This document shows positions 1 through 64,000 of a stretch of DNA of 64,000 nucleotides, piece by piece; position 1 is the first letter of the stretch, and every line of letters starts with the position of its first letter. The stretch lies in the NCBI GenBank assembly GCA_030611885.1, contig JAUWOY010000007.1, positions 19,750 to 83,749 on the forward strand. Reading direction: 5' to 3'. The notes below the pieces were generated by a model that worked only from the letters and a program-made list of their open reading frames with translations, did not search any database and was not told where the DNA came from. The position numbers and the translations under genes are program-made. Source of the DNA: Chloroflexota bacterium. GTDB taxonomy: Bacteria; Chloroflexota; Anaerolineae; VGOG01.

Positions 1-759
1 TTCATCCTCTCGGATCGTGATACTTTCAAGCAGGTTGGTTTCGTTGAAAAACTCAACTGCAGGGAGTTCTGATGCAAAAGGTGGTAACCAGACAATGGCA
101 GCCGGCTGCTCTTCTAAGGAACCGAAAAATCCTGAGTATGCTTGAGTGAAATCCAAGAAACTGCTCTGGATAGCACTTCGCATACTCGCTCCTATCTGAA
201 GAGCACTACCAATCTGGTCCCAAGGCAGTTGGTGTAGTGAAGCCTGAGCCAATACCGACAGTTCCGATATTTGGGCTAGGTGAGAATTCAGTGCTAGATT
301 GGAATATTGAACAGTTTCAAGAACTGACCTTACTGGCTGTAATTGACTTTGCCATATTTCTGATACGGATGGTAGTTGAGCAAACGATTTTGCGATAACA
401 TTGGTCGTATCAAACAGATTGCTGATGGAAAGGTTCGCAGAATACAAAGCTTCATACGCAGGGGGACGAACGAGCCCACTAATATCTGGCAGAACCAGTT
501 GAGCATCAATGATCTTGGAGAAATCGGCAGCGACGGCTAGGGAATCTGCAATGTTCTTTGTGAGCATATCGTAAGCAGTAGCGGCCCTAGCTATCTCGGC
601 CATTAGGGATGCATTTTGCTCTCTGAACTGCCGCAGTGTGTCGGTTACAGCTTGGAAACCTCTGATCGAATCCTGAGAAACTGTAACTTCCAGAGCTTTG
701 GACAGATTGGCGTCTTCGCCTCGTCTACCATTCACTTGGCCTTCTTTTTGTTCATCCAT
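1..759 (-). CDS. hypothetical protein, truncated by the window edge (absent from ORF track)
   Basis: Manual minus-strand translation from ATG 759-757 (MDEQKEGQVNGRRGEDANLSKALEV...MAEIARAATAYDML...) stays open to position 1. Starts about 30 nt downstream of E115 copy A. AT-richer than flanks. Confidence 0.5.
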   Translation of the reverse strand, partial: MDEQKEGQVNGRRGEDANLSKALEVTVSQDSIRGFQAVTDTLRQFREQNASLMAEIARAATAYDMLTKNIADSLAVAADFSKIIDAQLVLPDISGLVRPPAYEALYSANLSISNLFDTTNVIAKSFAQLPSVSEIWQSQLQPVRSVLETVQYSNLALNSHLAQISELSVLAQASLHQLPWDQIGSALQIGASMRSAIQSSFLDFTQAYSGFFGSLEEQPAAIVWLPPFASELPAVEFFNETNLLESITIREDE

Positions 760-790
760 AGAATTCACTCGTTCTTGCACTCGGGAGTAG

Positions 791-905
791 CCGCCGTGGG
801 AGTAGGAACACCGGTTACCGGCATCCCCGCACAGATTCCGGCGTGCGGCTCCACGCACGATTCTGAATTGGCGGTGGTGTGGGCGACCACCTCACCGGCC
901 ATAAC
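791..905 (-). repeat. E115 element copy A (conserved ~115-nt hairpin-forming intergenic element)
   Basis: Aligns with 8403-8515, 9201-9315 and 10030-10142. Core TTCCACGCACGATTCTGAATTGGCGG. GC hairpin GGTGGT/ACCACC. Confidence 0.85.
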
Positions 906-926
906 TACGCGGCGTTCTCGTAAAGC

Positions 927-1718
927 TCATTGCTTTCGATAAGAACCGTCCGAGTAGCGCTGGAAAGTATCCCAAATTACTGCCGGAACAGTGGGCTTTC
1001 CAACTCGAACCAAACCGTCAAATGCCCAGTCATTAGATGGATCAGGTCCAAACCATACGTGACCGATCTCATTCCCACTTGGGCCGATAATCTGTACTGT
1101 CCAATCCTGTTTTCCCGCTAAATCTTTCAGTGCTACCGTGCTTCCGAGGGGGACCTCAGAGACCTGGAGAAGCAGTCTTTGCTGTATTTCTTCTCTAAGC
1201 TCGATCCATGGGATAAACTCATCACAAGCATTGATACAAATTCCCGCTTCTCGCCCGTCAACTGGTCCCCACCTTACTTCTTGGGGCTCAAGATCTAATG
1301 TTGGTTGAGTTGTTGTAGGCAAAGGAGTCATTGTTGGTGGGACTGCGGTTACTGTTGGCGGGGACGTCGGAGTAGGTGTACTCGTTGGAGCCAAAGGAGG
1401 CATTGTCGCTGGGACTGCGGTTGCTGTTGGCGGGGGCGTCGGAGTAGGCGTACTCACTGGAGCCAAAACAAACGTGGAAGTCGGAGCTGGAACCTCTCCC
1501 TGAGGAGGTACAAAGAATGGCAATATATACAATAGGATGCTTGCCAGTATCAAAACGATTCCTGCTCTTGCAAACAACTTTTGGCTCTCTGCGGGGATGT
1601 TTATGATAACCTTGGTGCTACCCACTCTACCAACAAGCGCGAGAAATAGAAAGGCAATCCCCCCTATGCCAAGAATGGTTGGCAACGGGCTCTTAACAAC
1701 TGCTTCTACCACTTCCAT
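927..1718 (-). CDS. membrane-anchored hypothetical protein with Pro/Thr-rich linker
   Basis: 263-aa ORF with an N-terminal hydrophobic helix, a PT-rich tandem linker and a ~110-aa C-terminal domain of unknown family. Confidence 0.6.
   Translation of the reverse strand: MEVVEAVVKSPLPTILGIGGIAFLFLALVGRVGSTKVIINIPAESQKLFARAGIVLILASILLYILPFFVPPQGEVPAPTSTFVLAPVSTPTPTPPPTATAVPATMPPLAPTSTPTPTSPPTVTAVPPTMTPLPTTTQPTLDLEPQEVRWGPVDGREAGICINACDEFIPWIELREEIQQRLLLQVSEVPLGSTVALKDLAGKQDWTVQIIGPSGNEIGHVWFGPDPSNDWAFDGLVRVGKPTVPAVIWDTFQRYSDGSYRKQ
1329..1472. repeat. 2 x 72-nt tandem duplication inside the PT-rich linker
   Basis: 1329-1400 and 1401-1472 are near-identical (cattgttggtgggactgcggttactgttggcgg... 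vs cattgtcgctgggactgcggttgctgttggcgg...). Confidence 0.85.
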
Positions 1719-2053
1719 TTCTGCTACTCCTCTTGGCGACGGACAGGCTTCTAGGCATACTACTACTTGCCAGACTTGTCGCCGCGGTTTGGCCGTGCCT
1801 CAATGGTTCCCCTCAAACCAGTCGGGGCTTTTCTTTGTTGTCTACGTATAGTATAACAGATTTCGCCTCGTTTGGCAACATCAAAAAAGCCACCAGTGCC
1901 GTTGACGCAGACGGCTTCTTGCTTATCGCTGCCGCCTTTGCCTCTTTGCAAAGTCTCAGGTATGATACAGACAGTAAGAGAGCGGTGCCCTGAGCGGCTC
2001 GACTGAGCTCGCCGAAGTCCTGCCGAAGGGCTGTACGGTGGCTAACCGCCAAA

Positions 2054-2081
2054 TTGACAATATGCCCCCCATGTGTACAAT
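2054..2081 (+). promoter_or_regulatory. sigma70-like promoter for the ABC exporter operon
   Basis: TTGACA (2054-2059), 16-nt spacer, TACAAT (2076-2081). GGAGG at 2090-2094 then GTG at 2103. The tracked ATG at 2073 lies inside this promoter. Confidence 0.5.
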
Positions 2082-3893
2082 ATAACCCCGGAGGCAATCA
2101 CCGTGAAGCATCTCGGACGCGCACTGGGTTATCTCAAACATTACTGGCTGCTGGCTGCAGGGGCATTTCTCGGCCTGCTCATCTCCTCCGCCACCCGCCT
2201 GGTGATTCCGCGCCTGACCCAGACGATCATTGACGACGGCATCGTTGCCGGGCAGATGCGGGTCGTCTTGCGGGCTGCGGCAGGCACAGTGGGCCTGGCC
2301 ATCGCTGGCTCGGTCTTCACCTTCCTGCAAGGCGTGCTCTCCGCCCGCACTGCCCAGGGCGTGGCCTACGACTTGCGCAATCAACTCTACGCCAGGATCC
2401 AATCCCTCTCCTTCAGCTACCACGACCGCGCCCAGACCGGGCAACTCCTCACCCGCGCCACGTCCGATGTGGAGATGGTGCATCATTTCGTGGGCATGGG
2501 CTTCATCTATCTGATCAGTTCTATCCTGATGATGGTCGGCAGCATCGCACTGCTGGTCGCCACCGACTGGCAACTGGCGCTCATCATGCTGGTGCTGGTG
2601 CCGCTCACTTTTGGGGTCTTCGCCTTTTTCGCCAGCAAAGCCCGGCCACTGTTTATGCTGATTCAGCAGCGGCTGGCCGATCTCAACACCGTGCTGCAGG
2701 AAAACCTGGCCGGCGTGCGGGTCGTCAAGGCCTTCGCCCGCGAGCCCTACGAGGCGCAGCGCTACACCCAGGCCAACCAAAACCTGTTCGACCTGAACCT
2801 GGTCGTGGGACGGCTGTTTGCGACGGCGATGCCGCTCATTTTTCTGATCGCCAATCTGTCGCTCTTGTCTGTCTACTGGATCGGCGGCTACCAGGCCATC
2901 GCCGGTGGCCTCAGCGTGGGGCGGCTGGTCGCCTTCGCCAACTACATGATGATGGCCTTTTTCCCCATGCTGATGCTGGGTATGATCATGGCCATGATCT
3001 CGCAGGCCGGGGCTTCGGCCGAGCGCGTTTTCGAGATTCTCGATGCCCAGTCGGAAGTGGCCGAGAAGCCGGACGCGGTCGAGCTCCCTGCCATTGAGGG
3101 CCGGGTGGTTTTCGAGCAGGTCAGTTTCCGCTACTTCGGTGGGGGCGAGCTGGTTCTCAAGGAAGTCAGTTTCACCGCCGAGCCGGGCCAGACGGTGGCC
3201 CTGCTCGGCGCGACCGGCTCCGGCAAGTCCACCATCATCAACCTCATCCCCCGCTTCTACGACGTGACCGAGGGGCGGGTGACGGTGGATAGCTACGACG
3301 TGCGCGACGTGACGCTGGACTCCCTGCGCCAGCAGGTGGGCATCGTGCTCCAGGAGACGACGCTGTTCTCAGGCACCATCCGCGAGAACATCGCCTTCGG
3401 CCGACCTGAAGCTCAGCTCGAAGAGATCATCGCCGCTGCCAAAGCTGCCGAGGCCCACGACTTCATCATGGGTTTCGCAGACGGGTATGAATCGCCAGTG
3501 GGGGAGCGCGGGGTCACGCTCTCAGGGGGAGAGAAGCAGCGCATCGCCATCGCTCGCGCGCTGCTCCTGGACCCGCGCATCCTCATCCTGGACGACGCCA
3601 CCTCCAGCGTGGACTACGAGACGGAGTTCCGCATCCAGCAAGCGCTGGAGCGGCTGATGGAGGGCCGCACCAGCTTCGTCATCGCCCAGCGCATCGCCAC
3701 GGTGCTCAACGCCGATCAGATTCTGGTGCTGGAGCGGGGCGAGGTCGTGGCCCGGGGCACGCACGAGGAACTGTTGGACGAGAGCCCCATTTATGCGGAG
3801 ATTTACTACTCGCAGTTGGAGGGGGGAATTGGCGAAGCGCAAGAAACCAGGTTTTTTGGAAAAAACCTGGTTTCTTCCCAGGAGGAGCCATGA
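2073..3893 (+). CDS. ABC transporter, fused permease/ATP-binding subunit (type 1 exporter); likely true start GTG 2103
   Basis: Six-TM N-terminal half. Walker A GATGSGKST, signature LSGGEKQR, Walker B ILILDDATS. Confidence 0.9.
   Translation: MYNITPEAITVKHLGRALGYLKHYWLLAAGAFLGLLISSATRLVIPRLTQTIIDDGIVAGQMRVVLRAAAGTVGLAIAGSVFTFLQGVLSARTAQGVAYDLRNQLYARIQSLSFSYHDRAQTGQLLTRATSDVEMVHHFVGMGFIYLISSILMMVGSIALLVATDWQLALIMLVLVPLTFGVFAFFASKARPLFMLIQQRLADLNTVLQENLAGVRVVKAFAREPYEAQRYTQANQNLFDLNLVVGRLFATAMPLIFLIANLSLLSVYWIGGYQAIAGGLSVGRLVAFANYMMMAFFPMLMLGMIMAMISQAGASAERVFEILDAQSEVAEKPDAVELPAIEGRVVFEQVSFRYFGGGELVLKEVSFTAEPGQTVALLGATGSGKSTIINLIPRFYDVTEGRVTVDSYDVRDVTLDSLRQQVGIVLQETTLFSGTIRENIAFGRPEAQLEEIIAAAKAAEAHDFIMGFADGYESPVGERGVTLSGGEKQRIAIARALLLDPRILILDDATSSVDYETEFRIQQALERLMEGRTSFVIAQRIATVLNADQILVLERGEVVARGTHEELLDESPIYAEIYYSQLEGGIGEAQETRFFGKNLVSSQEEP
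3842..3875. repeat. 34-nt palindrome inside the 3' end of the first ABC gene
   Basis: AGAAACCAGGTTTTTT-GG-AAAAAACCTGGTTTCT, translated in frame as ETRFFGKNLVS, just upstream of the AGGAGG of the next cistron. Related half-site at about 35318-35335. Confidence 0.85.
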
Positions 3894-5740
3894 TGTTCAG
3901 AGGTAGACACATGCGCGGTCTCGCCCAGGAGACCGCCAAACCCACGGAGACAGGCAAGACGCTGCGCCGTCTGCTGAGATATTTCCGCCCGTTTCGTGTC
4001 CTGTTGCTGGCGGTGGCTGCCCTGATTCTCATCAGCACGGCGCTGCGGCTGGCTGCCCCCTACCTGATCGGCGTCGCCGTGGACCAGTTCATCTCACCCG
4101 GCGACCAGCCCGGCCCCGCCTGGCTGGCGCGGCTCTTGCCGCAGGACGTCAGCCGGGCCGGCGGTCTGACGGCGACCATGCTGCTGCTGCTCGGCAGCTA
4201 TCTGCTGAACTGGGCCGCCACCGCTGCTCAGTTCTACCTGATGACGGTAGCCGGACAGCGGGTGCTGCTCCACATGCGCACCCAGATTTTCGAACTCATT
4301 CAGACCCTCTCGCTCAAGTTCTTCGACCAGCACGAGGCGGGCGACCTGATGTCGCGCCTGGTCAACGACACCCAGGTCATCAACCAGGTTTTCAGCGGTG
4401 GGGTCGTGCGGCTGGCGAGTATGAGCCTCTCCATCGTCGGCATCATCTTCTCCATGCTCGGCCTCAACTGGCGGCTGGCGTTGGTCAGTTTCACCGTCCT
4501 GCCGGTGATGTTCCTGACCACCACCGTCTTCTCCCGGCGGGCGCGGGCCGCCTTCCGTCGCACTCGCCAGACCATCGGCAAAGTGAGCGCTGAGCTGCAG
4601 GAGAACATCGCCGCTGTGCGCGAGGTGCAGGCTTTCGCTCGCGAGGACGCAAACGTGGCCGAGTTCAAGGCCATCAACGCCGCCAACCGCGACGCCAACG
4701 TCCAGGCCCAGTCCGTCCTCTCCGCCTTCTCCCCCACCCTGGACGTGCTCAGCACCATCGCGCTGGCCATCGTGGCCGGCTACGGCGGCTACCTCGCGCT
4801 GGCCTTCGACCCGCCGCTGGTCAGCGTGGGCATCATCGTCTCCTTCCTGATTTACGTGCGCCGCTTCTACGAGCCCATCCGCGGCCTCGCCACCCTGTAC
4901 GCCCAACTCCAGTCGGCGGTGGCCGGGGCCGAACGCATCTTCGAGCTACTCGACACCCAGCCCGAGATCACCGACGCTCCCGACGCTGTGCCCTTGCCAC
5001 TCGTTCAAGGCCGCGTCGAGTTCGACCACGTCAGCTTCGCTTACAAAGAAGAGGAGCCGGTGCTGCAGGAAATCTGCCTGACAGCACAGCCGGGGCAAAC
5101 GGTGGCCCTGGTGGGTCCGACCGGCGTGGGCAAGACGACGCTGGTCAGCCTGCTGACCCGTTTCTACGACGTAGATGAGGGGGCGATACGGATAGACGGC
5201 CACGACCTGCGGCAGGTGACCCGCGAGAGCCTGCGGCAGCAGATGGGGATGGTCTTGCAGGACACCTTTCTCTTCTCCGGCACGGCGATGGAGAACATCC
5301 GCTACGGGCGGTTGGAGGCGGACGATGAGGAGGTCACGGCGGCGGCACAACTGGCCAACGCCGACCAGTTCATCACGCGGCTGCCAGAGGGCTACCAGAC
5401 TCAACTGGGTGAGCGCGGCCACAATCTGAGCCAGGGGCAGCGGCAACTGATCGCCATCGCCCGTGCGGTGCTGGCCGATCCGCGCATCCTGATCCTCGAC
5501 GAGGCCACCTCCAGCGTGGACACGCGCACCGAGCGGCTGATTCAGCGGGCCTTGGACGGGCTGCTCAAGGGGCGCACCTCATTCGTCATCGCCCATCGGC
5601 TGAGCACCATCCGCAACGCCGATCAGGTGATCGTACTAGAGGAAGGCCGCATCGTCGAGCAAGGCACGCACGAGGAATTGCTGGCCGCGCGGGGTCTGTA
5701 CCACGAGCTCTACAATAGTCAGTTTCGGCGACAGGTGTAA
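3890..5740 (+). CDS. ABC transporter, fused permease/ATP-binding subunit (partner of upstream gene)
   Basis: Walker A GPTGVGKTT, signature LSQGQRQL, Walker B ILILDEATS. ATGA start/stop overlap with the upstream cistron. Confidence 0.9.
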   Translation: MMFRGRHMRGLAQETAKPTETGKTLRRLLRYFRPFRVLLLAVAALILISTALRLAAPYLIGVAVDQFISPGDQPGPAWLARLLPQDVSRAGGLTATMLLLLGSYLLNWAATAAQFYLMTVAGQRVLLHMRTQIFELIQTLSLKFFDQHEAGDLMSRLVNDTQVINQVFSGGVVRLASMSLSIVGIIFSMLGLNWRLALVSFTVLPVMFLTTTVFSRRARAAFRRTRQTIGKVSAELQENIAAVREVQAFAREDANVAEFKAINAANRDANVQAQSVLSAFSPTLDVLSTIALAIVAGYGGYLALAFDPPLVSVGIIVSFLIYVRRFYEPIRGLATLYAQLQSAVAGAERIFELLDTQPEITDAPDAVPLPLVQGRVEFDHVSFAYKEEEPVLQEICLTAQPGQTVALVGPTGVGKTTLVSLLTRFYDVDEGAIRIDGHDLRQVTRESLRQQMGMVLQDTFLFSGTAMENIRYGRLEADDEEVTAAAQLANADQFITRLPEGYQTQLGERGHNLSQGQRQLIAIARAVLADPRILILDEATSSVDTRTERLIQRALDGLLKGRTSFVIAHRLSTIRNADQVIVLEEGRIVEQGTHEELLAARGLYHELYNSQFRRQV

Positions 5741-5756
5741 CCCTCCCTAAACCGAC

Positions 5757-5791
5757 GAGACTTCCGAAGTCTGCCAGACTTCGGAAGTCTC
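5757..5791. repeat. perfect 15-bp-stem palindrome downstream of the ABC operon
   Basis: GAGACTTCCGAAGTC-tgcca-GACTTCGGAAGTCTC, with no T-run after it. Confidence 0.8.
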
Positions 5792-5814
5792 AAGACCTGA
5801 ATACCCAATACCAA

Positions 5815-5846
5815 AGAGAGGCCCTCCTCAACGGCAGGGCCTCTCT
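5815..5846. terminator. putative bidirectional intrinsic terminator between convergent ABC and glnS genes
   Basis: AGAGAGGCCCT-cctcaacggc-AGGGCCTCTCT followed by a T-rich run on plus (tctttcttcc) and CTTTGGTATT on minus. Confidence 0.5.
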
Positions 5847-5853
5847 TCTTTCT

Positions 5854-5888
5854 TCCAATCTCTAACCTCCAACCTCTAACTTCTATCT
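5854..5888. repeat. heptanucleotide tandem tract (TCYAAYC x5)
   Basis: tccaatc tctaacc tccaacc tctaact tctatct; overlaps the glnS stop codon. Confidence 0.85.
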
Positions 5889-7583
5889 CCCACTTCCCCG
5901 CTTTTTCTCGATCTTGGCCCAGGTATCACGCAGCGCCACCGTCCGATTGAATACCAGCTTTTCAGCGGACGAATCGGGATCCACGCAGAAGTAGCCCTGC
6001 CTCATGAACTGGCATATGCTTCCCGGTGCTGCACCCGCCAGACTGGGCTCAACGCGGCACGAGGTCAACGTCTCCAGCGAGTTCGGATTCAGATTAGCCG
6101 TGAAATCTTCACCCTCCTCCACATCGAGAGGATTGGCTGTCAAGAAGAGACGATCGTACAGGCGCACCTCGGCTTCCAGCGAGTGGTCGGCCGAAACCCA
6201 GTGCAGCGTTCCCTTGACCCTGCGTCCGTCCGGAGCCGATCCGCCGCGTGTCTCTGGATCGTAGGTGCAGTGCAGCTCAACCACCTCGCCGCTTTGCTCG
6301 TCTTTAACCATCCCCACACATTTGACGAAATACGCGTGCATCAGCCGCACCTCGCGCCCGGGGGCCAGACGCCAGAACTTCTTCGGCGGCTCTTCGCGAA
6401 AATCATCCCGTTCGATGTACAGCTCGCGGGAAAAAGGCACCTGCCGCGTCCCCATGCTGTCATCCTCCGGATTGTTGATACATTCCATTTCCTCTACCAG
6501 GTCTTCCGGATAGTTGACGATGACCACCTTGAGGGGTCGCAGCACCCCGAACACCCTCGGCGCGCGCTTGTTCAAATCCTCGCGGATGCAGTGCTCCAGC
6601 AGGGCGACGTCAACGATACTATCAGTCTTGGCCACACCGATGCGGTCGCAAAAGTCGCGGATGGCTTCTGGAGTGTAGCCGCGTCGCCGCAAGCCCGCCA
6701 GGGTGGGCATCCGCGGATCGTCCCAGCCGTTGACGCGCCCTTCTTCGACCAATCGCATAAGGTATCGCTTGCTCATCGCGGTGTAGCTGAGAAAAAGGCG
6801 AGCGAACTCCATCTGCCGTGGATGATAGATCCCCAACTGATCAAGGAACCAATCGTATAGAGGGCGATGGTCTTCGTATTCCAGCGAACAGAGAGAATGG
6901 GTGATCCCTTCGATGGAATCCGATTGGCCGTGGGCCCAGTCGTACATCGGATAGAGACACCACTCGTCGCCCGTCCGATGATGGGTGGCATGGAGGATGC
7001 GGTACATGACCGGATCGCGCAGATTCATGTTACCAGAGGTCATGTCAATTTTGGCTCGAAGCACGTGGGCGCCGTCCTCGAACTCGCCGGCCCGCATGCG
7101 CTGGAACAGGTCCAGGTTCTCTTCCACCGAACGGTCTCGATACGGACTGTCCTTGCCCGGCTTGCCAAAGGCGCCACGGTACTCCTTGATCTCCTCCGCG
7201 CTCAAACTGTCCACGTAGGCCTTGCCATCTTTGATCAACTGCACCGCCCACTGATAGAGCTGCTCAAAGTAGTCCGAGGCGTAGAACAGCCGATCCTCCC
7301 AATCGAAGCCCAGCCATCGAATGTCCTCCATGATCGCGTCCACGTATTCCTCTTCTTCTTTGACGGGATTGGTGTCATCGAAGCGCAGATTGTAGAGCCC
7401 CCCGAACTCCTCGGCGATACCGAAAGTAATGCAGATGGCCTTGGCGTGTCCGATGTGCAGATACCCGTTCGGCTCCGGTGGGAATCGAGTATGCACTCGC
7501 CCGCCGAACCTGTTTGTCCTCAGGTCTTCTTTGATGGCATCTCGGATGAAGTCGGAGGGGCGTTCGGAATTGGGTGTGGTCAT
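5883..7583 (-). CDS. glnS: glutamine--tRNA ligase
   Basis: 566 aa. Class I HIGH motif ([14 protein letters not shown]), KMSKS-like AMSKRY, and a GlnRS-type C-terminal anticodon-binding region. Confidence 0.93.
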
Positions 7584-7654
7584 ATTTGCAGCTCCCTTCT
7601 CGGTTTTTGTTTCAGTTGTTGCATGGCTTTTGCTACTTGAGTTTGGCTGCCTCT

Positions 7655-8380
7655 CTATGGTTTCAATGACCGGGAATCAACTATTTTCAGAAGATGACTC
7701 GCTAGCATTATCATTTCGACAGCTTCGGTTGCATCTATTACTACATTGCGATGACTGTGTGGGTTCTTGTACAGGCCTATTGCGCCTGCGAACAAGTGAG
7801 CGAGGGACTCCCTTTCACCGGGAGGAAGAGTAAGGTCAGTCAATGGGCCCTTAGCTGAATCAAAAGCTTTGCGCATCAAGGGCATACCAATATCCCCTGC
7901 ATCAAATCCACCAGCATCGCGGACTTTGACTTCGACCTCCTTGAAGGCTTGAAAAACGGCAGTGTCGTAATCACCTCGGAGGAAGGTCGCCCAGACTTTT
8001 TGAGCAATTACTGGATGAAGCATCCGCCTAGGAAGCATATCGGCTTTGCGGTATGTTTCCAAATCCACAGCGCTTTTTATAGCCTGCCCTCTTCTGGTGA
8101 CGAAAACCCACTCTCCTTGGGAACCTGGTTTGGGAGCAATGAGCCCCTCTCGTTCCAGCCATACCCAAGCCTCCATAAGAGCTTGGCTAATTCTTTTTCT
8201 ATACTGAGCTGGATACTCTTGTACAGTGTGCGGTAAGCTGAAGTTGTATCGATTCAAATTACCTATTTCAGAGGGAGAAAGCGAGTTGAGGTATTCTAGG
8301 ACTGCACCTGCGAGTTCCTCAGGTTCGAGGGAAAGCAGGGATTCCGGATCTGGGATGATTGAGAATATCAATTTGCTCAT
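7655..8380 (-). CDS. TIGR02391 / Hypoth_Ymh family protein
   Basis: C-terminal half ([14 protein letters not shown]...[26 protein letters not shown]) matches my recollection of the Ymh/TIGR02391 signature. AGGAG Shine-Dalgarno before the ATG. Confidence 0.7.
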
Positions 8381-8402
8381 TTGAAGCTCCTATATTTGAC
8401 AG

Positions 8403-8515
8403 CCATCGCGGTAGGACTACCAGCTATCCAACGGCCCCCCGCACAGATCCCGACGTGCAGTTTCACGCACGGTTCTGAATTGGCGGTGGGGCGCGACCGC
8501 TCCGCCGACCGTAAT
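8403..8515 (-). repeat. E115 element copy B
   Basis: Core TTTCACGCACGGTTCTGAATTGGCGG. Hairpin GGCGG/CCGCC. Confidence 0.85.
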
Positions 8516-8546
8516 TGGGCGGCGGCTGATTCCTCGCAACCAACTA

Positions 8547-9155
8547 TCAGTTCCAGAGACTGTATGTGATAAAAAGCAACAAGATGCCCACAATGGCAAG
8601 AAATACATCCAGTACCTGGATTAGTGTAATCGTCTTCTCCATTGAAGACCAACTGCGAATCTTCGGGAGAGGATCAAGTAGGAGATGTTTCAACTCTTCG
8701 ATGTCAGGATACGGGTAAAATACGCATCCCGGGTTATTCCTAGAGAACTCCCTCCACTCATGTTCTAAATTCGCGATATTGATTCTGTCGAGGCCGACAA
8801 CCTTTTCAATGACTGCAATGGGTATCCACCGGAGATTCAAGTATCGCCGCCCAGCTTGCGTCAGTACCTTCCAATAGCCAGAGAGGACCAACGAGAAAAG
8901 GCCGGTTAAGAAAGCCAATACGCCTAGGATGCACAGGCCGATATGAAACTCATGAGAGTTGATTATGAGAGGCTCAATATCAGCAAGCGGCTTTGCTACA
9001 GCCCCAACAATTGCGATTAGGGCTGCATGGACGGCTAAGAAAAGGGTCATCCTGCTTTGGCCTAGATCGTCCTCGTGGCTATACTGCTTCCATGCCTCAA
9101 TGTACATTATTTTGAGCCATTCCTCATCCTTGTATAAATCTCCAAGTTTACTCAC
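8547..9155 (-). CDS. three-TM membrane protein, unknown function
   Basis: 202-aa ORF with a GTG start after AAAGGAG. Three hydrophobic helices and a charged N-terminal helix. Confidence 0.6.
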   Translation of the reverse strand: MSKLGDLYKDEEWLKIMYIEAWKQYSHEDDLGQSRMTLFLAVHAALIAIVGAVAKPLADIEPLIINSHEFHIGLCILGVLAFLTGLFSLVLSGYWKVLTQAGRRYLNLRWIPIAVIEKVVGLDRINIANLEHEWREFSRNNPGCVFYPYPDIEELKHLLLDPLPKIRSWSSMEKTITLIQVLDVFLAIVGILLLFITYSLWN

Positions 9156-9200
9156 CGCTCAATCTCCTTTCTTGAACAAATACTCTCGACGTAGGCACCA

Positions 9201-9315
9201 CCATCGCGGTAGGACTGCCGGTTACTCAGCAGCCCCCCGCACACGTCCCAGCGCGCGGTTTCACACACGGTTCTGAATTGACGGTGGGGCGGGTGCCTGC
9301 CCCACCAACTATAAC
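9201..9315 (-). repeat. E115 element copy C
   Basis: Core TTTCACACACGGTTCTGAATTGACGG. Hairpin GGTGGGGC/GCCCCACC. The element end GTTATAG contains the last codons and the stop of the upstream gene. Confidence 0.85.
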
Positions 9316-10003
9316 TTAGTCGGGCTCCTCCCGAGATGCTCTGCCCGAGTTGTGATGGGTCGTGCTGTTTCGTGCCGTGAAGCTGCCGCCTGTGCCTCCT
9401 TGAATGGCAGCAGGTGGACAAGCTTTTTGAAACGCTGCTCGGCAATCTCTGCTTTGCCCTTGTCAGAGAACACGTCTATGAGAAATCTATCTACTCCCTT
9501 GAGAAAGGCTTCAGCGAGAGCTCGAATGGATACTATAACCAGATCCGTTGAAACCGCAGGGTTATAGGAAACCTCGGGAACTGACTGATCCACATACCCC
9601 ACTTGCCGACACTTTCCCTCACGACTCAAACGTGAAGCAATGCTGTAGCTATACCTGTTAAGGTTGAAAACCGATGTTTTTTGACCTAACGGTAGCAACA
9701 AAAACGTCAGTTTCTATCCTTAACGAGTATATGTAGCATTCCACACCGAGCACCATATAAATCGAGACCAGTAAGCTGTTCCGTACAGGGAAAGCGAATG
9801 TACTTCTCAGCCCACTCGATGAAGTTCTCTCGCTTTACATCCTCCTGATTGACTGGCATGTTTAGGTATGCCATTGTGTCGATACCTGAATAGATGAGAA
9901 TCACTGCGGCGGCGTAACACTCATTCTCCAGAGCAATTCGTATGCCCCTTTTTATGCCCTTGTAAACAACGTTTATGATTGGATCTCTGCTCAAGTCTAT
10001 CAT
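9309..10003 (-). pseudogene. hypothetical gene split by a 68-nt palindromic insertion (tracked ORFs 9707..10003 + 9309..9701)
   Basis: Removing 9657-9724 joins codon 93 of the first ORF (CTC, 9727-9725) in frame to codon 16 of the second (AGG, 9656-9654). This gives one ~208-aa ORF reading ...LYGARCGMLHIL|RYSYSIASRLSREGKC... Confidence 0.6.
9657..9724. mobile_element. 68-nt MITE-like palindromic element with 7-bp terminal inverted repeats
   Basis: Minus sense: GTTAAGG...GAAACTGACGTTTTTG...CAAAAAACATCGGTTTTC...CCTTAAC. The length is not a multiple of 3, which accounts for the frame change between the flanking half-ORFs. Confidence 0.6.
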
Positions 10004-10029
10004 GTGATAAATGCTTTCGCAGCGTGCCG

Positions 10030-10142
10030 GTCGTCAGGGTAGAAACGCTGGTTGCCCGATGCCCCCCACAGATTCCGATGTGCGGGTTCACGCACGGTTC
10101 TGAATTGGCGGCGGGGTGGGCGACCGCCCCGCCGACCATAAC
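10030..10142 (-). repeat. E115 element copy D
   Basis: Core GTTCACGCACGGTTCTGAATTGGCGG. Hairpin GGCGGGG/CCCCGCC. Starts immediately after the TAA stop of 10143..10832. Confidence 0.85.
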
Positions 10143-10832
10143 TTAGGCGACCGCCGATTCCATCTCCTCTACGTCAAGAAATACGTGAAGAACGTATTCG
10201 GAAAGCCTGTGCTGCTTCCGGATTCCGAGAAACGACTCCAAGAGTTTGATCGCAGCCTCCCATTCCGATTGGGTACTAGGGCCATTCATCTCCTTGTCGT
10301 TGATGAAGTAGAGGAAAAGCAGGTATGCCGGAAGGTCATTAAGCTCACGGAGCAAGTAAAGGTGAGCAAGCCGGTTTGTGTACTGATAGAAACAGGTGGC
10401 CCAATCAGCGTCCGAATGTGAGCCAAGAAACCGCTTGGTTGCATTTAGACTCTCACGAATCTTGGTAAGCGATGGCTCGCTTGCTCCCGTGGGATCAGTA
10501 ACCATCTCTGGAACGTGTGCCTTTGCCTCTACAAGTATGACATCCCCTCGATCTGTCTTCGCAAGCGCGTCCCAGGCCGGGCCAAACCTGGGCCAGAACG
10601 ATGCCAGTGGCATCCTTTCTAACGTAATGCCAAGCCTGGTTATGAATTCCTGATCCCTGTACTCGGCGTAGTCATCATCCCTCAGGGGTGACAACCAGTG
10701 TACACGTTCTTCCTGAGCAAGTCCGAGTGTGGTAACAAGAACTCGATCTATCAACTCGGGATGCTCGTTCACCAATACCTGAAGCCATTTCTGACTGCCC
10801 CGCAATGCACGGTTTTGCTCCCTCCGCGACAT
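10143..10832 (-). CDS. hypothetical protein, possible PD-(D/E)xK nuclease fold
   Basis: 229 aa. ...GPAWDALAKTDRGDVILVEAKAH... resembles a D...ExK motif. No other recognisable family signature. Confidence 0.55.
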   Translation of the reverse strand: MSRREQNRALRGSQKWLQVLVNEHPELIDRVLVTTLGLAQEERVHWLSPLRDDDYAEYRDQEFITRLGITLERMPLASFWPRFGPAWDALAKTDRGDVILVEAKAHVPEMVTDPTGASEPSLTKIRESLNATKRFLGSHSDADWATCFYQYTNRLAHLYLLRELNDLPAYLLFLYFINDKEMNGPSTQSEWEAAIKLLESFLGIRKQHRLSEYVLHVFLDVEEMESAVA

Positions 10833-10865
10833 GACTATATTCCTTTCTTCCCAGTTGTTGCCCTA

Positions 10866-10894
10866 ATTATACTATGCCATCCCAGTTTCGTCAA
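10866..10894 (-). promoter_or_regulatory. near-consensus sigma70 promoter driving the accessory island
   Basis: Minus strand: TTGACG (10894-10889), 17-nt spacer, TATAAT (10871-10866), about 30 nt upstream of the ATG at 10832. Confidence 0.55.
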
Positions 10895-10969
10895 AGTGGA
10901 AACAAAAACTCCCCGCCGGAACCTAACAAGGCCAGCAGGGAGACGCCCACCAGAGCAGATGATGGATCA

Positions 10970-12037
10970 CTACTCGCCCGCCAAGCTCAGGGGAAAGGTG
11001 TGCACGTTGTCGTACTTCTGCCCCATGGTCACGTTGACGTCGCCGGTGCTCATCCCGTAAACGACCGACCATTGGGTGCTCTCCTGGGACACGTCGGCCA
11101 GGAGGTGCATGGCGTCCTGCGCGGTAAGCTGCCCTTCGGCTTCGGTGAGTCGCTGGCTGAGCTTGTCGTACCGCCAGCATTCCCCTTCGGCAGATTCGCC
11201 GGCCGAGGCGCGCAGGAAATTGGTCGCCTGATGCCAGGGCGTCTCATTGGGAATGATCACCATCTCACCCTGGTAGAACTCCACCAGCACTGACCGCCCC
11301 GACGTGTCAGCGATCAGGTAATGGATGGAGGGACCACCCTCGAAATCAATGTTGTAGCTTTGCATGATGGCGAGGGCCTGGTCCACGTTGCTGGTGTGAT
11401 CGAGCATCTGGCGGATCACCGTCAACGAGCCGATGGTCTGTTTGTTGGGATCGGGGCGCACGTTCCCCGGCGGGACGGCGGCCATGCCAACGGCCAGACC
11501 GCGCTCGTTCAGGCCGTCGAACGGCCAGAACGGGGTGTGTAAAAGCGCTCGGCGCTCGCTGAGAGGCAAGTCGGTCACGGTGCCCGCCGTGGTTTCCCCG
11601 AACCCAAAATAGGCAATGTCCACCATCGAAACCGAAGCGTACCCATCCGGCGGGTCGGTGAACAGGAGCACGGCCGGGCTGTATTCCCAGTCGAAGTTGC
11701 GGCCATAGAGCTTATGGTCCGCATCGCCGAGAGCCGCGAAGAGCGAACAGGCCCACGCCGGCAGCGATGCCGTCTCAGCGGAAGACGTCCTCTGCTCGTA
11801 TGCGCCGTAGTAGCGCATGGTGTAGAGCGGGTAGTCGTCCACCTGCTCCAGGCTGCTGAGCGTCGCGGCTTCTTCGTGCGACAGGCCATCGGCGCGAGGC
11901 TCGGCTGTTTGCGTGGTGGTCGGGGTTGAGGTCGGTGGGACGAGCGTAGGCGCAACCACAGGAGCGCTGCATCCAACCAATAGCCCCAGGATCAATGCTA
12001 GGCCAATTATCTTGTGTAGCAACTTCTGGATGTTCAT
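10970..12037 (-). CDS. choloylglycine hydrolase / linear amide C-N hydrolase family lipoprotein
   Basis: Lipobox LLVGC. Ntn-type nucleophile context AWACSLFAA and the GRNFDW motif. Confidence 0.75.
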   Translation of the reverse strand: MNIQKLLHKIIGLALILGLLVGCSAPVVAPTLVPPTSTPTTTQTAEPRADGLSHEEAATLSSLEQVDDYPLYTMRYYGAYEQRTSSAETASLPAWACSLFAALGDADHKLYGRNFDWEYSPAVLLFTDPPDGYASVSMVDIAYFGFGETTAGTVTDLPLSERRALLHTPFWPFDGLNERGLAVGMAAVPPGNVRPDPNKQTIGSLTVIRQMLDHTSNVDQALAIMQSYNIDFEGGPSIHYLIADTSGRSVLVEFYQGEMVIIPNETPWHQATNFLRASAGESAEGECWRYDKLSQRLTEAEGQLTAQDAMHLLADVSQESTQWSVVYGMSTGDVNVTMGQKYDNVHTFPLSLAGE

Positions 12038-12125
12038 CTTCTCCTTTCGCCCCCAACGTATTCCATCCGCGCAAACTTCACCTCGAAGAAGGGCGACAGT
12101 GCATTCGGGCTAGGACAGGCGTATT

Positions 12126-12584
12126 TCACGCAGGAATAGAAAAAGACTGCATCTTAGCCCTCAAGAAGCAGACCAAGCCCTCAACATCATCTGTACCGAC
12201 CCGAACGGTTTTCTTCCCCACCTGTATTCTCACGCAGTCGAAGCCCCATAGATTGTAGATCATGCCTCGGCCCAGTATCCAATGTATTCCCCATCCGTCC
12301 AGGGCGTCGGAACGCGCGGCCTCGACTTCCGTGATCGTAGAGTACGCGATCTTTGTCCGGAACACGGGAAGAGGGCCAAACCTGACGGCCAACCACTGTC
12401 CCTCATCGCGTACCGTCAGGCTCCCAAAACAAAGCCCCGCCCCTAAAAACGTGATGCCGACACCTGCAAAAATCAGAGCTGGCAAAGTTTGGCGCGAGAC
12501 AGACCACGTGAGGGTTAGGATCAATGCGCCAAGTGTGGGAAGCACCCAGAACCAAGGGGACCTTTGCGTGTGCTCATAATCCAT
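12126..12584 (-). CDS. small membrane protein, unknown function
   Basis: 152 aa with two N-terminal TM helices followed by a soluble domain. Confidence 0.55.
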   Translation of the reverse strand: MDYEHTQRSPWFWVLPTLGALILTLTWSVSRQTLPALIFAGVGITFLGAGLCFGSLTVRDEGQWLAVRFGPLPVFRTKIAYSTITEVEAARSDALDGWGIHWILGRGMIYNLWGFDCVRIQVGKKTVRVGTDDVEGLVCFLRAKMQSFSIPA

Positions 12585-12764
12585 AGTACACCTTTCCTGC
12601 TGGAGTCTGGCGAATTTCTGATGACTCTAAATATGAAGTTCGTAGTAGCGACTTTAGTCGCTTGGGCCCAATGCCGTTAAGTAAGGGGACCGCCTCAGTT
12701 ACACAGGACACTTTTCGGCGTAAATGCGCTCCTGATCAGGTCGAATCTAGCTCTAAAATTGAGT

Positions 12765-13871
12765 TTAGTCCAGCTCACCCTCCATCAACCCCAGCGGCAG
12801 GGGGGCTGGTCTTGAGCAACGGCTGGTTATCTCGATGTGCCGGCCGCTTTCCGACGATTCCTCAAAGGCGTGCATGACGTCGAGCACGTGATACGCCAGC
12901 TCGCCGCTTGCCCGGTGGGGCCGGCCGTGGGCGATGGCGTAGGCCATGTCCGCCACGCCGATTCCCCGGCCCACCTGGGAGCTGTGGGTGAGCGGCATCT
13001 CGCTCCATTCCCCGGCGCCAGCCCGACGGATCAGGACGCGACCACCAAATAAGCTGGGGTCGTGCGCACTGAGCGTGCCCTCCGAGCCATAGACCTCGAG
13101 GTGAGGCAGGTTGGCGGCCCAGATGTCGAAACTGGTGATTATCGTCGCAATCGGCCCACTGACAAAGTCGAGCGCTCCGGTAACGTGCGTGGGAACTTCG
13201 ACCGGTATTCTCCGCCCGCGATGCAGCTCGCTGGTGGCGATGCGTTCGGGGAAAGAGATGCGGGCCAGGCCGGCCACCCGCTTGACTGGCCCCAAAAGGT
13301 TGATCAGTGCAGTGATGTAATACGGCCCCACGTCGAGCATAGGGCCTGCCCCCACCTGGTAGAAAAAGTCTGGATTGGGGTGCCAGGACTCAGGGCCGTG
13401 TCCGTGACCGGGCAAAAACGCCACCGCCGCCACCGGCTCGCCGATCCAGCCGTCGTCAATCAGTTTGCGGCACGTCTGCTGACCACCGCCCAGGAAGGTG
13501 TCTGGCGCGCAGCCGACCCGCACCCCCTTTTCCTGGGCAGCGGCCAGCACCTTTTGCCCGTCTCGGCGGGTCACGGCCAGGGGCTTCTCAGAATAGACGT
13601 GCTTGCCAGCGTTGATGACCGCCAGGCTGACTTCGGCGTGGGCTTTGGGCACGGTGAGGTTGACGACGATCTGTATCTCTGGATCGGCCAACAGGTCCTC
13701 GACGGAGCAAACACGGGCGATGTCGAACTCCTCGGCCTTGGCCTCCGCTTTGCGGCGGTCAAGGTCGGCACAGGCTGCGATTTCGAGGATGTCAAAGGCG
13801 CGGCACCCCCTGACGTAGGCCTCAAAAATATCCCCCGTGCCGATGATGCCGATCTTAACTTTTGTTTCCAC
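12765..13871 (-). CDS. Gfo/Idh/MocA family oxidoreductase
   Basis: N-terminal Rossmann motif KIGIIGTGDI, EKP motif (YSEKPLA), typical length. Confidence 0.88.
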   Translation of the reverse strand: METKVKIGIIGTGDIFEAYVRGCRAFDILEIAACADLDRRKAEAKAEEFDIARVCSVEDLLADPEIQIVVNLTVPKAHAEVSLAVINAGKHVYSEKPLAVTRRDGQKVLAAAQEKGVRVGCAPDTFLGGGQQTCRKLIDDGWIGEPVAAVAFLPGHGHGPESWHPNPDFFYQVGAGPMLDVGPYYITALINLLGPVKRVAGLARISFPERIATSELHRGRRIPVEVPTHVTGALDFVSGPIATIITSFDIWAANLPHLEVYGSEGTLSAHDPSLFGGRVLIRRAGAGEWSEMPLTHSSQVGRGIGVADMAYAIAHGRPHRASGELAYHVLDVMHAFEESSESGRHIEITSRCSRPAPLPLGLMEGELD

Positions 13872-14616
13872 GGGCTAAGCCTCCTGCTACAAGGTATTGA
13901 TAGCTTTTCTCGACAGCTTCCATCATATCGGTGGCGCAGCGGTCCAGTTCCACGATCAGCCATTCCGCTGCACCCTCGGCGGCCTGGACGATGCTGGGGA
14001 AATCCAGCACGCCATCGCCGACGGCCACTTGCGGTTCGCCTTTGACGGCCGGCCCGTCCTTGATATGCAGCAAGGGAGCGCGCGGCCCAAGTTCCTTCAC
14101 CACTTGGGCGGGGTCTACGCCGACCGTCTTGACCCAGTACGTGTCAACCTCGAAAAATACGTCTGGATCCAGGTGTTCCAGCATCACCTGGTAGACGTAG
14201 CGGCCTTCGACCTGGAGAAACTCCCACCAGTGATTGTGAATCCCAAACGCCAGCCCATTTTGGGCTGCGACGGCCTGGGCCTGGTTGAACAGATCGCAGG
14301 TCTGCTTGATGAGGTGCATCGTCTCAAAGCTGTCGGGTCCTTTCCCGGAGACGATGCGCTGGCAGCCCATCGTGGCCATGAAGTCCAGCACCCTGTTGGC
14401 GTCTTCCCCGACCGGCAGGGGCGTGTGAGCGCTCGGCACCTCGAGTCCCAGCTCCCGGAAGAGCCTGGCGGCTTCTGCGGTCGTCGTCCCAGGAAGATCG
14501 AAGATGGGTTCTACACCGACGTAGCCAATGTCAGCGATCTTCTTCAACACTCCTGCAAAATCCTTGACCAGGGCTTCCCGGACGGTGTACAGTTGAAGAG
14601 CAATTGGAACAGTCAT
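13855..14616 (-). CDS. sugar phosphate isomerase/epimerase (xylose isomerase-like TIM barrel)
   Basis: Family-typical MTVPIALQLYTVRE... start. ATG 14616 is preceded by GAGGAGG, and the tracked upstream extension is unlikely. Confidence 0.82.
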   Translation of the reverse strand: MTVPIALQLYTVREALVKDFAGVLKKIADIGYVGVEPIFDLPGTTTAEAARLFRELGLEVPSAHTPLPVGEDANRVLDFMATMGCQRIVSGKGPDSFETMHLIKQTCDLFNQAQAVAAQNGLAFGIHNHWWEFLQVEGRYVYQVMLEHLDPDVFFEVDTYWVKTVGVDPAQVVKELGPRAPLLHIKDGPAVKGEPQVAVGDGVLDFPSIVQAAEGAAEWLIVELDRCATDMMEAVEKSYQYLVAGGLARGNKS

Positions 14617-14828
14617 GAGCATCCTCCTCATTATGATTTTGGCCGAGGTTCGAATCCCCGTCCACAAGCCTCAGTAGATCCAAGATTTCCAGCAGAGGCG
14701 GCTCCCATGCCGCCGGGTCGCGGGCGTGGGAGCCCGCTCTGCTCAGAATTTGGATCCACTGAGCCTTTAGAGCAAAGCCCAGCGGAAAAGGCATCCACCG
14801 GGCCCCGCTATTTGTAAAAAAGCTCCAG

Positions 14829-15425
14829 CTACTCAGCCGCCGCTCGCTGGTCGTAAAGGTGCAGTTCGGTGAGGTTGCGGACGAAGATCACCCCCACTCC
14901 GCCGACGCCCAGCGCCACCGCTTCTGGCGATGCGTGGCCGAAGTTGCCCAATAGCCAGAAGACCGGCGCCATCAGCATGGCCATGAGCATCACCGCCCGC
15001 GGGCTGTCGCGCAGCAGGAGGTAGCCTAGCCCCCACAGAGCCACGGCGATGGGCACCGCCAGCGGCTGCTGCCAGAGGAGCAGTCCCCCTAGCGTGCTCA
15101 GCCCCATCCCCCCGGCGAATCCGGCGTAGGCCGACCAGCAGTGGCCGGCCACGGCTCCCATGCCCGCTGCCGGCAGCGCCCACGAGGTCCCTGTCAACCT
15201 CACCGCCAACCAGGCGGCCAGCACACCCTTGCCCACGTCTACCAGCATGGTGACCACACCCCAGGCGATGCCAGCCAAGCGGTAGACGTTGCTCCCGCCG
15301 GTGTGACCACTGCCGTTGAAGCGCACGTCCGGCTTCCCCAACAGCCGGGTCACCAGCACGCCGGTGGGGAAAGAGCCGACGATGTAACCGAGCGCGGCAG
15401 CGATGAGCAGACGACCTATCAACAT
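14829..15425 (-). CDS. plsY: glycerol-3-phosphate acyltransferase PlsY
   Basis: GSFPTG...DVRFNGSGHTGGSNVYR...DVGKG motifs in a multi-TM ~198-aa protein. Confidence 0.85.
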   Translation of the reverse strand: MLIGRLLIAAALGYIVGSFPTGVLVTRLLGKPDVRFNGSGHTGGSNVYRLAGIAWGVVTMLVDVGKGVLAAWLAVRLTGTSWALPAAGMGAVAGHCWSAYAGFAGGMGLSTLGGLLLWQQPLAVPIAVALWGLGYLLLRDSPRAVMLMAMLMAPVFWLLGNFGHASPEAVALGVGGVGVIFVRNLTELHLYDQRAAAE

Positions 15426-15435
15426 TCTTCACTCC

Positions 15436-16371
15436 TTAACACACCACCCGTAAACGGCGCGGCAGCGCGCTCACCTCCAGCCGATGGGCGTCGGTGCGCA
15501 TGATCTCCCCATCCACGTGCACCGGCAAATCCTGCTCCGAGGCGACGACGATGTGCGCCGTCCGACCCACCGTCACCATTGGCTGCGTGGCGTGGGTGCC
15601 GCGGATGAAGTGGGGGAGCAGGCGAAAGATGCCCAGGCGGCTCACCTGACGGGCCAGCGATAGGTCCAGCAGGCCGTCGTCCTGCACCGCCTGCGGGGCG
15701 ATCATGAACATGCCTCCCGTGCGGCGGCCATTGGCCACCGAGGCCATCAGCAATGGTAACTCCTTCTCCTGCCCGTTGTAACGCACCGTGACCAGGGGCG
15801 CTTTGTAGTACAGGAAGATGGTCTTCAGCACCGCCACCAGGAAGACCAGGGACCCGCGCAGGTAGCGCAGTTTGTAGCTTTCCACCGTGGTCGCGGCGTC
15901 GAAGCCTGCGCCGAAGTTGTTGCAGAAGTAGCGCACGTTCCCCAGCTCATCTTCCACGCGGCCGACGTCCACCACCCGCGTCTTCCCGGCGGCCAGCACG
16001 CGGCAGGCAGCGGCCACGTCGCCGATGGGCACGCCCAGGCACCAGGCGAAGTCGTTGCCTGTGCCAATGGGTACGAAGCCCAGGGCCCCGGCAGCGGGCT
16101 CTCCAGCCTCCCAGGCCGGTGTGCCCAGGCTGGCTTCGATGATGCCGTTGAGCACCTCGTTGGCCGAGCCATCGCCGCCCACAGCGGCAATGATATCCCA
16201 TCCCTCCCGCACTGCCTGCGCGGCCTGGGCCACAGCCGAGCGTTGTTCCGTCGTCTCGACGATCTCGAAAGTTGCTTTCGCTTCCGTCAGCGAATGGCGG
16301 ACGACCTCCGCCGTCCGCTGGCCAGCTCCCCGCCCTGAGACGGGGTTGAGAATGACTTTGATGGTGGGCAT
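15436..16371 (-). CDS. diacylglycerol kinase family lipid kinase (YegS/BmrU-like)
   Basis: NPVSGRGAG and GGDGSANEV motifs. ATG 16371 is preceded by AGGAGG. Confidence 0.85.
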   Translation of the reverse strand: MPTIKVILNPVSGRGAGQRTAEVVRHSLTEAKATFEIVETTEQRSAVAQAAQAVREGWDIIAAVGGDGSANEVLNGIIEASLGTPAWEAGEPAAGALGFVPIGTGNDFAWCLGVPIGDVAAACRVLAAGKTRVVDVGRVEDELGNVRYFCNNFGAGFDAATTVESYKLRYLRGSLVFLVAVLKTIFLYYKAPLVTVRYNGQEKELPLLMASVANGRRTGGMFMIAPQAVQDDGLLDLSLARQVSRLGIFRLLPHFIRGTHATQPMVTVGRTAHIVVASEQDLPVHVDGEIMRTDAHRLEVSALPRRLRVVC

Positions 16372-16449
16372 TGCCCCCTCCTGATGTGCGGTGTTGCTAC
16401 AAGTATGACAACACCACAGAGTGCCTGGAGTTGCTGAGTAGAGTCGAAA

Positions 16450-16531
16450 CACTACAACGGATTTAGAAAGAGGCGGAAAACTTGTACTGAGCTCGTCGAA
16501 GTATCCGTTCCTTTCTCAATCCGTTGTAGTG
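16450..16531. repeat. ACGGATT-type palindromic element (family P1)
   Basis: CACTACAACGGATTTAGAAAGAGGCGGA ... TCCGTTCCTTTCTCAATCCGTTGTAGTG. About 28-nt arms with a few mismatches. Confidence 0.8.
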
Positions 16532-16548
16532 TCGTGGTAAATCCGCTT

Positions 16549-19182
16549 TCAACCACTCCCCACCTCCCGCTGCAACTCATACAGCTTGTTGAGCGCCTCC
16601 AGCGGGGTCATGGACTCCAGGTCTAGCTTCTTCAGCTCCTCGATGATGGGGCTGGCCTCGGGGAAGAGGGCGAGTTGACGGATTTCGGCGATGCGGCGGG
16701 GTCTGATGGGCGCTCGGTGGGAATCGCGCTCCAGATCCTCCAGTATCTCCTCGGCGCGGTGGATGACGGTCCTGGGCAGGCCCGCCAACTGCGCCACGTG
16801 GATGCCATAGCTGCGGTCGGCGCCGCCGGGGACGATCTTGTGCAGGAAGATCACTTTGTCGCCCTCCTCGACCACGGCCACGTTGTAGTTGCGCACCCTG
16901 GGCAGGACGCTGGCCAGCTCGGTCAACTCGTGGTAGTGGGTGGCGTAGAGGGTCTTGGCTCTGAGACGCGGGTGGTTGTGAATGTGCTCCACCACCGCCC
17001 AGGCGATGGACATGCCGTCGTAGGTGCTGGTCCCCCGCCCGATCTCGTCCAATATGAGCAGGCTGCGGTTGGTGGCATGGTGGAGGATGTTGGCCATCTC
17101 GATCATCTCTACCATGAAGGTTGACTGGCCAGCCCAGATCTCGTCTTGAGCACCGATGCGGGTGAAGATGCGGTCCACCAGCCCCATCCGGGCCTCGTCG
17201 GCGGGGACGAAGGAGCCAATCTGGGCCATGAGGACGATGAGGGCTACCTGGCGAAGATAAGTACTTTTGCCGCTCATGTTCGGGCCGGTGATGATCAGAA
17301 TCCCCTCCTCCTGGGAGAACCGGGCATCGTTGGGCACGAAGGGTTCTTCCCGCCGGGTGAGTTCCACCACTGGATGGCGGCCAGCGATGATCTCGATCTC
17401 GTCGCCATCGGTCAGGATGGGGCGGACGTAGTTGTTGCGGATGGCTACCTCGGCCAGAGCGGCGTAGGCGTCCAGGTGGGCCAGTGCCCGGGCGGTGGAA
17501 AGCAGCCGTCCGGCCGCAGCGGCCACCTGATCGTTGACCTCGCGGAAGAGGCGGGTCTCAACGTCGAGGATGCGCTCCTGGGCGTTCAGGATCAGCGATT
17601 CGTACTCCTTGAGCTCCGGGGTGATAAAACGCTCGGCGTTTACCAGGGTCTGCTTGCGGATATACTCCTCAGGCACGGCATCCAGGTTGGCTTTGGTCAC
17701 CTCGATGTAGTAGCCAAAGACCTTGTTGTAGCCCACTTTGAGGGATTTGATGCCCGTGCGTTTTCGCTCGGTCCGCTCTAAGTTGGCTACCCAGTTTTTG
17801 GCGTCTCTGGAGGCAGTGGCGACGCTATCCAGTTCCGCTGAGAAGCCGGCCTTGATCACCCCCCCGCTGGCCAGCGTGGCTGGCGGGTCGTCCACGATGG
17901 CCTCTCCGATGAGGGAGGCTATCTCTTCACAGGGATCAAGTTGGGAGAGCAAGGTCTGCAAGGGATGATCACCTTCAGCCCCGCCCCCCCGTTCCCCCCA
18001 GTTTTGGGGGGCCAGGGGGGCGAGCTGCGATAGCGCTTCTCGAATCCGCGGCACCTTCTCCAGGCTCTGACGAATTCCCACCAGGTCCCTTGGTACCGCA
18101 ATGCGTTGCACTGCTCGGCTGGTTAACCTCTCCAGATCGGCCAGTTGTTTGAGAAGGGCCATCACCTGGGTTCGGGTCGGCGTATCCTGATAGAGGGCTT
18201 CCACGGCGTCGAGCCGCTGCTCCAGTTTGTCCACATCCAGCAACGGCTGGTTGAGCCACTGGCGTAGCAGGCGTCCGCCCATGGCCGTGACCGTGGCGTC
18301 CAGCACGCCCAGCAGCGATCCCTTGACCGAGCCGGTGCGGATGGTGCGGCTCAGTTCCAGATTTCGCCGGGTGGATGCATCGAGGGTCATGAACTCGCTG
18401 GTGGAATAGGTCCGCAGATCGCTCAGTTGCACCAAAGCTGCTTTCTGTGTCTCCCGCAGGTACTGGACGATGACCCCCGCAGCGCGCACGGCCAGGGGCA
18501 ACCCTTCGCAGCCGTAGCCAGCCAGCGAGGCTACCTCGAAGTGATCGAGGAGAGCCTGGCGGGCGTTGCCCAACTCGAAGCGCCAACTCTCGTATTTTGA
18601 GATTTGAAGTTTAAAGTTTAAAGTTTGAAGTTTGAAGTTCGAAGTGTCCTGGATCAGGCACTCGGCTGGCCGCAGCCTCTCCAGCTCCTCCACCACCGCC
18701 TGTTCGACGTCGTCGCCCGACAGTTGCGTGGTAGCGAATTCGCCCGTGGTTATGTCGGCGTAGGCAATGCCTGCTCTTTTGTCTTCTATTACCAGGGCGG
18801 CCAGGTAGTTGTTGCTCTTTTCTTCCAGCAACGTCGGTTCCATTATGGTGCCCGGGGTGATCACCCGTATCACCTCGCGGGGCATCAATCCGCGCACGGG
18901 CTGGGCGCCCACCTGCTCCACGATGGCCACCTTGTGCCCCGCCTTGATGAGCTTGGCGAGGTAGCCCTCGACGGCGTGATAGGGCACCCCGGCCAATGGC
19001 ACCCGTTGGCCCTTCCCCACCGGCCGCGAGGTGAGGACGATGTCGCAGGCCTGGGCGACGACCTTCGCGTCCTCGTCGAAGCTCTCGTAAAAATCCCCCA
19101 GGCGGAAGAGGACGATGGTGTCAGGGTATTGCTTCTTGATCTGCAAGTATTGGTGGCGCATGGGGGTCAATTCCTTGGCCAT
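16549..19182 (-). CDS. mutS: DNA mismatch repair protein MutS
   Basis: 877 aa. N-terminal mismatch-binding GDFYE, Walker A GPNMSGKST, DEIGRGTST, C-terminal dimerisation region. Confidence 0.95.
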   Translation of the reverse strand: MAKELTPMRHQYLQIKKQYPDTIVLFRLGDFYESFDEDAKVVAQACDIVLTSRPVGKGQRVPLAGVPYHAVEGYLAKLIKAGHKVAIVEQVGAQPVRGLMPREVIRVITPGTIMEPTLLEEKSNNYLAALVIEDKRAGIAYADITTGEFATTQLSGDDVEQAVVEELERLRPAECLIQDTSNFKLQTLNFKLQISKYESWRFELGNARQALLDHFEVASLAGYGCEGLPLAVRAAGVIVQYLRETQKAALVQLSDLRTYSTSEFMTLDASTRRNLELSRTIRTGSVKGSLLGVLDATVTAMGGRLLRQWLNQPLLDVDKLEQRLDAVEALYQDTPTRTQVMALLKQLADLERLTSRAVQRIAVPRDLVGIRQSLEKVPRIREALSQLAPLAPQNWGERGGGAEGDHPLQTLLSQLDPCEEIASLIGEAIVDDPPATLASGGVIKAGFSAELDSVATASRDAKNWVANLERTERKRTGIKSLKVGYNKVFGYYIEVTKANLDAVPEEYIRKQTLVNAERFITPELKEYESLILNAQERILDVETRLFREVNDQVAAAAGRLLSTARALAHLDAYAALAEVAIRNNYVRPILTDGDEIEIIAGRHPVVELTRREEPFVPNDARFSQEEGILIITGPNMSGKSTYLRQVALIVLMAQIGSFVPADEARMGLVDRIFTRIGAQDEIWAGQSTFMVEMIEMANILHHATNRSLLILDEIGRGTSTYDGMSIAWAVVEHIHNHPRLRAKTLYATHYHELTELASVLPRVRNYNVAVVEEGDKVIFLHKIVPGGADRSYGIHVAQLAGLPRTVIHRAEEILEDLERDSHRAPIRPRRIAEIRQLALFPEASPIIEELKKLDLESMTPLEALNKLYELQREVGSG
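18596..18644. repeat. heptanucleotide tract (TTTRAAG x7) inside mutS
   Basis: tttgaga tttgaag tttaaag tttaaag tttgaag tttgaag ttcgaag; encodes SNFKLQTLNFKLQISKY. Confidence 0.9.
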
Positions 19183-19193
19183 TGCTTACTCCT

Positions 19194-19904
19194 CTACCTC
19201 GACAGGGCTTTACTTTGCAGCTCCAGGAGCTCCTGGATGCCTCTCTCTGCCAAATCCAGCAGCTCGTGCACGACTGCGCGGGCGAAGGGCTGGCCCTCAG
19301 CGGTGCCCTGCACTTCCACGTATTCTCCCCCGGCGGTCATGACCACGTTGAAGTCCACTTCAGCCACAGAGTCCTCATCGTAGCAGGGATCGAGCACCGC
19401 TTGACCGTTCACCACTCCAACACTGACGGCGGCCACAGGCGTTCTCAGGACATCGGGGGGAAGCAGGCCGCCCCGGATGAGCTTGTCCAGGGCGATGGAC
19501 AAGGCCACGTAACCGCCCGTAACCGAAGCTGCGCGGGTGCCTCCGTCGGCCTGGATGACGTCACAATCCACGATCAGGGTACGCCAGCCCAACTTCTCCA
19601 GGTTGACGGCAGCTCGCAAGCTACGGCCAATGAAACGGCGGATCTCCTGGGTGCGCCCCCTGAGCCCCCTGGTCTCGCGAGGAGTGCGCGTGTGGGTGGA
19701 GCGGGGCAGCAGGGCGTATTCGGCCGTGACCCAACCCTGGTCGCGACTCTGCAGCCAACCTGGCACTCTTTCCTCCACGGTCACGTTGCAGATGACCCGC
19801 GTGACGCCCATCTCGATCAAGACTGAGCCTTCGGGGTACTGCACATAGTCCGGTGTGATGATCACCGGCCTGAGCTCGTCGTTGTTCCGCCCGTCAACCC
19901 TCAT
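19194..19904 (-). CDS. rph: ribonuclease PH
   Basis: MRVDGR..ELRPV.. start, GRTQEI motif, 236 aa. Confidence 0.93.
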   Translation of the reverse strand: MRVDGRNNDELRPVIITPDYVQYPEGSVLIEMGVTRVICNVTVEERVPGWLQSRDQGWVTAEYALLPRSTHTRTPRETRGLRGRTQEIRRFIGRSLRAAVNLEKLGWRTLIVDCDVIQADGGTRAASVTGGYVALSIALDKLIRGGLLPPDVLRTPVAAVSVGVVNGQAVLDPCYDEDSVAEVDFNVVMTAGGEYVEVQGTAEGQPFARAVVHELLDLAERGIQELLELQSKALSR

Positions 19905-19913
19905 AGTTACTCC

Positions 19914-21239
19914 TCAATTCGTATAACTGTTTGGACAGTGGGGATCACTGTCGGCGAAGTCGCCGCCGAAGGCCATGACCACCGCCCGACAACCCTTGCA
20001 AAGCTCAAGGTAAGGGCAGGCACGGCAGGCCCCCCGCATCGTATCCTCCTGAGCCCGGAAGCGGGCGAAGACCTCCGACTCCCACCAGGCGCGCATGAAT
20101 TCGCCCTCCCCCACGTCGGACCAGCGCACGTGGCTGCACGGGAGCACCGCGCCGTCCTGGGTGATAGTGATGAACTTGCGCGCCGCCGAGCAGCCCCAGG
20201 CACCGGCCCGGTAGAGTTGCTCAGGGGAACGGTCGGTGAGCAAAAAGGTCAGGGAGGCATCCACGGTGATGCGGGTATCGGGTTGCAGGTTGCAGGTTGC
20301 AGGTTTCAGGTCACAGATCACAGGCTGTGGCTTGCGACGTGCACTTAGCGTTTCCTGTACCTGACGATACCCTGCGGCATCCAGCGACTCCCGCTCCAGC
20401 CAGTCGCTTTCGGTGGTGGGCGGCTTGGGGCGCAGGATGTTGACCGAGGCCGCACCCAGGCGCTGCCCCAGCTCTATCACCGGCCCCAGCTCGGCCAGGT
20501 TGTTGCGGGTCACCAGGAAGTTGGGACCCCAGGGCAAGTCGGCTTCGCGACAGGCTTCGATGGCGGCCATCGTGGCCTGGAAGTTGGGCCGGGTCTTCTG
20601 GTTGGTGTCCTCAGTGGCCCCGTTGAGCGAGATCTGCACCTGGCCCAGGCCCGCTTCTTTGAGGGCGGCAGCCACGTCACGGGTAAGGCGATTGCCGTTG
20701 GTGGTCAGGTTGGGCACGATGCCGTGCTGGCGAGCCAGGCGCACCATCTCCACGATGCGGGGATGCAGCAGGGGCTCGCCGCCGCCCAGGGCCATCTGAA
20801 AAACCCCGACCCTCCCCGCCTCGGCCACGACCTTCTCGAACAGGGAAAATGGGGCATCGGCCGCCTCGACATCGGAGCCGGGCCGGGCGGAGTAGAAGCA
20901 GCCGGCGCAGGCCTGATCGCAGCGGCCGGTGACCGAGAAGTGGATGGTCTCTGGCGCGGCCAGGGAACGAGGCGGGGCGGTGGTAGCCGGGGCAGCGTCG
21001 CGCACCGCTTCTACCCTCCCCAACGCATCATCATCGGATGGGCTGCGAACGACGAACCCCTTCTCCAGCAGGTAGCCGACGAAGAAGACGGGATAGTCGC
21101 GCAGTTCGCCCTTCAGCAGGAAGTAGAGAGCGTCCAGCCCCTCCATATCCAGCAGGGCCGTCTCCGCCGTATCCTGCTGGAACATCAGCGCGCCGTGGGG
21201 TTCGGGCCGCAGCACGGTAGCGGGTGAAAGAGTGAACAT
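19914..21239 (-). CDS. radical SAM/SPASM-domain protein with PqqD-like N-terminal extension
   Basis: CDQACAGC (CxxxCxxC) cluster motif. Cys-rich C-terminal SPASM-like region (CSAARKF...PCSH...CRACPYLELCKGC). The ~70-aa N-terminal region resembles a RiPP recognition element. Confidence 0.8.
   Translation of the reverse strand: MFTLSPATVLRPEPHGALMFQQDTAETALLDMEGLDALYFLLKGELRDYPVFFVGYLLEKGFVVRSPSDDDALGRVEAVRDAAPATTAPPRSLAAPETIHFSVTGRCDQACAGCFYSARPGSDVEAADAPFSLFEKVVAEAGRVGVFQMALGGGEPLLHPRIVEMVRLARQHGIVPNLTTNGNRLTRDVAAALKEAGLGQVQISLNGATEDTNQKTRPNFQATMAAIEACREADLPWGPNFLVTRNNLAELGPVIELGQRLGAASVNILRPKPPTTESDWLERESLDAAGYRQVQETLSARRKPQPVICDLKPATCNLQPDTRITVDASLTFLLTDRSPEQLYRAGAWGCSAARKFITITQDGAVLPCSHVRWSDVGEGEFMRAWWESEVFARFRAQEDTMRGACRACPYLELCKGCRAVVMAFGGDFADSDPHCPNSYTN
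20281..20322. repeat. heptanucleotide tract (GGTTGCA-type x6) inside the radical SAM gene
   Basis: ggttgca ggttgca ggttgca ggtttca ggtcaca gatcaca. Confidence 0.9.
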
Positions 21240-21242
21240 CGC

Positions 21243-22058
21243 TCAGTAGACCATGTGCAGGTCAACCTTGGCCCCCGCCTTCTTGGCCGCCTGTTCCAGG
21301 AGGAAGGTGTAGTAGTCGCACAGGAACTGGCCGTCCTCCATCCAGCGGCCGGTGACAGAGAAAGTGGCGTCGGGGTTGAGGCGCACCCGCAGGGAGACGT
21401 TCATGGAGCGCTCCAGGTCTTCCCGCAGCATGTCGCCCCAGCTTTCTCCCCCGAAGGAGGAACCGCCGAACTCCTCCATCTGCTTCCCGGCCCCGCGGGC
21501 GATGCGAAGGGCCTGTTTCTGCTCCTGGGATGAGAGCTTGCTGGCCTTCTCGAAGTTACAGCCCAGGAAGAGGATCACGCCGTCCATGGGAATCTCGTCT
21601 TCGGAGTAGAAAACGGTCTCGTCCACCTTTTCCCCTGGGGTGAACTCGTAGTCGTAGTCGGCGTACATTGCTTTTTGCTCTTCGTGGAGTTCGAAGTGGA
21701 AGGTGCCGGCCTCGGAGAGTGCCTGGCGATGCTCGCCCACATAGTTGAGAAGGACCTGGATGGCTCGCACGCCGACGCGCGGGGCGCGGTAGCTCTCAGG
21801 ATCGAACTTGGCGATCTGCTTGTCCAGGTACTCCAGGGCCTTGGCCCCCAGCTTGTCCTCCTCGTGGCCCTGCTCGACGACGAACTGGCGCAAGCGCTCT
21901 AGCGGCTTCTTGAACAGCAGGTAGTAGGAGCGGACGAAGTAGCCTGAGGTCAGGAACTCCCTGAGCAAAGTTCCCAGTTCCTCCGGCTGCTTCACCTTCA
22001 CTTCGTAGGCGGCCTCCGAGGAGTCAATCTCGTAGCCGCTCCAATGTGCTTTCAACAT
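21243..22058 (-). CDS. hypothetical protein (271 aa), no recognised family
   Basis: Long ORF tightly packed between the aminotransferase and the radical SAM gene (4-nt and 17-nt gaps). Confidence 0.6.
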   Translation of the reverse strand: MLKAHWSGYEIDSSEAAYEVKVKQPEELGTLLREFLTSGYFVRSYYLLFKKPLERLRQFVVEQGHEEDKLGAKALEYLDKQIAKFDPESYRAPRVGVRAIQVLLNYVGEHRQALSEAGTFHFELHEEQKAMYADYDYEFTPGEKVDETVFYSEDEIPMDGVILFLGCNFEKASKLSSQEQKQALRIARGAGKQMEEFGGSSFGGESWGDMLREDLERSMNVSLRVRLNPDATFSVTGRWMEDGQFLCDYYTFLLEQAAKKAGAKVDLHMVY

Positions 22059-22074
22059 CTGTTGGCCTCCTTTT

Positions 22075-23307
22075 TTAAGCTTTGAACTTTGAACTTTGGA
22101 TTTTGAGCTTTGCTCGTATCACCTCTGCCAACGTTCTCACTCCCTCGGCCATCTGGGCTTCAGAGAGGAAGCTGAAGGGGAGGCGGAGGTTGCGCCGGCC
22201 GCCTCCCTCCGACGCCTGGGCGAAGAAGCGCGCACCTGGCGTGAAGATCACTCCCCGCTCTGTGGCCACGGCCAGCACCGCCTCGGCCTCCAGCGGCTCG
22301 GGCAGGGTCAGCCAGACGAAGAAACCGCCGGACGGGCGCGTCCAGCGCACGCCGTCGGGCATCTCCCGCCCCAGTGCCGCCAGCAGCGCGTCCCGCCGGG
22401 TCCGGTAGTGAGCTACCAGCCGGGCGATGTGCGGCTCCAGCCATCCCTCCTGGCAGAAGGCGGCCACCACGTGGGCCACGAAGGGATTGGCTCCCCCCTC
22501 GTTTCCCTTCAGCCCGCAATTGACGATGCGCTGTATCACCTCCGGCTCGGCGACGATCCAGCCCAGCCGCAGCCCGGCGGCCAGGATTTTGGAAAAGCTC
22601 CCCAGCCGGATCACCCCTCGCCCTCCGGCCAACTCAAATAGAGAGGGAGGTACTCGCCCCTCGAAGCAGATGTCCCGATAGACGTCGTCCTCCACCAGGA
22701 GCAGCCCCCGCTCGGCGGCCAGTTCCACCAGCGCTTCCCTGCGTTCCGCCGCCAGGGTGATCCCGGCCGGGTTCTGGAAAGTGGGGATGATGTAGAGGAA
22801 GGCCATCCGCCGCCCGATCAGGCTCAGCGCCTCCAGCCGCTTGGCCAGGGCCTCGACCACCAGCCCCTGGCCGTCAATCGGCACCTGTCTCAGCTCCACG
22901 GGGTGATCGCGCAGGGTGGCGATGGCCTCGTGGTAGCTGGGGGCCTCCACCAGCACCACGTCGCCGGGGCGGGTGAAGAGGCGGGCCGCGGTGTCCAGTC
23001 CCTGGGCCGCTCCAGCGCAGAGCATGATGTTGGCCCGGGCGATGCGTAGCCCCTCGTCCCGCTCGACCTTGCCGATCAGGTAGTCGAGCAAGGGGCCGTA
23101 CCCCTGTTCGGGGCCATATTGCAGTGCCAGCCGGCCCCGCGTCCGCAGCGCACGCTCGGTGGCAGCAATGATCTTCTCCACCGGGAGGAGGTCGGGGTCA
23201 GGATGGCCGTAGACGAAGGGGATCGCCCCAGCCGGCCCACCGGCCTGGACTCCTTCCAGAGGGTCGAACGGTGGGGATAGTTGGGGAACAGAGGCGTTGT
23301 CGGGCAT
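22075..23307 (-). CDS. PLP-dependent aminotransferase, class I/II
   Basis: SFSKILAAGLRLGW PLP-lysine motif, 410 aa, fold-type I pattern. Confidence 0.85.
   Translation of the reverse strand: MPDNASVPQLSPPFDPLEGVQAGGPAGAIPFVYGHPDPDLLPVEKIIAATERALRTRGRLALQYGPEQGYGPLLDYLIGKVERDEGLRIARANIMLCAGAAQGLDTAARLFTRPGDVVLVEAPSYHEAIATLRDHPVELRQVPIDGQGLVVEALAKRLEALSLIGRRMAFLYIIPTFQNPAGITLAAERREALVELAAERGLLLVEDDVYRDICFEGRVPPSLFELAGGRGVIRLGSFSKILAAGLRLGWIVAEPEVIQRIVNCGLKGNEGGANPFVAHVVAAFCQEGWLEPHIARLVAHYRTRRDALLAALGREMPDGVRWTRPSGGFFVWLTLPEPLEAEAVLAVATERGVIFTPGARFFAQASEGGGRRNLRLPFSFLSEAQMAEGVRTLAEVIRAKLKIQSSKFKA
22080..22114. repeat. heptanucleotide tract (RCTTTGA-type x5) forming the aminotransferase C-terminus
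   Basis: gctttga actttga actttgg attttga gctttgc; encodes the terminal KLKIQSSKFKA. Confidence 0.9.
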
Positions 23308-23316
23308 GTTTTGTCT

Positions 23317-23597
23317 CTATGATTCACCGGGAAAAGGAGCAGAGTCGGAGAAGACCATAGCCGCCAGCTTGGCACCGGTTTCTCCTATGCTGATCTCCTC
23401 TGGTATCCGCTGATACCCCTGGATGTAGGCTTCATCCATCTCCTGCTCGCGGAGTTCCGCCAGATAGCGTTCCAGGGCACGGCGGATGAAGGCCGCGCGG
23501 CTCTCCTTCTGCGCCTTGGCGTAGTGCATCACCGCCTCCAGCAGGGGTTGGGCATGGGTACCTGAATAACCTTGACCATTCTAGTTTCTGTAGACAC
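23317..23597 (-). pseudogene. ribbon-helix-helix (CopG/VapB-like) antitoxin gene with an apparent 1-nt frameshift
   Basis: GGAGGTG then GTG 23597 opens VSTETRMVKVIQVPMPNP. After the C-run near 23545-23548 the reading continues in another frame as LLEAVMHYAKAQKESRAAFIRRALERYL... No toxin gene is adjacent. Confidence 0.45.
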
Positions 23598-23632
23598 GTT
23601 AACCACCTCCGCCACACAATTCAGTGATTTGC

Positions 23633-25073
<1,441 letters not shown>

Positions 25074-25075
<2 letters not shown>

Positions 25076-26264
25076 AATGGCGCACACCTAGAAGTTCGAC
25101 AGCTAGACGGGCATAGACCCGGGCGGCGGCCACCACATCGGCCAGGCGGATCTGGTCGTCCACGGTGTGGGCGAAGCGCTCTTCGCCGGGGCCGAAACCC
25201 ACGGTGGGGATGTTGGCTTTCCCCATGGTGTAGACCCCATCGGTGGAGAAGGCCCACTGGCCAATCTTGGGCCGGTAGCCCAGCGTCTCCCGGATGGCTC
25301 TGGCCGTAGCTTTCACCAGCGGGTGATCCTGGTCCAGGGCCCAGGGGGGATAGAACTCCCTGGCCCGGCACTCGTAGCCAGTGTAGCTGGTCGCTTGATA
25401 CTCGGTGACTTTCACCCTGGCCTGAACCCCCTCCCGGGCGATTATCCCCTGGATCTCCGCCAGGGCCTTGGCCTCGGTCTCACCCAGCGTGAGGCGGCGG
25501 TCAATGTAGAAGGTGCAGGTGTCGGGGATGGCGTTGCGGCTGGCGGCGGAGCTCTCAATCTGGGTGACGGCAATGCTCCCCTGTCCCAGGAAAGCGTCGT
25601 CAGCCAGCCGGGGGGCCAGAAGCTCTATGCCGAAGATCAGCCGCGCGGCGTCGTAGATGGCGTTCCTGCCTCGCTCGGGAGTGGCGGCATGACAGGACCT
25701 GCCTCGGACAGAGACTTTCATCTCCACGCGACCCCGATGGCCTCGTTTGATCTGCAAATTCGTGGGCTCGCCCAGGACGACGAAGTCGGGCCTGATCCCC
25801 TCTTGCTCGATCAGCACTTGCATCGCCAGACCCTCGCAGGGCTCCTCCTGGACGATGCCCACCACACAGAGCTCGCCAGCCAGTTGGATGCCCGCGTCAA
25901 CGAGAGCCTTCGCTCCGTAGACCATAGCCGCCAACGCGCCCTTCATGTCACAGGCGCCCAGGCCATACAGCACCCCACCCTCGATCTGGGCTCCGTAAGG
26001 ATCGCGCGCCCAGGAATCGGGGTCGCTGACGCCCACGGTGTCCATGTGGCCATCGTAAATGAGCCTGGGACCAGCGCCGGCGCCAACACAGCCGATCACG
26101 TTTCCGATGCGGTCGCGCCTCACATTGGGGAAACCCACCCGCCGCATCTCCTCCGCCAGCCGCTCGGCTAGCGCCTTCTCCTGAGTCGAGAGACTGGGGA
26201 TGCGGATCAAGTCCTGAAGGAACGCAACTAAGTCGTTTCGGTCTTGGGAAGAGAGAGCAAACAT
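25074..26264 (-). CDS. M20 family metallohydrolase (ArgE/DapE/YgeY-like)
   Basis: GHMDTVG and GACDMKG motifs. Probable start MFALSSQDRN at 26264, because the tracked N-terminal extension lies in a heptamer tract. Confidence 0.82.
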
Positions 26265-26273
26265 AGTCCCATC

Positions 26274-26339
26274 TCCAAATCCCAATGACCAAACTCCAAA
26301 TCCCAATTGGCTCATTGGTCATTGGCTCATTGGTCATTG
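26274..26339. repeat. intergenic heptanucleotide tract (CCAAATC / TTGGTCA types)
   Basis: tccaaat cccaatg accaaac tccaaat cccaatt ggctcat tggtcat tggctca ttggtca. The two halves are inverted relative to each other. Confidence 0.9.
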
Positions 26340-26340
26340 A

Positions 26341-27768
26341 CTAATATGCGCCTTTGCCAGCCAGGACGGCGGGGATGGTCTTCAGGGCGATTTTGAGATC
26401 CAAGAGAGGCGACCAATTCTCCAGGTAGTAGATATCCAGCAGGCACATCTCATCGAAGGTGAGCTGGCTGCGGCCACTGACCTGCCAGAGGCCGGTGATG
26501 CCCGGCGGGATCTCCAGCCGCCTGCGGTGCCACTCCTGGTACTGCTCCACCTCCGAAGGGATGGCCGGGCGCGGGCCGACCAGGCTCATCTCCCCCCGCA
26601 AGACGTTATAAAACTGAGGAAGCTCGTCCAGGCTGGTGCGACGCAGGAACCTGCCCACTCGAGTACAGCGTGGGTCGTGCCGGATCTTGAAAGTGGCGCC
26701 CATGACTTCATCCCGGTCTGCCAGTTGAGGGCGTTCCCCCTCTGCCCCCTGGCGCATGGAGCGAAACTTGTGGAACACGAACCTTCGCCCCCCTTTGCCC
26801 ACCCGAACCTGTTTGAAAAGGATGGGGCCAGGGGAATCCAGTTTAATGGCCGCGGAGATGAGAAGCATCAGGGGGGAGAGCAAAATCAATGCTGCCAAAG
26901 AGAGGACGATGTCGCTGGCCCGCTTGAAGGCCAGGTTCCAGCCGGTGATGGATATTTCCTTGACCCCGATGATGGGAATCCCGCCCAGATCCTCGATGTC
27001 CACCCGGCTGAGGGCCAACTGAAACAGGTCGGGTACGATGCGAGCCCGAACCCGCTCCCGCTCACACTGACGCATGATCCCTAGAATCTTACGATGATGC
27101 ATCCAGGGCAGGGTGACAATGACCTCGTCAATGGCCTCCTTCTGAATGACGCGGGGCAGGTTATCAATCCCCCCCAGGGCCTTGAAGCGGCCGATATCGG
27201 TACTATTCTTCTCAGGGTCATCGTCAACGAAGCCAATGACCTGATAGCCCAACTCGGGCTGAGCCACGATGTTGCGCATCAGCCTGCGGCCCACTTCGCC
27301 GGCCCCGACTATGAGCACGCGATCCACCCCCAGGCCTCGCCGCATGCGGCTTTCCCAGACCCAACGCTTGATCAAGCGGCTGAGCGAGAGCAGAGCGACG
27401 ATTATCCCCCCCGCCCAGATGAACATCAAGCGGGAATAGACCTGAGGGCGAAACCAGAAGGTTATGGCCGTTACGATGACGATGCCGGTGGTGGTGCCGC
27501 CGACCAGGGCGTAGACCTCATCAAGCCAGGAGGCGCCGCGAGGCTGATCGTAGACTCCCCCCAGCTTGTAGGCGAGCATCAACAGAACCGTCAACACCAA
27601 AGCGAAAGGTATGTACATCTGAAAGGGAGCATAGTTAGCAGGATCCACGGTGCGAAACCACTGCAAGTCATAGCGCACCCAATAAGCGGCGGCGAAGGCC
27701 AGGTTAATAAGCACCACATCCGTCAGGGCCATTATTAGAGAAACCCATCGCCGGTATCGCTCAAACAT
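26341..27768 (-). CDS. polyprenyl-phosphate glycosyl-1-phosphate transferase (bacterial sugar transferase, EPS priming enzyme)
   Basis: N-terminal TM bundle, Rossmann-like middle domain, C-terminal KFRSM...DELPQ...GEMSLVGPRP motifs. Confidence 0.9.
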   Translation of the reverse strand: MFERYRRWVSLIMALTDVVLINLAFAAAYWVRYDLQWFRTVDPANYAPFQMYIPFALVLTVLLMLAYKLGGVYDQPRGASWLDEVYALVGGTTTGIVIVTAITFWFRPQVYSRLMFIWAGGIIVALLSLSRLIKRWVWESRMRRGLGVDRVLIVGAGEVGRRLMRNIVAQPELGYQVIGFVDDDPEKNSTDIGRFKALGGIDNLPRVIQKEAIDEVIVTLPWMHHRKILGIMRQCERERVRARIVPDLFQLALSRVDIEDLGGIPIIGVKEISITGWNLAFKRASDIVLSLAALILLSPLMLLISAAIKLDSPGPILFKQVRVGKGGRRFVFHKFRSMRQGAEGERPQLADRDEVMGATFKIRHDPRCTRVGRFLRRTSLDELPQFYNVLRGEMSLVGPRPAIPSEVEQYQEWHRRRLEIPPGITGLWQVSGRSQLTFDEMCLLDIYYLENWSPLLDLKIALKTIPAVLAGKGAY

Positions 27769-28927
27769 CTTCGCACTCCATCGCTCGTCGGTAGACCTGC
27801 ACCGTCTCCTGAGCCGTTTTCGTCCAGGAGAAACCTTTGGCCCTTTGCAAGCCCCGCTTCCTCATCTCCTGCCGGAGAGCTTCGTCGTCCAAAACCCGCC
27901 TCATGGCCTCCGCCAGCCCCTCGACGTCCAACGGATCAACAGTCAGCCCCGCCTCGCCCACCACCTCCGGCAGCGACGACGTGTTGGCCGTGACCACCGG
28001 CGTCCCACAGGCCATAGCCTCCAGCGGGGGCAGCCCGAAGCCTTCGTAGAGAGAGGGGTAAACGAAGAGCTCCGCCGCGTTGTACCACAGAGGCAACTCG
28101 CTGACGGGGATGTAGCCGGGAAACATCACTTGGCCCTCCAGGCCCAACTCCTCCACGCGGGCGAAAACGTCCTCGTAAAACCAACCCTTAGCCCCACCGA
28201 TGACCAAATGCAGATTTTCGATTTCCGATTTCCGATTTCCGATTTCCTGATCCCTCACATCTCGCCTGAACACAGCATACGCCTCTAGGAGCGTCGTTAG
28301 GTTCTTGCGCGGCTCGATGGTGCCCACGAAGAGAATGAAACGCTCCGGCAGGCCCCGCTTCGACCGAAAAGCTGCCACCTGATCCTCGGCCAGGGGACGG
28401 AAGGCCTCGTCTATCCCGCAGTAGATCACCTCCACTTTCTCAGGCGGAACCCCCAGCAGGCGGACCACGTCGCGTTTGGTACTCTTCGAGATGGCGATGA
28501 TGCGCCTGGCCCTCCTCGCCGAGAGGCGGGTGAAAAGGCCAAGATAGAAGCGCTTGAAACGCTTGAAACTCTCAGGATAGAGGAGAAAACTGAGATCATA
28601 GATAGTAACCACCGCTGGACAAGGCGAGAGCAACGGGGTGACAAAAGCCAGGGCGTGAAGCAAGTCCACCCTCTCTTTTTGTAAGGCGAAAGGTTGCACC
28701 ACCTGTTCCCAGAAGATCCTGACCACGGGCCTGGAAGTAGGCAGCCGCGAAAGCTTCAGTGCCAGCCCCGAACTGGTGAACCGCCCATCGCCGATGAAAG
28801 CCGTATAGCGGTTATCGCGGTCCACGCGCGGCAGATGGGTGAGCAAGTTGTGGATGTACCAGTTGATGCCCGCGCCCCGGTAGGTCTCTTCCAGGGCCAG
28901 GAGATGGGCGTTCAGGCCGATGTGCAT
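27761..28927 (-). CDS. glycosyltransferase family 4 (GT-B)
   Basis: EGFGLPPLEAMACGTPVV motif, 388 aa. Confidence 0.88.
   Translation of the reverse strand: MHIGLNAHLLALEETYRGAGINWYIHNLLTHLPRVDRDNRYTAFIGDGRFTSSGLALKLSRLPTSRPVVRIFWEQVVQPFALQKERVDLLHALAFVTPLLSPCPAVVTIYDLSFLLYPESFKRFKRFYLGLFTRLSARRARRIIAISKSTKRDVVRLLGVPPEKVEVIYCGIDEAFRPLAEDQVAAFRSKRGLPERFILFVGTIEPRKNLTTLLEAYAVFRRDVRDQEIGNRKSEIENLHLVIGGAKGWFYEDVFARVEELGLEGQVMFPGYIPVSELPLWYNAAELFVYPSLYEGFGLPPLEAMACGTPVVTANTSSLPEVVGEAGLTVDPLDVEGLAEAMRRVLDDEALRQEMRKRGLQRAKGFSWTKTAQETVQVYRRAMECEDV
28215..28249. repeat. heptanucleotide tract (TTTCCGA x5) inside the GT4 gene
   Basis: ttttcga tttccga tttccga tttccga tttcctg; encodes QEIGNRKSEIENL. Confidence 0.9.
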
Positions 28928-29291
28928 TTCTTCTCTCGTTTGGCGGGCAGGGTGATCACCCCTCGTTGCCGGATTTGGATGGTGCTGGCTTCCATAAGGC
29001 GTCTCCTGGGCAAGAGCTGGATTTGCGGAATATCAGCATTTCAGCTACATTATAGCATCATTAATCATCAGGGGCAAACCGCGACTCCCTCCTGAGTGTT
29101 GTTGGTTTGAGGGCACCTAAATATGACATCGAATTTCGAGGATTTAACGAATTTAATGCCGCCGATTCGATAAATCCTTTCTGTTCGTTGTCATATTTGG
29201 CAAACCATCACTCAGCAACACTTTACAGGGAGACCCCAAATCGCTTCACTCACGAAAAATCTCTTAGCACGTCAAAGCAGAGGGATAAGCG

Positions 29292-29404
29292 GAACTGTCA
29301 ACGGATTCGGGGAGCGGATTGAACGGATTGGGGCTCCGTGCGCGGCATCTTCCGTTCAATCCGTTCCAAAAATCCGCTGACAGTGTTCTGCATCTTCTAT
29401 CCCC
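29292..29404. repeat. ACGGATT-type palindromic element (family P1), left copy of an inverted pair
   Basis: GAACTGTCAACGGATTCGGGGAGCGGATTGAACGGA...TCCGTTCAATCCGTTCCAAAAATCCGCTGACAGTGTTC. Near-identical reverse complement at 35396-35509. Confidence 0.88.
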
Positions 29405-29419
29405 TTGCTTATGAATCGT

Positions 29420-30541
29420 CTATGCCCCGCCCAACAACTCGCAGTACACCTGATACGTCTTCGCCGCCACCTGGGCCTGGGTGTAGTGGGCCAACACTCG
29501 TTCTCGGCCTCTTCGGGCCAGTTCATCTCGCAAAGCTGGATCAGCCATCAGTTGGGACAGCCTGGCCCGCAGAGCTCGCTCGTCGCCCTCGGCGAACACC
29601 AGACCTGCCTCGCCGATGACGTTCGGAATCTCCCCTGAGTCCGAGCCCACCACAGGCACCCCACAGGCCATGGCCTCGATCAACACCCGTCCGAACTGCT
29701 CCTTCCAGTTGGGTCTGGTCAGGGAGGGCAGGGCCAAGGCGTCCAGTTGGTTGTAATAGCCAGGCATCTGGGTGGAAGGGATGGGGTCCTCAAACCTCAC
29801 CCGCTCGGCGATGTCCAACTCCGCTGCCAGCCTTTCCAGGTGGCCCCTCTGCGGCCCGCTCCCCAGGATGCGCAACTGCCACTTACCCCTCAAACCAACC
29901 ATCGCCCGCAGCAAGATGTGCACCCCCTTCTCCTCCACCAATCTCCCTACGTAACCGATAGTGAATTGCGAATTGCGAATTGCGAATTGCGAATTTGAAA
30001 CTTTGAACTTTGAGCTTTGAGCTTTGAACTTATCGGGGTCCACACCAAACTGCGGAATCACCCTGACAGGCCCTCGATAGCCTTTCGCTTTCAGCACCCC
30101 CACTGCCTCAGAGTTCCCAGCGATAGCATAATCAGCGTTTCGCAAGTTATAGCTCTCGACGAGGCTGAAGGGGGGCGGATAGCGGCGGTGGATGTTCTGC
30201 CAGGTGAAGAAGATGGCCTTGGCTCCATGAATTTTGGCCAGGCGCATCGCTTGCCAGGTAGCCACGTTGTAGGGCTCCTCGTCAATGTGGACGATGTGGG
30301 GCTTTATTCTCCTGAAATGCTTGGCCAGGCCAGGGTAGAAGTGCAGGTGGAAGTGGCCATTGAGGGCCATCCTCTCCACAACCAGCTCATACCCCTGAGT
30401 GTGCTCCCGCTCCAGGCGCATCACCCCTCGCTCGTCGCGCCAGTAGGGCGGCACGACGACGGTGAGCTCCGCGTCGGGGAACCTGGCGATTTCCTCTAGC
30501 TTTTTCTGATAGGCCCCGACGATACAGGCCTTGGAGATCAT
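29420..30541 (-). CDS. glycosyltransferase family 4 (GT-B)
   Basis: EQFGRVLIEAMACGVPVVGSDSGEIP motif. Probable start MISKACIVG at 30541. Confidence 0.88.
   Translation of the reverse strand: MISKACIVGAYQKKLEEIARFPDAELTVVVPPYWRDERGVMRLEREHTQGYELVVERMALNGHFHLHFYPGLAKHFRRIKPHIVHIDEEPYNVATWQAMRLAKIHGAKAIFFTWQNIHRRYPPPFSLVESYNLRNADYAIAGNSEAVGVLKAKGYRGPVRVIPQFGVDPDKFKAQSSKFKVSNSQFAIRNSQFTIGYVGRLVEEKGVHILLRAMVGLRGKWQLRILGSGPQRGHLERLAAELDIAERVRFEDPIPSTQMPGYYNQLDALALPSLTRPNWKEQFGRVLIEAMACGVPVVGSDSGEIPNVIGEAGLVFAEGDERALRARLSQLMADPALRDELARRGRERVLAHYTQAQVAAKTYQVYCELLGGA
29961..30030. repeat. compound heptanucleotide tract (GCGAATT x5 + TTGARCT x5) inside the GT4 gene
   Basis: gtgaatt gcgaatt x4, then tgaaact ttgaact ttgagct ttgagct ttgaact; encodes KAQSSKFKVSNSQFAIRNSQFTI. 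Confidence 0.9.
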
Positions 30542-30944
30542 CAAGATGCGCAAATCGCTGCTCCTCTCGGTGAAGACAAGCTTAACAGTCCAGTCAGGTA
30601 CATTATAGCCTACCAATGGACAAAAAGCAAAGAGCCTGCCGGCGGAAACCCTATAAGCAATCTCACTTATGCTGCCCGTAACCACTCTACCTCAGGAGCA
30701 CCAGCTTTGTCCAGAATCTGTCCCATCACCTGGTAACGATGTCTTGGCGCACACAGGTTTAAGCTTGACATGGGGTGCGGCAAGGGCTTGATAAAGACGG
30801 TGGTATCGCGGAGTTCATGCAAAAAGGGGATGATTGTCTCATCCTTCATCCCCTTTCGTCCTACATCAAAACCGATTGCCAACAAGTCGCGTGCATTTCG
30901 GAATGGCATGACCGCAAACGCTGTAGTGTTTGCAGCCGTTTATC

Positions 30945-31334
30945 TTACCATGTCGCCACTTTCAGACTTTCGATTTCGTTGAAGTGTGCGTCACGTGTAA
31001 CCAGTGTCAAATCATGCCGAAGCGCAATCGCCGCAATCCAAATGTCGTTCTCGGGTATAGGACGCCCTTTCATGCGTAGTGTGTTCTTGATTTCACCATA
31101 TCGGCGTGCAGTATCACTATTACATCCCAACACCACGCTACTCGCGGCAAACTCATCAATGCGCGTGAGATTCTCCTGCACCCGCACCGATTTCCGCGCC
31201 CCGTAACACATTTCACCAATCGCGATGCTGGGAACAAATGTTTCCTCTGCCCCTGCAAGATTCTCCTTGACCGCCGTATCATCTGCGAACAGGGCGATAA
31301 TAATGTTGGTATCCAGCAGATATCTACCACTCAT
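30945..31334 (-). CDS. vapC: PIN-domain toxin, VapC family
   Basis: MSGRYLLDTNIIIALF... N-terminal acidic motif, LVTRDAHF C-terminal motif, about 129 aa from ATG 31334. Confidence 0.85.
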   Translation of the reverse strand: MSGRYLLDTNIIIALFADDTAVKENLAGAEETFVPSIAIGEMCYGARKSVRVQENLTRIDEFAASSVVLGCNSDTARRYGEIKNTLRMKGRPIPENDIWIAAIALRHDLTLVTRDAHFNEIESLKVATW

Positions 31335-31551
31335 TGGTGTCAACCCGTTCGCAACCTTGTTCGATGGCAAGGCGCATAAGTTGTAGGTCGTCTAGCGGTA
31401 TCACACCAGCAAAGCGCAGAAGTTGTTGACCAGGGACGCCATGTGGAACCGAGGCAGCGAGCGCATGTGTAAACTCAAGTACTCGCCACTGCAATTCGTA
31501 TGGCAGAACTTCGAGTTGTTCAACTACCCTATCCATGATAAGTGTGTTCAT
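31324..31551 (-). CDS. putative antitoxin partner of VapC
   Basis: 75-aa ORF from MNTLIMDRVVEQLEVLP... Its end overlaps the vapC start by 11 nt. AT-richer region. Confidence 0.6.
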   Translation of the reverse strand: MNTLIMDRVVEQLEVLPYELQWRVLEFTHALAASVPHGVPGQQLLRFAGVIPLDDLQLMRLAIEQGCERVDTNEW

Positions 31552-31689
31552 TTTGCCCTCCTGTTCGCTATCATACCAGTTGCCCTTGAGAAAACCAAGG
31601 TGGATGCCCCATGCCACTGACAGCCATATTCTACCACATCGGGCAGTTCTGCGCAACCCAAACGAAACGCTGGTTGACATTTCCATGCC

Positions 31690-33822
31690 TTGTGCTATAA
31701 TCTACACCTGTGGGCGAATCGGGGGAAGGGTTGGCAGAGCTTGGAGAGACCAGTTAGAAGTTGGAAATGGGTGCCTTTGCTATTGGTGATAACCATGGCA
31801 ACGGCGCTGCGCTTCTGGGCTCTCGGAACCATACCGCCCGGCCTCTATCACGACGAAGCTTTCAACGGCCTGGATGCCCTTAGCGTTTTGGAAGGCGAAA
31901 GGCCGGTTTTCTTTGAGGCTAACAACGGCCGCGAGCCGCTGTTTATCTACCTGGTAGCCCTGTCCGTGGCTGTCCTGGGCCGGAGCCCGGGGGCGATACG
32001 GATCGTGGCTACCTTGCTGGGCACTTTGACAATTCCCGCCACCTATCTCATGGCCAAAGCCATGTTCAACCGGCGCATCGGGCTGCTGGCCGCCGCCATC
32101 ACGGGCCTGACCCTGTGGCACGTCAACCTGAGCCGCATCGGCTTCCGCGCGGTGGCTATGCCCCTCCTGGTGGCCCTGGCCCTTTGGCAACTGTGGCTCG
32201 GTCTCAAGAATGGCCACAAACGCCATTTCCTGGCGGGGGGTTTGCTTTACGGGCTAACCTTCTATACTTATCTGGCGGCACGATTTACCATCGTGGCTTT
32301 GGCCGCTTTCGGTCTGTATCTGATCGTTGGAAGTTGGAGGTTGGGGATTGGAAGTTGGAAGTTGGAGGTTAGAGGTTGGATACGTAGCGCTTTGATCTTT
32401 GTATTGGCCGCGCTGGTGGTTTTGGCTCCGCTGATGGTCTACGTGGCTGCGCACGGGGATGCCTTCCTGGGCCGCGTGGGACAGGTTTCCATATTCAATC
32501 CCGCGATCAACGGAGGCGACTTCTGGGGGACACTCCTTCGGCACGTGGGCAAGACGCTGCTGATGTTCACCAACCGAGGCGATTTCATCCCCCGCCACAA
32601 CGTGCCTCTGCGGCCCGTGTTCGATCCGATCCTGAGCGCCTTCTTCCTGCTGGGATTGGTCCTTTGTCTCATCCGATTTCGCCAGAGACCTGAGCACGCC
32701 TTGGTCCTCATCTGGCTGGCGGTCATGATTCTGCCTACCATACTGGCTGAGGACGCGCCGCACTTCCTGCGAAGCGTGGGCGTTCTGCCTGTGGCCTTTG
32801 TCGTGCCCGCCATAGGGCTCGATTACCTATGGCGGTTCTTAGAAAATAGAATCACGTTCGAAGCTCAAACTGTTGCTGTTGGTGCGGTGGCGCTAGTCCT
32901 AACCTTTGGCCTGGGCGACACGGCTGTTGATTACTTCGGACGTCACGCCGCCAGCCAGGATTTGAGCTATAATTTTGAAACGGCAGCGGTGCACCTGGCA
33001 ACTCAGGCCAATCGGTTCCTGGGCACCGGGTGGGATGGGGCAGGACTTGGGGCCAGGGGGCACCCGCTACCGCCTGATCGTCATCTCTACATCGTTGACC
33101 GCCTCTGGCAGGATTGGGCGTCGGTGCGCTTTCTGGTGCCACCTTCGCCGAACTTGACTATCCTGGCAGAAAGTGTTAAACTTCCCCAGATTTCCTCGGA
33201 CCTTGGGTTGAGTAGCCGAAGGTGTACCGAAACCGAGGTCATGCTCATTCTCTGGCCTTACGAGGGTTATAGCCGGTATCTGTCCCTTTTGCCCGTAGGC
33301 TCGACCATCGCCGCCCAAGAGGGATCTCTGGAGCGAGGGGACCTCGAAAAAGAGGCCCGTTTACTGTACATTACCTTCACGGCCACTCCCGCGACCATCC
33401 CTTCCGGAGAGCCAGAGGCGCGCTTCGAGGAGGGTTTGACTTTGGTGGGCCATCGGCTGGCCGCTGTCTCGCCGCAGGAACTGCGGTTGAGCCTCCTCTG
33501 GCGAGCCGAGGCGGAGATCGAGGCAGATTACACCGTCTTCGTCCATCTCATGCGAGATGGTTTCGATACGCCTTCGGCTACTCAACCCAAGGATGCCATT
33601 CTGGCCCAGGACGATTCGCCTCCCGCTGGTGGCTATTATCCCACCAGCTTGTGGCGCGTGGGAGACATCGTCAGCGATGAGCACACCCTGGCCTTGCCCG
33701 AGCCGTACGATCCGAGCAAGCACAAACTAATAGTTGGCTTCTATCAATTGGAGACTCTGCACCGACTACAAGTCCTTGATGAAGCTGGCAAACCAGTAAA
33801 TGACCACGTGATCGTTGAATGA
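31690..33822 (+). CDS. GT39/ArnT-PMT-like polytopic membrane glycosyltransferase with C-terminal soluble domain (start uncertain)
   Basis: GLYHDEAFNG first-loop motif and more than 10 TM helices. Carries an in-frame heptamer tract and a half P2 element (DGFDTPSATQP). Confidence 0.75.
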   Translation: MCYNLHLWANRGKGWQSLERPVRSWKWVPLLLVITMATALRFWALGTIPPGLYHDEAFNGLDALSVLEGERPVFFEANNGREPLFIYLVALSVAVLGRSPGAIRIVATLLGTLTIPATYLMAKAMFNRRIGLLAAAITGLTLWHVNLSRIGFRAVAMPLLVALALWQLWLGLKNGHKRHFLAGGLLYGLTFYTYLAARFTIVALAAFGLYLIVGSWRLGIGSWKLEVRGWIRSALIFVLAALVVLAPLMVYVAAHGDAFLGRVGQVSIFNPAINGGDFWGTLLRHVGKTLLMFTNRGDFIPRHNVPLRPVFDPILSAFFLLGLVLCLIRFRQRPEHALVLIWLAVMILPTILAEDAPHFLRSVGVLPVAFVVPAIGLDYLWRFLENRITFEAQTVAVGAVALVLTFGLGDTAVDYFGRHAASQDLSYNFETAAVHLATQANRFLGTGWDGAGLGARGHPLPPDRHLYIVDRLWQDWASVRFLVPPSPNLTILAESVKLPQISSDLGLSSRRCTETEVMLILWPYEGYSRYLSLLPVGSTIAAQEGSLERGDLEKEARLLYITFTATPATIPSGEPEARFEEGLTLVGHRLAAVSPQELRLSLLWRAEAEIEADYTVFVHLMRDGFDTPSATQPKDAILAQDDSPPAGGYYPTSLWRVGDIVSDEHTLALPEPYDPSKHKLIVGFYQLETLHRLQVLDEAGKPVNDHVIVE
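32326..32381. repeat. heptanucleotide tract (GTTGGAR x8) inside the GT39-like gene
   Basis: gttggaa gttggag gttgggg attggaa gttggaa gttggag gttagag gttggat; encodes GSWRLGIGSWKLEVRGW. Confidence 0.9.
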
Positions 33823-33882
33823 CCCCGCCTCTGTCGCCACAAACCCTGCGGCAGAGGCTAAAAATCCATAGGAGGAAAACGA

Positions 33883-35259
33883 ATGCGATTCTGTCGCCTT
33901 GTAACAACTCTGTTAGTAACGTTATTGATCCTTGTGCCCTTGGGAGCCTCGGCTGCTCCGCCCGCCCAAGGGGGCAACCTGTTGAAGAACGCTGGCTTCG
34001 AGGAAGGCTTCAGCGAGCGAGGCGCGGGTGAGGTAACCATAGCCAACGGGTGGGAAGCATGGTGGATTCAGGGCTCCGAAGACCAGACCAGCAACGGCTA
34101 CCTCAAGCGGCCCGAATACAAGTCAGAGGACGCTTGGGTCTTCACCATGCGGCGTGTTCATTCAGGTCGCTTCTCCCAAAAGTACTTTAACACCTACTCC
34201 ACTCACATCGCGGGCATCTATCAACAGGTGGCCGTTGCCAGGGGCAGCAAGGTCACTTTCTCCATTTGGGCACAGGTCTGGAGCAGTACCGACGTTGACG
34301 CAGACAAATGCGATGGCTTTGGCAACTACGCGGTTTCGGCGGGCATTGATCCTCACGGCGGCAACGATGGGAACTCCGGCAATATCGTCTGGACAGATTT
34401 AGTGATGTCGTGCAATGAGTGGGTTCACCTCAGTGTTTCCACCGTAGCCCAGACCGATAGAGTCACCGTCTTCACCAGAGGCGCACCAGATTTCCGAGTG
34501 CGTTTCAACGATTCCTACTGGGATGAAGCTGTCTTGACCGCCGTCGCCCCCACTCCCACACCACGGCCGCCAACGAGCACCCCAAAGCCAACCAACACGC
34601 CAGTGCCAACCGACACTCCCCTGCCGACCAACACACCCCGTCCAACGGCGACCTATACCCCTATCCCTACCTCTACCCCAACCCCGACGCTAGCGGATAC
34701 CCCCACGCCGACCATAACCCCGACCCCAACGGACACCCCCACGCCAACCCGGACGCCAACTCCCACCGCAACTCCGACGCCAGTCAGCGGGGCTATCTGC
34801 GTGCTGGCGTATCACGACCGCAACGGCAACGAGATGCGCGACCCGGACGAGGAGCTCCTGCCTGGGGCGATGTTCACGGCCTCCGATGGCCGGCAGACGG
34901 TAGCCAGTTACATCACCGACGGCATCAATGAACCCTACTGTTTCACGGATTTGAGGCCAGGCAACTACTTCATCTACGAGGAAAACCCACCCGACTACAA
35001 TTCTACCACCCGCGATGATTGGGGGGTGGTCATCGCTGGCGGCTCTATCATCCAGATCGAATTCGGCGACAACCTGCAGCCCACCCCCGTACCGACGTCC
35101 ACACCGGCGCCCACGTTTACGCCCGTTCCCATCTCAACTCCCACCCCAGAGCCTCTAATCTCCAGGCTGAGTGCGAATCTGTATCAGGTGAGCGGCGTCG
35201 TAATAATCGTCCTCGCGGCGGCGATAGCGCTGGTGTTTAATATCTTGAGGAGGAGATAG
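33883..35259 (+). CDS. secreted/anchored protein: CBM4/9-like module, PT-rich linker, SdrD-B-like fold, C-terminal TM
   Basis: Signal peptide. [12 protein letters not shown]...GWEAWW start typical of CBM_4_9. Long TPTP linker and a C-terminal hydrophobic anchor. Confidence 0.7.
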
Positions 35260-35395
35260 CGACTTCACTTGCAACGGGACCGCTTTTTGGGACTTTGGAC
35301 AAACTCGGAGAAGTGGTTAGAAACCAGGTTTTTGAACCCTTTGCACCTATAAAATGTGCGCAGCCGCTGACATTTTCCTTAGCACCCCAAAGCAG

Positions 35396-35509
35396 GGGAA
35401 TAGAAGACGCAGGACACTGTCAGCGGATTTCTGGAACGGATTGAACGGAAGATGCCGTGCACGGAGCCCCAATCCGTTCAATCCGCTCCCCGAATCCGTT
35501 GACAGTTCC
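35396..35509. repeat. ACGGATT-type palindromic element (family P1), right inverted copy
   Basis: Reverse complement of 29292-29404 with few mismatches. The asymmetric loop (ttggggctccgtgc[g/a]cggcatc) fixes the relative orientation. Confidence 0.88.
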
Positions 35510-35767
35510 ACTCCTGGCCCAAGACGATCCTTCAGCGCCTGCCCTTTTGGCTGGCCCCATCTTCTTGGGCCTTTTTGTTTACCTCAGAGCCCGGCGTTAT
35601 CAATGCCCTTTCACGCAACAGACCTTGACTTTTGTCTTGCTCATAGCTCCCGTCCCCGGGGGCGTCTGGGCGGGAACAACATTGGGTATAGCACGTGTTA
35701 GTCGCCCCGAGGACGGGGCTCAGAGCGATGAAAAAAGTCCAGGTTAGATATGTGAAACAGCACTAAC

Positions 35768-38700
35768 ATGCTCTCAAACATTGCAGAGATGAAAAAGAAG
35801 GTCACAGGATTGCTCCTGGCCCTATCCCTGAGCCTCATCGCCTGCCTGCCTCTGCTGATGGGTGGTGGCCCCATAAACACGCGCGGGGGAGGCGATAGCC
35901 CCTTCCTGCTGGTGCGCCTCCACCAACTGGTTTCCAACTTGAGTGCTGGCGTCTTCCCCGCCCGCTGGATGCCCGACGCCGCCTATGGCCTGGGCTACCC
36001 CTTCTTCAACTTCTACGCTTCTCTGCCCTACTACATCGCCGCCTTGTTCAAGTTCTGGGGCTTCGGCTTCATCTGGGCCATCAAGCTGACCCAGTTGTTG
36101 GGTTTCGTCGCTGCCGCAGCCTCGATGTATCTTTTGGCCAAACGCCTGTTTCACCGAGAAGCCAGTGTCATACTGGCCGCCCTGGCTTACACCTACGCTC
36201 CCTACCACCTGGTCAACGTCTACGTGCGGGGCGACGCCCTATCGGAGTTCTACGCCTTCATCTTCTACCCTCTCATCCTCTGGGCACTGCTGCGCCTGCG
36301 GGACTCGCTTTTGAACGACCAGTTTTTGCCACGAATTACACGAATTTCACCAATTTATTCTTCGGTTGGCAACATCACCCTGGTCGCCCTCGCTTACGGC
36401 GGACTGATCCTGACCCACAACGTCTCAGCCCTAATCTTCACCGCTTTCATTGGTCTATGGCTCATAGCTTGTAGCTTATCGTCCACGAGCAACAGGAGAA
36501 CTGCGGGCTCTTTGGGATTTCGCAGGGTCACAGTATCGGAGTCCCCAACTCGTTGGGGGTGCGGCGCGGCAAACCCCAACAAGTTGGGGACTCCAGCCCG
36601 CTACTCATGCCAATTCTCAAAGACCCGAACTGCGATAAGCTATATGCTATATGCCATCAGCGGCCTGGGCCTGGGCCTGGCCATAAGCGCCTGGTTCTGG
36701 CTGCCGGCCCTGCTGGAGGGGAAGTACGCGCAATTGGAGCATCAGACCACCGGCTACTTGAATTACAGCAATCACTTTCGCGGCCTGGATCTGGTGCAAC
36801 CCTCGCTTCTCTTCGACTACGCCATCGAGGCGGGGCAGACGCCCTTTGCCATGGGACTAGCCCAGGCCGTGCTCGCCCTCCTGGGCACGATAGTGATCGT
36901 CGGCTGGTGGATCAAACGCCGCCGCCCTGAGGCCCAGAGCGCGTTCCTCATCGCTGGCCTGGCCCTGGCTACTTTTCTCATCACCCCGCTCTCGCGCCCT
37001 CTGTGGGACAACGTGCCGCTGCTACCCTTTGTCCAGTTTCCCTGGCGCTTTCTGTCGGTGCAAGCCTTTTTCGCCAGCCTGGTCATCGGCTACCTGGGGA
37101 CATGTCGGGGTGTTGGAGTCCCCAACTTGTTGGGGGTACGGGGCAATAAACCCGAACAAGGTTTCGACAGGCTCAACCCGACGGTTCGGGACTCCAACGC
37201 ACTAACTTGCTGGCTGGCCTGCGTCGCGGGAACGGTGCTGCTAGTGACTGCCATGCTGGGCCTCAAGCCTGAGTACCTGCCCATCGGCGAGGCGGACATC
37301 ACCGTGGAGCGCCTGATGCTCTACGAATACTTCACCGCCAACGTCGGCACCACCATCCGCCACGAGTACCTGCCCTGCTGGGTGGTGCCCCGCCCCTACA
37401 CCTCCGAGGTGTTGCTGCGCAGCGGTGAGAAACCGCCGCCGCTGGCGATGGGCGGAGAGGTTAAAACGGCTGAACTGCTTTGGCGCAAGCCAGCAGCCGA
37501 GGGATGGGTCCTGGACGTGACCTCACCTCAAGCGTCTTTGGCCTTCCACACCTACTACTTCCCCGGCTGGCGGGCCTACGTGGACGGCCAAGCCAGGGAG
37601 GTGCGGCCCGTCGAGAATCTGGGCTACATCGGCCTCGATCTCGACCAGGGAGAGCACCAGGTCGTCCTGCGCCTGGAGCGCACGCCCCTGCGGGCTTTGG
37701 CTGAGGGGCTATCGCTAGTTGCTGTTGTGGCTGTCATCGGATTCCTAGCTGCAAGCTCGAAGCTCAAAGCTCAAAGCTCAAAGCTCAAATTCCTCGCCAT
37801 GACAATTCTGCTGATAGGCGTTAACGGATTGCGGACTTCGGACCAACATATAGCTGACCACCCGACCACCCGACCACCTGACCAAGGACCATCAGACCAA
37901 ACCATGGACTTTGACCGCCTGCCTTATCTGCACCACAATTCCCAAGGGGTGAACTTTGGCGGGGTGGCACGGCTGGAGAGTTACCAGCTTTCGGCGGACG
38001 AGGTGGAAGCTGGGGAAACCGTAGAGGTGGTTCTCCACTGGGATGAGGTCAAGAGCGAGGGCCTGGAAGCCAGCGTGCGCCTGACTTCTCCTGCTGAGTA
38101 CCTCTTCCACACCAGCGCTGACCTGGCCGAGGATAGTGTCAAGATCGTCCAGTTTTCTCGAGAGCGCCGGCTGAGTAGGCTCATAGCACAGCGGAGAGCT
38201 GTATCGAAGCCAAGCGGGTCTTCTGGGCAAACCCGCTCGCTTGGTTTCGATACGCCTGCGGCTACTCAACCGGCGTTCGCTTTGCTCTCAGGCCGAGAAC
38301 TGAATAGCCTTGAGGATAGCGCCCTCTTGCGGGCTGGGACGACGCGCCACCGTTTGAAAGTCCCCGCGGAAGCCGTTCGCGGCCTCTACCTGATCAGCGT
38401 AAGGTTAAGAGACGAGGAGGGCGAGATCAAGCCCATCACCGAGAGGGGCGAGACTCTGGGCACCACCTACCTGCGCCCCCTGCGCGTTCGCAGCCAACGC
38501 TGGGCCACGGGCGACGAGCCGACCCTGGCGACTTTCGGGCCGGGCATCGTCCTGAGCCAGGTGGAGACCGAACAGAAAACGCCCGAATCATTGGAGACCA
38601 GGCTGACCTGGCGAGTCGTTGAATCAGTGGCTGCCAACTACGGCCTGGCCCTGCGCCTGCGAGACTGGGATGGACAAACCCTTGCCGCGCTGGACACCCA

Positions 38701-39715
38701 ACCTCACTACGGCCTGTACCCCACCAGCATGTGGCTAGAGGGGGAGTTGGTCAGCGGCCGCTACGTCCTGCTCTTACCTGAGGGCGCCCCGCCCGGTGCA
38801 GACTATTCGCTGGAGGTCATTCTCTACGAGGTGGCCTCGCTGGCCCCCATCGGCACGGCGCAGGTATCCAATGTGACTCTGACGGAGCCAACCATCAAAG
38901 CCACCTATCCCGTGCTCCAGGAGTTTGATCAGTTGGCCCTGGTCGAATTGAGTCCGGTGACGGCGCAGATAGAGCAGGGGCAACCCTTGCTCGTGCAGGC
39001 CAAATGGGCCGCCACCGAGCACCCCACCCGCGATTACGCCTGCCGCCTATCTCTGAGAGATAAAAGTGGGACGACCATCCAGTCGCAGACCGCACCGATA
39101 GCCAGGAGCTACGCCACCTCCTTCTGGCCGGCCAACGCCATCGTGGCCAGCCGCTATCAGATGATGCTCGATCCCCTGCTGCCTCCGGGGCGCTACGATC
39201 TAGTCATAGCTGTGGACGACGCTCAGACGGACGAAGGCTGCGGGGAATTCGTTCTCCCGCTGGGCATTGAGATCAAGGGGAGAGAGCGCAGCTACGATAT
39301 ACCCGCCATGCAGGCTAGGCTGGACGTGAGCTTCGGCAGCCAGATGCGCCTTCTGGGCTATGATCTAAGTCGTGAGGAGGGGGAGCTGCGGCTGGGGCTG
39401 CACTGGCAAGCGCTGCAGCAAATGGAGGAAGATTACAGAGTCTTCGTCCACCTTTTCGATCCTGCTACAGAGGTGATCGTGGCCCAGGACGACGCCATGC
39501 CTCGTCAGAACCAGTATCCCACTTCCTGGTGGGCTGAGGGCGAGGTAGTCAGCGATGTGGTCATCATCTCCCTGAAGGACGTGCCCCCAGGCCGCTATCG
39601 CCTGGCCCTGGGCGTCTACAATCCGCGAACGATGGATCGCCTGGCGGCCGTCGGCCCTGAAGGCATCCCTGTCGCCGACAACCGAGTCATCTTGGATGAG
39701 GAGGTGCAAAATTGA
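35768..39715 (+). CDS. PTPS-related / YfhO-like polytopic membrane protein with large extracytoplasmic C-terminal region
   Basis: GGGDSPFLLVRLHQL...ARWMPDAAYGLGYPFFNFYASLPYY matches my recollection of the PF10131-type membrane domain. 1315 aa, open through at least five repeat insertions. Confidence 0.75.
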   Translation: MLSNIAEMKKKVTGLLLALSLSLIACLPLLMGGGPINTRGGGDSPFLLVRLHQLVSNLSAGVFPARWMPDAAYGLGYPFFNFYASLPYYIAALFKFWGFGFIWAIKLTQLLGFVAAAASMYLLAKRLFHREASVILAALAYTYAPYHLVNVYVRGDALSEFYAFIFYPLILWALLRLRDSLLNDQFLPRITRISPIYSSVGNITLVALAYGGLILTHNVSALIFTAFIGLWLIACSLSSTSNRRTAGSLGFRRVTVSESPTRWGCGAANPNKLGTPARYSCQFSKTRTAISYMLYAISGLGLGLAISAWFWLPALLEGKYAQLEHQTTGYLNYSNHFRGLDLVQPSLLFDYAIEAGQTPFAMGLAQAVLALLGTIVIVGWWIKRRRPEAQSAFLIAGLALATFLITPLSRPLWDNVPLLPFVQFPWRFLSVQAFFASLVIGYLGTCRGVGVPNLLGVRGNKPEQGFDRLNPTVRDSNALTCWLACVAGTVLLVTAMLGLKPEYLPIGEADITVERLMLYEYFTANVGTTIRHEYLPCWVVPRPYTSEVLLRSGEKPPPLAMGGEVKTAELLWRKPAAEGWVLDVTSPQASLAFHTYYFPGWRAYVDGQAREVRPVENLGYIGLDLDQGEHQVVLRLERTPLRALAEGLSLVAVVAVIGFLAASSKLKAQSSKLKFLAMTILLIGVNGLRTSDQHIADHPTTRPPDQGPSDQTMDFDRLPYLHHNSQGVNFGGVARLESYQLSADEVEAGETVEVVLHWDEVKSEGLEASVRLTSPAEYLFHTSADLAEDSVKIVQFSRERRLSRLIAQRRAVSKPSGSSGQTRSLGFDTPAATQPAFALLSGRELNSLEDSALLRAGTTRHRLKVPAEAVRGLYLISVRLRDEEGEIKPITERGETLGTTYLRPLRVRSQRWATGDEPTLATFGPGIVLSQVETEQKTPESLETRLTWRVVESVAANYGLALRLRDWDGQTLAALDTQPHYGLYPTSMWLEGELVSGRYVLLLPEGAPPGADYSLEVILYEVASLAPIGTAQVSNVTLTEPTIKATYPVLQEFDQLALVELSPVTAQIEQGQPLLVQAKWAATEHPTRDYACRLSLRDKSGTTIQSQTAPIARSYATSFWPANAIVASRYQMMLDPLLPPGRYDLVIAVDDAQTDEGCGEFVLPLGIEIKGRERSYDIPAMQARLDVSFGSQMRLLGYDLSREEGELRLGLHWQALQQMEEDYRVFVHLFDPATEVIVAQDDAMPRQNQYPTSWWAEGEVVSDVVIISLKDVPPGRYRLALGVYNPRTMDRLAAVGPEGIPVADNRVILDEEVQN
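36538..36594. repeat. intragenic palindromic element (family P3), 57 nt
   Basis: GGAGTCCCCAACTCGTTGGGGGTGCGGCGCGGCAAACCCCAACAAGTTGGGGACTCC. Length is 19 codons. Confidence 0.88.
37115..37195. repeat. intragenic palindromic element (family P3/P2 hybrid), 81 nt
   Basis: GGAGTCCCCAACTTGTTGGGGG...GTTTCGACAGGCTCAACCCGACGGTTCGGGACTCC. Length is 27 codons. Confidence 0.85.
37747..37788. repeat. heptanucleotide tract (AGCTCAA x6) inside the membrane protein gene
   Basis: agctgca agctcga agctcaa x4; 42 nt, encodes SSKLKAQSSKLKF. A second CGACCAC-type tract follows at about 37854-37905. Confidence 0.9.
38165..38275. repeat. intragenic palindromic element (family P2), 111 nt
   Basis: CGCCGGCTGAGTAGGC...AAGCGGGTcttctgggcaAACCCGCT...GGTTTCGATACGCCTGCGGCTACTCAACCGGCG. 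Length is 37 codons, translated as ...SLGFDTPAATQPAF. Confidence 0.88.
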
Positions 39716-42700
39716 GACCCCTGCGATTCCTGATCATATTGGCGATGATAACGGCAGTGTTAGCGATAGTTCCTACTCTTTCGTCTGCGGTCGAACCGGG
39801 AGACGTGTTGATAAATGAAGTGGCGTTCAAAGAATCGAACGATTGGATCGAATTCTATGTGCTGCAAACTGCCAACTACGAGGACTTCAGGATCTACGAA
39901 GGAACCAAGTTGGTAAAAGAGTTTCCCAAGATCACGGCTTCAGCCGGCGACTACATCGTCTTGCACTTCAACGATTCGACGAGCGATGAGAGTGATGCTA
40001 CTGGTGGCAAAGGCGCAAATGGCTATTGGGATATCTACACTGACGACCCAAGGCTAACGGGGACGGATAATGTAGTGAGAATCCAGAGGGCGGGAACCGA
40101 ATCCGTCCACGATACCATTGATGCCGTCATCTGGTCAAACAACAATGGTAATTTTACAGCCAACAAAAAGGTGGCCAACGACCTTGTTGCCGCCGGGCAT
40201 TGGAATACAGAAGCAGACTTTTCGAGCACTCGCGACAGCGATGCCTGGACGGACAGCGGCGACGTCAAGGCAGGCAAGTCAATAGGCCGGGATGCATCTT
40301 CCACTGACATTAACAGCAAGGCCGACTGGCATCTGTTCACCAGTCAAACTCCAGGCGCGGCCAATCCGACTATGGGTACCCCTGGGGATGTGCTGATCAA
40401 TGAGGCGGCGCCCAATGAGGACGAGGATTGTATCGAGTTCGTCAACGCCTCGGAGGAGAGCATCAACATCCAGTACTGGCTGGTGAGGAAACGGAGCACA
40501 GAAGTGAAAGTCTTCCCCGCCTATACGATAGCTCCGGACGAGTACATCGTCCTGCACTTCGATGGCGATCCAGCCGATGACGAGACCACGGTGGATACCA
40601 ACAGCAACGGTTATCGCGATTTCTATGCCGCTTACATCGGTTTAACATCCACGGATGACGTGATCATCCTGGAGGATGGGGCGAATACCATGATTGATAC
40701 TCTGGTCTTCGCCAATAACGACGGGACGTGGGCGAATCCCCAACAAAATGCATTTAACAGCATAGTGGACGCAGGTTATTGGGAGGGCACGCCTGACGGT
40801 GGGGCAACAATAAACGAGGCCGAAAGCGCCGATTGGAGCGAGGGAGGTGAAGGCAAGTCCCTGGGCAGAGACAGTTCCTCCACCGACACCAATGCCAAAG
40901 CCGACTGGCATGTGTTCACCAGTCACACCCCTGGAGAAGCCAATCCTGTCCTGGGCAACCCCGGCGATGTCCTGATCAATGAAGTGGCGCCCAGCGATGC
41001 CGAGGACTGGATCGAGTTCCGCAATATGTCAGGCGAGGGCCTAAACATCCAGTACTGGCTCGTGAGGGAACGAAGCACGGTGGTGAAGACTTTTCCAGCT
41101 TACATTGCAGATCCTGGGGAGTATTTTGTCCTCAACTTCGACGGCGATCCAGCCGACGACGAAATCGCAGGGGATTCCAACGGCAACGGCTATCGTGACT
41201 TCTACACTGCCGACAGCGGCCTCACGGGCACGGACAATGTGATCATCCTGGAGGATGGGGCCAGCACCATGATTGACGCCCTGGCGTATGCCAACAATAA
41301 TGGGACGTGGGCGGGCGCGCAGCAGACGGCCTTTAACAACGTAGTCGAAGCCGGCCACTGGGAAGGCACAGTGGATGGGGGAGCAACGGTAAACGAGCCT
41401 GAGTGCGCTGATTGGAGCAATGGGGCCAAAGGTAAGTCTTTGGGTAGAGGTGCGAGGTCTAAAGATGCGGGCCGTAAGAACGACTGGTATCTGGCACTCT
41501 CAACCAAAGGCAAGGTCAATCCAGGCTGGCCCCACTCCGTGACCGTGACGGCGGAGCCCGCCAGCATCCCTGCGGGCGGCATCTCCGTCTCTACCATCAG
41601 CGCTGAAGTCACGGATGTTAGCAACAAGCCCGTGGCCGATGGGACGACGGTCGTTTTTGCTACCGACCTGGGCACTCTGAGCAATATCACTGCCGAGATC
41701 GTTGATGGAATAGCCGCGGTGATGCTGAGGGCCGGCACTGTACCGGGAAAAGCCACGGTGACGGCCACGTCCCTCAGAAGAGTCTCCGGCCAGGTCAGTG
41801 TCCAGTTCACTTTCATACCCACCCAAATCGGTGCCCGCATCCCGTTGCCCGCTGTTGATAACGAGCGCGGCTGGGAGACCCTGATCCAGGTGCAGAACGC
41901 GGGTGATGAAAGCACCGGGGCGATCGTGTTCTTCTGGGGGGAGTACTCAGGCCAGTGCCCGGACAACGATCCAGGCCCGGCAGGAGTTGCTTGTATGATG
42001 ATCCCTAAGAACGCTGTCTGCACCCTGAGGTCTCAGATCCCCGACCTGGCAAGGTCAGCGATAGTCTACTCGGTGAATAAGGACCGCTTTGACAGGGCCT
42101 GTAAAAAAGCTGCTCGTGCTGTGGACAATAGCAGCAAGTGGAAGAAATGGGAGGATGATTATGAGGACACTGGCCAGCCGGTGGCGGTGATAGTCCAGCG
42201 CCACGGGCCTAACGACTATGACACCGTGGTTTCGAGTGCCTACGCTGGCATCGCCGAAGACATGGAAGGGAGCGAGCCTCCCTATCAATATTTTGCGCCC
42301 TACGCCATGAGGCGGTATTACAACCTGGATACAGAGGTGATTATCCAAAACTCCGGCCAGAGGTGCACCTCGGTGTGGCTCCACTATCAAAAGCAAGGAG
42401 GGGGTTGCAGCTTCAGCCATGCGGAGCACATCGAGCAGTTGGCGCCAGGGGAATCCGTGCGGAAAAGGGTGCCGGAGGCGCTGGGTGTCGGCTGGCTGGG
42501 TTCGGTCTACGTCACGGCCAACGAGCCTCTGGCCATCATCGTGGATCAGGCCAGCTTCCCGCCGTCGGTGGATCGGGGCGTGCTGCTGACCTACGAAGCC
42601 CGGCCCTACAAGCTCACCACGGACACGCTCTTCTATGCCGACCTGGTCTTCCGCGAGCTGAGCGGCTGGGAAGCCAGCATCCAGGTGCAGAACCTGACCC

Positions 42701-43392
42701 AGGAATCCCTGCCCGCTTTCGTGACCGTCGAATTCTTCGACCAGAGCGGCGATTCTATCCTTTTCCTGGGCGACTGGGTATGTCCTGCTGGAGGGGCTAC
42801 TTTCTACCTGCCGGCCATCGCCGGCCTGGGGGTCGAATACGCTGGGGCAGCGGTGATCCAATCGCACCGCCAGGTGGGCTATCCCAGCGGTGAGGAGACC
42901 GACGGCCAGCCCATCTTCGCGGTGGTTGATCTCAAGAAAGCACTCCAGGATCGGGAGGACGCCCAGGGAGGCAGCTACAATGCTCACGCCGAGAGCGAGA
43001 ACATGGGAGCCAGCGCTATCATGCTTCCCTTTTTGGCCAGGGATCATCAAGGCGTGACCTCTCTGATCGCCGTCCGCAACAGTTCCAACTGCAACGACGT
43101 AAAGCTCAAGCTAGAGATCAGAGACGAGACGGGGGCCGTCGTTAGCTTGGTGGGCCACTTCTGGCTGCGCGCTGGGCACGTCAAGCTCATAGACCTGGCC
43201 AACGTGGGCAGCATTGTGCCTGGCTTCGTTGGCGCGGGGATAGCAGAGGTCACCGACGTGCAACAACTGTGCGACACGGACGGCGATGGAGATGTGGATC
43301 AGTCACCAACCATGCCTTCTGTGGTGGTGGTGAACGAGGGTGCTGGCCCTGGTGACGTCACCTCGGTATACGAGGGCATTCCCATGAGGTAG
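39712..43392 (+). CDS. secreted giant protein: 3 x lamin-tail-domain repeats, Big-like Ig domain, C-terminal four-module domain
   Basis: TTG start overlapping the upstream stop; signal peptide. Three PGDVLINE[VA]AP...DWIEF LTD signatures and a Big_1-like segment (VTVTAEPASIPAGG...). C-terminal ~520 aa is paralogous to 47706..53210 and 53443..55038. Confidence 0.85.
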   Translation: MRPLRFLIILAMITAVLAIVPTLSSAVEPGDVLINEVAFKESNDWIEFYVLQTANYEDFRIYEGTKLVKEFPKITASAGDYIVLHFNDSTSDESDATGGKGANGYWDIYTDDPRLTGTDNVVRIQRAGTESVHDTIDAVIWSNNNGNFTANKKVANDLVAAGHWNTEADFSSTRDSDAWTDSGDVKAGKSIGRDASSTDINSKADWHLFTSQTPGAANPTMGTPGDVLINEAAPNEDEDCIEFVNASEESINIQYWLVRKRSTEVKVFPAYTIAPDEYIVLHFDGDPADDETTVDTNSNGYRDFYAAYIGLTSTDDVIILEDGANTMIDTLVFANNDGTWANPQQNAFNSIVDAGYWEGTPDGGATINEAESADWSEGGEGKSLGRDSSSTDTNAKADWHVFTSHTPGEANPVLGNPGDVLINEVAPSDAEDWIEFRNMSGEGLNIQYWLVRERSTVVKTFPAYIADPGEYFVLNFDGDPADDEIAGDSNGNGYRDFYTADSGLTGTDNVIILEDGASTMIDALAYANNNGTWAGAQQTAFNNVVEAGHWEGTVDGGATVNEPECADWSNGAKGKSLGRGARSKDAGRKNDWYLALSTKGKVNPGWPHSVTVTAEPASIPAGGISVSTISAEVTDVSNKPVADGTTVVFATDLGTLSNITAEIVDGIAAVMLRAGTVPGKATVTATSLRRVSGQVSVQFTFIPTQIGARIPLPAVDNERGWETLIQVQNAGDESTGAIVFFWGEYSGQCPDNDPGPAGVACMMIPKNAVCTLRSQIPDLARSAIVYSVNKDRFDRACKKAARAVDNSSKWKKWEDDYEDTGQPVAVIVQRHGPNDYDTVVSSAYAGIAEDMEGSEPPYQYFAPYAMRRYYNLDTEVIIQNSGQRCTSVWLHYQKQGGGCSFSHAEHIEQLAPGESVRKRVPEALGVGWLGSVYVTANEPLAIIVDQASFPPSVDRGVLLTYEARPYKLTTDTLFYADLVFRELSGWEASIQVQNLTQESLPAFVTVEFFDQSGDSILFLGDWVCPAGGATFYLPAIAGLGVEYAGAAVIQSHRQVGYPSGEETDGQPIFAVVDLKKALQDREDAQGGSYNAHAESENMGASAIMLPFLARDHQGVTSLIAVRNSSNCNDVKLKLEIRDETGAVVSLVGHFWLRAGHVKLIDLANVGSIVPGFVGAGIAEVTDVQQLCDTDGDGDVDQSPTMPSVVVVNEGAGPGDVTSVYEGIPMR

Positions 43393-43704
43393 TAGCCCGT
43401 CGCATCCCGCGTTGAACGTCTCAGAATTTCATTCGCAGTCCAGCAGAGCGGAAGAGAGCTCTGAACCGCCCACCCCTGGCGGGCATTGGACATAAGAAAC
43501 CTTAAAATATTCAAAACTGGTGCTGGCAGGCCGTATCTAAAACGGACTTTTTACGTTATAATAGGTAGAGTTGGTCGCAAAGTACCTCTGTGTCGCTTGC
43601 CGGGGGGGAGCGAGCGAGATGCCCCATAACTGCCTCTACTCAAGCTTTGCAATATCTATAACGGACCACGCAACTACGCGGCGGCCGTTTTTTCCTGTCT
43701 GCTT

Positions 43705-43753
43705 GACGCCGGTTCGTGAGGGGTGAAGGATTCACCCTGGGAACCGGCGTTTT
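43705..43753 (+). terminator. candidate intrinsic terminator / structured element in the long intergenic region
   Basis: ACGCCGGTTC...(inner GGGTGAAggaTTCACCC)...GAACCGGCGT followed by TTTTA. Confidence 0.4.
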
Positions 43754-43966
43754 ACGTGGACCCTGACTCGCTGGCGGCCAGGAACCATACTCGGAGCGGG
43801 CATCTGCGGCCAAGGCCGGTCCCCCCCGAACGGCCTTGGCCTGCATCCCCCCGATGTGCCGTTCTGAGCACGCATGAAGGGGGGAGATCAGTGCCGTAAA
43901 TAAGTGACCATTCTGTTACTCTGTTAGCTCTGGGTAGCAGGATTGGACTGCACAAGGAGGTTCTCA

Positions 43967-45841
43967 ATGAGTCAGATTATGCGCCACAATCGTTGGATGC
44001 TCGTCCTGGTTGCGGTTCTTTTCGCTGGCTTCCTGTCAGCCGTGCTGATAGGTCCCCTTGGCACTCTTCAGCCCGCCCCGGTCGGGGCTCAGACCTCTCG
44101 CATGTCCTCCTCTCCGGAGAACGTCACCGGAGACGATGCGGTCAACGCAGCGGGCTTGAACGCAGCACCCACATTTAACTGCGAGAACACCAACTTCGAC
44201 TTTAAGGGGGGCGTCTACGGCGACACGATCCTCAATCCGGGGGACGATGGCGCGAACGCAGCGTTCCGGCTACCTGAGGGCATTGATACCTCCTCCGTCA
44301 TTGACTTTCAGCCGATGATCACCCTCATGGATGGATGGCAGTTCTTTGGCTCATGGCAACTGCTCGGCACACAGGCTCGCCACGCGGATATAGCTGGAAT
44401 GTGGTACCTCATCTCGCCCCGCATCAATCTCTTTGACGTCTCACAACCCATCACGCTCACCTTTGAATACGACCTGGACCAGGACGCTATTCGAGGCTGG
44501 GTTGAGATTTCTATCAATGGGAGCGGCTGGGTTGATCTGTATCCTGGCCCAGGCCAGTCATTGGAGAAGGGCAGTGGGAAGAAGGCAGAAGTCAGTTTGT
44601 CTGACTATGCCTTTTCGATCATCCAGCTCCGGTGGGGGCTGGAGACCACTTGTCAGTGCGGGGATTCGAAAGTTTGTGGTGACTGCACCAATCATTTTGT
44701 GGTTAAGAACGTGGAGATCAAAGGAGGCATCGGTGCCGAGGATGGCATGGGGATGGAGGAACTGGAGCACCGCCTGTACATCGCCGATACGGGCAACCAT
44801 CGTGTCCAGATCTTCGAGTATGAGTCCGATGGGTCTACGCTGACATTCAAGGGATTCACGTTGACACCCGATGACAAGCCCGGATCCTACGGGGACGGCG
44901 ACGGCGAATTCCACCTGCCCGAAGACGTAGTCGTGGGACCCGACGCCGTGGTCTACGTGGCCGACACCGGCAACCACCGCATTGAGTACTTCGACGCGGA
45001 TGGCAACTTCCTGGGACAGTTTGGAAGCTACGGCGACGTGATCCTTAGTCAGGGAGACCCTGCCGAGGACGCGGAGTTCAACTCGCCCAGCGGCGTGGCC
45101 GCCAGCGCCTGGCACCTCATCTCGTCATTCGAAAATGGACCCGATGCGGACTACTTCTTCCTGTACGTGGCCGACACGGGTAATCACCGCGTTCAGAGGT
45201 TTAAGATCGAGAAAAATGGTGGGACGCCTAAGTATGATGGTGAGTGGGGCTACTATGGGGATGCAGACGGCGAGTTCAACTCGCCGGAAGGCATTGACAT
45301 AGACCCCATTGAGACCCCTGAGGATCTCGGCTTGGGGGCCCCTATCCCCTGCGAGCTCGAGAACTGGGAGGCCCGCGTCTACGTGGCAGATACCAACAAT
45401 CACCGGGTGCAGTCCTTCAGCCTGCAGGGCGACTTCAAGGCCAAAATTGGCAGCTACGGTGATGCCATCCCATCGCAGGGGGCTACAACGGGAGTCGAGT
45501 TCAACTCGCCCCAGGACGTCGGTGTTGGCATCCGTCTGGAGGGCATGCTGGGCTTCGTCCAGGGATGTGCTTCCCGGCTGGTTGACCTCCATGTCGCCGA
45601 TACCGGGAATCATCGCATCATGTACCTGCTCCGGCAAGAAGACGCGGATGATCATGAGTTCCAAAACCAGTTTGGTCGCTATGGCGACGAAGACGGACAG
45701 TTCAACTCTCTAGCCGGCATCGCCGCTGATCGTCTCCACCCGGATGACGTCGGTCTGGAAAGCGATATCTTCACCACCGACACGTGGAATCACCGCTACC
45801 AGCGCTCCAGTCGCCAGGTCGGTGGCGGGATGCTTCCTTAG
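43967..45841 (+). CDS. NHL-repeat beta-propeller protein with N-terminal signal/anchor and a jelly-roll-like domain
   Basis: Six ADTGNHR[VI]Q-type NHL blades. AAGGAGG precedes ATG 43967, and the tracked TTG at 43943 is less likely. Confidence 0.85.
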   Translation: MSQIMRHNRWMLVLVAVLFAGFLSAVLIGPLGTLQPAPVGAQTSRMSSSPENVTGDDAVNAAGLNAAPTFNCENTNFDFKGGVYGDTILNPGDDGANAAFRLPEGIDTSSVIDFQPMITLMDGWQFFGSWQLLGTQARHADIAGMWYLISPRINLFDVSQPITLTFEYDLDQDAIRGWVEISINGSGWVDLYPGPGQSLEKGSGKKAEVSLSDYAFSIIQLRWGLETTCQCGDSKVCGDCTNHFVVKNVEIKGGIGAEDGMGMEELEHRLYIADTGNHRVQIFEYESDGSTLTFKGFTLTPDDKPGSYGDGDGEFHLPEDVVVGPDAVVYVADTGNHRIEYFDADGNFLGQFGSYGDVILSQGDPAEDAEFNSPSGVAASAWHLISSFENGPDADYFFLYVADTGNHRVQRFKIEKNGGTPKYDGEWGYYGDADGEFNSPEGIDIDPIETPEDLGLGAPIPCELENWEARVYVADTNNHRVQSFSLQGDFKAKIGSYGDAIPSQGATTGVEFNSPQDVGVGIRLEGMLGFVQGCASRLVDLHVADTGNHRIMYLLRQEDADDHEFQNQFGRYGDEDGQFNSLAGIAADRLHPDDVGLESDIFTTDTWNHRYQRSSRQVGGGMLP

Positions 45842-45849
45842 CAACTTGA

Positions 45850-47658
45850 ATGGACAGGAAAATGAAACATAAACGCAACTACAACAAGGCCCGGTTGGGC
45901 CACACTTGCGCCAAAGGATTGTATCTGTTTCTTCTCGCTGCGCTGATGGCCGGGTTGGTGCTGAGCGGGGGGCCGGGGTCGGTGCCAGTAGCCTATGCGG
46001 CCGGCTTTCTGGTCAACAACTACGGCGACGATGTTGACTGTAACCCGGGCGACGGCATATGCGAGACTGTGCCATTTAATGGCCAATGCACGCTGCGGGC
46101 GGCCATTATGGAGGCTAACGTCTGGCCCGGTTCCGACGCCATCGATCTCCCGCCCGGCACCTACCTTCTGACCCGTGCCGGTGCTGGCGAGGATCAAGCC
46201 GATACCGGCGATCTGGACATCACCGACGGTCTGACCATCACCGGCGCGGGCGCAGCTGCCACAATTGTTGACGGTGTCACCCTCGACCGGGTTTTTGACA
46301 TCTTGCTTGGTGCTACCTTGAATATCTCCGGTGTGACGATCCAGAACGGGGATACTACAGGGGATATCACCGTAGTGGGGGGCGGTATCAAGGGCATCGG
46401 CGGCGGCATCAGAAATCAAGGTGCGCTGACTCTGACTAACGTCAACGTTCAAAACAACACGGCCACCTTCGATGCCGGTGGTGGCATTGCCAATCAAGGC
46501 ACTCTTGTGGTGATTGGCGGCACCATGAGCGGCAACTCGGCGCGTGACGCTGGCGGCGGTATCTTCAATCTCGGCACGGCAACGTTGAACAATGTCACCG
46601 TCAGTGACAACACTGTGGAACGCCGGGGCGGCGGCATCGCCACCCTCGGCTCACTGACGCTGACTGGCAGCACCGTCAGCGGCAACACCGCCAATCGGCA
46701 AGGTGGCGGCATCTTCAGCGAGGGCATACTGGTGATCAACACCAGTACCATAAACGACAACACTATCAATGTGCCAGGTTCCTTCGGTGGCGGCATCTAT
46801 AACGTCGGTCTGTTGACCATGGACCAGAGCACCATCCGCGATAACACAGCCCGCAAGGGCGGCGGCGGGCTCCTCCATTCCAGCACTGCTAACGCCACGC
46901 TGACCGACAGCACCATCAGCGGCAACATCGTCTCCCTGCAAGGCATGGGCGGCGGTGGCATCTACAACCGCGGGCCTATGTCGCTCACCAACGTCACCAT
47001 CAGTGGTAATGAAGCCTCCGCCGGGTACGGAGCGGCCATCCGCAACAATGCCGGCTCCAACCTGGAGGTAACCTTCACCACTATCTATACCAATACTGGT
47101 ATTAACAGCATCCACAACCTGGGTACTGCCACATTCAAGAACACGATCGTTGCGGGGGGCACCGGCGTAAGTGAGAAGGTCGTCGTCACCTCCGAGGGCT
47201 ACAACCTGGAAAGCGCCAATAGCTGTGGCTTCACGAAGCCGGGCGACCTGATCAACATTACCGATCCGCGCCTTGGCTCGCTGGCTGATAACGGAGGTCC
47301 TACCCTGACCCACGGCTTGTACTCCGACAGCCCGGCCCTTGACCAGATTCCGGCGGGGACCAACGGTTGTGGCACCACAGTAACCAATGACCAGCGCGGT
47401 GTGGTCCGCCCCAAAAATCTATTGTGTGACATCGGAGCCTTTGAAGATCCCATAACTGCCGTCCTGGAGACGGGATGTTATGATTTCGATGGAGATGGGG
47501 AGGTAGGCGTCGCCGACATCATGCTGGTAGCCAGCCGCTGGAACAGCTCGGTGGGCGATGACAACTACGAGCCTCACTTTGACGTGGACGAGGACGGGCG
47601 CATCACCGTAGTGGATATCATGCAGGTGGCTGCTCAGTGGGGCCAGCTCTGCCCCTGA
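45850..47658 (+). CDS. CSLREA-domain right-handed beta-helix protein with choice-of-anchor-Q-like region and C-terminal dockerin-like repeats
   Basis: CTLRAAIMEAN motif; repeated GGGI.N.G.L.. PMP-like turns; DNGGPTLTH...DQRG...CDIGAFE. Two D.DGDG/D.DEDG calcium-loop repeats at the C-terminus. Confidence 0.82.
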   Translation: MDRKMKHKRNYNKARLGHTCAKGLYLFLLAALMAGLVLSGGPGSVPVAYAAGFLVNNYGDDVDCNPGDGICETVPFNGQCTLRAAIMEANVWPGSDAIDLPPGTYLLTRAGAGEDQADTGDLDITDGLTITGAGAAATIVDGVTLDRVFDILLGATLNISGVTIQNGDTTGDITVVGGGIKGIGGGIRNQGALTLTNVNVQNNTATFDAGGGIANQGTLVVIGGTMSGNSARDAGGGIFNLGTATLNNVTVSDNTVERRGGGIATLGSLTLTGSTVSGNTANRQGGGIFSEGILVINTSTINDNTINVPGSFGGGIYNVGLLTMDQSTIRDNTARKGGGGLLHSSTANATLTDSTISGNIVSLQGMGGGGIYNRGPMSLTNVTISGNEASAGYGAAIRNNAGSNLEVTFTTIYTNTGINSIHNLGTATFKNTIVAGGTGVSEKVVVTSEGYNLESANSCGFTKPGDLINITDPRLGSLADNGGPTLTHGLYSDSPALDQIPAGTNGCGTTVTNDQRGVVRPKNLLCDIGAFEDPITAVLETGCYDFDGDGEVGVADIMLVASRWNSSVGDDNYEPHFDVDEDGRITVVDIMQVAAQWGQLCP

Positions 47659-47705
47659 TAGAGGTCTGCCACCCTCAAAGCTAATAGCAAAAGGAGGTTA
47701 GCTAG

Positions 47706-50700
47706 ATGAACATTCATATCAATAGCGATCATGGAGGCCTAAGCTCTCATCTGGTACGTCGCGTGCTACCCGCTGACCGAGCCCGACCCAGATTCGTGAT
47801 CTTAATCGCGGTGCTCGCCGCCCTGCTCATCGTGGCGCTGGTCATCGGGTCGTTGGTGGTTTTTGCCGCCGGCGATCTGGTGGTGACGTTCTCATCGGCG
47901 CCATCACCGGCTCCGTTCAGAGCGGGTACCAGCCACTCGTTCCAGGTCACGGTGCACAACGGAGAACCGGACCCACCCGCCGAGGCCGTGGAGTTTCAAT
48001 ATCGGGCACCGGCCGGGGTGGTGATCACGTCCATCGTTTCTTCTGTCGGCCCCTGCGAGGTCGGCACCGAGGGCGACCCCAGTGACCCGTCCATCTGCTC
48101 CTTGGGGAACATGGGATCAACCGATGTCACCGTCGACATTACCGTGTACGTGCTCCCGGACGTCCCGCACGGCACGTTGCTAGACCACGACGTGCGGGCC
48201 TGGCAGACGTGGACTGAGGAGAACCCATTCGACAACGAGAACCACGCCTTCGTCACAGTAGAAGCCGAGGCCGACCTCTCTGTGTCAAAGATAGCCGAGG
48301 GCGACGTGGTCACCGGCTATGACGACAACACCTTCGAGGACATCCTCACGCCCACCCCAAATGTGGTGACGGCCGGCGAGTTGATCAAGTACACCGCCAC
48401 CATCACCAACGCTGGCCCGTCGGATGCCCAGAACGTGGTGGTCAGCGATACCCTGCCGGCCAAGTTCGATTTCATAGAGAGTGTGCCTGCCGGCTGTTGG
48501 GCCAACGCCGCCAACCCGCTGCTGGTTACCTGCCTGCTGGACACCATGCCGGCCACCACCACCCAGCAGTTGGAGCTGGTGGTTCGCACCCGGCCGGACG
48601 CGGCCATTGACGACCCCGATGACGGCGACAACGAGCGCACCGCGACCAACAACGTTGAGGTGTCGAGCGACACCGCTGAACCAACGTCTGACCCAACGCC
48701 GAACACATTCGCCCTACCAGTGACCGTGAACGCGCGCGCTAACCTGCAGATCACCAAGACCGACATCCCCGACCCGGTGCTGGCCGGCGAGGAAGTGAAA
48801 TACATCATCACAGCCAAGAACCTCGGCCCATCCAAGTCCCGCGCCGTCGTCATCACCGATACGCTGCCAAGTGGCCTGGTCTTCGTCCGCTGTGAGCCGG
48901 TTGATCCGGATGAAGTACCTGTGTGCAGCTACGACCAGGCTGCCAACACCGTCACCCTCACGGACTTCCGCATTGAGGGTCTGCTTCGGGACGACCTGAT
49001 GCCAGACGAGGTGCGAGCCTTCCGCATCGTGGCCTACGCCCGCAGCAACCTGGTCAAAGAGCCCGATCTCTATAATGAACCGGATGCGGTGGGCAACCTG
49101 GTGACCATCACCGACACGGTCTTCATCACGGATGTACTCGACATCACCGACTGGTACGCAGCCAACAATACCGACCGCGAGCTGACCGGTGTCACCAGCG
49201 AGGCCGATCTGGCGGTGCGCAAGACGGACACGCCCAACCCCACACCCGATGATGGCTACCTGATCTACGACCCCGTCACCAACAGCTTCATCTACACCTA
49301 CACGATCACCGTCGAGAACCTGGGGCCGTCGGACGCCGGCCGGGTGATCCTGACCGACACGCTGCCGATCTATGCCAGCCTGGACATGGTGGGCGGCGAT
49401 CCGATGACGGCCATTGATGCGCCGACCGCCCGGGACGTGCGCTTCCGCGACGATGGGGTGGTCATCGTAGACTGGGGCCAAATCGCCGGCAACGATGACC
49501 GGCGCGATGACCTGGATCTGACTAATCCCCTCAATCCGAGCCTGCCCACGACGCGCACCCTCACCATCCGCGTGCGGGTGGACGCCGACGTGGCGCCGGA
49601 CATCGGCTTCCTGGAGAACCGGGTGGAGGTGACCACTGTGCCCGGTGACGTCTGTCCGACCCAGCTCGGCACCCCAGTCTGCCCGGACCCGTGGCCCCAC
49701 GGCTACACCCCGACGCCGGATCCGGACCTGAGCAACAACGTGTACATCGAGTACACAGCGCTGGTGGCGCCGGAGGTCAAGGTGGACAAGAAGGTCTACG
49801 TCCGCAAAAGCCTGGCCAGAGACATTGACGTCACCACGGACGGCCTGACGGAGGTGGAGCGCTGTGAGACCTACGCCACCGACGACATCCTGACCTTACC
49901 GGGTGACGAGGTGACCTACTGCTACCTCATCACCAATGAGGGCGACTCCTGGCTCCACTCGATCACGCTGGAGGACCTGTCCGACCCGCTCATCTACCGC
50001 GCGCCGACCACCGACTTCACTGTTGTGGACCCGAGCCCGGCGCCAGCGCGGTGGGACCCTCCACCCTATGTGAGCGGCGCGGGCGAAGCCCAGACCATCA
50101 CCATCAAGACGACATATGCCGAGGTGGCTGTTCTGTCGCCGAAAGGCGTGCCGGATCCGGATGGCTACGACCACATCCTGATCATCCGCAGCTTCACGGT
50201 GGACTTCCCAGAGCTTGGCTCCATCGCTGGGGTTGTCTGGGAGGACAAAAACGAGAACCACGTGGTTGACTTGGGCGAGCCACTCTTGGCAGGCATGGAA
50301 GTAGATCTGTTTTACGAGTCGGGCTTCCCCCTGGCCTTGGACACCAGGACCACTGGTGCTGACGGGCGATATGCGTTTCACGGTGTGGCGCCAGGAAAGT
50401 ATAAGGTGCGGGTTCGCGATCCGGGTCCCCCATCCGTGCTTCTCGGCGTCTTACCTGTGATCGAATTCGACCCGCCGAAAGGGTACTCGATAGCCAACCT
50501 CGACGTACTCACCGGTGAGTGGTATATCGAGAGTGAGGAGTATAGCGAGCCCATATTCCGGATGTTGGGCACCAACACGGCGCGGGTGGACACGATACCG
50601 AGCACCAAGTATAGCACCCCCCTGCCGGGCATCGAGCCCTCCGGCGATTGCGTTGATCCCAATCTCGTCTGCGACACGGACCTGCTCCACGACACCCTGG

Positions 50701-53210
50701 CCCTGCCGGTGCTGGAGGATACTACCAAGGAGTGGGCCATCTACGAGGACAACGGGGACGACCTGCCCAGCCCGAACGACGTCATCGAGTACACGGTGGA
50801 TATCCCCAACACGGGCATCATTGAGGCCACGGAGGTGGAGTTCTACGACGGGCTGTACAACTGGATCAATGACGACGCGGATGACTTGAAAGTGCCAGGT
50901 TGGCTGATCAACGGCAGCGTGTCTGCCGCCATCCACGTCTACGGCCGTGAGCCCGACACCGGGCGCGTCATTGACGCCGACCTGCAACCGCCAGACCTGG
51001 CCTTCGGCGAGGACCTCCTGCTCCGCACTTACGCGCCAGCGATTGGCGGCGGCTATCTTGAGCTCACCTATCCCTCTGCCATCGTGCTGGACAGCGAGAT
51101 CCTCAAGGGCAACACCTCCGGCGACGACGAGGTCCAGGTGGCTACGCGGCTGGCGATCCCGCCCGTGGGCTACCTGCTGCGCTTCGACGGCGTCACCTAC
51201 GACCCGCCCATCCCGGTCACCTTCTCCCTGCGCATCAAGTACCGGGTGCTCATCAAGGAGACGAAGTACGTGAGGCTGGGTACCATCGTCCTTAGCCACG
51301 GCTGGGTGACCTACAACGAGATTGGCCTCTTCGACGACCGATTCCCGGACTTCGACCCGACGGATCCGGGTCTGGATGCCTATACAGCGGACAACAAGGT
51401 GGCCAACTACCACGCTGGCACACCGGGTCAGGACTGGGATAGCCCTGAGTTCCCCGGCTGGCCGGAGATTCCGCCGGATGTTGAGCCCACGAACTACCTG
51501 GGCGATCGCTTCGACGACTACGCGCTGCCTGGCGCGCCCATCCGTAACGACGACGACCCGACCTGGTTCAAGCTGGTGCGCGAGCCGCGTCGCATCCAGT
51601 TGCCCGCCATTGATCACGAGGATGGTTGGGAAACCCAGATCCAGGTGCAGAACGGCGGTGATGACAACACCGGAGTGATCGTGTTCTTCTGGGGCGAGTA
51701 CTCAGGCATGTGCCCCTACAGCGATCCGGGCCCAATTGGCTATGCTTGCAAGTGGGTCGCTGAGAACGGTCTCTGGTCGCTAGAGGATCAGATCATCCCC
51801 AGCACGGCGAAGTCAGCGATAGTCTACTCGGTGGACGAGAACCTCTTTGACGAGGCCTGCGCAGATGCTGCTGGTACTGTGAACGACAGTATCCCCTCTT
51901 TGAAGTGGAGGGCCTGGGAGGATGATTATGAGGGCACCGGTGAGCCGATAGCAGTGATAGTCCAGCGCGCAGGGCCTAACGACTTTGGTACCATGGTTTC
52001 GAGCGCCTACCCTGGCATCTCGGAGAACAGTGCGGGGGGTGGACCTGAGTATCAGTACTTTGCGCCCTACGCCATGAGGCAGTATCACAACCTGGATACG
52101 GAGATGATCATCCATAACTCCGGTCAGAGGTGCACTGAAGTGTGGCTCGAGTATCAAAAGCAAGGAGATGACGGTTTCAGCTACGAGGAGCGCGTCACGC
52201 AGTTGGCGCCGGGAGAATCCATACGGAAGAGGGTGCCGGCGGTGTTGGGTGCCGAGTGGCTGGGTTCGATCTACGTCACGGCCAACGAGCCTCTAGGGAT
52301 CGTCGTGGATCAGACCAGCTTCCTGCCGTCGGATGATCGGGGGACGCTGCTGACCTATGAAGCCCGGCCCTACAAGCTCACCACGGACACACTCTTTTAT
52401 GCCGACCTGGTCTGGCGCGAGCTGAGCGGCTGGGAAGCCAGCATTCAGGTGCAGAACCTGACCCAGCACTCCCTGCCCACCTTCGTGACGGTGGAGTTCT
52501 TCGACGCCAGTGGCGATTCCATCCTCTTCCTGGGCGACTGGGTCCCTCGTGCTGGAGGTACCACCTTCTACCTGCCGGCCGTCACTGACCTGGGTATGGG
52601 ATACGCCGGCGCAGCGGTAATCCAGTCTCACCAGCAGGTGGACTATCCCGGTCAGCATCACCCGAATGGTGAGCCCATCTTCGCCGTGGTTGACCTGAAG
52701 AAGACCAAGATGTACGATGAGGCCCTGCATCGCTGGAGACACACCATCGCTGGTGAGATCCAAGGTGGGGCCTACAACGCTCTTGCGGAGGGCGAAAAGA
52801 AAGAAGCCAGCGCCGTCATGCTTCCCTTCTTGGCCAAGGCCAAGAATGACCAGGGCGTGACCTCTCTGATGGCCATCCGCAACAACTCCAACTGCAACCA
52901 GATAGAGCTCAAGCTGGAGGTCAGAAAAGGGACCGGGACCGTCGTTAGCTATGTGCACATCTTCAACCTACCCCCTGGGCATATCAAGCTCATAGACTTG
53001 GCCAACGTGGGCAGCGTGAATCCTGGCTTCGTTGGCGCAGGGGCAGTAAGGATCCTACACGTGAATCAGTTGTGCGACGTGGACAACGATGGGTATATGG
53101 ATGAGACACCAACCATGCTTTCTGTGGTAGTGGTGAACAAGGGTGCTGGCTCTGGTGACATCACCTCGGTATACGAGGGCATCCCCGTGGCTTATTGGGG
53201 TTTCCCGTGA
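47706..53210 (+). CDS. 1834-aa surface protein: DUF11 (TIGR01451) repeats, SdrD-B-like domain, C-terminal four-module domain
   Basis: N-terminal anchor helix. Repeats such as GELIKYTATITNAGPSDAQNVVVSDTLP. GVVWEDKNENHVVD...GRYAFHGVAPGKYKV. The last ~540 aa is paralogous to 39712..43392. Confidence 0.85.
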   Translation: MNIHINSDHGGLSSHLVRRVLPADRARPRFVILIAVLAALLIVALVIGSLVVFAAGDLVVTFSSAPSPAPFRAGTSHSFQVTVHNGEPDPPAEAVEFQYRAPAGVVITSIVSSVGPCEVGTEGDPSDPSICSLGNMGSTDVTVDITVYVLPDVPHGTLLDHDVRAWQTWTEENPFDNENHAFVTVEAEADLSVSKIAEGDVVTGYDDNTFEDILTPTPNVVTAGELIKYTATITNAGPSDAQNVVVSDTLPAKFDFIESVPAGCWANAANPLLVTCLLDTMPATTTQQLELVVRTRPDAAIDDPDDGDNERTATNNVEVSSDTAEPTSDPTPNTFALPVTVNARANLQITKTDIPDPVLAGEEVKYIITAKNLGPSKSRAVVITDTLPSGLVFVRCEPVDPDEVPVCSYDQAANTVTLTDFRIEGLLRDDLMPDEVRAFRIVAYARSNLVKEPDLYNEPDAVGNLVTITDTVFITDVLDITDWYAANNTDRELTGVTSEADLAVRKTDTPNPTPDDGYLIYDPVTNSFIYTYTITVENLGPSDAGRVILTDTLPIYASLDMVGGDPMTAIDAPTARDVRFRDDGVVIVDWGQIAGNDDRRDDLDLTNPLNPSLPTTRTLTIRVRVDADVAPDIGFLENRVEVTTVPGDVCPTQLGTPVCPDPWPHGYTPTPDPDLSNNVYIEYTALVAPEVKVDKKVYVRKSLARDIDVTTDGLTEVERCETYATDDILTLPGDEVTYCYLITNEGDSWLHSITLEDLSDPLIYRAPTTDFTVVDPSPAPARWDPPPYVSGAGEAQTITIKTTYAEVAVLSPKGVPDPDGYDHILIIRSFTVDFPELGSIAGVVWEDKNENHVVDLGEPLLAGMEVDLFYESGFPLALDTRTTGADGRYAFHGVAPGKYKVRVRDPGPPSVLLGVLPVIEFDPPKGYSIANLDVLTGEWYIESEEYSEPIFRMLGTNTARVDTIPSTKYSTPLPGIEPSGDCVDPNLVCDTDLLHDTLALPVLEDTTKEWAIYEDNGDDLPSPNDVIEYTVDIPNTGIIEATEVEFYDGLYNWINDDADDLKVPGWLINGSVSAAIHVYGREPDTGRVIDADLQPPDLAFGEDLLLRTYAPAIGGGYLELTYPSAIVLDSEILKGNTSGDDEVQVATRLAIPPVGYLLRFDGVTYDPPIPVTFSLRIKYRVLIKETKYVRLGTIVLSHGWVTYNEIGLFDDRFPDFDPTDPGLDAYTADNKVANYHAGTPGQDWDSPEFPGWPEIPPDVEPTNYLGDRFDDYALPGAPIRNDDDPTWFKLVREPRRIQLPAIDHEDGWETQIQVQNGGDDNTGVIVFFWGEYSGMCPYSDPGPIGYACKWVAENGLWSLEDQIIPSTAKSAIVYSVDENLFDEACADAAGTVNDSIPSLKWRAWEDDYEGTGEPIAVIVQRAGPNDFGTMVSSAYPGISENSAGGGPEYQYFAPYAMRQYHNLDTEMIIHNSGQRCTEVWLEYQKQGDDGFSYEERVTQLAPGESIRKRVPAVLGAEWLGSIYVTANEPLGIVVDQTSFLPSDDRGTLLTYEARPYKLTTDTLFYADLVWRELSGWEASIQVQNLTQHSLPTFVTVEFFDASGDSILFLGDWVPRAGGTTFYLPAVTDLGMGYAGAAVIQSHQQVDYPGQHHPNGEPIFAVVDLKKTKMYDEALHRWRHTIAGEIQGGAYNALAEGEKKEASAVMLPFLAKAKNDQGVTSLMAIRNNSNCNQIELKLEVRKGTGTVVSYVHIFNLPPGHIKLIDLANVGSVNPGFVGAGAVRILHVNQLCDVDNDGYMDETPTMLSVVVVNKGAGSGDITSVYEGIPVAYWGFP

Positions 53211-53245
53211 GGTAGGCCCGTCCGCATCCCGTTGACAGCCAACAG

Positions 53246-53278
53246 AAAAAGCCACCAGGATTACCCTGGTGGCTTTTT
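53246..53278. terminator. bidirectional intrinsic terminator between convergent genes
   Basis: AAAAA-GCCACCAGG-attac-CCTGGTGGC-TTTTT. Confidence 0.85.
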
Positions 53279-53442
53279 CGTGTTCATCCGGCTCTCGGTT
53301 CGTGAACCATGCCCTGGCACTACAATGTGATTTTAACGTAACATGCGCCCTGAGGCCTGTCCCCGGGCCGACTCTGGTGCGAAATACGTCCAAAAACGGC
53401 CCGATGACGGGTCTTGGAGTTTATATCAAAATTCCAGGACCG

Positions 53443-55038
53443 CTATTCGATCACCGAGATGCCCTCGTAGATCGCCGTGATGTCGCCGGGGCCGGTGCCC
53501 TGCTGCACCACCACGGCTGAGGGCCTGACCCCAGTCAAGCCATCATTGCCCACCACCTTCACCCTGCCCGCACCGACGAAGCCGGGAATCAGGCTGCCTA
53601 TGTTGGCCAGATCAATGGTCTTCAGGTGGCGGGGCGGGAGCCAGAAGATGGGAATCCTGGTAACTACACTCCCGGTTCCATCGCTGATCTCTACCGTGAG
53701 CTTTATCCCGTTGTTATCAGAGTTATTGCGGATGGTGATCAGTGAGGTCACGCCCTGGTACTCTCTGACCAAGGAGGGGAGTGCAATGTCCGTCACCGTT
53801 TCCTGCTCGTTCTTCGCATGGGCGTTGTAGCTGCCCCCCTGCCTCGTGGCAGGATGTTTCAGGTCAACCACAGCGAAGATAGGCTCACTGCGGGAATGGA
53901 TCACGGCTGCCCCCACGTAGTTCATCCCCAGGTCAATGATAGACGGCAGGTAGAAGGTGGCAGAGCCATTGGCACAGACCCAGTCGCTGAGGGAAAAGAG
54001 GTGATCGCCGCTGTTATCCATGAATTCCACCGTGACGAAGGTGGGCTGGGAGTGTTGGGTCAGGTTCTGCACTTGGATGCCCACGTCCCAACCACTCCAC
54101 TCCCGGTAGATGAGGTCGGCATAGAAGACCGTGTCTTCAGAATCCTTATAGGGATGAGCCAGGTAGGTCAACAGCATATCCTGGCCCGTCGAGAGGGGCT
54201 CGAAGCTCGTCTGATCTACAATGATGCCCAAAGGCTGGCTGGCGGTGATGTAGGCCGAACCCAGCCAGGCGTCGTCGCCGCCCAGCTCTGGCACGCGGGG
54301 CACCCTCACTCGCACCGCCTCGCCCGGCGCCAGTTGCTGGATATGCTGGGCGTAGCTCAACTTGCAGCTCTCCTGTTCCCGATAATAGATCCAAACGGAG
54401 ACACAGTACCGGCCAGAGTTCTGGATGGTCATCTCGGTATCCAGGTCATGGTAGCCTTTCATGAGATAGGGCGCGAAGTAGCCGTAGGGAGGCCTACTCC
54501 CTTCCATCGTCTCGTCTATCCCCACGTAGGTGCTGGAGACAGTGGCGCCAAAGTCGTCGGGGCCAACTCGGTTGATGGTCACTGCCAAAGGCTGGCCGGT
54601 GCCCTCGTAGTCCTCCTTCCAGACATTCCAGTCCGCCGTGGTGGTGAGATCAGCGTCGGCGCAGGCGTCTTGGAAGTCACTGTCGTCAACCGAGTAGATG
54701 ATGGCCGAGCAGGCATCGGTCGGGATCTGGCCGCGCAGGGTCCAGACCCCATTCTCAGGGATGCTCATGCAGGCGTGACCCATAGGCCCAGGATCGTTGG
54801 AGGGACATAGGCCTGAATAGGCTCCCCAGAAGAACGCTACCGCCCCTGTCCTCTCATCCCCCACGTTCTGCACCTGGATCCGGGTGCTCCAGCCACCCTT
54901 CTTGTCAATGCGGGGGATCTGAACCCTTCTGCCAGGTTCAGCAGCCGATGCGGTGATGGCGGTCGGGAGCTGCAGCGCGCACACCAGTCCCACGACCGAT
55001 ACTAAAGCCAGGATAAAATACCGCTTTTTCATCAGCAA
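53443..55038 (-). CDS. secreted stand-alone copy of the four-module domain
   Basis: Signal peptide (MLMKKRYFILALVSVVGLVCALQLPTAITASA), then the same module order as the C-termini of the two giants (GWSTRIQVQN..., LDTEMTIQNSG..., GWDVGIQVQNLT..., GVTSLITIRNNS...). Confidence 0.8.
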   Translation of the reverse strand: MLMKKRYFILALVSVVGLVCALQLPTAITASAAEPGRRVQIPRIDKKGGWSTRIQVQNVGDERTGAVAFFWGAYSGLCPSNDPGPMGHACMSIPENGVWTLRGQIPTDACSAIIYSVDDSDFQDACADADLTTTADWNVWKEDYEGTGQPLAVTINRVGPDDFGATVSSTYVGIDETMEGSRPPYGYFAPYLMKGYHDLDTEMTIQNSGRYCVSVWIYYREQESCKLSYAQHIQQLAPGEAVRVRVPRVPELGGDDAWLGSAYITASQPLGIIVDQTSFEPLSTGQDMLLTYLAHPYKDSEDTVFYADLIYREWSGWDVGIQVQNLTQHSQPTFVTVEFMDNSGDHLFSLSDWVCANGSATFYLPSIIDLGMNYVGAAVIHSRSEPIFAVVDLKHPATRQGGSYNAHAKNEQETVTDIALPSLVREYQGVTSLITIRNNSDNNGIKLTVEISDGTGSVVTRIPIFWLPPRHLKTIDLANIGSLIPGFVGAGRVKVVGNDGLTGVRPSAVVVQQGTGPGDITAIYEGISVIE

Positions 55039-55160
55039 CGCTCCTTATCATGTAAATGAGCGTGATCAAAGGGTCTGTAAAGAAATAAGTTCCCCAATCG
55101 GTGTCATTGCGAGCTGCTCCATAGCGCGGTCGCGCTACTCATTGTGTAAGAAACCCGTCA

Positions 55161-55281
55161 GCGCCGGCCGAGTAGGAGCGACTTGGGTTGAGCCTGTCGA
55201 AACCAGCGACGTATCGAGGCCAAGCGGGTTGTCGGTAGAGCCGCTCACTTGGTTTCGATACGCTCCGCTACTCAACCGGCG
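55161..55281. repeat. P2-family palindromic element, left copy flanking the S8 protease gene
   Basis: GCGCCGGCCGAGTAGGAGCG...GTATCGAGGCCAAGCGGGTTGTCGGTAGAGCCGCT...GGTTTCGATACGCTCCGCTACTCAACCGGCG. Further palindromes sit at about 55085-55140 and 55325-55400. Confidence 0.85.
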
Positions 55282-55439
55282 TTCGCTCCCCGGGTTTTGC
55301 ACACGACGGTTTGTTTCTTAGTAGGAGCGTTTTTTGCGACGAAGCAATCTCCTTGCTGAACAAAGGTGGGGATTGCTTCGCAAAAAGCGCTCGCAATGAC
55401 ATCGTGTCGGGAAGTTATTCTTTAACGAACCCAAAGGTC

Positions 55440-58400
55440 TCACGGCGCGGGAAGCTGTACACTGAATTCCCACGTATGCATAAGGAAGGGCAAGAAGAGC
55501 CTATACTCCCCGCCTCCCGTCGTCACCCGCTTCTCGATCACGTTGCCCGCCCCGTCGTCGAGGAGCACGCTGTTGGTGATGGGCCCCTGCCCTGTAGCCT
55601 GCACTGCGAAGCGGACAGTGGCCATGCCGTTGACCGGCACACGCCCGCTCCAGGTGAGGCGGTGGGTGGAGGTATCGTAGACGGCTGGCCCGCCGCTGCC
55701 CGCCCAGGCCGAGCCGGGGACGTAGACGACCTCGGTGGGAAGGGTGTCGGTCAGAGTGACCATCGCCGGGCCGCTGCCCCCGTTTTTCACCAGGATGGTA
55801 TAGGTCAGCACCTGGCCGGGACTCTCCGCCCCCCCTTCCCCGGGGCTGCTGCTAACCCGCTTCTCCGAGGGGCTCAGATCCGGGGCCGCTATCGTCGTGG
55901 TGGCCGTGCGGGTGAAAGGCGAGTGCACACCGTCGTCAATGGTGGCTGTGTTGACGACGACCGTGCCATCTGGCAAGGGGAGCACGGTTCTCACGGCGAA
56001 GGAGAAGGAGGCTTGGCTGCCGCTGGGCACAGCGCCGCTCCACATGATACGGTTGGCGATATCATCGTAGATCGCCCCGCCAGTCGCGCTGCCCGGCTGG
56101 TAGACGGCGTGGGGAGGGATGGGGTCAACGACAGCCACCTCCGCCGCGTCGGCGATCCCCGCGTTGTGCAGGGTCAGGGTGTAGGTCAGCACCTCGCCGG
56201 GGATGGCCACGCTCTTATCCGCCTTCTTGGTCGAACCCTCCAGCTCGATGGTGTTGACCCGTGTCGTCGCCCGACGCTCGTAGGTCGTGCCCCGCCCATT
56301 GTCAATAATCGCCGTGTTGGTGATGATCGTCTCCGTCGGCAGCGGGTCGGCGATTTTCACCTGGAAGGCGATGGCGTGCGGCGGGGAAGGAGGTGAGATC
56401 AGAATAGCTAACCCGTCGCGCACGTAGGCTTCGTTGTAAACAACGGTCAGACCCTGGGCGCCGTCGGCGTTCTGAACACCGATGGTGGCCTCGTCCAGGC
56501 GATCAATCATGGACTGGTATTGATAGGTGATGGAGCCATCGGCTCGCAGGATGACCTGGAAAGTGTAGGGGCCACCGCTGCTGAAGTGGGGCGCCCCTAC
56601 ATAGGAGACCACCAGAGCGTCCTGGTTGTTGCTCCAATAGTAGCCCTCCCCGCTGCTGGAGAAGCTAAGATCATCCCAGAAGGGAGCCAGCAGGTTGCCC
56701 GGAGCTGTGGGATCGGGCAGAGCCGAGTTGCCAAAGTTGGAGCCGGAGATGGGCGACAGGCTCAGGAAGCCGTTGCTGCTGAGGTAGAACTGGGTGAATC
56801 CCTCGTTGTAAAAGGGGAAAGAAAAGCCGATGGGGAAGGGGCCGACGTTGGTGTCGTCGCCCAGGTCGGTGATGGGCGTGCCGATGCCGCTGATGTCCAC
56901 CCACTTGTAGACCGGGCCGCTGGGCTGATCGCTGTCGGTCCAGGCGTAGTCCTGTTCTATTACTGGCACAGCTCCCGTCCACTCGATCTGGTTCAGGGCT
57001 GCGTTGTAGATCGCCCCGCCGGTGACACTGCCGGATACGTAGGCCGTGTTCTGGGGGATGGGATCCACCAGGTTGACGTTGGGCGCCTCGATGGAGCCTG
57101 AGTTAATCAGAGAGATGGTGTAAGTCAACACGTCGCCAGCCGGGGCCACTGCCTTGTCCACCGTCTTGGTCGAGCCTGTCAGATTGGGGGCCAGCACCGT
57201 CGTGATTGCGCTGGCCTGGAGGGTGTGGCCTTGCCCGCTGTCCAGGATGGCCGTGTTGGTGATGGCCGTCCCTCCGGCCAGGGCCTCCTCGACGACCGCC
57301 TGGAAGGTGAAAGTGATCTTGGTCATGGCCGTCAGGGTGCCACTCCACTGAATGTGGTCAAAATCTGGATCGTAGACCGCGCCGCCGGTAGCGCTATCCG
57401 TGACGTAGGTCGTGTGCTCCGGGATCGGGTCGGTCAGGCTGATCTCGGGCAGGTCGGTGGCGCCGATGTTGTTCAGGGTCAGGGTGTAGGTCAGCGCCTC
57501 GCCCGGAACGACCGCCTCCTTGTCCACCGTCTTGGTCAGGGAGGGCAGGGTGAGCCAGGTGATGGATCGGGCTACCGTCTGGGCCAGCGCATCGCGGGGG
57601 CCTACGCTCTCCAGGCCGAATCCGAAGTAGATCACGCGGTAGGGGGGCGATTCGGCCTTGAGCCCCCGGATGCCCCCATCGGGATGGGCCAGGATGGGCC
57701 AGGCGGCATCGTCGGCAGGCCCGATCTCATCGGGATAGAAACAACCGAAGAGGGTGCAGAAACCCGTGTCCTTGTAGGCGTAGGTGTCGTTGAGGGTGAG
57801 GGTCAATCCCGCCAGGATGTCGGCCCCGATCAACTCGTCCAGGATCTCCGGCTCCCCGAGGAAGCTGGCGTGCAGGTAGTTGGTGTAGAAGGACGGGGCG
57901 TAGTTTTGGTAGTCGTCCCAATAGCCGATGTCCTGTCCGACGATGAGGAGCTGCCCCCCGCTGTCCAGGTAATCCATCAGGGCCTGGTCGGCGCCGATGT
58001 AGCCCGGCGACTGCCAGGGGTTGGCCCAGATGACGACGTCGTAGGCCCCCAGCTCCTCGGCGGTGGGAATATGGGCCGTGTCGGTGATGAGGCGCGTGTC
58101 GTAAAGGAAGCCAGCCTCGTCCAGAGCGTGCTGATAGTAAAGAGTGACGTTCTCCCCCATCCAGGTATCGGCGTCCACCAGCAGGAGGGAGGGGGCCGGG
58201 GACAGGGCGAAGTCCTGGCTGGTCACCTCCCCCTCGGCGATGCTAACCTCCGCCCACTGGATCTGATGGCCCGACAGGCTGGCCTCTACGGTGTAACTGC
58301 CCACAGGCAGGGTCAGGCTGTAGAACCCGTCGGCGTCCGCCGTCGCCGAGGCCGGGGTGTTCAAGGCACGGATCGTGGCCGCCAGCGGCTCCCCCGTCCT

Positions 58401-60221
58401 CCCCCTCGTCACCCGACCGCTGAGGGTTCCCGTTGGGGCCGGCTTCAGAGCCAGGTCGCGCATGGACATGTAGCCCGTGATCACCTCCACCCCCTGCGCC
58501 GTGGCCGAGAGGTAGCCGAACGCGCTGGCCGTGACGTCGTAGAAGCCCCCCGGCACGCTCACGGCGTAGGTCCCCGTGGCATCGGTGGTAGCGATGAACT
58601 TGTCACCGGCCTGGCTGACCCCACTGACTGTCGCTTCAGGAATCGGAGCGTCTTTGAACTTTGAACTTTGAACTTTGAGCTTTGAACTTGTTACCTGGCC
58701 GTAGAGCTTCCCCGCCCCCAGGGCCCAGCGGACGGCATCGTAGGCGTCAATCCGCCCCGCGCCGAAGGCGTTGTCGGGGCCGGTCTCGCCCAGACTTGTA
58801 CTGAGCCCCGTCGAAGTATCGGCGGCAGTATACTTCATGAAGTTCTCCAGGTCGTCGGCGGTCAGGGTGGGGGCGGCCTCCAGCAGCAGGGCCGTCAGTC
58901 CCACCGCGTGGGGAGTAGCCATGGAGGTGCCACTCCAGCCGCTCTCGTAACTACCGCCGGGAACACTGGAGCGGATGTCCACGCCGGGCGCGCTGACCTC
59001 AGGCTTGGTTTCTTCCCAGAAGGAGGGACCCAGGCTGCTGAAGGAGGCGATGGCGTCCTCGGAGTTGGTGGCGCCCACGGCCACGGCGTGGGGGAAGCTG
59101 CCCGGTGAGTGCACGGACCCACTGCCCATCTCCCCGTCGTTGCCGGCGGCGAAGACGGGGAAGATGCCCGCTGCTCGCCAGGCTGCCACGTCGGGCCAGA
59201 AGGCGGGATTGGCCCCGTTCGCGTCGCCCCAGGAGTTGTTGACCACGTCGGGGGCTTGGCTGGGATCCGGGTTCTCCCCGTCGAGGTCGGTGGGGGCCAG
59301 GATCCACTGGAAGCCCTGGTGGATCTTCACGTCATCGGTGACGCCGGAATCATCGAAGATCTTGACGGCGATCCAGCGAGCGCCGGGGGCCACACCGATT
59401 TGATTTGCACTCCCGTCGTCCCCCACGATGGTGCCCATGGTGTGGGTGCCGTGGCCGTGGCCATCGTCGGGTGCATCGGGGTAGGTGGCCGTGGGATCGA
59501 ACCAATTATACTCGTGATCCCCAGCGGCGCCACGATATTGGCCTTGCAGAGCGGGGTGGGTGCAGTCCACGCCGGTGTCCACGTTGGCCACCACTACCCC
59601 GCGCCCGGTGATGCCGAAATCGCTCCACACCTGATCGGCCCGCACCTGGGCGATGTTCCACTCCACTTGTTGGATATTGGGTATTGGGTATTGGATATTG
59701 GGTATTGGAGGTTGGAAGTTTGAAGTTTGAAGTTTGGATTTGGGATTTGGCAGTTGATGCCTGTGATTGGCGCGGATTCTCTCCACCTCTGGTCGGGCGG
59801 CCAGGGCCAGGAGGGTCTCCAGGTCGCCGGTCACGGCCAGGCCATTGAAGACCCAGAAGGGGACGTATTCCTCGACGCGGCCTGAGGCCTGCTGTCCATC
59901 CAGATAAGCCCGGATGCCTCGCTGGCTCCGCTCGGCCACGGCCTGCAGGGATGAGACCACCACCTGGCGGCGGGTCAACTTCCCCTGGATCTGCCGCGCC
60001 GGGGCCAGGTCGGCCTGCTGGGCCAGGTGGACGATGTAGGTGATCTTCTCCCCGGAGGCCAGCTCCTTCAGAACCTGAGGCTCGATCTTGATCCGCAGGG
60101 CCAGGGGGATCTTCTGGAGAGAGAGCGGGTCGGGCGAGGGATCCGCCATGATGAGGGAGGGGATCAGCACCAGGGATAGTACAGCTATGAGAACAAGGCC
60201 GAACCATTTGCGCCAAGTCAT
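55440..60221 (-). CDS. subtilisin-like S8 serine protease, 1593 aa, with propeptide, carboxypeptidase-regulatory-like and DUF11 repeat domains
   Basis: Catalytic triad contexts VANVDTGVD, HGHGTHTMG, GTSMATPHAVG. N-terminal signal/anchor. C-terminal repeats with GE.LTYT..L.N.G signatures. Confidence 0.9.
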   Translation of the reverse strand: MTWRKWFGLVLIAVLSLVLIPSLIMADPSPDPLSLQKIPLALRIKIEPQVLKELASGEKITYIVHLAQQADLAPARQIQGKLTRRQVVVSSLQAVAERSQRGIRAYLDGQQASGRVEEYVPFWVFNGLAVTGDLETLLALAARPEVERIRANHRHQLPNPKSKLQTSNFQPPIPNIQYPIPNIQQVEWNIAQVRADQVWSDFGITGRGVVVANVDTGVDCTHPALQGQYRGAAGDHEYNWFDPTATYPDAPDDGHGHGTHTMGTIVGDDGSANQIGVAPGARWIAVKIFDDSGVTDDVKIHQGFQWILAPTDLDGENPDPSQAPDVVNNSWGDANGANPAFWPDVAAWRAAGIFPVFAAGNDGEMGSGSVHSPGSFPHAVAVGATNSEDAIASFSSLGPSFWEETKPEVSAPGVDIRSSVPGGSYESGWSGTSMATPHAVGLTALLLEAAPTLTADDLENFMKYTAADTSTGLSTSLGETGPDNAFGAGRIDAYDAVRWALGAGKLYGQVTSSKLKVQSSKFKDAPIPEATVSGVSQAGDKFIATTDATGTYAVSVPGGFYDVTASAFGYLSATAQGVEVITGYMSMRDLALKPAPTGTLSGRVTRGRTGEPLAATIRALNTPASATADADGFYSLTLPVGSYTVEASLSGHQIQWAEVSIAEGEVTSQDFALSPAPSLLLVDADTWMGENVTLYYQHALDEAGFLYDTRLITDTAHIPTAEELGAYDVVIWANPWQSPGYIGADQALMDYLDSGGQLLIVGQDIGYWDDYQNYAPSFYTNYLHASFLGEPEILDELIGADILAGLTLTLNDTYAYKDTGFCTLFGCFYPDEIGPADDAAWPILAHPDGGIRGLKAESPPYRVIYFGFGLESVGPRDALAQTVARSITWLTLPSLTKTVDKEAVVPGEALTYTLTLNNIGATDLPEISLTDPIPEHTTYVTDSATGGAVYDPDFDHIQWSGTLTAMTKITFTFQAVVEEALAGGTAITNTAILDSGQGHTLQASAITTVLAPNLTGSTKTVDKAVAPAGDVLTYTISLINSGSIEAPNVNLVDPIPQNTAYVSGSVTGGAIYNAALNQIEWTGAVPVIEQDYAWTDSDQPSGPVYKWVDISGIGTPITDLGDDTNVGPFPIGFSFPFYNEGFTQFYLSSNGFLSLSPISGSNFGNSALPDPTAPGNLLAPFWDDLSFSSSGEGYYWSNNQDALVVSYVGAPHFSSGGPYTFQVILRADGSITYQYQSMIDRLDEATIGVQNADGAQGLTVVYNEAYVRDGLAILISPPSPPHAIAFQVKIADPLPTETIITNTAIIDNGRGTTYERRATTRVNTIELEGSTKKADKSVAIPGEVLTYTLTLHNAGIADAAEVAVVDPIPPHAVYQPGSATGGAIYDDIANRIMWSGAVPSGSQASFSFAVRTVLPLPDGTVVVNTATIDDGVHSPFTRTATTTIAAPDLSPSEKRVSSSPGEGGAESPGQVLTYTILVKNGGSGPAMVTLTDTLPTEVVYVPGSAWAGSGGPAVYDTSTHRLTWSGRVPVNGMATVRFAVQATGQGPITNSVLLDDGAGNVIEKRVTTGGGEYRLFLPFLMHTWEFSVQLPAP
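58652..58686. repeat. heptanucleotide tract (CTTTGAA x5) inside the protease gene
   Basis: ctttgaa x3, ctttgag, ctttgaa; encodes SSKLKVQSSKFK. Confidence 0.9.
59669..59759. repeat. 13-unit compound heptanucleotide tract inside the protease gene
   Basis: gttggat attgggt attgggt attggat attgggt attggag gttggaa gtttgaa gtttgaa gtttgga tttggga tttggca; encodes NPKSKLQTSNFQPPIPNIQYPIPNIQ. Confidence 0.9.
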
Positions 60222-60338
60222 GGAAGTTTTCTCCTTTGGGGTTTATGGGGGGTGGCTCAGGAGCACGGCAACCATACGCCAGACGGTATCTTCTCAATAT
60301 TTGGAGGAAGAGGGGTGCATGTGGGCATAGTGAGCATC

Positions 60339-60468
60339 CGCCGGTTGAGTAGACCTTCAGGTCGTATCGAAACCCAGGATGCGAGCGGGTCTACCGACAA
60401 CCCGCTTGGCCTCGATACGTCGCTTGTTTCGACAAGCTCAACACAAGTCGCTCCTACTCGGCCGGCGC
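60339..60468. repeat. P2-family palindromic element, right inverted copy flanking the S8 protease gene
   Basis: Its reverse complement aligns with 55161-55281 along the whole length with few mismatches. Confidence 0.85.
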
Positions 60469-60668
60469 TGGATTTGTCCTCCCTTGACTTTTTGAGAAGA
60501 TACGCCAGACGGATATTGGAGCTTATAGTTGTGAGCTCCCTCGGAAAGTGCTCTTGCAGCTCGACTTCGCCAGCGACGCCCCCGGGGACGGGGGCTGGGA
60601 GCGGTGTTGGAGCTTATAGTTGTGTGAAAGGGGGCAAAACAACGCCCCCTTTCACACGATCACTATAG

Positions 60669-60739
60669 CTCGGGGACCAGGATTCGAACCTGGACTTTAG
60701 GATTCAAAGTCCCGCGTCCTACCATTAGACCATCCCCGA
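60669..60739 (-). tRNA. tRNA-Gln (anticodon UUG)
   Basis: Manual fold: acceptor UCGGGGA/UCCCCGA (U1-A72), anticodon loop CUUUGAA, T-arm CAGGTTCGAATCCTG, discriminator G. No encoded CCA. Confidence 0.85.
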
Positions 60740-60774
60740 TCGTTCCCTTCGTGGTTTGCACCATGGGTGGAAGG

Positions 60775-60847
60775 CAGCGAGGGTGGGCTTCGAACCCACA
60801 ACCTTCCGGTTAACAGCCGGATACTCTACCGGTTGAGCTACCTCGCT
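60775..60847 (-). tRNA. tRNA-Asn (anticodon GUU)
   Basis: Acceptor AGCGAGG/CCTCGCT, D-arm GCTC/GAGT, anticodon stem TCCGG/CCGGA with loop CTGTTAA, T-arm GTGGG-TTCGAAG-CCCAC. Confidence 0.88.
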
Positions 60848-60866
60848 GCGCTTTGGTTATCTCCAG

Positions 60867-60938
60867 TGAGCCGCGTGGGGCTCGAACCCACAACTCTCGG
60901 CTTAAAAGGCCGATACTCTTCCATTGAGTTAGCGGCTC
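60867..60938 (-). tRNA. tRNA-Lys (anticodon UUU)
   Basis: Acceptor GAGCCGC/GCGGCTC, anticodon stem TCGGC/GCCGA with loop CTTTTAA, T-arm GTGGG-TTCGAGC-CCCAC, discriminator A. Confidence 0.88.
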
Positions 60939-60967
60939 CAGCTCTGCAAACCAGTTTTTCCCCTAGC

Positions 60968-61363
60968 TCACTCAACGCCATAGTTAAGCGATCTGGCCGA
61001 TAACAGCCAGCACATCAGGAACAAGACCCCCGGCGCTGCTACGAGCGCAAAGTACGGGCCACGCGGAAACCGGCCATCCATGACCCGCAACACCGCATAG
61101 AAAGCCAGCAGGCTGCCGACCGTAATGCCTCCACCCAGCCCCTCCCGACGCCAGGCCACGATCATCCCCAGGCTAACCCCGAAGGGGAAGAAGAACAGAC
61201 CAACCCAATCACAGGACGTAAACTGCGCCAGGTTGAAGCCCTCCGCCAGGCCGCTTCCGATGAACATCAGCAGGATAAACCCTACGCTCGCGATGCTCCA
61301 GGCCCTTGCCATCCATCGGATGATGAGAGTCGCGATACTGGGTTTACCTGTCGGGTCGTCCAT
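60968..61363 (-). CDS. small multi-TM membrane protein, unknown function
   Basis: ATG 61363 is preceded by GGAAGGAGGAG. Four predicted hydrophobic helices. Confidence 0.6.
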   Translation of the reverse strand: MDDPTGKPSIATLIIRWMARAWSIASVGFILLMFIGSGLAEGFNLAQFTSCDWVGLFFFPFGVSLGMIVAWRREGLGGGITVGSLLAFYAVLRVMDGRFPRGPYFALVAAPGVLFLMCWLLSARSLNYGVE

Positions 61364-61597
61364 GCGATCTCCTCCTTCCGCCAATGAAGCGCCGCTTCGA
61401 CTGCTGCAGCACTTAACTTGGATTATACTGTACTTCTTAGAAGTTGTCAAAGATTCCAATGGTCACTTAAAGCCCGAAACGGCCCCTCTTCCAGAGATAG
61501 CTGAAGAGCTTACGCCTTTTTGACACCCTACTTGAGCTGGGCTATAATAATCCTCAGGAGATGATCAACGTTTCCGCAGGCAACAAAGGAGGCACAA

Positions 61598-62290
61598 ATG
61601 CCTAACCTCAAAATTCTGAAGGTCAACGCTGAGCGCCGCCGTGAGATGCGTCCGGCGGCCGAGCGACTTTATCGCCAACACCAGGATCAGGTTCCCCGGT
61701 TGATCCGCCAGTTAGCCGGGCCTACCCAGGCCGAGCATGACCGCGCTTTCGAGTTGTTGACCCAGATGGGCGAGATGGTCGCCTCTGAGCTGCTCGACGC
61801 CCTGGCCGATCCAACGCTGGACGTCATCGCCGCCGATGAAGTGGTCTCGCTCCTGGGCTTGACGGGCGACGAGCGCGCCCGCGAGCCGCTGTGGCAATTC
61901 TTCCAGGCTCAGGATGACCTGGAGCGCGCCTCTTCTGCCGCCCTCAGCCTGAGCGGGCTGGGCGACGACCGCGTTCTTCCCTTCCTGCGCCGGACCCTCG
62001 ACTCCGACGACGAAGAGCTCGTCTCCAATGCCGTGGCAGCGATGATCACCGTCGGCACCATGGAAGACATCCCCCTCCTGCGCAAAATCCACCGCCAACA
62101 CTCGACCAACTGGGAGATTCGCTTCGGGATCGCCAACGTCATACTGACCATCGTGGGCGAGGCCGACCAGCGCACTTTCAACCGCACGCTGGACGACATT
62201 CAGGCCCGCTTCGCCGACCGCCACCTGTGGGACGACATTTGGACCATTCTGGACAGTGAGTTCGGGTCGAAGGACGTCACGTGGCACTGA
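61598..62290 (+). CDS. HEAT-repeat protein
   Basis: AAAGGAGG before the ATG. Repeated helical LLDALADP / LRRTLDSDDEELV-type HEAT/PBS-lyase-like units. Confidence 0.65.
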   Translation: MPNLKILKVNAERRREMRPAAERLYRQHQDQVPRLIRQLAGPTQAEHDRAFELLTQMGEMVASELLDALADPTLDVIAADEVVSLLGLTGDERAREPLWQFFQAQDDLERASSAALSLSGLGDDRVLPFLRRTLDSDDEELVSNAVAAMITVGTMEDIPLLRKIHRQHSTNWEIRFGIANVILTIVGEADQRTFNRTLDDIQARFADRHLWDDIWTILDSEFGSKDVTWH

Positions 62291-64000
62291 GGCCGCTTTG
62301 CTTACATGTCAACGTCTCCATCGGCACCGCTGCCGTGTTGGGCCTGGCCGACATCGTCATGGACGCCGCACCCACCACCGCCTACTTGATGCTGGGGGGG
62401 CGTTGCGTTTTGGATTGCGGCTTCTGCGCCCAGGCGCGCTCCAGCCAGGCCAGCGCGCTGAAGCTCTCCCGCGTCACCTGGCCGGAGTTCGACCAGGCAC
62501 GGACCCTGGCGCTGCTGGCCCAAGCCGTCGAGCGGGGGGACATCAGGCGCTGCTGCCTCCAGGTGACAGTGGCCGAGGGTTACTTCCAGCGCACGCTGGA
62601 GGTGATCCGAGCCGTGCGAGCAACCTGCGACGTTCCTGTTGACGCCGCCATCCTGCCCAGAGACATGGCCCAGGTTGAGGAGTTGCTGGCAGCAGGAGTG
62701 GATCACATCGGCTTCGGGCTGGACGCCGCTTGCGAGCGGGTCTTCCAGCGAGTCAAAGGCGGGAGCTGGGCGCGGAGCCTCTCCCTCATCGAAGAAACAG
62801 CGCGGCGGTTCCCCGGTCGTGGAGCGGTGCATCTCATCGTCGGCCTGGGTGAGACAGAACAGGAGATGGCCGAGACGATCCAGCGGATGCACGACCTGGG
62901 CCTCATCGTGGGGCTCTTTGCCTTCACCCCTGTCCGAGGCACCCGCCTGGAAGACGCTTCCCCACCTCCCCTCTCCACCTATCGTCGAATGCAGGTCGCT
63001 CAATATCTAATAACCAATAACCTGGCTCGAATCGGGAATTTCACCTTTTCCGCCACAGGTCAACTTTCCAGTTTTAACCTTCCCCGCTTGTCAGAAATCC
63101 TGGCTGACGGCGTTGCCTTCCAGACCTCTGGCTGCCCCGATTGCAATCGTCCCTTTTACAACGAGCGCCCTGGCGGGACGATGTACAATTATCCCAAGCC
63201 ATTGACGCCGAAACAGACAAAGGCTGCTGTCGAAGAGCTAGAAGTTGATGAAACTAACCGTGAAACGTCAAACGTCATAAACGGTTCGACTATCTACCCT
63301 GCTGCTGAGTGGCGGCTGTTGGAAACTGGGCTGGCGGATGGTGCTACCAACATGGCCATTGACGAAGCCATCCTGTGGGCTGTGGCTGAGGGGGAATCCC
63401 GGCCCACGCTTCGTTTCTACGGCTGGCAGCCGCCTTGCCTGTCCATCGGCTACAGCCAATCAATGGAGGGCGAGGTGGATGTAGACAGGTGTCGAGAGGC
63501 CGGCATCGGCTTCGTGCGGCGGCCAACGGGCGGGCGATCCATCCTCCACGCCGACGAGCTGACCTACAGCGTCGTCGCCCGCCAGGCGGAGCCTCGCGTG
63601 GCCGGGGGCGTGATCGAGTCCTACCGTCGTCTGAGCGCGGGATTAGTGGCGGGGCTGCGGGCACTGGGGGTAGACGCTAGTCAAGCCCTCTCCCCTTCCT
63701 CCCCAGCGCAGTCAGCTGCCTGTTTCGACGCTCCATCCAGCTACGAGATCACCGTGGACGGCAAGAAGCTGGTGGGCAGCGCTCAGGTGCGCAAGAAGAG
63801 GGTAGTGCTCCAGCACGGCTCCCTGCCCCTGGAAGGCGACATCGCCCGTATCTTCGACTTCTTGAGAGTGTCATCGGAGGAGAGGCGGGAGGAGTTGAAG
63901 CAAGAACTGCGGGCCTGTGCAACTTCGCTGGAGTTGGCGCTGGGATACGGCGTCCCTTTCGACGAAGTGGCCCGACATCTAGCGGCCGGCTTCGCCCAGG
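62281..64000 (+). CDS. fused radical SAM (BioB/LipS-like) + lipoate/octanoyl-protein ligase family protein; 3' end beyond window; start uncertain (GTG 62281 or ATG 62359); absent from ORF track
   Basis: Manual translation in the frame of 62308 is open from 62260 to 64000. It reads LMLGGRCVLDCGFCAQA (CxxxCxxC), ...HLIVGLGETEQEM..., then EWRLLETG...NMAIDEAIL...RFYGWQPPCLSIGY...VRRPTGGRSILHADELTYSV (LplA/LipM-type). Confidence 0.7.
   Translation, partial: MALRPLCLHVNVSIGTAAVLGLADIVMDAAPTTAYLMLGGRCVLDCGFCAQARSSQASALKLSRVTWPEFDQARTLALLAQAVERGDIRRCCLQVTVAEGYFQRTLEVIRAVRATCDVPVDAAILPRDMAQVEELLAAGVDHIGFGLDAACERVFQRVKGGSWARSLSLIEETARRFPGRGAVHLIVGLGETEQEMAETIQRMHDLGLIVGLFAFTPVRGTRLEDASPPPLSTYRRMQVAQYLITNNLARIGNFTFSATGQLSSFNLPRLSEILADGVAFQTSGCPDCNRPFYNERPGGTMYNYPKPLTPKQTKAAVEELEVDETNRETSNVINGSTIYPAAEWRLLETGLADGATNMAIDEAILWAVAEGESRPTLRFYGWQPPCLSIGYSQSMEGEVDVDRCREAGIGFVRRPTGGRSILHADELTYSVVARQAEPRVAGGVIESYRRLSAGLVAGLRALGVDASQALSPSSPAQSAACFDAPSSYEITVDGKKLVGSAQVRKKRVVLQHGSLPLEGDIARIFDFLRVSSEERREELKQELRACATSLELALGYGVPFDEVARHLAAGFAQ

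Follow-up and report, generated by a model that had tools for sequence, protein, structure and literature searches.

The window, which is the whole stretch of 64,000 nucleotides analysed, ends in a single long frame that joins a LipS2 domain to a LipM/LplA-type catalytic domain. The sequence-only reading had described this frame as open to the window end, and so it is. An in-frame stop at 62257–62259 makes GTG 62281 the first possible start, and no stop follows through 64000. The contig read beyond the window closes the ORF 110 bases further on, giving a protein of 609 amino acids in total. The features of the locus are the following:

61598..62290, + strand: upstream HEAT-repeat ORF from the ORF list, 230 aa, ending in a TGA that overlaps the fused gene's start
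62270..62283, + strand: AAGGA, resembling a ribosome binding site, 6 bases upstream of the GTG start codon, read directly from the sequence
62281..64000 and 110 bases past the window end, + strand: fused lipS2-lipM-like ORF with GTG start
62311..63195, + strand: LipS2 domain, residues 11–305 (NF053743 LipS2, 358.3 bits vs a cut-off of 270, profile positions 2–292 of 292; AlphaFold pLDDT mostly >90)
62404..62427, + strand: radical SAM CX3CX2C motif, C42/C46/C49, each cysteine kept in at least 90% of 57 aligned sequences
63250..63285, + strand: linker, residues 324–335, a worn and translated GTGAAAC/GTCAAAC heptamer array (pLDDT <50)
63298..64000 and past the window end, + strand: LipM/LplA-type catalytic domain, residues ~340–609, from PF21948, the closest solved relative and AlphaFold
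63721..63768, + strand: span from the invariant Cys481 to the invariant active-site Lys496, 15 residues later, both present in all 41 aligned homologues

The GTG start overlaps the stop of the HEAT-repeat ORF inside GTGGCACTGA, and recorded homologues such as P0005 start at matching residues. The upstream ORF product scores 36 bits against PF13646 HEAT_2 (cut-off 27.7), and a HEAT-repeat neighbour is also present in G001, a genome of the same genus. The initial statement that the second domain is preceded by no in-frame start codon holds for residues 309–346, which contain none, but the LipS2 tail just before this stretch holds ATG301 and TTG308, and either of these codons could serve as an independent start for the second half. 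Two further in-frame start codons, TTG347 and ATG358, are within the transferase fold. Five sequencing runs recorded as RNA contain 0.05–0.07 of the sampled words, a word-matching figure that says nothing on expression.

Two domains and the lipoylation genes of the genome

The N-terminal half is identified by its profile match as a LipS2-type lipoyl synthase, with sulfur insertion at C8 as its predicted reaction. Its first description, a BioB/LipS-like radical SAM protein recalling the LipS1/LipS2-type route, can thus be narrowed. The curated NCBI model that it matches is LipS2 (360.6 bits for this ORF in a genome-wide search with NF053743), and the scores exclude BioB (TIGR00433, 44.4 bits vs a cut-off of 225) and LipA (TIGR00510, 31.5 bits vs 310.25). 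The Radical SAM domain PF04055 spans residues 39–202 of the fused protein. Like the three cysteines of the motif, C92, H184, C285 and C288 are each kept in ≥90% of these 57 sequences. The spacing of these residues fits that of the cluster ligands mapped in Thermococcus kodakarensis LipS2 (C39/C43/C46, C85, H178, C276/C279; PMC9585515), a match made by spacing and not by direct alignment. The paper also gives the order of action, the octanoyl substrate being that of LipS2 and the 8-mercapto product that of LipS1.

The C-terminal half matches LplA-B_cat (PF21948) over residues 353–572 with 133.4 bits (cut-off 27), in agreement with the LplA/LipM type first assigned to it. Its closest solved relative is the catalytic subunit of Thermoplasma acidophilum LplA (end-to-end alignment, E 1e-22), and the first strand of the domain in the AlphaFold model comprises residues 342–352. 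No curated LipM model gave a match. The best NCBIfam match is an LplA model, far below its cut-off, and LplA membership was rejected for TIGR00545 (53.4 bits vs 280), NF053750 (106.5 vs 480) and NF053751 (73.3 vs 550). No match to the LplB accessory domain PF10437 was found in the fused ORF or adjoining it. Cys481, a candidate counterpart of the catalytic (acyl-thioester) cysteine of LipM, has a valine at the equivalent position of T. acidophilum LplA. We infer a LipM-like identity for this half, given that LplB is missing and the cysteine invariant. Christensen and Cronan reportedly described LipM in 2010 as the octanoyltransferase of Bacillus subtilis. That enzyme would share with the present domain a catalytic domain of ~275 aa that lacks the accessory domain, the invariant cysteine ahead of the active-site lysine and GcvH as likely acceptor. 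The present domain differs in that its nearest solved relative is an archaeal LplA and in being fused to LipS2. An acyl-enzyme cysteine is documented for LipL, a paralogue of LipM (10.1101/419234).

The genome is a metagenome bin, 93% complete and with 5.6% contamination. LipS1 is encoded on another contig (C38:49785–50558, 292.8 bits vs a cut-off of 230). Canonical LipA and LipB were not found in this 93%-complete genome, the best match to the LipA model (32 bits vs 310) being the fused ORF itself. The lipoyl acceptors found comprise one GcvH and no E2 core. The sole LplB-type domain (PF10437) of the genome is within a separate Lpl(AB) of 370 aa whose gene adjoins gcvH on contig C71; this protein might provide lipoylation through salvage. 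Neither the genome nor the surroundings of the fused gene yielded a free-standing lplB. None appears in the ORF lists of five inspected relatives, which start at 110 aa, a threshold below which so short a gene could be overlooked.

The second half may instead be the catalytic subunit of an ATP-dependent LplA-type ligase that uses free octanoate or lipoate, perhaps with the LplB function supplied in trans, a possibility to be kept in mind even if the odds are against it. LplA catalytic subunits are both its closest solved structure and its best NCBIfam matches, and the gene order lipS2-lplA-lplB-lipS1 is described for Chloroflexota by Tanabe et al. 2023 (PMC10332631). The same paper also places LipM alongside LipS1/S2 in several bacteria, which argues in the opposite direction, as do the scores of all LplA models far under their cut-offs, the lack of Cys481 in T. 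acidophilum LplA and the failure to find a free-standing lplB in the genome, beside the gene or in the five relatives' ORF lists (≥110 aa).

Fused and split states of the junction

The linker coincides with the palindrome and heptamer tract that the sequence-only reading had placed at the junction. Both are real, though weak in this genome. Tandem Repeats Finder reports a period of 7 with 2.7 copies and a score of 31 at 63259–63277, detected only at its lowest threshold, and the palindrome AACCGT ... ACGGTT (~63255–63286) extends one base beyond the linker end. Its 6-base arms contribute to a hairpin of −15.8 kcal/mol; a role of this hairpin at the junction was rejected for this genome, the fold being only modestly better than those of shuffles (z −2.35; 6 of 200 fold equally well). 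That the tract goes beyond chance is seen from the relatives alone, because in those of the family this site holds 4–8 units of the heptamer, some of them trailed by inverted units. Repeats of 7 bases are in excess across the genome, and the array is one of them: period 7 accounts for 272 exact runs, vs 3, 20, 29 and 3 for periods 5, 6, 8 and 9, and period-7 arrays are found between genes as well as in frame within genes.

Heptanucleotide tandem repeats are known from the STRR of filamentous cyanobacteria and from the long simple-sequence repeats of prokaryotes. The strong genome-wide period-7 excess, intergenic and in-frame intragenic, is a feature common to STRR-like repeats and the present ones. 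Unlike STRR, the array here is located exactly on a stop/start junction, where its frame state sets whether one protein or two are encoded. A literature search found no paper on heptanucleotide repeats in Chloroflexi.

AlphaFold predicts both domains of the fusion with confidence (mean pLDDT 89.4) and linker residues 324–335 below 50; the pTM of 0.59 means that the model defines no arrangement of the two domains. A complex prediction for the LipS2 domain (1–320) and the transferase domain (338–609) with a custom alignment (score 0.00, mark 0.32) is neutral on binding.

The two halves are encoded separately in most relatives. In all four class-level relatives inspected, lipS2 and the transferase gene are distinct, the stop of one adjoins or overlaps the start of the other, and heptamers are absent. 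Heptamers fill the junction in the family, where seven of nine readable junctions are split; the two fused ones are that of the present genome (G000) and that of G008, as far as its contig reaches. In G001 and G010 a TGA within the array ends LipS2 and a GTG within the array begins the transferase. G005 was rejected as a fused case (open_frame 808), since its translation shows stops in a 560-base insert, and is counted as split. Other fused forms, with different unit numbers, are G008, P0002, P0003 and P0007. An alignment by eye of the window with G001 at the junction displays several small indels, which add up to a net gain of one base. The relatives agree with the suggestion that a repeat insertion fused two formerly separate genes, but not as one clean insertion: the fusion is rather the current frame state of the array.

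Contigs of two other samples (runs X2 and X3, of which X3 belongs to another study) span the junction and have exactly one unit more than the window, CGTGAAA, a 7-base insertion behind 63258. As worked out by hand, the additional unit ends LipS2 with '...ETNRET stop' and places a GTG start in frame with the transferase, and '...ETNRET' is also the C-terminus of the database protein P0009. The one-unit polymorphism occurs between strains ~97% identical, in a comparison of samples that rests on contigs, which drop rare variants. For the probable source sample, a second assembler gave a 5,098-base contig of depth 15 that has 0 differences over 62700–63900; this assembly probably draws on the reads of the first, and a systematic read error could be common to both. 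The dN/dS ratios for LipS2 (0.15 vs G008, 0.19 vs G001) and the transferase (0.07 vs G008, over 96 codons only; 0.33 vs G001) indicate that both halves are under constraint. Taken across these comparisons, the fusion is judged to be real, rare and evolutionarily labile.

Fusions in other lineages and rival explanations

A covalent fusion of the two steps had been considered unusual. It is indeed rare, but the present case is not the only one: LipS2-transferase fusions with other linkers occur outside the clade in at least 34 database clusters and, according to an ORF-extension test on 80 species loci, in 5 species genomes. Bacillota-like fusions (clusters P0012–P0018 and others; Symbiobacterium, Clostridiales) match the present protein in domains, domain order and conserved residues. 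They belong to separate clades of the LipS2 tree, in which a motif-based rule marked P0080 and P0120 'unfused' though both Pfam domains are listed for them. Their linkers are Pro/Gly/Ala-rich, with 50–95 residues between the anchor motifs, and have no heptamer origin. These fusions look fixed and not polymorphic.

With the LipS1/LipS2 pathway on record (T. kodakarensis TK2109/TK2248; bacterial sLpl(AB)-LipS1/S2; PMC9585515 and PMC10332631) the present system has in common the LipS2 ligand positions, a LipS1 and no LipA found. The gene order, lipS2 and then a ligase or transferase gene, is that described for Archaea and Chloroflexota. Unlike the recorded systems, LipS2 and the transferase form one polypeptide here, LipS1 is unlinked and there is no adjacent lplB. 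The main text of PMC10332631, the 2026 review PMC13692748 and the literature searches gave no mention of a LipS2-ligase fusion. The logic of joining an attachment enzyme to a sulfur-insertion enzyme is shared with the LplA-LipA fusion NF053790 (bifunctional lipoate-protein ligase/lipoyl synthase), which has the reverse domain order and LipA as synthase. The window protein is not a member of that family because it scores 50 bits vs a cut-off of 800.

The fusion could be real DNA and still be a recent slippage accident, neutral or slightly harmful, in which the tether has no value, the second half is maybe impaired and the Lpl(AB) by gcvH covers lipoylation. The patchiness of the fused state among near-identical strains, its low share among the family's junctions (2 of 9) and the full salvage ligase in the genome fit such an accident, as does the transferase dN/dS vs G001, the highest of the four values; that value is nevertheless, with the others, well below 1, and every catalytic-site residue examined is intact. 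Stable fusions of both domains arose and persisted in other lineages, and without this ORF the ligase would be the only remaining feeder for LipS2 and LipS1. An accident of this kind is on balance unlikely. A true phase-variation switch, by which the cell alternates between fused and separate enzymes, appears very improbable. The unit does hold both a stop and a start codon and differs by one copy between strains ~97% identical, but the 2–8 units, often imperfect, predict slow slippage, either state encodes both activities and thus offers no evident on/off phenotype, and no within-sample mixture was seen, X1 having one form in contigs, which drop rare variants. Least credible of all is an assembly or sequencing artefact that hides genes separate in the cell as in most relatives: it would accord with the 7 split junctions among the 9 readable in the family, with error-prone repeats in which one base sets the frame and with a metagenome bin of 5.6% contamination, but it conflicts with the agreement of the independent assembler (0 differences at depth 15 over 62700–63900), with an array too short and worn (2.7 copies) to be a hard target, with the several small indels, not one, that separate G001 and with the fused forms of other unit numbers (G008, P0002, P0003, P0007).

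Proposed origin of the fusion and its significance

The reading that we favour, with a probability of about 0.7, is that LipS2 and a LipM-like octanoyl transferase are genuinely fused in this natural ORF, joined through the frame state of a heptamer array. By comparison with the relatives, the ancestral state in the class is two genes, lipS2 and then the transferase gene, whose stop and start codons touch or overlap. In the family, a tandem GTGAAAC/GTCAAAC array has colonised their junction. One frame of this array reads through as VKRETSN, the second gives the TGA stop and the third the GTG start. Each unit shifts the frame by one, so that unit number and small indels decide between one protein and two overlapping genes. 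The outcome is one protein in this genome and two overlapping genes in most relatives and in the near-identical strains of other samples.

GcvH is the only lipoyl acceptor that was found in the genome, and the transferase domain would load octanoate onto its lipoyl lysine, probably from octanoyl-ACP and via a thioester on Cys481. LipS2, tethered to this domain, would then insert the first sulfur at C8 of the protein-bound octanoate, and the unlinked LipS1 of contig C38 would complete the reaction at C6. The disordered linker of 12 residues would be only a tether for the two steps. That such a fusion can be viable is indicated by analogy with the independent fused clades elsewhere.

The octanoyl-attaching domain is joined to LipS2 and not to LipS1, which agrees with the published order in which LipS2 acts first and suggests that both enzymes pass the same protein-bound octanoyl arm directly between them. 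The fusion proteins found here and in Bacillota are ready constructs for testing this handover and for co-crystallisation with GcvH. For annotation, the lability of the junction means that gene callers give one gene or two according to the strain, and that the 'split' forms are not pseudogenes.

At single-unit resolution, the locus displays a 7-base repeat that joins or separates neighbouring genes, neither of which is destroyed. A more speculative extension, on which we would not rely, is that Anaerolineae heptamers with GTG and TGA act as movable stop-start cassettes, the gain or loss of one unit reversibly fusing operon neighbours. If so, the lineage would continuously sample fusions of consecutive pathway enzymes, of which selection could retain the useful ones, and the lipS2-lipM junction would be the first case seen in both states among near-identical strains. 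On this reading, the independent fixed fusions of Bacillota would hint that tethering an octanoyl transferase to LipS2 is of advantage. The LipS1/LipS2 pathway itself was already known; the repeat-linked, labile LipS2-LipM-like fusion is a new version of that pathway.

The fused gene and its two domains

The LipS2–transferase fusion in the window is real, and the sequence-only reading of one ORF joining a BioB/LipS-like radical SAM enzyme to a lipoate/octanoyl-protein ligase through a repeat-derived linker was essentially right. Its open frame was found as described:

62281 to past the window end at 64000, plus strand: fused ORF, from its first start codon (GTG)

The ORF is preceded by a TGA at 62257–62259, the GTG at 62281 is the first start codon after it, and the frame is stop-free up to base 64000. 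The window corresponds to G000:C28:19750-83749 in its own genome, G000; the contig sequence places the stop 110 bases beyond the window end and closes a product of 609 residues. The GTG sits within GTGGCACTGA and thus overlaps the stop of the 230-aa HEAT-repeat ORF upstream, and an AAGGA is found upstream of it. The supposed lack of an in-frame start before the second domain holds for residues 309–346 but not for the LipS2 tail, which contains ATG301 and TTG308; TTG347 and ATG358 fall inside the second domain.

The amino-terminal half (residues 11–305) matches the NCBI curated LipS2 model over its full length (358.3 bits, cut-off 270). It fails the models of BioB (44 bits, cut-off 225) and LipA (31.5 bits, cut-off 310). 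The radical SAM cysteines C42/C46/C49 as well as C92, H184, C285 and C288 are each at least 90% conserved in a 57-sequence alignment. Their spacing corresponds to that of the T. kodakarensis LipS2 ligands defined by mutagenesis, C39/C43/C46, C85, H178 and C276/C279 (PMC9585515).

The carboxyl-terminal half carries the expected LplA/LipM-type domain (PF21948, LplA/LipB catalytic domain, 133 bits), and the Thermoplasma acidophilum LplA, a two-part enzyme, has a catalytic subunit that aligns with it from end to end (E 1e-22). The half scores far below every curated LplA cut-off. It lacks an LplB accessory domain, as do the products of the adjoining genes, those following the fused ORF being DUF503, DUF3467 and further genes without a lipoate connection; the sole LplB-type domain of the genome is the carboxyl terminus of a separate 370-aa Lpl(AB) on contig C71, beside gcvH. 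Cys481 and Lys496, 15 residues apart, are kept in 41 of 41 homologues, whereas T. acidophilum LplA has a valine in place of Cys481. Adenylation by LplA catalytic subunits depends on LplB; LipB, LipM and LipL enzymes work through a cysteine thioester. Taken together, these features suggest a LipM-type octanoyl transferase and leave an ATP-dependent ligase as the less likely, though still appreciable, alternative. The role of the catalytic cysteine is in print for LipL (10.1101/419234).

AlphaFold2, supplied with the 57-sequence alignment, modelled both domains confidently (mean pLDDT 89.4), with pLDDT below 50 only at residues 1–4, in the linker (324–335) and in the loop before Cys481 (472–485); at a pTM of 0.59 the model fixes no domain arrangement. 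For LipS2, dN/dS is 0.15 between the window and G008, a relative in the Anaerolineae, and 0.19 between the window and G001, of the same genus; the corresponding transferase values are 0.07 (96 codons) and 0.33. The poorly modelled loop (window 63694–63720, residues 472–480) may be a second repeat-insertion hot spot within the gene. Database proteins P0002, P0003, P0007, P0022 and P0024 carry Pro/Gly/Arg-rich inserts of 20–50 residues in it, contigs of several relatives break there, and contigs from other samples turn into C-rich sequence.

Heptamer repeats at the junction

The junction tract of the window's genome is modest: 63259–63277 has a period of 7 with 2.7 copies (score 31, Tandem Repeats Finder at its lowest threshold only) and the hairpin has a folding energy of -15.8 kcal/mol (z -2.35). 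A contig of the probable source sample (X1), built by another assembler, covers 62700–63900 with 0 differences at depth 15. Contigs from another sample of the same study (X2) and from another study (X3) also bridge the junction; behind 63258 they are longer than the window by precisely one unit, CGTGAAA, and over 171 bases the contig of X3 differs from the window at 5 further positions. Read by hand, the LipS2 frame with this added unit closes in "...ETNRET stop", which is the carboxyl terminus of database protein P0009, and a GTG comes to lie in the transferase frame, so that a single unit separates the fusion into two overlapping genes. Because all three runs are contigs, this comparison does not show minority variants inside a sample.

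The search covered 41 genomes (the window's own and 40 relatives), with 13 junctions examined base by base. Four class-level genomes (G021, G038, G015, G024) have two genes whose stop and start touch or overlap, without repeats. At family level, GTGAAAC/GTCAAAC units fill the junctions, followed in some genomes by inverted units. The genes are split in G001 and G010, where the LipS2 TGA and the transferase GTG both lie within the array in different frames; in G012, G011 and G004, in the third frame; and in G003 and G005, with other inserts. G008 is fused up to its contig end. The fused state is thus found in 2 of 9 readable family junctions, window included, a count outside which fall G002 and G007 (not resolved) and G006, G009 and G013 (no usable LipS2 match).

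The nearest database relatives of the amino-terminal half (84–90% identity) are stand-alone proteins of 334–360 aa with carboxyl termini in the array. Repeated VKRETSN opens the stand-alone transferases P0022 and P0024, and different unit numbers connect the halves of the fused proteins P0002, P0003 and P0007, the last a fragment. Relatives thus do encode the halves separately, and the proposal that a repeat joined two once-separate genes agrees with repeat-free class-level pairs and with family arrays fused or split by frame. In this lineage the fusion is made and undone by a 7-base repeat with its own stop and start codons.

Two relatives carry insertions between the halves. In G005 (locus L017, G005:C270) a 560-base insert separates lipS2 from the transferase gene; by eye, its translation resembles the frameshifted gene of a small GIY-YIG-type nuclease. 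At G007:C45:10334-14142 a distance of 1.9 kb separates the halves, and query residue 302 is already where the second match begins, so the LipS2 tail seems duplicated on either side of the insertion.

The junction repeat belongs to a pattern seen across the whole genome. G000 contains 272 exact runs of period 7, and 3, 20, 29 and 3 of periods 5, 6, 8 and 9, respectively. Among its 13 arrays of at least two exact GT[GC]AAAC units, some are located where one long ORF closes and another begins, and one is in frame within a MurJ-like protein (by eye), encoding VKRETSNVKR. This last array, four GTGAAAC/GTCAAAC units at G000:C57:12062-12089 (locus L033, ORF 604–2361), lies inside a 585-aa membrane protein, is adjoined by a second heptamer array and encodes a peptide also found at the lipS2 junction of relatives. 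Other heptamers occur in the window:

58652–58689 and 59669–59756, in the minus-strand ORF 55440–60221: arrays of CTTTGAA, TTGGGTA and TTGGAAG, 5–7 copies

They are in frame and translated as short repeated peptides of a 1,593-aa protein that has the appearance of a secreted subtilisin-type protease. A weak CAATAAC period-7 tract (63001–63022, 3.1 copies, score 30) in the LipS2 coding region (residues about 241–248) is probably due to chance, since relatives conserve this stretch of the protein.

Distribution of the fusion and the lipoate pathway

Both domains in the same order are found outside the window's clade in 34 of the best 120 database clusters, with Pro/Gly/Ala-rich linkers and a distance of 50–95 residues between two anchor motifs. 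A quickly built maximum-likelihood tree covering 112 LipS2 domains places the window protein, with good support, among 10 sequences (7 unfused, 3 fused) that form a clade nested in a larger one of 80, 77 of them unfused. The remaining fusions form separate clades, and at least 4 switches between the fused and unfused states are needed to account for the well-supported branches. Among 80 species-representative loci, 4 are fused full length and 2 up to the contig end (Anaerolineae G008, the others being Symbiobacterium, Clostridiales, Firmicutes and an unclassified bacterium). The genes are separate at 72 loci, those of Desulfosporosinus, Pelosinus and Thorarchaeota among them, and 2 are undetermined. 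On the sampled sequences the covalent fusion is both rare and recurrent.

PMC10332631 already describes the LipS1/LipS2 pathway, the gene order lipS2-lplA-lplB-lipS1 in Chloroflexota and LipM alongside LipS1/S2 in bacteria. The LipS2–transferase fusion is unmentioned in its main text, in a 2026 review (PMC13692748) and in the literature-search results, and is so far undescribed within the literature searched. The fused protein does not match the NCBIfam model of an analogous LplA–LipA fusion.

A LipS1/LipS2-type route, as suggested from sequence, agrees with the gene content of G000. LipS1 is encoded on another contig (292.8 bits, cut-off 230), flanked by tgt-like and hutU-like ORFs (by eye); in this 93% complete genome no LipA was detected at cut-off, and neither LipB nor a 2-oxoacid dehydrogenase E2 core was found. 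One putative GcvH was identified (126.8 bits, cut-off 117). It stands in a row with an HdrA-like ORF and the 370-aa Lpl(AB) with its LplB-type carboxyl terminus (locus L032, G000:C71:36594-39834), an arrangement recalling the sHdr-LbpA systems treated in PMC10332631. Directly upstream of lipS2, class-level relatives G038 (L025) and G021 (L023) have a dihydrolipoyl-dehydrogenase-like ORF (by eye), versus the HEAT-repeat gene in the window's genus.

The fused protein probably functions in lipoate assembly. LipS2 acts on the octanoyl form and LipS1 on its 8-mercapto product (PMC9585515 and PMC13692748), so the fusion would join step 1, octanoylation, to step 2, sulfur insertion at C8.
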